Positions 1 through 64,000 of a stretch of DNA of 64,000 nt are shown one piece after another. The stretch spans positions 5,830,564 to 5,894,563 of the forward strand of contig CAVNZM010000004.1 in NCBI GenBank assembly GCA_963693365.1, written 5' to 3'. Below the pieces are notes generated by a model. The model saw only the letters and a list, made by a program, of their open reading frames with translations, did no database searches and was not told the DNA's origin. The stretch's first letter is position 1; the number at the start of each line of letters is the position of its first letter. The stretch comes from Amoebidium appalachense. Its lineage: Eukaryota; Protista; Ichthyosporea. The translations under genes and the position numbers were made by a program.

Positions 1-590
1 TACACAGATATGCCTCCCCTTTCAACAGACACACACGTACAACAGCATCACAGACACACAGGTACTGCGGCCACGACCAGCATGATCACAACCACACACA
101 CACAGACACACTCACTCACTCACTCACTCACACACACACGCACGCACACACACACAAACACACACACACTCACCCACCCACCCACCCACACACTCACACT
201 CACCCACACACATTCACACACACACATATGCATACTCAACACTGCCACCAGCAAACACACACGTACCATTGATTACCTTCACCATTCATACACGCACACC
301 ACTTCTACACCTCACCACCAACACCGTACTTACCATACCACACCCAACTGCTTACACACACACATGACCACCGTTGCCAAACACACACCACCACCACCCC
401 ACCGCACACACACACGCCCGGACACAGCCAGCACTCTCACGCCACAGCAACCATCACACCACACACAAACACACAAACACACAAACATACAGCCACCAAT
501 ACACGGGCACAAGCACACGCTTACGATTACACACCCACCACCACGACCACACACACACACACCGAAAACTGCTATTGTATGGACCTACGT

Positions 591-632
<42 letters not shown>

Positions 633-1006
633 ACCCAACCCCCACCGCCACCAAGATCACCACCACCCCCATGGCGAGTGTGCTCGCATAAACACACGGA
701 CACATACACTAACACACAAGCATGCTCACATGCGTACACACATGCACACACATACTGCCACCATCACCACAGACCACCACACATGCACACATACACACAG
801 GCCCATACCACCGCCATCACATACCATGGCCACAACTCACAAACACAACCCCTCCCCCCACCCCACCCACCCACCCACCCATACACCCCCCAGCCACCCA
901 TCCATACCCCCCCCCCCACCCCCCCCTCCCCCCACTCGCCCGCCCATCCAGCCACCCACCCACCTCCCCCCCCCCCCCCCCCCCACCCCCCACCCCACGC
1001 ACGCAG

Positions 1007-2338
1007 GGCCACAGTGGAGGAGCTTGAGCGTCAGCTGCAGGCGCTGGGGCACGAGAATGAGCGGCTGGGGCAGCTGGTGCGCAGCAGCCAGAGCAGGGCC
1101 GACCGGCTGGCCCAGGAGCTGCACACGGAGAGGCAGCTGGGCCTGGGCCTGGCCACAAACCACCAAAACATGCAAGCACAGCTGCAGGCAAAGGACTCAC
1201 AGCTGGCTGACCTGCAGGTACAAAGGGGGGGTGGGGGGGGATGGGGAGGTTGGTGCTGACGGGCATGTGTGCAGGAGCAAGTGCGGGACCTGATGTTTGC
1301 GCTGGACATGCAGCAGAAGATCGAACAGGCTGGCCCATCGGCCCAGCAGGAGCTACGGGTAGGTCCTTTTGGGGGGGGGGGGGGGGGGGGGGGGGGCAGA
1401 TGCTGGTGTGGGCGTGTAGTTGTGTGGGTGTGTGCATGTATGTGCGTGGCCGTACAAGGGAACTCTATGTGTGTGTGAGCACTACGTGTGTTTCTGTGCA
1501 TATCTTTGAAGAAGTGCATGCAAGCAAGTGCACATGGACATAGGCCTGTTGGCACGTATTCATCTTTTTTTTGTGCTTGTGGGTGTGTGTGGGTGCATGT
1601 CGCGCGCACGCGGGCATGTGTGTCTGTGAAGTTTGGGTGCGAGTGTGTGCAGATGTTGTGTGTCCACTGTGCTCTTTGGATATAATGGGGGTAAATAATT
1701 ATGTGCAAATTGCCTGTGTGCAGATGTTGTGTGTCCACTGTGCTCTGTGGATATAACGGGGGTAAATAATTATCTGCAAATTGCCTGTGTGCAGATGTTG
1801 TGTCCACTGTGCTCTGTGGATATAACGGGGGTAAATAATTATCTGCAAATTGCCTGTGTGCAGATGTTGTGTGTCCACTGTGCTCTTTGGATATAATGGG
1901 GGTAAATAATTATCTGCAAATTGCCTGTATGCAGATGTTGTGTGTCCACTGTGCTCTGTGGATATAACGGGGGTAAATAATTATCTGCAAATTGCCTGTG
2001 TGCAGATGTTGTGTGTCCACTGTGCTCTTTGGATATAATGGTGGTAAATAATTATGTGCAAATTGCCTGTGTGCAGATGTTGTGTGTCCACTGTGCTCTT
2101 TGGATATAATGGGGGTAAATAATTATCTGCAAATTGCCTGTGTGCAGATGTTGTGTGTCCACTGTGCTCTTTGGATATATGGGGGTAAATAATTATGTGC
2201 AAATTGCCTGTGTGCAGATGTTGTGTGTCCACTGTGCTCTTTGGATATAATGGGGGGGAATAATTATGTGCAAATTGCCTGTGTGCAGCGACACATGCAT
2301 GTGAGTGTGCATATCGTTGTATGATAGAGTACGTGCAG

Positions 2339-2389
<51 letters not shown>

Positions 2390-2501
2390 CGTGCGTGCGT
2401 GCGTGCGTGCTGTGGAGAACCACTGACAAGGTTGGGTGCAGGAGGGCCAGTTGGTTGTACAGCCAGGAGCCGAACGAAAACCAAGGAGGAAAAAGAAGTA
2501 G
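1007..2501 (+). CDS. BRAP: BRCA1-associated protein (BRAP2/IMP/ETP1 family), last 3 exons; 5' part lies outside the window
   Basis: Exons 1007-1217, 1275-1358, 2442-2501, all GT-AG. Spliced product ...QLADLQ|EQVRDLMFALDMQQKIEQAGPSAQQELR|EGQLVVQPGAERKPRRKKK* resembles the BRAP C-terminal coiled coil (EQLRDVMFYLETQQKI...QEGQI) and basic tail. Confidence 0.85.
1645..2287. repeat. Intronic minisatellite, ~71-bp unit, ~9 copies
   Basis: Unit gtgtgcagatgttgtgtgtccactgtgctctttggatataatgggggtaaataattatgtgcaaattgcct, head-to-tail with few substitutions and no unique spacers. Confidence 0.95.
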
Positions 2502-2738
2502 CATGTTAGCCCACACAGTGGGATTTGAATATAATATGAATAAGGTTTGCCACACAGTAATAATACGAGTATAACATGAATAAGGTGCATTTTGGCCCAC
2601 ACAGTGGAATCTGTATGAGTATGGCACTGGCCACAAACGAAGGAAATCAGTAGCCTATTGGCGCCACACCGTGGCATATCACCATGCAGCATGGTGGGCC
2701 CACACCATGCCGCTAGTACTTTATGTATACTATTTGCA

Positions 2739-6473
<3,735 letters not shown>

Positions 6474-7033
6474 GGTGGCTGGCGCTGGCTGGCTTAGTGC
6501 TGTGTGCTTGGCCCACAGCGTACAAACAACAGACGTGAACGAACCGAGTCGCAGCTAACTGCAGACAGAGGTTATGATGCAAAACAATTTTGGCGCCATT
6601 CATCTGGTCTGAACAGGTGACGTCACATAGTCTGTTTGTCAACACTCTGACTGGTGACTTGGGCATAAGAACTCCAAGGCGGGCGAAGCGTTCTGTAGGC
6701 TAAAGAGTGGTGGGCAGACAACCAATCGGAAAGCAAGCTATTTTTAGAACACCCACTGAATATCCGCCAAATATAGCTATTTTGGGTGGCTCAGTCCCGC
6801 CGATCCTGCAGCAAACCCAATATAAGCCCAAAAAGGGTGACTGAGAGAACCTAACATCTCTCAGAGTTTGGTGCTGGCAGCATAGTACGACGACATAGGG
6901 TAGGCCTGCAGCTGGCGCGCAGCAACCCCTCAGATTTAGAGCACGTGACGTGACGCTGCTGAGAGAGCGGAGGCACTGTTTGTGACGGGCGCACGAGCAC
7001 GTCTGCTCTGCGCCCAGCGCAGGGCCAGGAAGA
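6474..7033. promoter_or_regulatory. Putative bidirectional promoter PDCL3/PHKG
   Basis: 560 bp between divergent ATGs, free of simple repeats; TGACGTCA 6618-6625, CCAAT 6722-6726, CACGTGACGTGAC from 6942. Confidence 0.65.
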
Positions 7034-8557
7034 ATGGGGGACGAACTGGAGAAGGAGGCGCCTATGCCCCCAAGGGAGGAGGCGGAGGAGTTCTATAGCC
7101 GCTACGAGCTAGGCGAGATTATTGGCCAGTAGGTGTTGTCAATGGTGTTTGTGAGACTGTGTGTGCGTGTGCGCGATTGTGTGGGTGTGGGTGTGTGGGG
7201 GTGGGGGTGTGGATTGCATTATGGTTACGAGGATGAGAACTAGCCATGTGGGTATGGGTGGGTGGACGGGGGTGTGGGAGGTTGTGTGTGTGGTTGTGTG
7301 TGTGGGGGAAGGTACAGGCACCAAGGCCACACTTCCGCGGTACGCGCGCGCGCATGTGTGTGTGCATGTGTCCGTGTGTGCGTACGCGTGGATGTGCGTG
7401 TGCGCGCACGCGCTGTGTGTGTGTGTGTGAAAGGGGGGGGAGAGGTGTCTGTGGGCATGTGGGTTTGTGGTTGTGTGTCTCTCTCCCTGTGTGTGTGTGC
7501 TCGTGCACATACGGTATGCGAACGTGTGGGTGTGGGTGTGGGTGTGTACCTTGGTGCTTCTGAAGAGGGAGACATGAAGCAGAGGTCGTTGGCTTTGAGG
7601 GGTGATGCTGATGGGCTGGTGCAGGGGTACGGCTGTAGTACGGCACTGCACACACATAGAGACGGGGCAGGAGTATGCGGTCAAGATTATCGACAAGACA
7701 GAAGATCCCGAGTCCACCAAACACGTCATAGCCGAGATAGACTTTCTCAAGAAGCTGGACTATCACCCCCACATAAGTACGCCTCTGTCCCGATACCAGC
7801 AAACGCTGAAGACCCTTCTCCCTTTTCACCTACACATACGTTCTATGCCCCACGAGCGTGCTTCTGCTCCTTCAAGCACATGCTCAGTACTCGCACGAAC
7901 ACAACAATATGCCCCCGTCCCCACACACACACCTCCCCCCTCCGTCCCCCCCCTTGCCGCACACACAAGAGGCAAGGGCCTTGTATTGACTGTGCGTGTT
8001 GCAGTTCGGCTCAACGACAGCTTCCAGACTGAGAGCCATTTTTTTCTTGTGTTTGAGCTGGCCCGCTGTGGTGAGCTGTTTGAGCTGCTGACTGAGAAGG
8101 TCTTTCTGCCCGAGGATGTGGCAAGGTTCGTGTAGGGGGGGGGGGGGGGGGGGGGGAGGGGGCAGGGCGGGGGGCGGAGGGGGGGGGGGGGGAGGGGGGG
8201 GGGCGGGGCGGGGGGCGGGGGGGGGAGAGGGAGGGGGAGGCGGGAGGGCGCTAACAGGGGCCCGTGCAGGAACTATATGAGGCAAATTTTTGCTGGAGTA
8301 CAACATATACACGCACACAAGATTGTGCATAGAGACCTGAAGGTGCGTGTTGGTCCTGCTGTGGTGGGCCTTGGTGTACGAGGAGCATTCATTCAAAAAT
8401 CATTTAGACGTGCTCCGTGGATGCTATGGTTTGGCAGTGGTAGGAAGTTGGTCGACTGCTTGTGTCCGGGCATGGAGGGGATAAGGGAGGTGAATGTGTG
8501 TGGAATATTGGGTGTGAGCACATAAACAGCCACACACACTCACACACGCGCGCGCGC

Positions 8558-8590
<33 letters not shown>

Positions 8591-10262
8591 TACACACGGC
8601 ACTTGTCTCCTAAGACAGCCAGGGCGGTAGCCCAGTCTGATTGCCAGCATGCCTGCTGGGCCCTACTGTTGGTGGGCACGGCAGGCTGCATGTGGGTGCT
8701 GTGTGGGTGCTGGCTGCGCCCGCCAATGTGGCACTCATGTGGGCTGGGCCTGCAGCTGGAAAATATTCTGATGATGGAGGAGGACACCCTCAAGATTTCA
8801 GACTTTGGTTTTGCCGCCTACGTACCTGAAAATGAGAATCTATACGGTTGGTGCCCTCCGCCCCCAGCGTCCTCCCCCCCCCCCCCCCCCCCCTCCGGCC
8901 CGGCCTCTGTTTGCCTAACATGCCAAAGTGACAGCCTCAGATAAAACTGTGCTGGTGTGTGTTTGTTGGTGGGCCACACTATGAGCATAGACCCTGCATG
9001 CATGATGGTGTATAGAGGTAGCCACCACCAGCACTAGGGGCTGGTGCCACCCTTTTCCTGGCTTCTTGCTGCACGTGCCTGTCTGGCCTGTGTGTGTGTG
9101 TGCCTGGCCTGATGTTGTGCCTGCAGAGCTCTGCGGCACCCCGGGCTACCTTGCGCCCGAGATGATCCGGTCGGCCATGCACAGGGGTGACGACACAGGC
9201 ACTAAGGGCTACCGCTACCGCGTGGACATGTGCGTGTGCACAGCCCCTGTCTGTGTCTGCCCTGTGTGCACAGCCCCTGTCTGTGTCTGCCCTGTGTGCA
9301 CAGCCCCTGTCTGTATCTCTCCTGTGTGCACAGCCCCTCCCTGTGTGCACAGCCCGTGTCTGTCTCTGCGATGTGTGTGCCCTATGTGCACAATTCGTGC
9401 CTGTGTGTGCGCTGTGTGCACAGCCCGTGGCTGTGTTTGCCCTGTGTGCACATGGTGGGGCGAGCCATGCAGTGCATACATGTGCTGACTTTGGTTGGGG
9501 TTTGCAGGTGGGCCTGCGGAGTGATCCTCTACACAATGTGAGTGCCCCGCGTCTTGCTGTGGCAGGGGGAGAGGGGAAGAAGAGCTGGGTTTGTGGGGGG
9601 GGCTGGCCTATGTATATGTGTGGCCAGGTTGGTGACAGTAGCAGTGAATGCACATTCAGTCGTCGTCCGATGGCGTAGTTTCTTGAGCTGTTGCTTTTTC
9701 GTTCTTTTTTTTGTTTGTTTTTTTTGGGGGGGGAGAGAGGGGGAGGGGGGAGGGTGGGGGGATGTGGCCCACGTGTGCATGTTTGTAGCACGATGTGCTG
9801 CATGGTGCCTTGTAGGGCAGGTGGCTGCAGGGTGGGGACTGACGTGGGTGCTGCTGCAGCCTGGTGGGGTTCCCGCCGTTCTGGAACAGCAACCGCATGG
9901 TGCTGATGCGCCTGATCATGCGCGGAAAGTTCGAGTTCCTGAGCCCATACTGGGACTCGGTACGTGTGTGGCCGTGTGTGTGTGTGTGTGCTTATGTGGG
10001 TATGGCATCTGCTTGCACGTGCGCTTGTTTGCGCATGGATTTGTGTGTATGTTTTTGTGTGTGTCCACATTCATGCTGCGCAATATGATACAGGGCTCAA
10101 CATGGTAAGCCGTGTTTTCTTATATTATCATGGATGGGATGACTTAACGTGCCGGCTGGATAGCAGCAGCACATTCTGTCTCGGTGTGGTGGTGTGGAAT
10201 ATGCCCGTGATGGGCACGATTGGGTGTTGAATACAGACATATGCACACTCTGTCCAATTGGA

Positions 10263-10359
<97 letters not shown>

Positions 10360-13069
10360 TGTGCCTTTGCCTGTGTGCATCCGTGTGTGTGTGTGTGTGT
10401 GCGCGCGCGCGCAGGCGCGCCTGTACCTGTGTGCATCCCATGTGTGTGTGTGTGTGTGTGTGCGTGTGTGTGTGCGTGTGTATGTGTGTGCGTGTGTGTG
10501 CACGCGCGCGCGCGCCTGCGCGTGCCTGCGCGTGCCTGCATGCATGCATGCATGTGTGTGTGTGTGTGTGTGTGTGGATAGACATCTATGTGTGCGTGAT
10601 TGTGTGCATGTGTGCATGTGTGTGGTGTGTGTTTGTGTGGGTGTGCTTTGTGACTACGTGCATGTGTATGCGTGTGTGTGTGTGTGTGTGTGTGTTTGTG
10701 TGTGTGCATACATGTGTTTTTATGTGTGGGTGTGTGCATGCATGTGTGGGTGAGTGTGAGTGCATCTGTGCCGTGGGCACTGGTGCCTTTCCCCCTCTGC
10801 ACATGCTGTGTGCCCTGTGTAATACCGCTAACTGTGTGTCCTGTGTAATACCGCTAACTGTGTGCCCTGTGTAACACCGCTAACTGTGTGCACTGTGTAA
10901 TACCGCTAACTGTGTGCCCTGTGTAATACTCCTAACTGTGTGCTCTGTGTAATACCGATAACTGTGTGCACTGTGTGGTGCCGCTAACTGTATGCACTGT
11001 GTGATGCCACTAAATGTGTGCCCTGTGTAACACCGCTAATTGTGTGCACTGTGTAATACCGCTAACTGTGTGCCCTGTGTAATACCGCTAACTGTGTGCA
11101 CTGTGTAATACCGCTAACTGTGTGCACTGTGTAATACCGCTAACTGTGTGCCCTGTGTAATACCGCTAACTGTGTGCCCTGTGTAACACCGCTAACTGTG
11201 TGCCCTGTGTAATACCGCTAACTGTGTGCCCTGTGTAACACCGCTAACTGTGTGCACTGTGTAACACCGCTAACTGTGTGCCCTGTGTGATGCTACTGCC
11301 TCCAGGTGAGTGATGAGGCCAAGGACCTAGTGGCCCGGCTGCTATCAGTCAACCCTGCACAGCGGCTGACAGCCAGTGAGGCCCTCATGCACCCGTGGAT
11401 GCAGCCCGTGGCCATGCAGATAGCCCCCCCGGGTGCTGCCCTGTTCCGCACCATGGTCTACGTCGTGCTGGCTGCAAACAGGTAGCCTGCCCCCTGCATG
11501 CCCTAACCCTGCCCTGTGCCTGCCCGCTGCATGCCCTAACCCTGCCCTGTGCCTGCCCCCTGCATGCCTTAACCCTGGCCCATGCATACCCTGTGCCTGC
11601 CCCTGCATGCTCTGCGCCTGCCCCGCTGCATGCTCTGTGCCTGCCCCGCTGCATGCTATGTGCCTGCCTGCATGCTATGTGCCTGTCCCGCTGCATGCCC
11701 TGTGCCTGCCCCCTGCATGCCCTGTGCCTGCCCCATGCATGCCCTGACCCTGCATGCACTGACCCTGCCCCTTCTAGGTTTCTGCGGCTGCTAGCAGCGT
11801 CTCGTGGCCGGCCCACACCCATGGCGCTAGACACTGCCGTTGTTGTGGCCCCAGCAGCAGCGGCAGCTGCCGCAGCTGCCGCAGCAGCAGCAGCAGCAGC
11901 AGTGGCCATGGCCGTGGATGCCCCCCAGGTGCCCCAGGCCATGCCCCGCCAGCCCACCCAGCCCCCATCAGCCCTGGCCCCCCAGCCCCAGCAGCAGGTA
12001 CCACCTCAGTGCAGATGTGCGCACTTGCTGGTTGCCTGGGTGTGGGCAGTGTGGGTGCACGCTGCACTGCATATGACCACCTTTATGCTGCACCCACGGG
12101 CCACGGCTTGGCTGTGCCTTGGTGGGCTGCACTGCATGCTATGCATGGTCGGCCGGCATGGGTGTGAAGGCACCAAGCCGCTTAACTATTAGCGGTTGGC
12201 TGGGGAACTGGGGGTGCAGGCTAAGACTGGTGGGTGCAGGAGTATGCGGGGCCAAGCAGCGTCACAGACAGCATGTATGCAGACTCCAGGGTGCGCAAGG
12301 CCATCGACGAGTGTGCCTTCCGGTGCGTATGCACACAGCAAATGCATGTGGTGGGGGGGGGGGGGGGGTCTATGCACACCACATATGCAAAGTGTTGGTG
12401 GGGGGTTTCTATGCACACCGAATATGCAGAGTGTTGGTGGGGGCTTTCTATGCACACCGAATATGCAGAGTGTTGGTGGGGGCTTTCTATGCACACCGAA
12501 TATGCAGAGTGTTGGTGGGGAGTGGGGAGGGTATATGCGTACAGCATATGCATAATGGGGTCCAGTGGGGGGGGGGGGGGGTCTATACACACAGCATGTG
12601 CACGATGATTGTGGGGTTCTGTTCACAGAGCATATGCATAGTGTGTGAGCCTGGGGGTGCCCTATTCACCACGGCATATGCATAGTGCGTGTCTGTGGGG
12701 GCTCTATTCACACATCATACACATAGCATGTCGCGACCTCAAGTAACTTAGTTTGTCATGGAGTAAGTACGATAGATCTGGACACCCAAACACGATAATT
12801 CACAGGGTGGCAAGTATGTGGTTTGACATGTACTCGCATTTACACTAATCGTTCTACGGGCAACACCTCCGGAGGTTCTGTATGGTTTTTAAGTAAATTG
12901 AGCGACGTCCACGGTATTTAGTTGTCTTTTTCCCGACACAACTTTCAATACCCATTGGGTAAATGGCAGCATGGCAGTGTTAAGTAACAAAGAATATACG
13001 ATGAATGTGTTTTACGTGTTGCCAAAGACGTCTCTAGGTCACGGTGTAGGAGGTGGGCAGTGATACCCC

Positions 13070-13124
<55 letters not shown>

Positions 13125-13313
13125 GGGGGGGAGGGGGGGGGGGGGGGGGGGATCGAAAATGCACATGGCAGTGGCACGGGTGTGGTGGTGTTTGTCCCAG
13201 GCTGACAGGCACCTGGGGGGGGTTTATTCAGCATCTACGGGCACTGGGTCAAGAAGAGCAACGCGCAGAACCGTGCGGCGCTGTTTGAGAACTACCTGAT
13301 CCGCCACATCTGA
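7034..13313 (+). CDS. PHKG: Phosphorylase b kinase gamma (catalytic) subunit, 12 exons
   Basis: Exons 7034-7128, 7625-7776, 8005-8125, 8270-8342, 8756-8846, 9127-9229, 9508-9537, 9860-9959, 11306-11481, 11778-11997, 12240-12322, 13232-13313. Kinase motifs [31 protein letters not shown]; PHKG-diagnostic tail [27 protein letters not shown]. Confidence 0.95.
10808..11290 (+). repeat. Intronic 26-bp minisatellite (~18 copies) containing the branch-point-like GCTAAC
   Basis: Unit tgtgtgccctgtgtaataccgctaac, ending just upstream of the PHKG exon 9 acceptor (AG ends at 11305). Confidence 0.93.
12370..12520. repeat. Intronic ~39-bp minisatellite, 4 copies
   Basis: Unit ctatgcacaccgaatatgcagagtgttggtgggggcttt. 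Confidence 0.9.
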
Positions 13314-13322
13314 TTGGCCCAT

Positions 13323-18294
<4,972 letters not shown>

Positions 18295-18860
18295 GTTGCA
18301 GGCTGTGTGCTGGAAAGAAACTGTGCCGAGAAAGTGGCCTTTTGTAGGCAAATTGTAGCCGGCCATGCAGACGGTCGGTGACAGTTCATGAATGTGCTGG
18401 TGCCAGCATCCAATCACCGCGCAGTGCATTGCGACTGTAACGCACCATATATGGTTAGTCCGCATGGATAAGCTGCATTTGATTGGCTATGAGCCTGAGT
18501 GCGTTATCTGCCAATCACATTCGTAATCGACGTCACCAACGGAACAGACTGAGCCACTGCCGCCTAAGCTTTTTCAACAGTCCGACTGTCCGTCTTTCTT
18601 ACTGAGGCGTTACCTGCCTGCTACGTGTGTGTATGTTTCAGCACGCGGAGGCGTTGCCTAGTAGCGCAGTTAGGCGAGGCAGACACAGACAGGCAGGGCT
18701 GGTGCCCCCTTCCAATTAGAGCATCGCCAAGGCGGTGTTGGTGTGTACAGCCACTAGCAGTGCTGCAAGGGGCCACACTGTACACCCCGACATAAGGCTG
18801 GGGCGAGGCAGTCAGGTGCAGCTGGGCCAGTAGAGGCCTTGCTGGCCGCCTGTTTGGGCT
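18295..18860. promoter_or_regulatory. Putative bidirectional promoter HIBCH/WDR13
   Basis: 566 bp between divergent ATGs; CCAATCA at 18410 and 18511, ATTGG at 18482, CRE-like CGACGTCA 18528-18535. Confidence 0.65.
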
Positions 18861-19327
18861 ATGGAGGGCCTGCTGGAACAGGTGCTGGACCAGGATGCAA
18901 GGTTTGGCGTGCAGCGCTCCGCACGGGGGGTGTCAAGTAAGTGCCTGTCTGTAGAGCCCTGCACGTTGGTAAGGGAATGTGCGCTCTGCCGCATCCTTGC
19001 CCTCTCCCTTCTGCCTCTGGTTTCTTTGTTCGAAAGAGTTTCCTACTGCACGGGCCTCTTGGGCTTTGCTCTTTGCTTTCGAACCCAAGCCCTTGAGGCC
19101 ATCACACACGCTATACATCTCTTTAACTCCGCTGTTCGCTCCTTTCCCTTTCTGTTCCTTTGCTTTTCTTTTCGCGCCTTTTTGTATGATTTCATCTATC
19201 CTCCTCCCCCTGCGGCCCACTCCCCTCACTTGCCCTACCACACTGACGTCTACCTGCAGACACCCTCTACATGCGGAGACGGGGCCAGCTCCTGCACGAG
19301 GCACTAGGCAAGGTGGGTGGCAGGTGG

Positions 19328-19411
<84 letters not shown>

Positions 19412-19451
19412 TGTATGTGCGTGTGTGTGTGTGTTTGTGTGTGCATGCATC

Positions 19452-19503
<52 letters not shown>

Positions 19504-22500
19504 CTCGTGTGTGGGGGGTTTGGGTGTCTGTGTGAGAGTGAGTGCATGTATGTTTGTGTGTGTGTGAGTGTGTGGGAGTGCCTGCATCAACGTTCTTGCT
19601 ATGCGTATGAGCGTGTAGTTGGCGGTCTCCTGTGTGTGTATGTGCTTCCTTTGATCACCTTGTGTGGGGCTGTGGGTGTCTGCACTGTGTTGCTCCTGCA
19701 CCAATATAAGCCTTTGATTATGGTCTGCTAGTGTGTGGCCTTGGGTGGTGGTGCTGGTCTGGTTGAGGGTGGCCAGCGGGGGGGTTGTTTAGGGAAGAGG
19801 AGGTAGGGTGGGCGGGGGGGGGAGGGGGGGGGGGGGGGGGGTGATAAGGTAGGGGGAGGGGGCTGGGGGGAGGGGGGGGGGGGGGGGTGATAAGGTAGGG
19901 GGAGGGGGCTGGGGGGAGGGGGGGGGGGGGGGGGCTTTGTGAAAGGTGGACACCGACAGCTGTGGGGGGGCGCAGAGCAAGGAGGCCAGCGAGGCACGGC
20001 TGCACTATCTGGCTGTGAGGGGCCACCTGCTGGCCCGCAGATACGGCCCCCCTGGGCCCAGGTGCTTGCACACGGGGGGAGGAGGGGGGAGGGGGGGGCT
20101 TGCCACCAGGGCTGACCGAAATTGGTGGATTGGGGTTGCAGGAAGGTCGACAGTGTGCGGCAGGTAGGCGGCAAGAGACCTGCTCTGGAGTTAGAGGGGG
20201 AAGGGGGGGGGGGGGGGGGGGGGGGCAAATTTGGCCTGCCAAAAAGGGGAAGGGGGGGAGGGGGGGGGGAGGGCAGGCACAGTCCGTCGTAGGGGAGAAG
20301 GAGGGGGAAGGGGGAGATGGAGGGGAGGGATGGACACTCAGACACTAAGCAGCCATGTGTTGGACTGTTGCCTGCTGGGGCCTGTGGGTGGCAGCAATGA
20401 TCATATTTTAACGGGTCTGTGGCCCCCTAGAGTCTGGAGATTGGCCGGCCCAGCATGGATGACCCGGCCAGTGGTGAGCCCCGCATGCATGCACGGCACA
20501 CGTGGGGGGGTGTGACATTGCACACACGGTGCTGTGTCTGCACATATGCAGATCAGACAGACACGGTGCTGACTGAAGTGCCCCCATGCACATGCAGCCA
20601 CTGACAGGGGGTACAGGTGGCAGCCACCAGCGACGCCCAGTGGCAGGGCAAAAGGGGGCAGTGAAGACGCAGCCGGCACAGGCAGGTGCGCAGCACGAAG
20701 GGTGGCGGGGGGGGGGGGGGGGGGACCAGGCGGATGCTGAATGGCAGGGCCACAGGGGGCAATGTGCAGTCACTGGCCGACCACTACTCGTTCTCGGGCA
20801 TGCACTGCCTGTTCGACCACCACAAGGCCCCAGGTACGTGCCTGCTGCCCAACCATACCCACCCCAGCTGACCATGCGGCCGCAGTGACCGATGTGAGGT
20901 TTGCCCCCAGTGACCCAGACCTGCTGGCATTTGGCTCCCTGGACGGCACCATTGTGAGTGCCATGCATGGCATGTATGGTGTGATGGGTGGCATGCATGG
21001 CATGTATGGTGTGATGGGTGGCATGCATGGCATGTATGGTGTGATGTGTTGCATGCATGGCATGTATGGTGTGATGTGTTGCATGCATGGCATGTATGGT
21101 GTGATGGGTGCTGGGCTATGCACTAACAGGGCTATCAGACCATTGCCCGGGTAGGAGCACGGCCGACTGTGCTACACATCCTGGAGGGTCACAAGGCCGG
21201 CATCACAGGTGTGCATGCTGGCCTAGGGGCTGGAGGGGACGGGCACGGGGGCTGATGGCAGGATGGTGCAGGGCTGGCGTGGGCCATCACCAACAGCATG
21301 CTGGTGTCTGTGTCTCTGGACCGCACCTTGCGTCTGTGGGACGTGCTGGGGGGCAACAGCATGAAGGCCGTGGACACAGCCATGGACCTGCTGGCCTGCG
21401 CCCTGTGCCCCACAAACAACAACATGCTGCTGGTATTATTGCATGCCCTGTGCCCCACAAACAACAACATGCTGCTGGTATTATTGCATGCCCTGTGCCC
21501 CACAAACAACAACATGCTGCTGGTATTATTGCATGCCCTGTGCCCCACAAACAACAACATGCTGCTGGTCCTGTGCCCCACAAACAACAACATGCTGCTG
21601 GTAGCTAATCCATGCTGCATGGCCATGCAGACACAATAGCATGTAGCTTGCTGCGTGCGGGCATGCAGCTTTAGAATGTAAACTCTTGTATGTGCAAGCA
21701 CATTGGCCACATTTACTCTGCACTGCACACACACATAGTGTGAATACATGTACTTTGCACTGCCTAAAGATGTTATTGTGGCGGGGACCACACGCCCCCA
21801 CACGCCACATGAGCACTGCTAGCAGCCTACAGTGCGCTTGCTGTGCAGCTCACATTTGGGCTGCAGGTAGGGACGGGCCAGGGCCAGCTGCACGTGTACA
21901 ACATCTCAGTGGGCAAGCAGGTGCCCGGCAACAGGGTTGCTGCTGCTGCCCCCATCAAGGCCCTGGTCTTTGACGACCCAGGCACTATGGTCTGGGCCGG
22001 CGATGCAAAGGTGTGTCCTCTCTCCTCCCCCCCCCCCAAGTGAAACAGTATCTGAGTTGGGTTTCGTTAACGAGGGGAATAGGTCGAAACTCGGGTACTG
22101 TGGATGACGTGGGCCCCCCCTGAGGATGGGCTCTGCTTATTATGCATACTCTTTATGTATGGCTTGCATTCTGCATCGTGTTATCCGTTTGTTCTTGTGT
22201 ACTTCGTACTTTTTGACGCATTCAAAACCCCCCCCGGCTTTCTGCATGGTGCTGACGTCATGGGCCAGGGCACGGTGCACAGCTTCAAATTTGACATGGC
22301 TGCTGGCCGGCTGACAGCGCTTGTGCGTGTGATTGTGGCCGAGGGCCATGCCATCACCTCCCTGGCCTACAGCACGGGCAGCGTGCTGGGCCCCAAGCAG
22401 GCCCCCCTGTTACTCCTCAACTGCAGAAACAACATCCTCTACCTGCTCAGGTGGGCACGCACACACACACACACACACACACCACCTTCTGCCTGCTCAG

Positions 22501-22504
22501 GTGG

Positions 22505-22541
<37 letters not shown>

Positions 22542-22815
22542 ACCCTCTGCCTGCTCAGGTGGGTACACAGACCATGCATGCACAGGGGGCTGACAGGCAC
22601 TGTGCAGTGTTGTGGATGCCAAGGGGGTGGTGCGCCAGAAGAGGGCGTACCCCGTCAAGCAGGCCAGCATGGATGTGCACAGCGCATTTGCCCCCCCAGC
22701 CAGCCACCCAGCATACCCCTGTGTTGGTAAGACTACGGCTTGGCCAAGGCCTTGTAGTAGTGGGTGGCCTGATGCTTGAGAAGAGTGGTTCCATGTTTTC
22801 CCTGCCCCCCCCCCC

Positions 22816-22847
<32 letters not shown>

Positions 22848-22888
22848 TTTGCTTGGGTGTTTGTGTGTGTGCGTTTTTTTTTTTTTTT

Positions 22889-22920
<32 letters not shown>

Positions 22921-24047
22921 GGGGGCGGACTTCTTGGTGGGGATCCGTAGGGGATGGTGGTGCTGTCAGGGATTGCCTGTGCATCTGCTGGGGTATGAGC
23001 TGTGGGGCTGCTGACTGGCTGGGGGCAGTGACGGGCAGTGAGGACGGTGTGGTCATGCTGCTGGACATAGCAGGTACGTGCTGGGCCAGTATGTGGGTAC
23101 GGACACATGGTGGCATGGGTTGGGCACATGCATGGGCGCACATGGCATGAGCACCATGCATGGGCACACATGGCATGAGCACCATGCATGGGCACACATG
23201 GCATGAGCACCATGCATGGGCACACATGGCATGAACACCATGCACGGGCACACATGGCATGAACACATGCATGGGCACACATGGCATGAGCACCATGCAT
23301 GGGTGCATGGCCTTGATAAAAGAGCACATCATGCACGGGCACACAAGGTAGCATGGGCTAAGCACATGTTCAAGCAAACTTGTAGCAATGACATTAATGG
23401 ACACTCAGGTGGCACGAACACATGCATGGGCACACCTGTGACATGGCCACAGTGGTACAGCACATAGCAGGGGCACACAGCGTGAAATATCGCTTACTGG
23501 CGCCACACTAGCTACTCTGTCCCTGTGTGTGCTTGAAATGCCCCCACGTGTGCCCAGGCATGATCCCCGTACCACATGTGTGCCCACACTGCATACATAC
23601 CCCTAGAGATGTGCACAGCCCACGCACCATTTGTGCGCATGCTTGCCCGTGCTCATGCCATGACGTATCAGCCATGCATGTGTTCGTGCCACCACGCATC
23701 ACTTGCATTGCCCATGCCGCTGTGGTGGCAATGCTGGCATGGCCACACATTCTCCCATGGGCATGCATGGGCACCCAGATATGCATGGGCACCCAGATAC
23801 CACTAAGATGGGGCCAAGAGAGGGTGTTAGCACGGGTGTCTCCATGCTGATGCTGACAGGTTGTGCAGGGCGGCGGCAGGCGCCACTCAGCAAGGTGGTA
23901 GTCAACCAGCTGCAGGGCCACTCTGCTGCCGTGCTGGCTGTGGCCTGGAACTGTGCTGAGACAATGCTGGTCAGTGCTGATGCCGGTGGCCACGTCATAT
24001 GCTGGCTGCGTACGGGAAGGACACTCAGGCCCCCACCAGCACGCTGA
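18861..24047 (+). CDS. WDR13: WD repeat-containing protein 13, ~15 exons
   Basis: N-terminus MEGLLEQVLDQDARF...LYMRRRGQLL resembles WDR13 QQVLAVDARY...YIRRRSQLL; YSFSGMHCLFDHHKAPVTDVRFA, LEGHKAGITGLAW, SVSLDRTLRLWD, VTGSEDG, VVNQLQGHSAAVLAVAWNCAETMLVSADAGGHVICW; stop at 24047. Confidence 0.92.
21400..21606 (+). repeat. Tandem duplication of a WDR13 exon end plus 5' splice site (45-bp unit)
   Basis: gccctgtgccccacaaacaacaacatgctgctg|gtattattgcat repeated; GT at 21433, 21478, 21523, 21568, 21601. Confidence 0.93.
22065..22235 (+). mobile_element. ~170-bp interspersed element, copy 1 (WDR13 intron), flanked by poly-C
   Basis: Identical to the reverse complement of 34346-34515; no TIR, no ORF. 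Confidence 0.85.
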
Positions 24048-24484
24048 TAGCACTTACATACAGTGGGTATGGGAATGTATGGGCATGCATGTGTGTCCGG
24101 CACACATGTTGCATGATGTTTATTCGGCTGCACATACATGTGTGTAAACACGTACAACGGCTAGCTGATCTTATGCATTGCCAATCAACAAAGACTACAC
24201 ACTACGTATGCAGTGACCTCCACACTACCGTATGCACAAGACCCCAATTACGTATGTAAACCCCACGATGTACGAAATACACCCCCAACGTATGAAATTA
24301 ACACTGCTTTGTACGATATAGAAGCCATGCTACGTATGAAATAAGCCTTGCTATTTGTGGAATCCACGCGATGACATACGAAACAACACATGTGCAATGT
24401 GCAATAAGCCCCACCGTGTGCCACAGGCCACCCCATGTGCAGCCAGCCATTCATGCCTATCAGGCGCCGTCAGCCTGTGTGAGG

Positions 24485-36201
<11,717 letters not shown>

Positions 36202-36780
36202 GCTGCCTGTGCCCTGTCTGCTCTGCCTCTCCCCGTGCCTGCGTGCACACGTACACCCTCCCTCCTGACCTCCCTGCCACTTAGCCTACGTTTGCCTGCA
36301 GCTGAACGCACCGCATGTGGTACACACGGACGTGCGCGCGGCACCGCAGCGCCGCACCAGGCCCTGTGGACCAGTGCCCAGTGGTGATGTGGGAGCCAAT
36401 CAGACTGCTTCCCGCGCTTTTTTTGTGATATCACAAAAACATGGGCTTGAAGCCTGAGCTGGGCCAGCGCTTATGCAAGCCAAGGTTGCAGCTTGAAAGT
36501 GTGACAATAGCGCGTAAACGTAGCACACTTTACATGCTTTTTTTATTGAGTAGGTGTGGATACAAACGGAGCAAGTGCTTACACGCATATACAGGCCAAC
36601 GTGGTTTGGATGGTAATGTGCTTTAGATGGGCAAAGGAGCAATTGCAAGTGACTGACCTCCGATTCAAAGGTCCAGATCCTCAGATCTGTAAAGACAAAG
36701 CCGGAAACTAAAAACTATACGCCTGTTAAATTATATAGTAGTAGGTAATACATCCCTTTTTTCCTGACACCTAAACACCT
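36202..36780. promoter_or_regulatory. Putative bidirectional promoter ValRS/POLN-like
   Basis: Repeat-free region between divergent genes with a CpG-rich patch (~36300-36420) and CCAATCA at 36396. Right boundary uncertain because the POLN 5' end is unresolved. Confidence 0.45.
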
Positions 36781-37212
36781 ATGCTGCCTGGCCTGGCTGC
36801 GACAGGCAATACCCTAAATTTCAAGATGAAGGCCAACTCGCCACCCCAACCATTCCTGTTCCACCAGCTCGAGAATGTAACCCCCTTCAAGGCAAGTACA
36901 TCATATAACTGTGGTTTAACCCACACCATGCTCTGTCATATGCCATACAGAGATTTAAAACAACAGCTACAGCCTGTATGCAGCTTAACAATCTCCTCCA
37001 ATCCTGCGTGTTTTTCTTGCTTCTACTTAACGGGTTATCATCAGTAAAATTGAACCTTCCTCACTTTCATCCTCGTTCAATTTTCCTTCGTAACGGCGTG
37101 TATCCAGCTTATTAAACGGACTCCACAAGTGAGGCAAGTTAGATTTTGTGAACCCTTGGACGCATTCAACCTTCTTCTTTCTACGACTTGATTTTTCCTC
37201 CCATCCGTGCAG

Positions 37213-38970
37213 ATGTCTATGCTTGGCAGTGTGCTTGACCACTGAAAGGGTGTTGTTGGACCCACAGCTTTCACAGCTCAGGCACCAACTGTCTCGGGCC
37301 AAGAGGCTTGCCTGCACGCTGGTGGCGTCTACACTGACCACCATGGACGAGACATATAAGGTGTGTTACAGTAGCATGTGGGTCATAAAGACATACAAAT
37401 TTGTGTGTAGCGTGTGGTTGCTGGGAACTTGCCAGGACTACGTGAGCCATGCATGCATGTGTGGGCCACCTGCTTGAAAATTGTGTGCCATACAGGGCTC
37501 CAAGGCACGTGAGAACAACCTTGCCCGGAGGAAGGACTCATGCCTTGTCGTCTTGATCTTCGACGAGAAGGAGCCAAAACCTACCCTTCTGCTGCTCCCT
37601 GACCTAGGGTATAGTGCATGAGGGATCTGGTTTGGGTGAAGTTTGACAGATAACAGACGCCTTTGTTTGCATGCCCATTTTATCGAGTGAGCAATAGACA
37701 ACTCACACCTCTGCCTGACCGCAGGGCTTATTTAAATACGTACCACGTGGACCAGCTATACGAATGTGGCATTGATGAGTATCACGTGATCATGAGGGGC
37801 TAACGGTCGTGGCTGCAGGGTGATGGGGGAGGCACTGTCACGTGCACTTTGCAGCCCCACCATGCAGCTGGTGGGCTATGACCTGCAGACCGTGCTAGTG
37901 TGGTTGAGGCGCCACTGGACCCAAGGCAAAGGTGTGTGCACACAACACGGGCATGGCTCCTTGGAGGGTAAATGTACACGTATGTGTATGTATGGTACTG
38001 TGGTGATGGTTTTGTTGGAGGAGAAAGGCAGGTTTGCATGGTTGTGGGTATAATGCTGGTGTGTGCTGCATGAAAATAGGGTAGGGAATGCATAGAGAAA
38101 AGGGATGTGGCGGGTAAGCGGCTGGATAACTGCCCCACTGATTGCAATGGGGCACCAGTAGGTACCCTGCAGGTCAGTGCAGGTAAAAAGTTTGCTGACA
38201 GGGAGGGCTGCAGAGCTGGAGGTCACGTGCTCGGTGTTTGACGTGCATGTTGCGGGCTGGCTGCTGGACTCTGATGCCGAGTTCTCCTACTGGAACTTCC
38301 TCAGCAACGCACAGTCAGATGCCATCTACCAGCGCATCCACGAGGCTGAAGGAGGTGCGTGCTTGATCTGCACGCATGCATCTTGCTTGGCACAACGAAG
38401 TATCTGTTGCTTTTGACGAATGGGTGTGCATGGCATCATTTTGCTGCACACTTTGGCCCCGTCAGGACTTTGAACGTGCTCACTGCCAGGCTGTCTACAG
38501 CTGATATTCCCACATGACAACATCCTCTCCACACTCCAACCTTTCCTTCTTGCTGGTCATCTATTAATCTTTATTTGGCTGATGGTTACGTTCTGCGCAC
38601 AGTTCCGTCCAAGCGGATGAGGCTCACTGTGGGCAGTAGTGCAGCCAGCGAGATCAGCAAACAGGTACCCAGCCCTCGCCTTTCCTTGCATGGTGAAAAC
38701 AGACTTCGAGGGGGAGCCCGGGGGGGGGGGGGGGGGGGGGGCACAGGGGGGAGGGGAGGGGAGGCAGGAGAAAGCCCGGGTTAACTCTTTCCCCTTGCTC
38801 CGTTTTTCTATTTTCTCCCTTCTTCTCTGCCGTCCACGTCACTCCTTTTCTTTTTCTATTTTCTATCTTTTTTTTTTTTTTGTGTGTAGTTGGGTGGGTG
38901 GGTGGTTTTTTTTTTTTGTTTTTTTTGGGTGCGTGTGTGGGCTGGGGAGGGGGGAGGGGGGGGGGGGGAG

Positions 38971-39004
<34 letters not shown>

Positions 39005-40895
39005 GGGAGCAGCCATCCCATCACCAGTACGTAGCTGTCTTGCCATACATGTCTACCGCGTAGCATAACATGATCCCTTGATGTCCACAAATCTGGACTC
39101 TCACAATCGCCATCACACTCACTCGGCCCACACACTCAAACGCACTCAGTGCCCACGTCCACAAACACATACAGACACACACACGCACACACACACTCAC
39201 CTGTGTGGATGCAATAGCTTACGCACGCACCCGCCTGCCGTGGTCCAGAAATGCAAATACACACAATGTGCATACTGTGCCGGTATGTGCTAGCCCGTTG
39301 CACACCCTGCACTGCTTCACGCTGTGTGCACGCACCTTACCTGACTGACTGCGGCCACAGATGATTGAGGCCGTGGCTGCGCTGCTGGAGAGTCTGCCCG
39401 AAACGGTGGCCAGGCTGGGCCAGTCCATCCAGGTGGGCTGTTAGGAACCTCAGCAGCCAGTGCTGGTGCCTCGGTGATTACCTTGTTGGTTGGCCTTATG
39501 GCCTTGGATCAGTCTTGCTTTCACAAAGCCATCTCTCTGTGTCTCGAGTCTATCCTCTCTTTCTCCCTCTCACCAAGCCGGCTATCTAAAGTTGTCTAGA
39601 TGTCCTAAGGGGAACAACATGTTCCGAGGGTAGGGAGAGGGGGGGGGGGGGGGGGGGGGTGCTTGTACTCTTGCTCTGCCATTGTTCTTCTTTCGAAAAT
39701 AGTTTCTAGGCCACCCTATGGTGGTTTAGTCCATTGTGTATTCCCGCATATTAATATTGGCCTGGCTGCCGTTTGACCTTCAGGAGCAGCGCCTGGGCAA
39801 GAGCTTTGGCCTGGAGATGCAGCTGGTGCCTGTGCTGGCTGGTAGGGCCCTGCCACCATAGAATGCCGCGCCCCTGCTTGCTGCGGCTTTCATCTAGATG
39901 GCACACGTTGTGTAGAGATTTTCCGGCACATAAGCGTCGTTGCATAACTTTGGCGCATTTTCGCCCCCAGTCATACATTTAAATTGCTCCACAACATTCA
40001 CCCAGTTCAACATCTCACATCTTCCTCGCATGTCGTGAAGGTGTACCCATCCTCCATTCGTTTCCGTGCATCTATATGTGCACTGCTATGATGCTTGGTG
40101 CGGTGGTTAGGTTTTGGCTTTGGTAGAGGTGATATCGGCAGTAAGTGGTTGTTTTAACACAACAAATGCCTGCACGGAGCAGCCTATTGGACGGTGTACC
40201 AACAAGAATTAGATTGGGGAGATGGGCTATGTTTGTGGTGTGTGCAGGGTGCGCCAATATGCATGCAGGCAGTAGGTGGGTGCAGTTTGTTGTGTGCTCA
40301 TGACTGTGTGCAGCCATGGAGGGCCACGGCATACCCGTAGACCAGAAGCGCCTGGCCAGCTACGAGGGGCTGCTGCAGGTGTGTGCATGTGTGCCTGTGT
40401 GCATGTGCCTGTGTGCATGTGCCTGTGTGCATGTGTGCATGTGCATGTGTGCATGTGCCTGTGTGCATGTGCCTGTGTGCATGTGCCTGTGTGCTGCTGC
40501 ACTGTCGGGGCCTGTGCCTGTGTACTTTGTGTGCCTGTGCCTGTGTACTTTGGGTGCCTGTGTGCTGCTGCAGGTGGCACCCAGCTGACACCCCCCCCCC
40601 CCCCCTAGGACTACCTTTGCCGGCTGGAGGCCAGGGCACATGCACTAGCCGGGCAGGAGTTTCTGGTCACATCCCCCCAGCAGCTCAGCACAGTCATCTA
40701 CGACAAGGTGTGTGCACTCGCATCCCCGACCCAAACGTGCTTAGGGATGTCTGTGACGTAGAGGGGTCAGAGCGACAGAGTGGGTGTGGAACATGTGTTG
40801 GGGCTAGCTATCTGCCCTTACGTAATGGATGCCTCATGCCTGTCTCTCCCTCCCTCTCAACTATTTAAGGAAGGGCCACTGGGGCTTAGAAGGGG

Positions 40896-40927
<32 letters not shown>

Positions 40928-41362
40928 ACTAAGTCGACATTTGGTGCAGCTGCAGCTGGGCAAGCACCTGGCCAAGATCTCGCTGACGGCAAAGAGCACC
41001 CACAGGTCCACTGCGGAGGCCGTGGTACGTGTCTGTGTGCACCTGTGTGCATGCGGATGTCATGTCGTGTGGGTGCCTGCAGTGCATGATGTGCATATGC
41101 GTGTGGGGGGCGTGGCAGGGGGAGGGCCCGGAGCTGGGGGGATGGGGAGAGGTACATAGGCCATGATGGTGTGCAACATGAGGTAGCCCAGCCATTAGAT
41201 ACGTACCCGTATTGAACCATCCGACGTCTCTTGCTGGGTATGAGCTCAAGCAGGTGTGTGTTCCATTACTACACTGACCCCCTCCCAATCCCCCCCTTCC
41301 CATACCTTCCTCCCCACCTTCCAACCGCCACCACACCATACACACGAGCGCGCGCACACACG

Positions 41363-41423
<61 letters not shown>

Positions 41424-41523
41424 ACACACACACACACACCAGCTCAAGAAACTAAGCAGCCACCATGAGCTGCCACGTGTTGTTCTCTACCACCGGCAGG
41501 TAAGCCCACACATGCTCCTGTGG

Positions 41524-41595
<72 letters not shown>

Positions 41596-41995
41596 GGGCG
41601 TGTGTGTGCGTGTGTGTGTGTGTGTGTGTTTGTGTGTAAGGAGGAGAGCGGAAGGGGGAGAGGGAGGGGTTGGGCTGATGGGATAGCTGACACGGACTTT
41701 AGGCCGTCAAGATCAAAGCCTTTGCAAAGGACTATCTAGCCCAGATCGATCCGGAAGACGTACGTGCATGCCCTAGTACCTACCCCATGCTGACATAAGC
41801 ACAGATACACATGCCCACATAACAGGCACTGCCATGACAAAACAGCACACATACCCGGACTGTTACTCATACCCACACAACGCAAACACGTGCATGCATA
41901 TTACCACGTGCACACCACCCATGAACATGCGCACACGGATATACAGGCATGCATGCATTCACATGCACACATGCGCGCGCGCACACACACGCACG

Positions 41996-42073
<78 letters not shown>

Positions 42074-44993
42074 GAATCTATGGGACACAGGGATTCTTTC
42101 CAAGGCCCCGCCACCCGATTCTTCTCTCTCCCCGCTTTCCCGCAGCTCCCCATTCTAGCTTGGGCTCTGCAGTCTGACGGCCCAGTCCAAAGGCCTTAGG
42201 TGGTCTAACGGAACAAATGGACATATGGTTAATGTGGCAAAAAGGATGATGGAAGTTGGAGGGTGGTAGGGATGTGTGAGTTAATCGCAACTTAGTAGTC
42301 CTAGAATAATGTTGGGTGTATGTTTAGGTGAGAACGGCACCAATGTCAGAAAACACAGTGGGCAGAAGGCAAATAGAGGGTGGTGGTGGTGGTGAAGGAG
42401 GGGCCCCGGGGGGGGGGGGGGGGTCAACCATTGGTAGGTAAGCTCAGCCAGTGAAGGGTTGGGGAAGGGGGACCTGGGGAGGAGAAGGAGTCTGACAGGT
42501 GCTGGGCACGGTACAGGGGCGGCTACGGACAGCATGGTAGGCCCCCACAGCACTGTACAATTGGGTTGGTCTGGTTGGGTGCTGATGGTGGCTAAAGGCT
42601 GCACACAGGCACAGCCACAGGCAGGCTGTCCAGCATGAAGCCCAACCTGCAGAACGTCCATGCAAGCACCATCGTATGCAGCACAAACTGGTGAACACAC
42701 CCTGGGCATGTGGCTGGGGGCGGGGGGAGGGGGGAGGGGGGGGGGGGGGGGGGGGAGGCTGGTGCTGATATCGGGGCAGGGAGAGCACGGGCAGTGGCAA
42801 GGGCCAGCAGGCAGCGGCAGACCCAGAGGTGGCCATAAGGGATGCGTTCAGATCGGCACCGGGCATGGTGTTTGTCAGTGCAGGCACGTGCATGCATGGG
42901 GGGACAGTGGGGGGTGTGTGTGGGTGCTGACAGGGTAACAGACTACAGCGAGGTCGAGGCCCGCATCCTGGCCCACCTGTGTGAGGTGAGCACTGGCTGG
43001 GGGGGAGGGGGGGGTGGGGGGAAGAGGGGGGAATGAAGGATATATACTCTTGTCACGTGATTACATGATATGTACACAAACGCGTGCATGCATGTGAATG
43101 TCTTGTCGGACTCAGGTATGTGTATTGACCTTTTGAACCAATAGCGGCAAAGATGAATAGTAACTGGGCACATCAAACTATTAGATTCAGTACGGCATTT
43201 TTGGAATTCATCCGGTTGGATTCCTACACTGTGGCTGCAGAGTACATTGGACACCAGCCAGAAGACCACTGCACACGGATTGCATGCAGGACAAACATCA
43301 GAAACATCGAGCATGGGGATAGAATGTGTCTATGCGGATCGGAGCACGTGCCCAAGATATTTCAGCAGGTTGCACACACGTGCTCATGTGTTATTTGTGC
43401 AGGACACGGAGCTACAGCAGATGCTAGCGGCATCCACGGGGGTGGGGCTGACCTTCTTCCACCACCTTGCTGCACACTGGTAAGTGGCCCACTAGATAGT
43501 TATGATTGGCTGGTCCCTGTGGTGTGCTCATGCACAGGGCACATGCAGGATGCAGGTGCCTGTGAACATGGTGACACAGAGGCAGCGGGACTGTGCCAAG
43601 AAGACCTTCTACAGTGTGGTCTACGGCATAGGTGTGTGTGCCTGTAGGCGCATGGTGTGCCATGGGGGGGTGCTGATACAAGCACGTGCGCACACAGGGG
43701 CATTCTCATTGGCAGGGGTGCTTGAGATCAGCCAGCAGGAGGCCCAGGCCCACATCGACAGCCTGCTGAGTGCGTGGCATAGTGCATGCCTGTGCTGTGC
43801 CTGCACGTGTGTGTGTGTTTGTGTGTTGTGCCTGTATGTGTGTGTGTGGTGTGCCTGCATGTGTGTGTGTGTTGTGCCTCCATGTGTGTGTGTGCTGTGC
43901 CTGCGCGTGTGGGTGCTGTGCCTGCACCGTGTTTCTGACGGTTGCTGCAGAACGCTATCCCCGGATCAAGCAGTGGATTAGCAGCACCCTTGCCCGCTGC
44001 CGCCAGTCCGGTGGGTGGCCACCTATCCGGTGCATGCATGTACATGTCCGTGCTGCCTCCCTGGGCCAGCCACTAACCGTGCCCACGGCGGAACCCACAG
44101 GGCGGCTGTTCTCGCTGTGTGGGCGCATGCGCAAGTTCCCCAACATCAGGTCACAGGACAAGAACGTACGTCAACATGCCGAGCGAGCTGCCCTTAACTT
44201 TGTGGTGCAGGGTGGGTGCTACAAGTAGTATACTGGAAGGGAGACATGGGGGGGTGGGGAGAGGGGGGAGGGGGGGGGATAAGGGGAGGATCTGACATGG
44301 GTGCGTAGGCACTGCTGCCGACATCATCAAGCGGGCCATGTGCAACATGGAAAAGAGGGTGCCTACAGACCCCAACCTCACCTCAGCAAGGTACCACAAC
44401 CAATCCCCCACCCCCCCCAAAAAAGAAACACACACACATCCAATCCAAATTCACCTCCATAATTTGCACGGGCCACCCTTGGGTCACTCTGGGTATACCC
44501 ACATGCTCTGGGTCTAGACACAACGATGTGCGCTTAAGCATCTGCCGGTATGGGTGGTGCTGACATTATTTCTTTGCTGCAGGCTGCTGCTACAACTACA
44601 CGATGAGCTGGTCTACGAGGTGCATGAGGCCCGGGCCCCGGCCCTAATAGGTACGTGTCCTGCTGCCTGCTGCATTCAGTGTCCGTGCCCGAGGGGTTGG
44701 CCATGGCCCACTGTGTGGGCTGCATGGAGATCACGGGCACTAATACGTATACACAGGGAGGGAAAGGTCTGGGTGGGAAGGGTCGGGGGGAAGAGGGTGT
44801 GGGTATCAGGAACACGTGTGGGGCACGGTCTGTAGCGTGCTGACATGTGGGAGCAGGGCTGCTGCACGAGGTGATGCCGCAGGTGTGCCCTGAGCTGAGG
44901 GTGGGGCTGGTGGTCAAGACCAGCAGCGGCTCATCGTGGCACAGCATGGCCCCCGCACCCCCCCCACACCACTACCTGCCCAGCGCCGCATAG
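37213..44993 (+). CDS. POLN: Family-A DNA polymerase, polymerase nu-like, ~24 exons; true start not resolved (may extend to ~36440-36800)
   Basis: DVHVAGWLLDSD, LEMQLVPVLAAMEGHGI, TGTATGRLSSMKPNLQN, motif A SADYSEVEARILAH, motif B RDCAKKTFYSVVYGIG, AERAALNFVVQGTAADIIK, motif C LLLQLHDELVYEV; no helicase domain seen; stop TAG 44991-44993. Confidence 0.8.
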
Positions 44994-45389
44994 GCTCACA
45001 CTAATAGCAACACTGGCTGGCAGTCGGTGCATGTGCATGCAAATGTATGATATTGGTGTACTGGGTGCTCACGAACCAGCGCCTGTGCTGGTCACAGAGT
45101 AGAATAGAGTTGCCACACAAACGAATGCAGGGCCATATGGGCCCACATGGCCACTTACAATCTACCAGAGTGCCTGGCGGCCGTCATGGTCTAAACCACA
45201 ATGCCGCGCACAAGTGCTCGCTCAGATATTAGCAACCCCTCCCCCCCCCCTCCCTCAACCCACCCACCCACCCCACCCACCCACGCCTTTCTGGCACGAG
45301 TATTTATTTTAAAACCAGTATGGCGCATTGCATATTTGTCCTCACACTCACACTGTTTATTTGCATCCCTCTGCCGCCTCTTGCACCAC

Positions 45390-46251
45390 TCAGTGGCTGG
45401 CCTTTGCCTGCTTGGCCACCTCCATTCGTCGCAGGTACCTGCCAGCCCGTGTCAGTGCACTGTGTCTGTGCGCCCACGGCTATCACACAGCCACATAGTG
45501 CCCGGCCATACATAAGGCATAGGCGCAAGCCCATGGGGATACCACATGGGCAAAAGGTGTACATTGCCACAAGCGTAACATGTGTCAATGTGTGTGCGCA
45601 CGTACAAAACCCCTGTGTTATGTGTCTGCAGGTTTGCCTGAGCGCATGCGTGGGATCTTGGCCAAGCGAGTATGGGTTGCTGGGGTGGTGTGAAGTAAAG
45701 TGTGTGGGCGGGCATGCATATGTGGGTGGGTGGATGTCTACGTGGTGTGTGTGGGTGAAAGTGTGCGCATACATGTATGCATGTGTGTGAGAAGGCACAT
45801 CCTATCCAAGTGCACACCCAACCTTGATTTGCATGCTATCACATTGTGAGCGTGTGCGCATGTGCACGTGTCTTTCTCTTTTCCTCTCTCTCCCTCATTG
45901 GGTCTGAGATTCTCCCCCCGTCTTTCTCTCACTATCTCTCTCACTGCGTGGGTGTATTTGTGTCTCTCTCTGTGTGTCTGTGGGTGCGAGCGTATGGGTG
46001 TCATGTGTGTGCGTTCTTCTCTGTCCATGTGTGTGTACACGTATACATAGGCAATGCGATGGGTGTACCCCTTGGCATGCATGCATGCATGCATGTGTGT
46101 GTGTGTACCAGCCTTCTCTGCCCTATTTCAGCACTGCATTGGCATGGTGTGCGTATGGACATATTTCTAACAGCCAGCTGTATTGTGCTTGCATGTGTTG
46201 TTGTGTGCTGCTTGTATAACGTATCTGATGGTGTCCGGGCAAAAATGTATA

Positions 46252-46315
<64 letters not shown>

Positions 46316-46653
46316 TATTGCTGCTTGCATGTCCTGTGCAATTATGGCTGCTGCTTTGCCACAGCTGTCAGCGTCAGTTATCTCATAGGTCCATACATAT
46401 GCTTGGCATTGTACCGTGATTGGTGCTATATCTTTGTGCACGAGCATATGTGTTCGTCTGGTTATGTGTGTGTGCTTGTAAATGTGTGCACCATATCTGT
46501 GTTTGCTCACTCTCCTTTCGTAGAGGCCTCGGGTTACTGCAGAGGTGCATGTGGGGTTATGTGCATGTGTGTGCGCGTACATATGCATGTGAGGGTGAGC
46601 ACACGCACGTGTGTGTGTGTGTGTGTGGGGGGTATGTATGTGGTGTGCGTGTA

Positions 46654-46702
<49 letters not shown>

Positions 46703-48262
46703 CGCATGTATGCCCTACCAGAGGGGCTGCGAGAGAGCCACCTCCCAATCCCCATTTCCCCCTGCTGCACGCAGAGTACGAATGTGTGTGTGCCCGTGTA
46801 TGGGCTTCGTGCATTCATGCGACCCCGTGTCTTCGTGTGTTTGTGTGTGTAGGTCAAACATATTGGGGCTGAGGTTGTTACATGTGTGTGTGTTTTATCT
46901 GTCTACATGAGCATGTGCATATCACTGCCTGCGTATGGGGCCACCTACTCCTCGTACTCGCACTTTTCGTAGGCGTGCCTCTCGTCGGTGCACTTCCAGG
47001 GCTTGTAGCCGGTGGCCTGCCGGCACTCGTTGAGGGGCAGCAGCAGCGTCACACAGGCGTCCCGCAGCTGCAGGGGAATCTTGGCCGCCTGCATCTCGGC
47101 ATGCGTCGTGGGGATTTCTGCACACACACACGTTAGCTGCTGGCAGGGGAAGAGCGGGGCGGGGGAAGGGGGGAGGGGGCGGGGCGGGGGAGGCCCTATA
47201 TCCGCTCGTCAGTGGATGGGTGCAAACTGCTGTACAGACTGAGGCAAGAGTGAGGCAAGGTACTGCACAGAAGGCGCGACCACCCCTGAGAGGGGAGTAC
47301 AAAAAAGTTCATGCCATTGCCTCCCCTCACCCCCCCCCCCCCCCCCCCCCCCCCCCCACATACACACACACACCACAACCACCACCAGCAAACACACACA
47401 CACACACCCAGAAAAATATCAATCATAACACCACCGCCTAGGGTAGAGCAATGCCTGCAGCCACACACACACAGGCCGTATCTGCCACCCAGCAAGGTGC
47501 CCACAGACCCCGCTTGTAGTGCTATGTTCTAACCCATGTCCCGTTGCAACACCCCTCCCTTTCATGTTCCACCCCAGTGTGTGTCTCCTCCCCAACCAGC
47601 CCATGCAGCCCCAAAAGAACGAAGCAGGGCCAGGCCTCCCCACTCCTCCCTCTCCCCTGTTCGTCCAGCTCAACAATCTCTACCTTGCTTACACTTAGTG
47701 AACAAAGAACATGCACACAGGCACACAGGCACACGCACGCACACACGCACGCACACACGTACGCATGCACACACGGAGGGAGAGCATGAGGGGAGTGAGA
47801 GAGTGAGGGAGGGACACACATCATGCAGACACAAGGGGAACCACAAACCGACACACCCACACACCTACACACACGCACACGCACCCATGCACGCACATGC
47901 ATGTTGACAGACGCCAAAAAAATGTTTCCTGCTTTTAGTGTGCAGATTGCCCCACCCGTGCACACCCAGGGGCTGCACACGAGTCTATCGGTGCACTTGC
48001 TGTGTGCGCTGTGTGTGCAAGTGGTGGTTGGGCTGGGACAGGCCCTGTGTATATCAGTATAGAGTGAAAGGTGCAAGTGTACGTGTATGTGCGTGCCCCT
48101 CTGTCTCCTGGCTTGATAATTCACTAGTCTCTCCCCGGTGTAACAAGCACCAACGCTTCCTCCTTCCTCCGAGCAAAAAAAAAAAGGGGAAAAAAAAAAA
48201 AAAAAAAAAAAAGGAAAAAGGGAGGAAAAAAACGCACCCCTGCCGTCCGGAAGTGTCGTCAT
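45390..48262 (-). CDS. NDUFB7: NADH dehydrogenase 1 beta subcomplex subunit 7 (B18), 3 exons
   Basis: Exons 48262-48238, ~47117-46948, 45438-45390: MTTLPDGREIPTTHAEMQAAKIPLQLRDACVTLLLPLNECRQATGYKPWKCTDERHAYEKCEYEEYLRRM; twin CX9C. Confidence 0.93.
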
Positions 48263-48844
48263 TTTCTGTGTGTGGGTTGGGGGTGTGTGTGGTCTGTTCC
48301 CTGCGTCTCACGTCTGTGCCTGCACACGCACAACCGCTGCTGCCACCACCCTGTGTGCCTTCAAGCCGCAGACAGACACACAGCCACACCCTGGCCCTGA
48401 GGTTCCAGCCCTGCTTAGATTGTAAAGGGTGGGTTGACCCTCATGTCTGTTTGCGCAATCCCATTTGCCGCCAGTTTTACTTCAGATCAAAACTGAGACT
48501 CCCTTAGTCGCTTTAGTACCCAACAAAATCAAGAGTCACGTTAGCTAAGTACCTCAAAAAGGTTGCAGTCAAGAATAAATAAACAGCACGCTACCAGGCT
48601 GCACAACCGATGAGGCTAACTGTCAGCCTCAGCTCCACTGTAGTTGTGACCCCCTCAGCTCCAGGGTCACGTGCACGCAGCAGTAGTGGCCGCAGGACAC
48701 AGGCACAGTCGGTGGTGGCGTGGACCTTATGTGCCTGGAGTCACGCTCGAGTCCTTGACGGTGTTACCCGGGGTGGCACGGCACACACAGCCACGACGGT
48801 GGCCCACCACCCTCCTCTCAGCTCCCCCTCTTACTTTCGTTACA
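48263..48844. promoter_or_regulatory. Putative bidirectional promoter NDUFB7/ZCRB1
   Basis: 582 bp between divergent ATGs; GTCACGTG at 48666-48673 and two further GAGTCACG motifs. Confidence 0.55.
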
Positions 48845-49081
48845 ATGAGCAACGGGCTGGCGCCCAGCAAGTCGACGGTGTACTTCAGTAACTTCTCGTT
48901 CGACCTGACAAACAATGACCTGCACACACTGTTTGAGAAGTACGGCAAGGTCGTCAAGTAGGGCCCCCTGACACACACGCTCTCGCACGCGCGTGCGCAC
49001 CCCACACCCACACACATACGTGCTTGCACGCACGTGCGTACACGCAAGCACACACACGCGCGCACACACACACACGCACAC

Positions 49082-49130
<49 letters not shown>

Positions 49131-50357
49131 AACCCACACATGATAGTCCAACTCGTACCACGTGCCCTTACACCTGCTCATGCGCACAAGCTGACCCATT
49201 CACGACCACACACACACTGTGACCACACACACCCACCACACGCTCCTGTCCACGTCACAGCCCCTCCGCACCCACTTGCAACCCCTCCGCACCCGCTCTG
49301 CTACCACTATGCACCAGTTCTGTTCTGCAACCCCCTGTTTGAATCCTGCAGTGGGCTTTTCAAACATGTCCTTCACACAGCTATTTCAGTTTGTTAGCTG
49401 AGCTTTCCTCTCACTTGCTGCCTCTGTCTCTAAGCCAGCCCCCACCCCTCACCCCCCAAAAAAAACAAGAAAAAAAAAAAAAGAAAAGAAAAGAAAAAAC
49501 AACCCCTGCACCTCCCACCCCTCTTCCGAACCTTCGCTTCGCCTTCCCCCCTGGTCCCCCCTGGCCCCTGCGCTGACCCCCCCCCCCCCCCCCCCCCTTT
49601 TTTTTTTTTTTTTTTGGTACACACAACAACACCCACACATTCTCTTTTCATCGCGTCTCTCTGTATTTATTTCTCCTTTTTTTTGTCTCCTTTTTTTTCA
49701 GACCTTCCTTTTTCGTGGCCAGTCATTTTTCTCTCTTCGACGAGCGTCCGCCCCCCCCCCCCCCCCTCCCCCCCCCCCCCTCTCTTTCTGTGTTTACCCC
49801 TACCCCACCACCCCGGTGCCTGTCTATTGCCTGCCCTTTTGCTACAGTACCAAATGCTAGTCGTAGTGCCACCCACCCACAGCAAACACAGCCCCCCTGT
49901 GTGCTTCTTACCCGGCTCTCTGTGTGTGCTAACATACTACGCAGGGTGACGATAGTGCGTGACCCTGTGACGCGCAAGAGCAAGGGCACAGCCTTTATTC
50001 AGTTTCTGGACCGGGCTGGTGCCCTTGCGGCTGTGAGGGCACTGGAGGGCACCGAGTTGCTGGGCAGGAAGGTGCGCTGCAGCATAGCAAAGGACAATGG
50101 CAGGGCCGCAGAGTTCATACGAAGAAGAACTTACACAAAGGCAAACGTGTGCTTCGAGTGCAAGGTGCGTTACCAGGGAGGGAAGGAGAGGGGGGGGAGG
50201 GGGGGGGGGGGGGGGGGGGGGGGGATCCAAGGGCCGGGGACTAGCATGTGCTACACGAGAGACCTTCCCTCGGGAGAGAGAGAGGTGGGAGGGGAGGGGG
50301 AGGGGGGGGGGGGGAGAGAGAGAGAAAGAGGAAGGGGCAGGGTTTTTTTTTTTTTTT

Positions 50358-50388
<31 letters not shown>

Positions 50389-51082
50389 GGATGGGGTGGG
50401 GGTCGATGTGGGGTTTCGTTGGGCTTCGTGTCAACGTAGCTGGTGTGGGTGTTGGGGCATGCTGTTGAGAAAGAGGGAGGTGGGAGAGTGACCCTGTTCC
50501 TGCATGAAGTCTAATGTGGTGCCCACAATGTGCTTATCATGGCAGGCCCTTGGTTAGTGACGGAGCAAAGAGGAGAGGGGGAAGTGGGAGGGCAGGGGGT
50601 GGGGGGGGTTTTCACCATAGGTTAGGGGGGTGGGCTTAACCCATAGGTTCCACTAGAGTTTGCTTCCATTGGACCATTCAAGTGCACCATGTAGAATGCA
50701 TGGGGCCAGTGTGCATGGCTATGTGCACTGCACAGTCAAATCGGTGCTCAGCCATGTACCCTGCAGGAGTCGGGCCACCAGAGCTATGAGTGCCCCAAGA
50801 ACATGTTCGGCACCAGAGAGAAGCCCCAGAAGCCCCCAAAGAAGAGGCCTAGGTGGGTGCCTGTGTGTGCCCATGTATGAGGTGGTGGTTTGGGGGGATG
50901 GATGGAGCAAAACGCTTGCAGGGATGGTTGGCCTTGTTGCCTGGGCCAATGGGCGGGACCATGACCCAGTGCTATGCACGGGGTTGTGTGCTTGTGGGCT
51001 AGGATATGCCCTTCATTAATCTGTCACCTGCTCTGCCTGCTTGTTTGTATTTTCGGCGGGGTTTTAAATGGGAGAAGAAAGA

Positions 51083-51120
<38 letters not shown>

Positions 51121-51295
51121 AGGGTTGGATGTTCGTGCAGGTGTACGGTTAATGGATTTTTGGTCGACACTGTGCATATAGGTGATGTCACACCCACCTG
51201 CTCCTCCCCCCCCCCCCTCCCCCCATGTGTGGCTTGCACTCCTCTGCATTGTATTGTCCGTTGTGAATGCGTTTTTCGTATTGCATAACACGTTC

Positions 51296-51330
<35 letters not shown>

Positions 51331-51529
51331 CAACCCCCCCCCCCCCCCCCCTCCCTCCTTCCTTTCCAGGCATGATGATGGTGACGGGGACACATCCAGG
51401 AGCTGGCACTCTGACCATGACAGCAGTGGCCCAGACAGCCCCCCAAGACCCGTGGCCCCACCAGCCAAGAGGAACATTGGCCAGGTCAGGCAGAGTGGCT
51501 ACTTCTCGGATGAGGATGGTAGCGACTAG
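48845..51529 (+). CDS. ZCRB1: Zinc finger CCHC-type and RNA-binding motif protein 1 (U11/U12 snRNP 31K), 4 exons
   Basis: Exons 48845-48957, 49945-50164, 50767-50852, 51370-51529: [16 protein letters not shown]...YGKVVKVTIVRD...[16 protein letters not shown]...[17 protein letters not shown]...GYFSDED. Confidence 0.95.
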
Positions 51530-52531
51530 GGGAGGGGGAGAGGGGGGAGGTATATGAATGGGTGGATGCATGAATGCGGGTGCGGGGCATTTATGTGGCA
51601 TGAATGGTGTACTCCCGTGTAGACGCCTAGGCCTGTAAGGGGGTATGGGCCTGAGGGCGGGGGGTATGTGTGGGGCATGAATGCAAATGGTCTTCTATAG
51701 GAGCTCGAATGGTCTTAGGGGCACTACATTACAAGAAAGTGTTCACATGAAATTCAATGCACCTGCTTGCTGTGGCAATCTGCACTGGTGGCCAGGCTGA
51801 GCCTGAGTGAGATCATGTGTGGCACTGCTGTGTATGGCATGAAATTAAGGTGGAATCATGTGAGGCTATGGGGCATCCTGGTGGTTGGCGCCAACGGCAA
51901 TTGCACCGGACGGGGCATGAAGGCAGACAACACCCACACATCCACCCGCTAACCCAGGCCATTACCAGACACACGTGCACACGCACACACGTGTTGGCAA
52001 AAAAAAAAAAAAAAAAAGAGGGGGGGGGGGGGGGGGGGGGGTTACATGTGTGTGATCGTGTGTGGGAGGGGGTGGGGAGGGGTAGTGTATGACTTTGACC
52101 CCACTTCCTGAAGCATGCTCAATTGCGCACTTTGCGTGCGGTGCACTTACACCAATGCCAGACAGCACTACCAGCAGACAGGATATGTACACGTGTAAAC
52201 ACACAGCCACAGTATAGCATACACCTTCACCTGCCCCCGTATACCCACCACCCACCACGTAATAGTGTGCACTCTTGGCCCCCAGGGGTACCGAATTAAT
52301 GCACACGGCACAGCAGGTATGTGTCTGGACTGCAGGCACAGCCCCAGCCAGTCTGTATATGTACAAGATGAAGTCAGGCCCGGCTGCCACTGGCGCCTAC
52401 TCATACATTCCGTGTGTGTGTGTGTGTATGGTACCCCCGTGTGTCTGTGTGTTTGTGTGTGTGTGTGTGTGTGTGCGTGTGTGTGTGTGGGTATTCGTGC
52501 ATATGTGTGTGTGTGTGTGTGCATGCGTGTG

Positions 52532-53548
52532 CTATGCGTCGAGGAAGTTAGCAGCCAGCAGCAGCTCGACACAGCACTCGGGCTCGATGCTGAACTCTGG
52601 TATGTCCTGGGTACTGTTCGCATAGCGCACCTTGTAGTAAAAGTAGCGGCACACCTTCTCCAGGATGTGGCTCTGGATCTCCCGGAACAAGATCGTGTTG
52701 GTCTCGTTCTCGCTGAACTGCCCTGCAATCCCAACGCCCACTCAGATCACCGCAGTGATAGTCCTATAACATTTGTAAGGATAGCTACAAGGTGGGGAAA
52801 GAGCGGCAGTACTCATGGTGGTGATCGTGGGTGTGTGTGGTGGTGATCGCGTGCGCGTGAGCGCGTGTGTACGTGTGTGTGTGTGTGTGTGTGTGTGTAC
52901 GCGCGTGCGCGCGTGTATGTGTGTGTGTCTGTGTGTGTGTGCCTTCTGTCTGCGTGAAAAGGGCAAAGGAGTGGGGTGGGGGTTTGGGGGGGGGGAAGGG
53001 GGATCGTGTGACCCTGCTGCATTCCGTAAATCATTGTATCTTATCTGGACGGAGAAGCGGAGGGGGGAGGGGAGAAGGTATATGATGTAAACAATAAACA
53101 CCACTGCACTAGAGTCGTGGCATACGCTCCTATGCTCAACCCACCGCTCCCCCGTCTACCCAAACACACCTTATCTTTTTACCCCCGCCTCCCAGATCCT
53201 CCCTTCCCCCCCCCCCCCCCCCCCCCCCCCTTCCCCCTTCCCATCCTCCCACACCAACCCTTTATTCTACAAGCCTCCCCCCCCCCCCACTCCCGGTCCC
53301 CATCTCTCTCTCTGTCTCCCCCCCCCCCCCCTCCCCCCCACCGGCCCCCCACCCCTCCTCCCCTGCACGTAAAACAAACGGACACACCCTTGCATGCTCT
53401 CTGCCGTTTCTGCTCTCCTTCCTGCACGGACTTTACCCTTCCCCCACCTACCCGTTGGTGCCGATACCCCCCCCCCCCCCCCCCTTCCCCCCAAACCCTC
53501 ACCAAACAAAACTTCCCTTCAGCTCGCACCGTAACAAACCGTTCTGTC

Positions 53549-53596
<48 letters not shown>

Positions 53597-53895
53597 CCGC
53601 CGCCGCTTCTCCCACCCGTCACACATACAAAAGCGCCACTCATCGTACGAAAAGCAGTATACGTCTACACCTCCACACACAGAAACACGCAAGCCCTTCA
53701 GACAGTTCCCACACTGACCCCCTTCATAGCCCTCCCCCCTCCCCCCACAGCCCCCCCCCCCCCCTCCCCACCTGGGCCGGACAGCATGGACTTGATAGTG
53801 CCGGAGACCATGGCACACTTGCGGCTGACTATGAACTCGTGGCCGTCAGAGCTGGTCAGCTTGACATACTGCCGCGTGTCATCATCGTCCGCCAT
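52532..53895 (-). CDS. ELOC: Elongin C, 2 coding exons (probably further 5' UTR exons near 55220-55380)
   Basis: Exons 53895-53772 and 52722-52532: [14 protein letters not shown]...[20 protein letters not shown]...[22 protein letters not shown]...[11 protein letters not shown]. Confidence 0.96.
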
Positions 53896-54023
53896 GGCTG
53901 TGGGTGGGTGGGCGGGTGGGTGTGGGGGTGGGTGGGTGGGTGCAATGGGGGTGCAGGGGTACGTGTGTGTGTGTGGTGTGTGTGTGTGAGTGTGTGTGTG
54001 TGTGTGGGTGTGTGGGTGTGGGT

Positions 54024-54072
<49 letters not shown>

Positions 54073-54075
54073 TGG

Positions 54076-54134
<59 letters not shown>

Positions 54135-54358
54135 GGTGGGTGGGTGGGTGAGGGGTGGGTGGGATGAAGGTGTAGGGGCATGTGTGCAGGGTTGTGTGTG
54201 TGCATGTGCTTCACTCTTGTATGTCTCCTTTCTTTCTCCCTGTGTGCGTGTGTGTGTGTGTTTCTGGGGATGTATGTGTACACGCCTCTATGTATGTATG
54301 TGTGTGGATGTGGTCGTGATGCTCACGCTTTGTGAACCTGTCTTACTGTGTGTATAAA

Positions 54359-54395
<37 letters not shown>

Positions 54396-54399
54396 ACAC

Positions 54400-54485
<86 letters not shown>

Positions 54486-55439
54486 ATGTGTCCGTGCGTG
54501 TCCGTGTGTATGGTGTGTGCATGTGTCCGTGTGTATTTGTGTGTGTGTGAATGTGCATGCCTGTGTTGTGCGTGTATGTGTGCGTTTTGAGTATGTGTGT
54601 CCTAGCAGGTTACCACTTTGTGTGCGCCGCCTCCCTTTTTTCCTGTCTGGGTGTGCAAATATCTCTCTCCTAGTGTGCAAAAAATGCTCTCCATTTGCTT
54701 GTGTGTGCGTGTTTGTCCCCTTGCTTCTGTGTGTGTATGCCCGTAAGCTTGTGTCCCTGTGTGCACGTGTCGTTGTGTGTTAGCCTTGTGCGTGTATTTC
54801 ATGTTCAGTCAAATGTGATTGTCCGAGTGCCTGGCTGCAAGAGTACGTGTGCCCTAGTGTATCCAAGTGTGTTATTCTCCTTGAACACTCACGTGAAACC
54901 CCCCCCCCCCCCCCCCTCCCCACCCCCCCCCCCCCCCCCCCAAAAAAAAAAAAATCTCTCCCTCCTCTTTCAGCCTTCCCGTCTCTTCCAGCGCAACTCA
55001 AGCTTTTCTCGGCCCGAAAAATCTGTTTGTGTGGACGTTCATTGTGTTTGTGTGCACCCGCCGACACATGTGTGCTTGTGAACGTGTGTGAAAGGAGTCT
55101 AAAGCAGATGCGTAAAAGGAAAAGTTGATCCTTGACGCCCACTGAAAACGCTGCCACGCACGCCCACGCCAAGCACAAAAGAGCTCCAAACCCAGCCATA
55201 ACACTGTCACACACGCACCTGCTTGCTGGATCTCTCAGTCGGATGGGTCTAGGTGTCTGTGTGTTGTGAGGCTGTGCCTGTTTGAAACTCAGCCCTACGC
55301 CGGCCACTACCTTGCCAAGTCAACTAGACTCACTTAAAGGTTCTGGTATTGCAGTGTAGCAACTATTCCGTAACACTGTTTACTCCTTGCTCCCTTGCAC
55401 AAAAATGATGAGAAACACAGGCACTGGAGTTGGGTGGCT

Positions 55440-55620
55440 CAGGCGTATAGCCTATATGCGCCATGTATGGCACTGTCGATGACGTCAGCAGACTGAAAAA
55501 TCAACAACATCGAAACCGATTGGATAGCCGGGATTTTCGTAGATGTACGTATATATACCTAACACGTACTGACGTGTTGCCGCACGTGCGACGTTTTAAC
55601 ATCTACTCAGGCGTCCCTTT
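55440..55620. promoter_or_regulatory. Putative ELOC promoter
   Basis: CpG-rich patch with TGACGTCA 55480-55487, ATTGG at 55519, TGACGT and CACGTG, like the other promoters in the window. Confidence 0.5.
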
Positions 55621-56142
55621 TAAGTAAAAAAAAAAAAAAAAAAAAAAAAGAAAGGAGACACCGCCTCAGTAGGTGGTAGTAGATATACCAGGCAGCCAGG
55701 TTTGTGCCCCTCCGGCCTCGACTATATAAACCCAACCACACAGGAACACAACTAAATATAATGGTAGATCCATATGCCACAGTAAAGAGCTCATTACCTG
55801 ATAGCGCTATAGTTTGGGCTCATAAATGTACACACGGCTGCAGGTGTGGCTCTGGAAACGCTGCTTCGTCTGGTCAGATTATATGTATATTAATTGGTGG
55901 TGCCGGTAGGTGTCGTAATCACGTGTTGATATACACTTCTAGTAAATTACCTTTCCCGAGTCTTCATATAACCATGGCCACTATGCACTCCTTAGTCCAC
56001 CACCAACACAAGAACCCACCACATTAAATGAAATTTTGCAGAATTGCGCATGGGGTTGTGTGAATTTATGTGTGCACAATGTCATAATGTTATTTGCTCG
56101 CTAATGGTGGTGGTGTCCGGTTACTGTTTTTTTTTTTTTTTT

Positions 56143-56185
<43 letters not shown>

Positions 56186-56737
56186 AACATACAGAAATGA
56201 GAGGGGGACGGGGGGGCTCCGCGGTACAGAAGAGACACACTTCCGCGAAGGGATTCAATACGGAGGTGGGTGTAGCAGTGCACTTACATTACTCTCGGTT
56301 ATGGTGCACATGTGCCCAGCACACAGCAACTCCTAGAAACTTTTATTCGGGTAGATATGCGTTTTTTTCGGAAAATCGTGTTTTTGATTTAAAAATTCGC
56401 GAATAGACAGCGCCAAATGCAAGCTGCCCTATGGTGATGTGTGCCCCGTATGACTCATTTGGAGGGTTTCTGGTCTACCCTCGACAACTAGACCCATTCC
56501 CAAGGCTGGGCCACAAAAAAGCTTTGTGCTATGCACTGCGGCTCCATCCAGCCCCTTGCCCCTCCCCCCCCCCTGCCCCCCCCCCCCCCCCCCCCCCCCC
56601 CCTCTTGCCGTACGGCCACGAAACCTAGCCACATGCACAGCCGTGCCTTGACTTTATAGCTATTTAAAATCAAATCAAATCGTTTCATACATGAATCATA
56701 CATGCCGCTACAAACTAAGCAACCTGCTGGCCTAGGC

Positions 56738-59494
56738 CTACCAACTGTGGAACACCCCGAAGGTCATATCGCCCACAGCAAACCTTATGTTCTGCCCGTC
56801 CATCCACAGCACGTCACCGTCCTCCCCCACCCTCACAAACTTGTACTCCAGCATGCAATTTGCCGGCAGCTCCACACAGGCCTCGTGCCGTGTGCCCATG
56901 CTATCCATGCTCACACCCAGGCCGGGGTTCCACATGCCCAGCTCAGGCCTGCTGCCCACGACTCTGATCTCATCCCCCGGCCCAGCCATATCACTCTCCA
57001 GCACAAACGTGGCCCAGACCTTAGCTGGGGGCTTGCTGTGTGTGCTTGGTGTGTGTGGTGTGGTGGCGCTGCCGATATTCACCACCGTCTCCTGCTTGAT
57101 GGAGGGCTTGCTCTTTCTTGCTGTGCTTGGGGTGACGTTTGTAGCTGTGACCTGCACACTCAGTGTGCTCTCTGCATCGGTTAATCGGCCCAGTGGGGCC
57201 ATGGTCTTAGTCTGGGTGCGGCTGTGCCGCTGGCTGGACGTGGTGGACCGCCTACGAATGGTCTCGGACATGCGGCGGATCTGATTGGTCACCGCAAGGG
57301 TCATGCGCTCGGCCGCAGCCGGCTGCACTTGCATGCGGCGGAAGGCGTAGGTGGCGGCCACGGCCGGCAGGAAACTGAGCACCAGCAGCATGTAGCCCAC
57401 CCCCACACTGCAGCGCCCCGGCTGGAAGAACCCTGAGCCCGGCCCACACAGGGGGGCCTCGTCAAACAGATACACAGTGTCGCCTGTGCGCTGCATGGAG
57501 GCCGTGCCAAAGCCCAGCGGGAACAGCAGGCTGGACAGGGCCAGGAGCACGGACGTGGTGCCCATGGCCATGACGCTGGCGCTGTCGTTTCTGCTCTTGT
57601 CCTCGGCCATGGTGGCCAGCACCGTGGATGCACAGGCCACCCCCGTGAACATCACACAGATCACAACCATGATCCCAATACCGACCCACAGCTGCCCGGG
57701 CCAGCGCCTGAAGTCCGTGCCGTATGCCGCACACAGGTCTGTGTGGTTGATGCCCCATGTGGGCACGTTGGGCACGCTGTAGCAGTTGCGCACTGCCCCG
57801 TAGGTGATGTCGTAGGTGTCGGTGGTGTTTGGGAACACCCCCTCGATGCTCAGCCAGTCGGCAGACAGCACGGCCGGGACCAGCAGGGCCAGGGTCAGCA
57901 GGGACAGGGCCACCCCAAAGGCCCGGGGCACACTGCGGCCCAGGAAGCGCCACAGGATGGCCAGGCTGTAGTGGGGCGTGTAGATGACGTAGAACACAAA
58001 GCTCAGCCCCATCTGGATGATGGCCGGCACGGCCAGGATCACGCTGACAATCAGCAGCTCCCTGAAGCTGGGCAGGTAGGTGAGGATGTAGCCGGCCGCC
58101 ACATTCAGCACCATGAGCACACCGCACAGCAGGAACCCGGCCCGCTTGAGCCGGCGCTGTGTTTTCTCCTTGTTCTCCTTGCTGACGCTGTCCATGTGAT
58201 CCGACGGCCGGTTGCCCCAGGTCAGGTCCCAGGTGCGGGCAAAGGAGTAGGCCGGGAACCAGGCCACAAAGGTCGGGGAGAAGAAGATGTAGGGGAAGAA
58301 GTTTGTCAGCATCATGACAAAGCACTCGAGGGAGTGCATGAAGGACAGCAGGAAGGGCACGCCCATGACCAGGGACGTGATGATCAGCACGTTGCCGCTG
58401 CCCTCCACTAGGGACACGGCCAGGGCCGTCAGCACCCCTACGGTGGAGATGGCGTTGAGCAGGCAGGCGGCGTAGAACAGGAACGGCACCCACTTTGTGA
58501 GCATGTGTGCCACGCAGTAGCTGACGTACAGCACCACGTACAGGGCCTGCACGGCGCTGGGGAACCAGCCGGGGAACACGCTGAGGGCAGTGATGGAGTA
58601 GTATGCCAGGGAGATGAAGATGGCCGGGGACACAGACACCAGCAGGAACATCAGGAACTGCAGCAGCAGCAGCACAAAGCTGACCAGCTTGAAGTGCCAC
58701 GCATGGGGGGACCGGAACAGGATGCCGGGGCACCAGAACAGCAGGAACACATAGCCGGCAAACGACCCGTTGGTCCAGCGCCGCCGCTGGGCAATGAACC
58801 TCTCAGCGTCTGTCTCTGCCTCGAAGTAGAAGATGGCATGGGGCACCCACGACGTGTACTTGCCCGTCAGCAGGGAGGCGGCATACGACAGCACACGGTC
58901 CTCGGCAAGCAGAAGGTTGCCTGCAGCAAAGGTGGGTGTGTTAGATGGATACTGCATGCACATGGCAGGTAGAGCCACAAGGGAATACCGTTTTGCCATT
59001 GAAACGAATGCTTGGCCATACTGGGTCTGGGACATATGCACTGCCTATCAAAACTCGTGCATAAAGCTGTTTTGTTGGGCTGACACCCATCTTAACGTGG
59101 TGGAGGCATGATCACATGATTCGAAAACACGGGCAAAAAGAAAAAGGGAAAGATGCACGTAAACATCAGATATTGGACAGTATATATGGCTCTTTTTATG
59201 TCGCTGTGTGCACCCGTCTAGAAGTTAGGGTTCAAATCCGTAAAGAAAAACTTTCATCGCATCAACTCTTTCCACACCACAAAAGCTCAGGCTCTGTTCG
59301 TGTGGAGGGGTGCCTACCTGTGACCATGTCTGTCTGGTCTGGGCCTATGTTGACGGTCTCGAAGTAGTAGTCCAGACACTTGCCCCGTATGTCCCCCATG
59401 CGGTACATGCCGCACGGCCCAGGCAGCACAGGCAGCATGCCCACCAACGCAAAGGCGCCCTGGAAACTACTGATAGACGCCTCATAGTCGAAGG

Positions 59495-59547
<53 letters not shown>

Positions 59548-59681
59548 TTGGGGGGGGGGAGGAGGGGGAGGGAGGAGGGAAGAATGTGTTACAGAGTGCA
59601 AAGTACACGCGACGGACAACAGCACACACAAAGAGTATGCATCATAAATGGAGCCCATCCCCAGGGGGTCCCAAGTGTGCG

Positions 59682-59722
<41 letters not shown>

Positions 59723-60431
59723 GGGCAGTGTCTGTGCAGGGAGAGGGCAGGGGGAAGAGAGAGGCGGGGAGGGAGGGGGGAGGAGCGTTTAGAACGGCAT
59801 GACTCACGCGGCCCGCATGGTTGGGGGGTTGTCGTAGGCACATCATCATCCCCCCTCCCCCCCCTCCCCCCCTCCCCCCTCCTCCCCTTCCTGGATGTCA
59901 GAGAGAAGTGCAAGTCCAGGGTGAAAGAATATGACGGGCGTGTATGTGCAAGATGCACAAGCATGGGCACGTGTTCTTGTGTGTATAAGGTATGTGATGG
60001 GCACGTGTGTGCATGTGTGAAGAATATACAACAGAACATTTAGTGTGTCTGTATGTGCATGCATGTGTCTGCAAGCGCTAGACGGATGGCCAGCCAGCCT
60101 GCACGTACTGTTTGCATCAGGTTGCCCCCACCCATGGGACATGCATATGTAAACAAACGCGTGCAAGGGGGCTATGCGTGAGCGGGGAGAGAGCACACAC
60201 TAACAGTCTATCTCCTCACTAGCACAAACATATAAAGACATATCGGAGCATAGACAACCTCAAAAATCTGCAAGCATATGGTGTGCAGACATCAACATGC
60301 ACTCACACACTACTTTCGCCCCCACGCACACACACGCGCAAACAAACCCACACTGAGTGCTCTCACACACATGAACACACACATACACAGGCACATACAC
60401 CTGCCTGTGCCTGATATGTGTGCACACAAAT

Positions 60432-60505
<74 letters not shown>

Positions 60506-60924
60506 GTGCCGCACGGAACCACATCTCCAGAAACCCCTCGTCTTCAGCCCTCTGCATAGCCGAGCTCATAACCCTCTGCCTGCCCGTGCACCCGGCACAG
60601 TCTGGGTTCTTGTCCATGTACTTGATCAGGTGGTACATGCACTTGGGCGCATACAGGGTGCCGCAGTCTGTGGCAAAAGCAAACTCGGCGTGCACAGCAG
60701 GTGCATATGCCTGTGGGTGGAAATAGTGGTGAGTGGTGTGTGTGTGTGTCTGGAGGAATCGTTGGGTATGCAGCCTTGATGGGGCTGCCATGCATGCATG
60801 TCACGTTGGTTTGTAGTACTTTGTGCCAAGGTTTTTTAAGCGCATATTGCTTGCAGAGTTATCGTTGCAACTGTTTAGGGGTGCAGGGGGTGCAGGCAGA
60901 TGGGTAATGTTGTTGTTGTTGTTG

Positions 60925-60959
<35 letters not shown>

Positions 60960-62061
60960 ACAGTGTGTGTATGTGTGTGTCTGTGTGCGCTCATGCATGT
61001 TGTGTGTGTGTGTGAGCATGTGCTCGGCCCAATATTGGGAAGTGGGGAGTATTTGTGTGTGCATATGCGTGTGTGTGTTCCTGTGTGTTCGTATGTCAGT
61101 ATGAGCGTATGCTCGCTGCGTGTGTTTTTTTTTTTGTGTCTGTGTGTGTGCCCGTGTGCGTGTGTTTGTATGTATGTGTGCGTTTGTATGTATGTGTGTA
61201 TTTGTGTGTTTGTGTGTGTGTGTGTCTGTTTCTGTGCCAGTTTACTTTGTCTCTGCGCGCACGCATTTCGCACTCGTACACGATCCATTTCTACTTTATG
61301 TGTGGAGATAAATGGACGGAAAGGTGACATCGAGCCTTGAACGTGTGTCTTGAAATGCATATTTGTGCTCTATGCGCACATATGCCGGATAGACTTATAT
61401 CCCCCCCCCCCCCCCCCCCCGGCCCCCTCTCCCCCCCCCCCCCTTCTTTCTCCCCCCCCTCCCCCCCCCCCCCCCTTCGCCGCTCCCCCCTCTTTTTCTA
61501 TCGTAATTTCGGCACATCCCCTCCAACCCCCCCCCCCCCCCCCTCATACCTGGAAGAACCACTCGTGGCTGTTTAGTTTGCGCCTGTTATCCAGCTTGAT
61601 CAGCATGGTGAGTCTTAGACTGTTGCCCCCCCCCCACGTCCACATCTGCCGTGCACCCGTTCTGGTCCACTGCCTGCAGCACAAACGTGGCCACCCTGCC
61701 CTGGTCACGTGGCATGTCTTCTATGACCTTCCACCACCCCTCATCGCTGCGCATGTCCCCCGGTGGGAACATCTCCTTCACATAGTCCCGCATGCTCTCA
61801 CTGGCCTTGTACCAGCCATCCATCACGGCTATCACGTGGCACTGCACACCAAGGCACTTGAGGTCCTGTGCTTGTCTGCATGTGTGGGTGGAGGTGGTGG
61901 TGGGTCAGTGTGTGTGTGTGTGTGTGTGTACGTGTAGGGAGCAGAAGTGGGGAAGGAACGGAGCACACATTCTGCATTGCTAAATCGCACTATTTAGACC
62001 ACGGTGAACAACACAATCTGATGTTCAGGAGGGGGTTTTTTCTTCTTCTTCTTCTTTTTTT

Positions 62062-62092
<31 letters not shown>

Positions 62093-63816
62093 GGGAGGGG
62101 GGGCACGTGCACCATGGTTGGCGGTTGATTGGGCCACTTCCCCATGGCTGACAAAGACATGTGAATGATCTACCAAAATACACAAAAGGCGATGCATGAT
62201 ATAAAAAGCAGAAATGAAACTCGTGAGTACCAAGGACAAAGATCGAATACGAAAAACACGATGAAATGTGCACAAGAACACCACTGCAGCACACAGACAG
62301 CTCTTATGCACGGCCCTTTCAGTAAAGGGATAGGGGTGGGTGCAGGAGGTTTTGCATGGTGCGTAAGGTACAAGAACTAAAAAGTTCACTCAGCACACAT
62401 AAAGGGAAGGGAAAAAGAGTGATGTGCACTTTTTTGTTATCTAATCTACGCAACAGAACAATTCAGTCTATTTATCTGTCTTAGGTAAGACTCCCCCCCC
62501 CCCCCCCCCCCCCCCCAAGTAAGTACGGGAGACACACGGAGAGATGATAGAAATATGGATGCACACATACATTGAGATCAGGTTGAGAAGAGGCCACGGA
62601 AAAAGTAGAACGGTGCAAGGAGGCATAATAACCGGGGGAGGAGGGTAGATGGGTGGGTGGTTTTGGTGGTGGTGGTGATGGGGGGATACAGGGGTTATCC
62701 TGTAACAAGTGGAAAGACGTGATCTCCCCACGAATGAAGGTCCTACACTGCCCGGGCTTCCCTCATTCACAACGATTGCCCACAATGCGTATTCGGATAC
62801 ACGCCGTCAACAGTTCTTTTATACACCAAATAGCTGCACACTATTTCCATCGTACTCGTTCTCCCAAGCCACCACACCATCACCCCTGCAACAGCCATTT
62901 GCACGTGCCCAACACAAAACGAAAAAGCCGGCAGCAAATCTTTGTACAACGCAAAAGGCGGTGTGTAAAAGTAAGGAAACGTATTGTTGACCCCAACCCC
63001 ATAACACCGCTGAGTTTGCATAGTGGAAATGCCTGTCAATAGGCTTATAAACCCGTTTTTTCACCATGCGTGGGGCTCAACCAAACCTATGAATAATGCC
63101 AAAATACATTCAACGGGTATTTTGGAATGGCAAAAAATGTTTCGTGATATTGAATTTCCTAAATGATGTGGCGGTAACCTGTATGTGCAGCATGTGTTTC
63201 ACAGAGTGGTTTGGTGTGTGATGCGTGCTTTGTGCATGTGCACAAATTGGGTACGAGTGGATGGGTATATCAGTGTCTGTGTGCTGGGGTGCATACGGGA
63301 ATGTGTTTGTGTTTTGTGCAACAAGGGTGGAAAAGTGGGTGTTGCTTTCAGTGCATGTTTATGATGTGTTGCCACCTAGTAGTCTAAATTGGCAAGTGTT
63401 TTCTCTTTGATATGGGGATCTGATAGAAACGTAAGCGCACAAGCGCATAAAAAACACTTGCCCCTCTATTCTTCTACAAACAGCAAGAGATATCGTAACA
63501 CAGCACTCGCAGACCAAGACCAGGAGAGTTACCTGCATACGGCCAGCAAGGACCGTTCCAGCTCGTGTCTGTCCTCATTGAAAAATGGATACACTACCGC
63601 ACATATCCTGTTGTTTTTTTCGTCTGACGGGGTGGGTGCAAAGTACTGTGTGCCCAGCTGTGGGCGTGAATGCTCTGGGCCTTCAAACACCCGAAAGTCT
63701 AGCCTGGTCGGTTCACGCCTTTGCGTTGGCGCAAACGAAACTGCTCTTTTTCGTGGCATCTCCATGTCACTGTATGTAGAAATAAACGAAGGAAAATTCT
63801 GCAATATCCGTTGCAT
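56738..63816 (-). CDS. Chitin synthase (GT2) with C-terminal LHFPL/claudin-like tetraspan domain and CBM20; 5 exons; apparent frameshift in a G10 run of exon 2
   Basis: Exons 63816-63533, 61875-61550, 60710-60504, 59495-59318, 58920-56738. Motifs [64 protein letters not shown]. Start codon uncertain. Confidence 0.9.
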
Positions 63817-64000
63817 GTGACCAAAATAGTGCCTGCCTGGCCTATTTAATGGTTGGGTTGTGGAATACGTGAATGTGTGTTGGTGAAGCGGATGCGAAGA
63901 AAGGCTTTCGCGTCGGTTGTCATCCAGGAGTTGGTATGCAACAAATTATACTATAGGAAATTCTACTTAGCTTATCCCTACCATATCTACCTCGCTATTT

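Follow-up and report, generated by a model that had tools for sequence, protein, structure and literature searches.

A predicted chitin synthase joined in one reading frame to an LHFPL-family tetraspan domain and a CBM20 module

Introduction

Ichthyosporeans are used as models for the origin of animals. In animals themselves, subunits of the LHFPL/claudin fold tune GABA-A, AMPA and hearing channels. LHFPL4 pairs with GABA-A receptors, TARPs and GSG1L pair with AMPA receptors, and DUOXA1 pairs with DUOX1. In Candida, the site of wall growth is controlled by Sur7, which is a claudin-like tetraspan (excerpts of PMC11244165). Accessory domains listed for chitin synthases include the myosin motor, cytochrome b5, DEK, SAM, IQ, MIT and GH16 (excerpts of PMC12653383, PMC13561034 and PMC3942024), and in the solved enzymes motif 9 (SWG/TWG) lies on a cytoplasmic loop before TM5 (excerpts of PMC12653383). 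Chitin has been reported in ichthyosporean walls (excerpts of PMC6492006), and ichthyosporean and Acanthamoeba sequences were described in one group of PMC5122149 (excerpts). Aphelid chitin synthases are treated in excerpts of PMC6299283, and PMC11286789 mentions chitin synthase once, in a historical context.

The gene described here lies in a window of 64,000 nucleotides (the whole stretch of DNA that was analysed) and places three parts in one chain, namely a chitin synthase, an LHFPL-like tetraspan and a CBM20 domain. No published fusion of a chitin synthase with an LHFPL or a CBM20 domain was found in the literature covered, which consisted mostly of titles and the beginnings of abstracts, with subscription papers outside it. 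In 12 of the 20 supplement files of PMC5122149, there was no entry for PF10242, HMGIC, CBM20 or Sphaeroforma.

Gene organization and synthase core

The gene consists of five exons on the minus strand, and every intron is of the GT-AG type (Table 1). The open frame at 56738-58924 (-) comprises 728 codons without a stop and contains all the motifs quoted in the initial annotation. That annotation had stated that the frame continues uninterrupted past the synthase, and the last exon, 58920-56738 (-), is indeed stop-free from the EDR/QRRRW/WGNR region through the tetraspan and the Ser/Thr linker to the CBM20 domain; codon bias and spliced X1 contig sequence reaching 56600 agree with this. As to its extent, the gene starts outside the interval proposed, with four more exons up to about 63765. 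Alternative start methionines of exon 1 lie at 63816 and 63759, and there is an in-frame stop upstream of 63945.

Table 1. Features of the gene, with positions in the window
Feature	Position	Strand	Basis or content
Exon 1, coding part	63533..63765	-	Start Met 63765; motif 1 PFFNE; X2 contig, GT-AG ends
Exon 2	61550..61875	-	Motifs DGW, RRKLNSH; spliced X1 and X2 contigs, GT-AG ends
10-G run causing the exon 2 frameshift of the window	61626..61635	-	X1 and X2 contigs have one base fewer
Exon 3	60504..60710	-	Motif DCGT; joint 60709/61549, CT..AC ends on the plus strand
Exon 4	59318..59495	-	Motifs QAFDY, VLPGP; joint 58919/59317
Exon 5, chitin synthase part	57983..58920	-	EDR, QRRRW, membrane helices, TWGNR loop, TM5, TM6
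LHFPL-like claudin-fold tetraspan	57335..57934	-	PF10242 above cut-off; model pLDDT 88; fold matches
Basic Ser/Thr-rich (30%) linker	57026..57334	-	Predicted cytosolic
CBM20 domain	56741..57025	-	PF00686 above cut-off; alignments to glucoamylase and STBD1 CBM20
Stop codon (56738-56740) and transcribed 3' UTR	56600..56740	-	X1 and X2 contigs

Long homopolymers abound in this genome, and the extra G of the window in exon 2 is accordingly taken as a likely assembly error. When the G run is given the length seen in the contigs, an uninterrupted frame of 1041 residues results, beginning at Met 63765, and the spliced protein of about 1040 amino acids contains all nine catalytic motifs. Other gene models of the assembly could be disrupted by homopolymer runs of the same kind.

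The motifs occur in the order PFFNE, DGW, RRKLNSH, DCGT, QAFDY, VLPG, EDR, QRRRW and TWG (reference motifs from PMC12653383). Motif 5 reads QAFDY instead of QxFEY, D being the commonest residue at that position among the homologs compared. Residues 2-247 of the last exon matched Phytophthora Chs1 (7wjm) in the PDB at E 4.3e-8, and a family profile matched the solved division-1 enzymes at E 2.8e-52. Chitin_synth_2 scored 14.4 bits on the last exon (cut-off 27), which is expected since this exon holds only the C-terminal half. PF01644 (Chitin_synth_1) gave no match when the exons were scanned singly, and it scored 43.5 bits (cut-off 25) on the closest homolog, P0002, which is 56% identical. PF08407, the CHS N-terminal domain that defines fungal classes I-III, was reported neither for exon 1 nor for the 60 homologs scanned; hence, the enzyme was filed as division-1-type and not under a fungal class. 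The best reading of these matches is a division-1-type chitin synthase core that is predicted to be active.

After the TWG loop follow two helices (TM5 and TM6), a basic segment, the four tetraspan helices and a basic tail. Given a cytosolic TWG loop followed by TM5 and TM6, the chain enters and leaves the four-helix tetraspan on the cytosolic side. From this predicted topology we infer that the linker and the CBM20 domain are cytosolic, in line with the side assigned to the CBM20 in the initial annotation, and that two Cys-paired, sequon-bearing loops lie outside.

The tetraspan domain and its distribution

The segment after the synthase had been likened to LHFPL/claudin proteins, and this likeness was confirmed by both sequence profiles and fold comparison. 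L_HMGIC_fpl (PF10242) matched residues 340-524 at 33-38.8 bits and E 9.5e-8 (cut-off 25.2), covering profile positions 8-171 of 181, and a family profile matched LHFPL5 and LHFPL4 chains at E 6e-8. The domain has four helices, a first outer loop that forms a beta-sheet and carries a Cys pair and two N-glycosylation sequons, and a second outer loop that contains another Cys pair and the CG...G.C motif. A model built from 18 aligned homologs showed four long helices (pLDDT 88, pTM 0.85); a model from the single sequence was discarded (pLDDT 50). In a Foldseek search, five LHFPL4/GARLH4 chains came at the top (best 9fav_L, E 8.2e-8, TM 0.70). The VIA fold search placed LHFPL4 (9faj_L) first, with Z 17.6 and an rmsd of 2.9 over 180 residues; MP20 and TARPs were within 1 Z unit of it, MP20, TARPs and claudins scored Z 16-17, and unrelated bundles 11.5 or less. 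ESM Atlas assigned the domain to claudin-clan clusters (0.90).

Sequence identity to proteins of the LHFPL/claudin superfamily is 13-18%, and a single-sequence PDB search with the tetraspan gave chance matches only. Pfam matches to Atthog/MOSMO were below the cut-off, and there was no Pfam match to Sur7. A word-based protein search with the tetraspan alone was weak: it missed relatives that the full HMMER scan detected, and none of its 7080 candidates among longer proteins reached E 0.01. The LHFPL-type module is fused in frame after TM6 and is not a free-standing small subunit; the segment is a domain of the LHFPL family, not an LHFPL protein.

Homologs were taken from the best 150 of 750 full HMMER matches and from a second search (88 proteins) that included named relatives. 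Among the 207 proteins compared, the synthase core was matched in 205, this protein included, and a local profile of the second half of the tetraspan matched 18 at E < 1e-21, the next best being at E 2.1. The synthase-plus-tetraspan design is thus present in 17 other proteins of this set. Pfam, run on 60 of the proteins, gave six above the PF10242 cut-off and five more below it. Carriers with a species name come from Ichthyophonus hoferi, Sphaeroforma arctica and Pirum gemmata, the others being environmental proteins. Two Sphaeroforma proteins, SARC_00625 and SARC_00623, already carry PF10242 in automatic annotation.

A tree was built from 68 of the 139 core sequences that passed a coverage filter, comprising every carrier, the named homologs and the best 40 of the remainder. 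Under midpoint rooting, the enzymes of Acanthamoeba, Salpingoeca and giant viruses fell on the opposite side of the root. All tetraspan carriers were found in one clade of 24 rows (support 98/95), the named members of which are ichthyosporean, and this protein grouped with two Ichthyophonus proteins (99/88), which makes an ichthyosporean source of the window likely. Within the clade, 18 members have the profile match, P0003, P0019, P0157 and P0160 stop within the first helix or loop, and P0013 and P0168 stop before the tetraspan and look truncated. This distribution fits a single origin of the synthase-tetraspan fusion. Judged from the sequences compared, a synthase with an LHFPL-like tetraspan is the standard design of an ichthyosporean-type clade, which is apparently undescribed in papers, though visible in database records. 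Four close relatives outside the clade (P0011, P0159, P0014 and P0018) end after TM6, so the tetraspan is not a general requirement of this enzyme type.

Several members of the family differ in other ways. P0016, a clade member, has ADN in place of EDR and no WGNR with the tetraspan intact; it is likely an inactive synthase kept as a scaffold. The sister-group synthases P0014 (CFRG0329T1, a Creolimax-coded name) and P0018 carry an N-terminal SH2, a phosphotyrosine-reading module, and B-box, immunoglobulin I-set or PA14 domains occur in the more distant P0026, P0056, P0059 and P0093. P0015 and P0046 have two chitin synthase catalytic regions in tandem. Of the environmental clade members (P0004, P0007, P0008, P0012, P0017, P0152, P0154, P0155 and P0158), some are on 20-28 kb contigs; giant viruses or protists with few introns are candidate sources. 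Scans of viral contigs with P0007, P0152, P0012 and P0155 gave no relative, and the 50 viral and metagenome loci that encode a related synthase showed no match to either the tetraspan or the CBM20.

Two readings of the tetraspan were weighed. As the top fold matches are mostly auxiliary subunits, and as Sur7 governs wall placement, the domain is likely to be a built-in auxiliary subunit. The main rival gives it a role on the outer face, where a variable, glycosylated first loop beside the chitin exit would guide chains, bind the wall or link membrane and wall. Such variability was observed: the loop spans about 50-75 residues in this protein and eight homologs, whereas in 9 of the 17 homologs with a whole loop it reaches 200-243 residues and carries 2-10 sequons (lengths depend on the alignment). 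Only this protein, Ichthyophonus P0002 and three further proteins retain its Cys pair. The model is also matched, at Z 16, by claudins, proteins that work through their outer loops. However, the loop of this protein is short (51 residues) and LHFPL-like, and the conserved part of the module is formed by the membrane helices and the second loop. All 15 homologs that extend through the fourth helix retain the Cys pair of the second loop, and a mostly basic tail follows in each. An outer-face role is therefore considered unlikely, and the auxiliary-subunit reading is preferred. The long first loops (P0153, P0005, P0016, P0155, P0006, P0012, P0007, P0008 and P0017) gave no Pfam match and may represent an undescribed, sequon-rich extracellular domain.

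The CBM20 module

The C-terminal segment had been assigned to CBM20, and CBM_20 (PF00686) matched residues 646-718 at 47.2-52.6 bits and E 2e-12 (cut-off 23.3). The PDB sequence matches of residues 633-717 were CBM20s of glucoamylase and CGTase, and ESM Atlas returned CBM20 clusters (0.97). A word-based protein search with this region was weak and gave 10 candidates, none at E 0.001.

On alignment with glucoamylase (W543, K578 and W590) and STBD1 (W293, K322, W334 and N339; excerpts of PMC11406230), site 1 was found to be complete, with W at 56930-56932, K at 56840-56842, W at 56804-56806 and N at 56789-56791. The glucoamylase-type site 2 (Y527, Y556 and W563) is replaced, and the STBD1-type second site (H271/Y272/R333) is gone, L occupying the position of R333; the same alignments bear out the original observation that site 1 is kept and the site-2 Trp replaced. 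Since site 2 is variable across the family (excerpts of PMC9920598 and PMC11406230) and laforin has site 1 only (excerpts of PMC11406230), its loss does not exclude membership of CBM20. STBD1 requires both of its sites for effective glycogen binding (excerpts of PMC11406230), and with both second sites missing here the affinity for glycogen may be low. The residues kept suggest that the domain is likely a weak one-site glycogen binder. A glycophagy receptor of the STBD1 type, which would have a second site of H271, Y272, R333 and W355 and an LIR motif in the linker, was ruled out by the missing second site and the missing LIR, as no [WFY]xx[LIV] motif occurs in the linker (residues 529-634).

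A local CBM20 profile, made from this domain and five from two amylase-type proteins, matched only this protein and two amylase-type proteins among the 207; the domain was found in none of the 204 other chitin synthases compared, the two closest relatives of this protein being truncated models. Pfam CBM_20 was likewise absent from 58 synthases among the 60 proteins scanned. All 15 clade members that are complete past the fourth helix lack it (their tails are 14-162 residues long), so the synthase works without a CBM20 elsewhere. The architecture had been called unfamiliar; this holds for the CBM20, seen only here among the sequences compared, and not for the synthase-plus-LHFPL part, which is clade-wide and present in automatic annotation. 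Of the two findings, the tetraspan fusion is better established, and the CBM20 is more unusual.

A CBM20 confined to one protein could be a recent passenger with little or no affinity for glycogen, either neutral or serving as a protein-binding or stabilising tail. The loss of both second sites and a codon bias weaker than that of the tetraspan (0.28 vs 0.60) point in this direction. One more domain gain is also less surprising in a family that often gains unrelated domains such as SH2, B-box, Ig and PA14, and the CBM20 of STBD1 additionally mediates stability and protein contacts (excerpts of PMC4076837). Against this reading, all four site-1 residues are kept despite low overall CBM20 identity, a pattern that suggests selection on sugar binding, and laforin manages with site 1 alone (excerpts of PMC11406230). 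We regard the passenger as improbable and retain the weak one-site glycogen binder.

Expression and integrity of the gene

The synthase-tetraspan-CBM20 gene is real and expressed. A single spliced X1 contig of 3062 bases contains exons 2-5 as the pieces 61875-61549, 60709-60513, 59488-59317 and 58919-56612; it skips the introns and shows no substitutions relative to the window, and the 16 letters between two of its pieces are identical to exon ends that were masked as repeat. The contig spans synthase, tetraspan and CBM20 with no end or splice before 57930, which substantiates the single transcript that had been proposed. An X2 contig splices 63533-64000 onto 61875, joining exon 1 to exons 2 and 3. 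X1 and X2 represent one sample, their contigs being short-read unitigs and not full-length reads. None of the runs that contain the stretch is recorded as RNA; X1 and X2 were taken as RNA because the contigs skip GT-AG introns. X2 also covers 56602-57495 in two overlapping contigs. An X3 contig (56912-57731) and an X4 contig (57178-57918) do not differ from the window; both runs also cover intron DNA and may be the source of the window. Contigs of X2, X3 and X4 cross the tetraspan-linker or the linker-CBM20 join.

Codon bias, trained on the synthase part, was positive in the same frame for the tetraspan (0.60 vs -0.29/-0.27), the linker (0.21 vs -0.23/-0.17) and the CBM20 (0.28 vs -0.33/-0.38), and was -0.6 to -0.7 in the 3' UTR and introns. 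The neighbouring genes encode an RRM protein, NDUFB7, a phosducin-like protein, a class I tRNA synthetase, a member of the enoyl-CoA hydratase family, a WD40 protein and Skp1/POZ; seven of the nine neighbour frames scanned gave a match, all of the housekeeping type of eukaryotes, which argues for a chromosomal gene and not a viral insert. No second CBM20, tetraspan or synthase was found within the 64-kb window. That the fusion is an assembly artefact or a chance run-on of adjacent genes is scarcely credible and largely refuted: the assembly made at least one homopolymer error in this gene and the contigs are short-read unitigs of one sample, with X3 and X4 possibly the source of the window, but no stop, intron or gap separates the domains, one X1 contig spans them without a difference, contigs of three other runs cross a join, and the synthase-tetraspan join is common to 17 homologs.

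Some further features were observed. X1 contigs cover parts of introns 1 and 3 (62113-63562 and 59897-60421) at lower depth, which may reflect repeats, carried-over DNA or RNA that had not been spliced. The QRRRW region (58751-58800) is also matched, at 86%, by another X1 contig of 1667 bases, likely the transcript of a paralogous synthase. On the plus strand, at 21256-21636, a WD40 exon is continued by several copies in tandem of a short coding-like unit (CPTNNNMLLV...); this probably reflects tandem duplication at the end of an exon.

Proposed mechanism and implications

The functions that we infer for the three parts combine into a wall synthase with a built-in auxiliary tetraspan and a weak one-site glycogen tether, a reading to which we assign a probability of roughly 0.55. 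The core would polymerise GlcNAc and thread the chitin through its six helices, as in the solved relatives. By analogy with LHFPL4, LHFPL5, TARPs and DUOXA next to their membrane partners, the tetraspan would pack at the edge of the synthase and govern how it folds, reaches the plasma membrane or clusters there. With a tether of 100 residues and helped by the avidity that dimerisation of the synthase would give, the CBM20 may hold glycogen particles near sites of wall building; alternatively, it may render the enzyme responsive to the state of the glycogen stores. The enzyme does not use glycogen as a substrate, and as several enzymes stand between glycogen and UDP-GlcNAc, co-location or sensing would be expected and not channelling. 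A broader account, in which a clade of unicellular relatives of animals captured a subunit of the LHFPL/claudin fold and the CBM20 turned the enzyme into a glycogen-sensing wall builder, is tentative and well short of even odds.

The clade-wide LHFPL-like fusion names a candidate regulator of the placement or control of chitin synthase in ichthyosporeans and offers a single-chain target for the structure of a processive synthase with an auxiliary subunit. It also raises the possibility that chitin synthases elsewhere are partnered by free claudin-fold proteins, and the CBM20 provides a cheap way into a possible link between wall synthesis and glycogen stores. If the broader account is true, the claudin fold would have had a pre-animal job as the partner of a wall-building enzyme, and stored carbon would be linked directly to the wall, for which there is no described precedent among chitin synthases. 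If the CBM20 is inert, the fusion would be an unreported but ordinary domain gain in a family prone to such gains.

Comparison with known systems

The division-1 synthases of P. sojae (Chs1, 7wjm), Candida (Chs2, 7stl) and yeast (Chs1, 7xs6) share with this protein the GT2 core and the nine motifs, as well as a six-helix membrane region with a cytosolic SWG/TWG loop before TM5. Unlike them, it has four more helices and a CBM20 after TM6, and D for E in motif 5. The ichthyosporean synthases SARC_00625 and SARC_00623 (UniRef A0A0L0GDY3) and the Pirum gemmata and Ichthyophonus hoferi models belong to the same clade and have the synthase-plus-tetraspan design; Ichthyophonus P0002 is 56% identical to this protein over 579 core columns. 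None of these relatives has a CBM20, two Ichthyophonus models stop inside the tetraspan, and the first outer loop of the Sphaeroforma proteins is much longer than that seen here.

The fold of the tetraspan is that of LHFPL4/GARLH4, LHFPL5/TMHS, TARPs, GSG1L, MP20 and DUOXA, and with the LHFPL family it also shares a Pfam match above the cut-off and the CG...G.C motif of the second loop. Whereas these relatives are free subunits of ion channels or oxidases, the domain described here is attached covalently to a polysaccharide synthase.

STBD1 (genethonin-1) and laforin have an intracellular CBM20 with the W-K-W-N site 1, as does this protein, whose CBM20 is predicted on the cytosolic side. STBD1 further resembles it in being membrane-anchored and in carrying its CBM20 at the C-terminus, after a long linker, with an H-x-W ending, but the second site and the LIR motif of STBD1 are missing here, and in site make-up the domain resembles the one-site CBM20 of laforin. 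The fungal Sur7 family likewise comprises claudin-like tetraspans with a part in positioning wall and chitin synthesis; Sur7 is a separate protein that acts through PI4,5P2 (excerpts of PMC11244165), and the likeness is one of analogy only.
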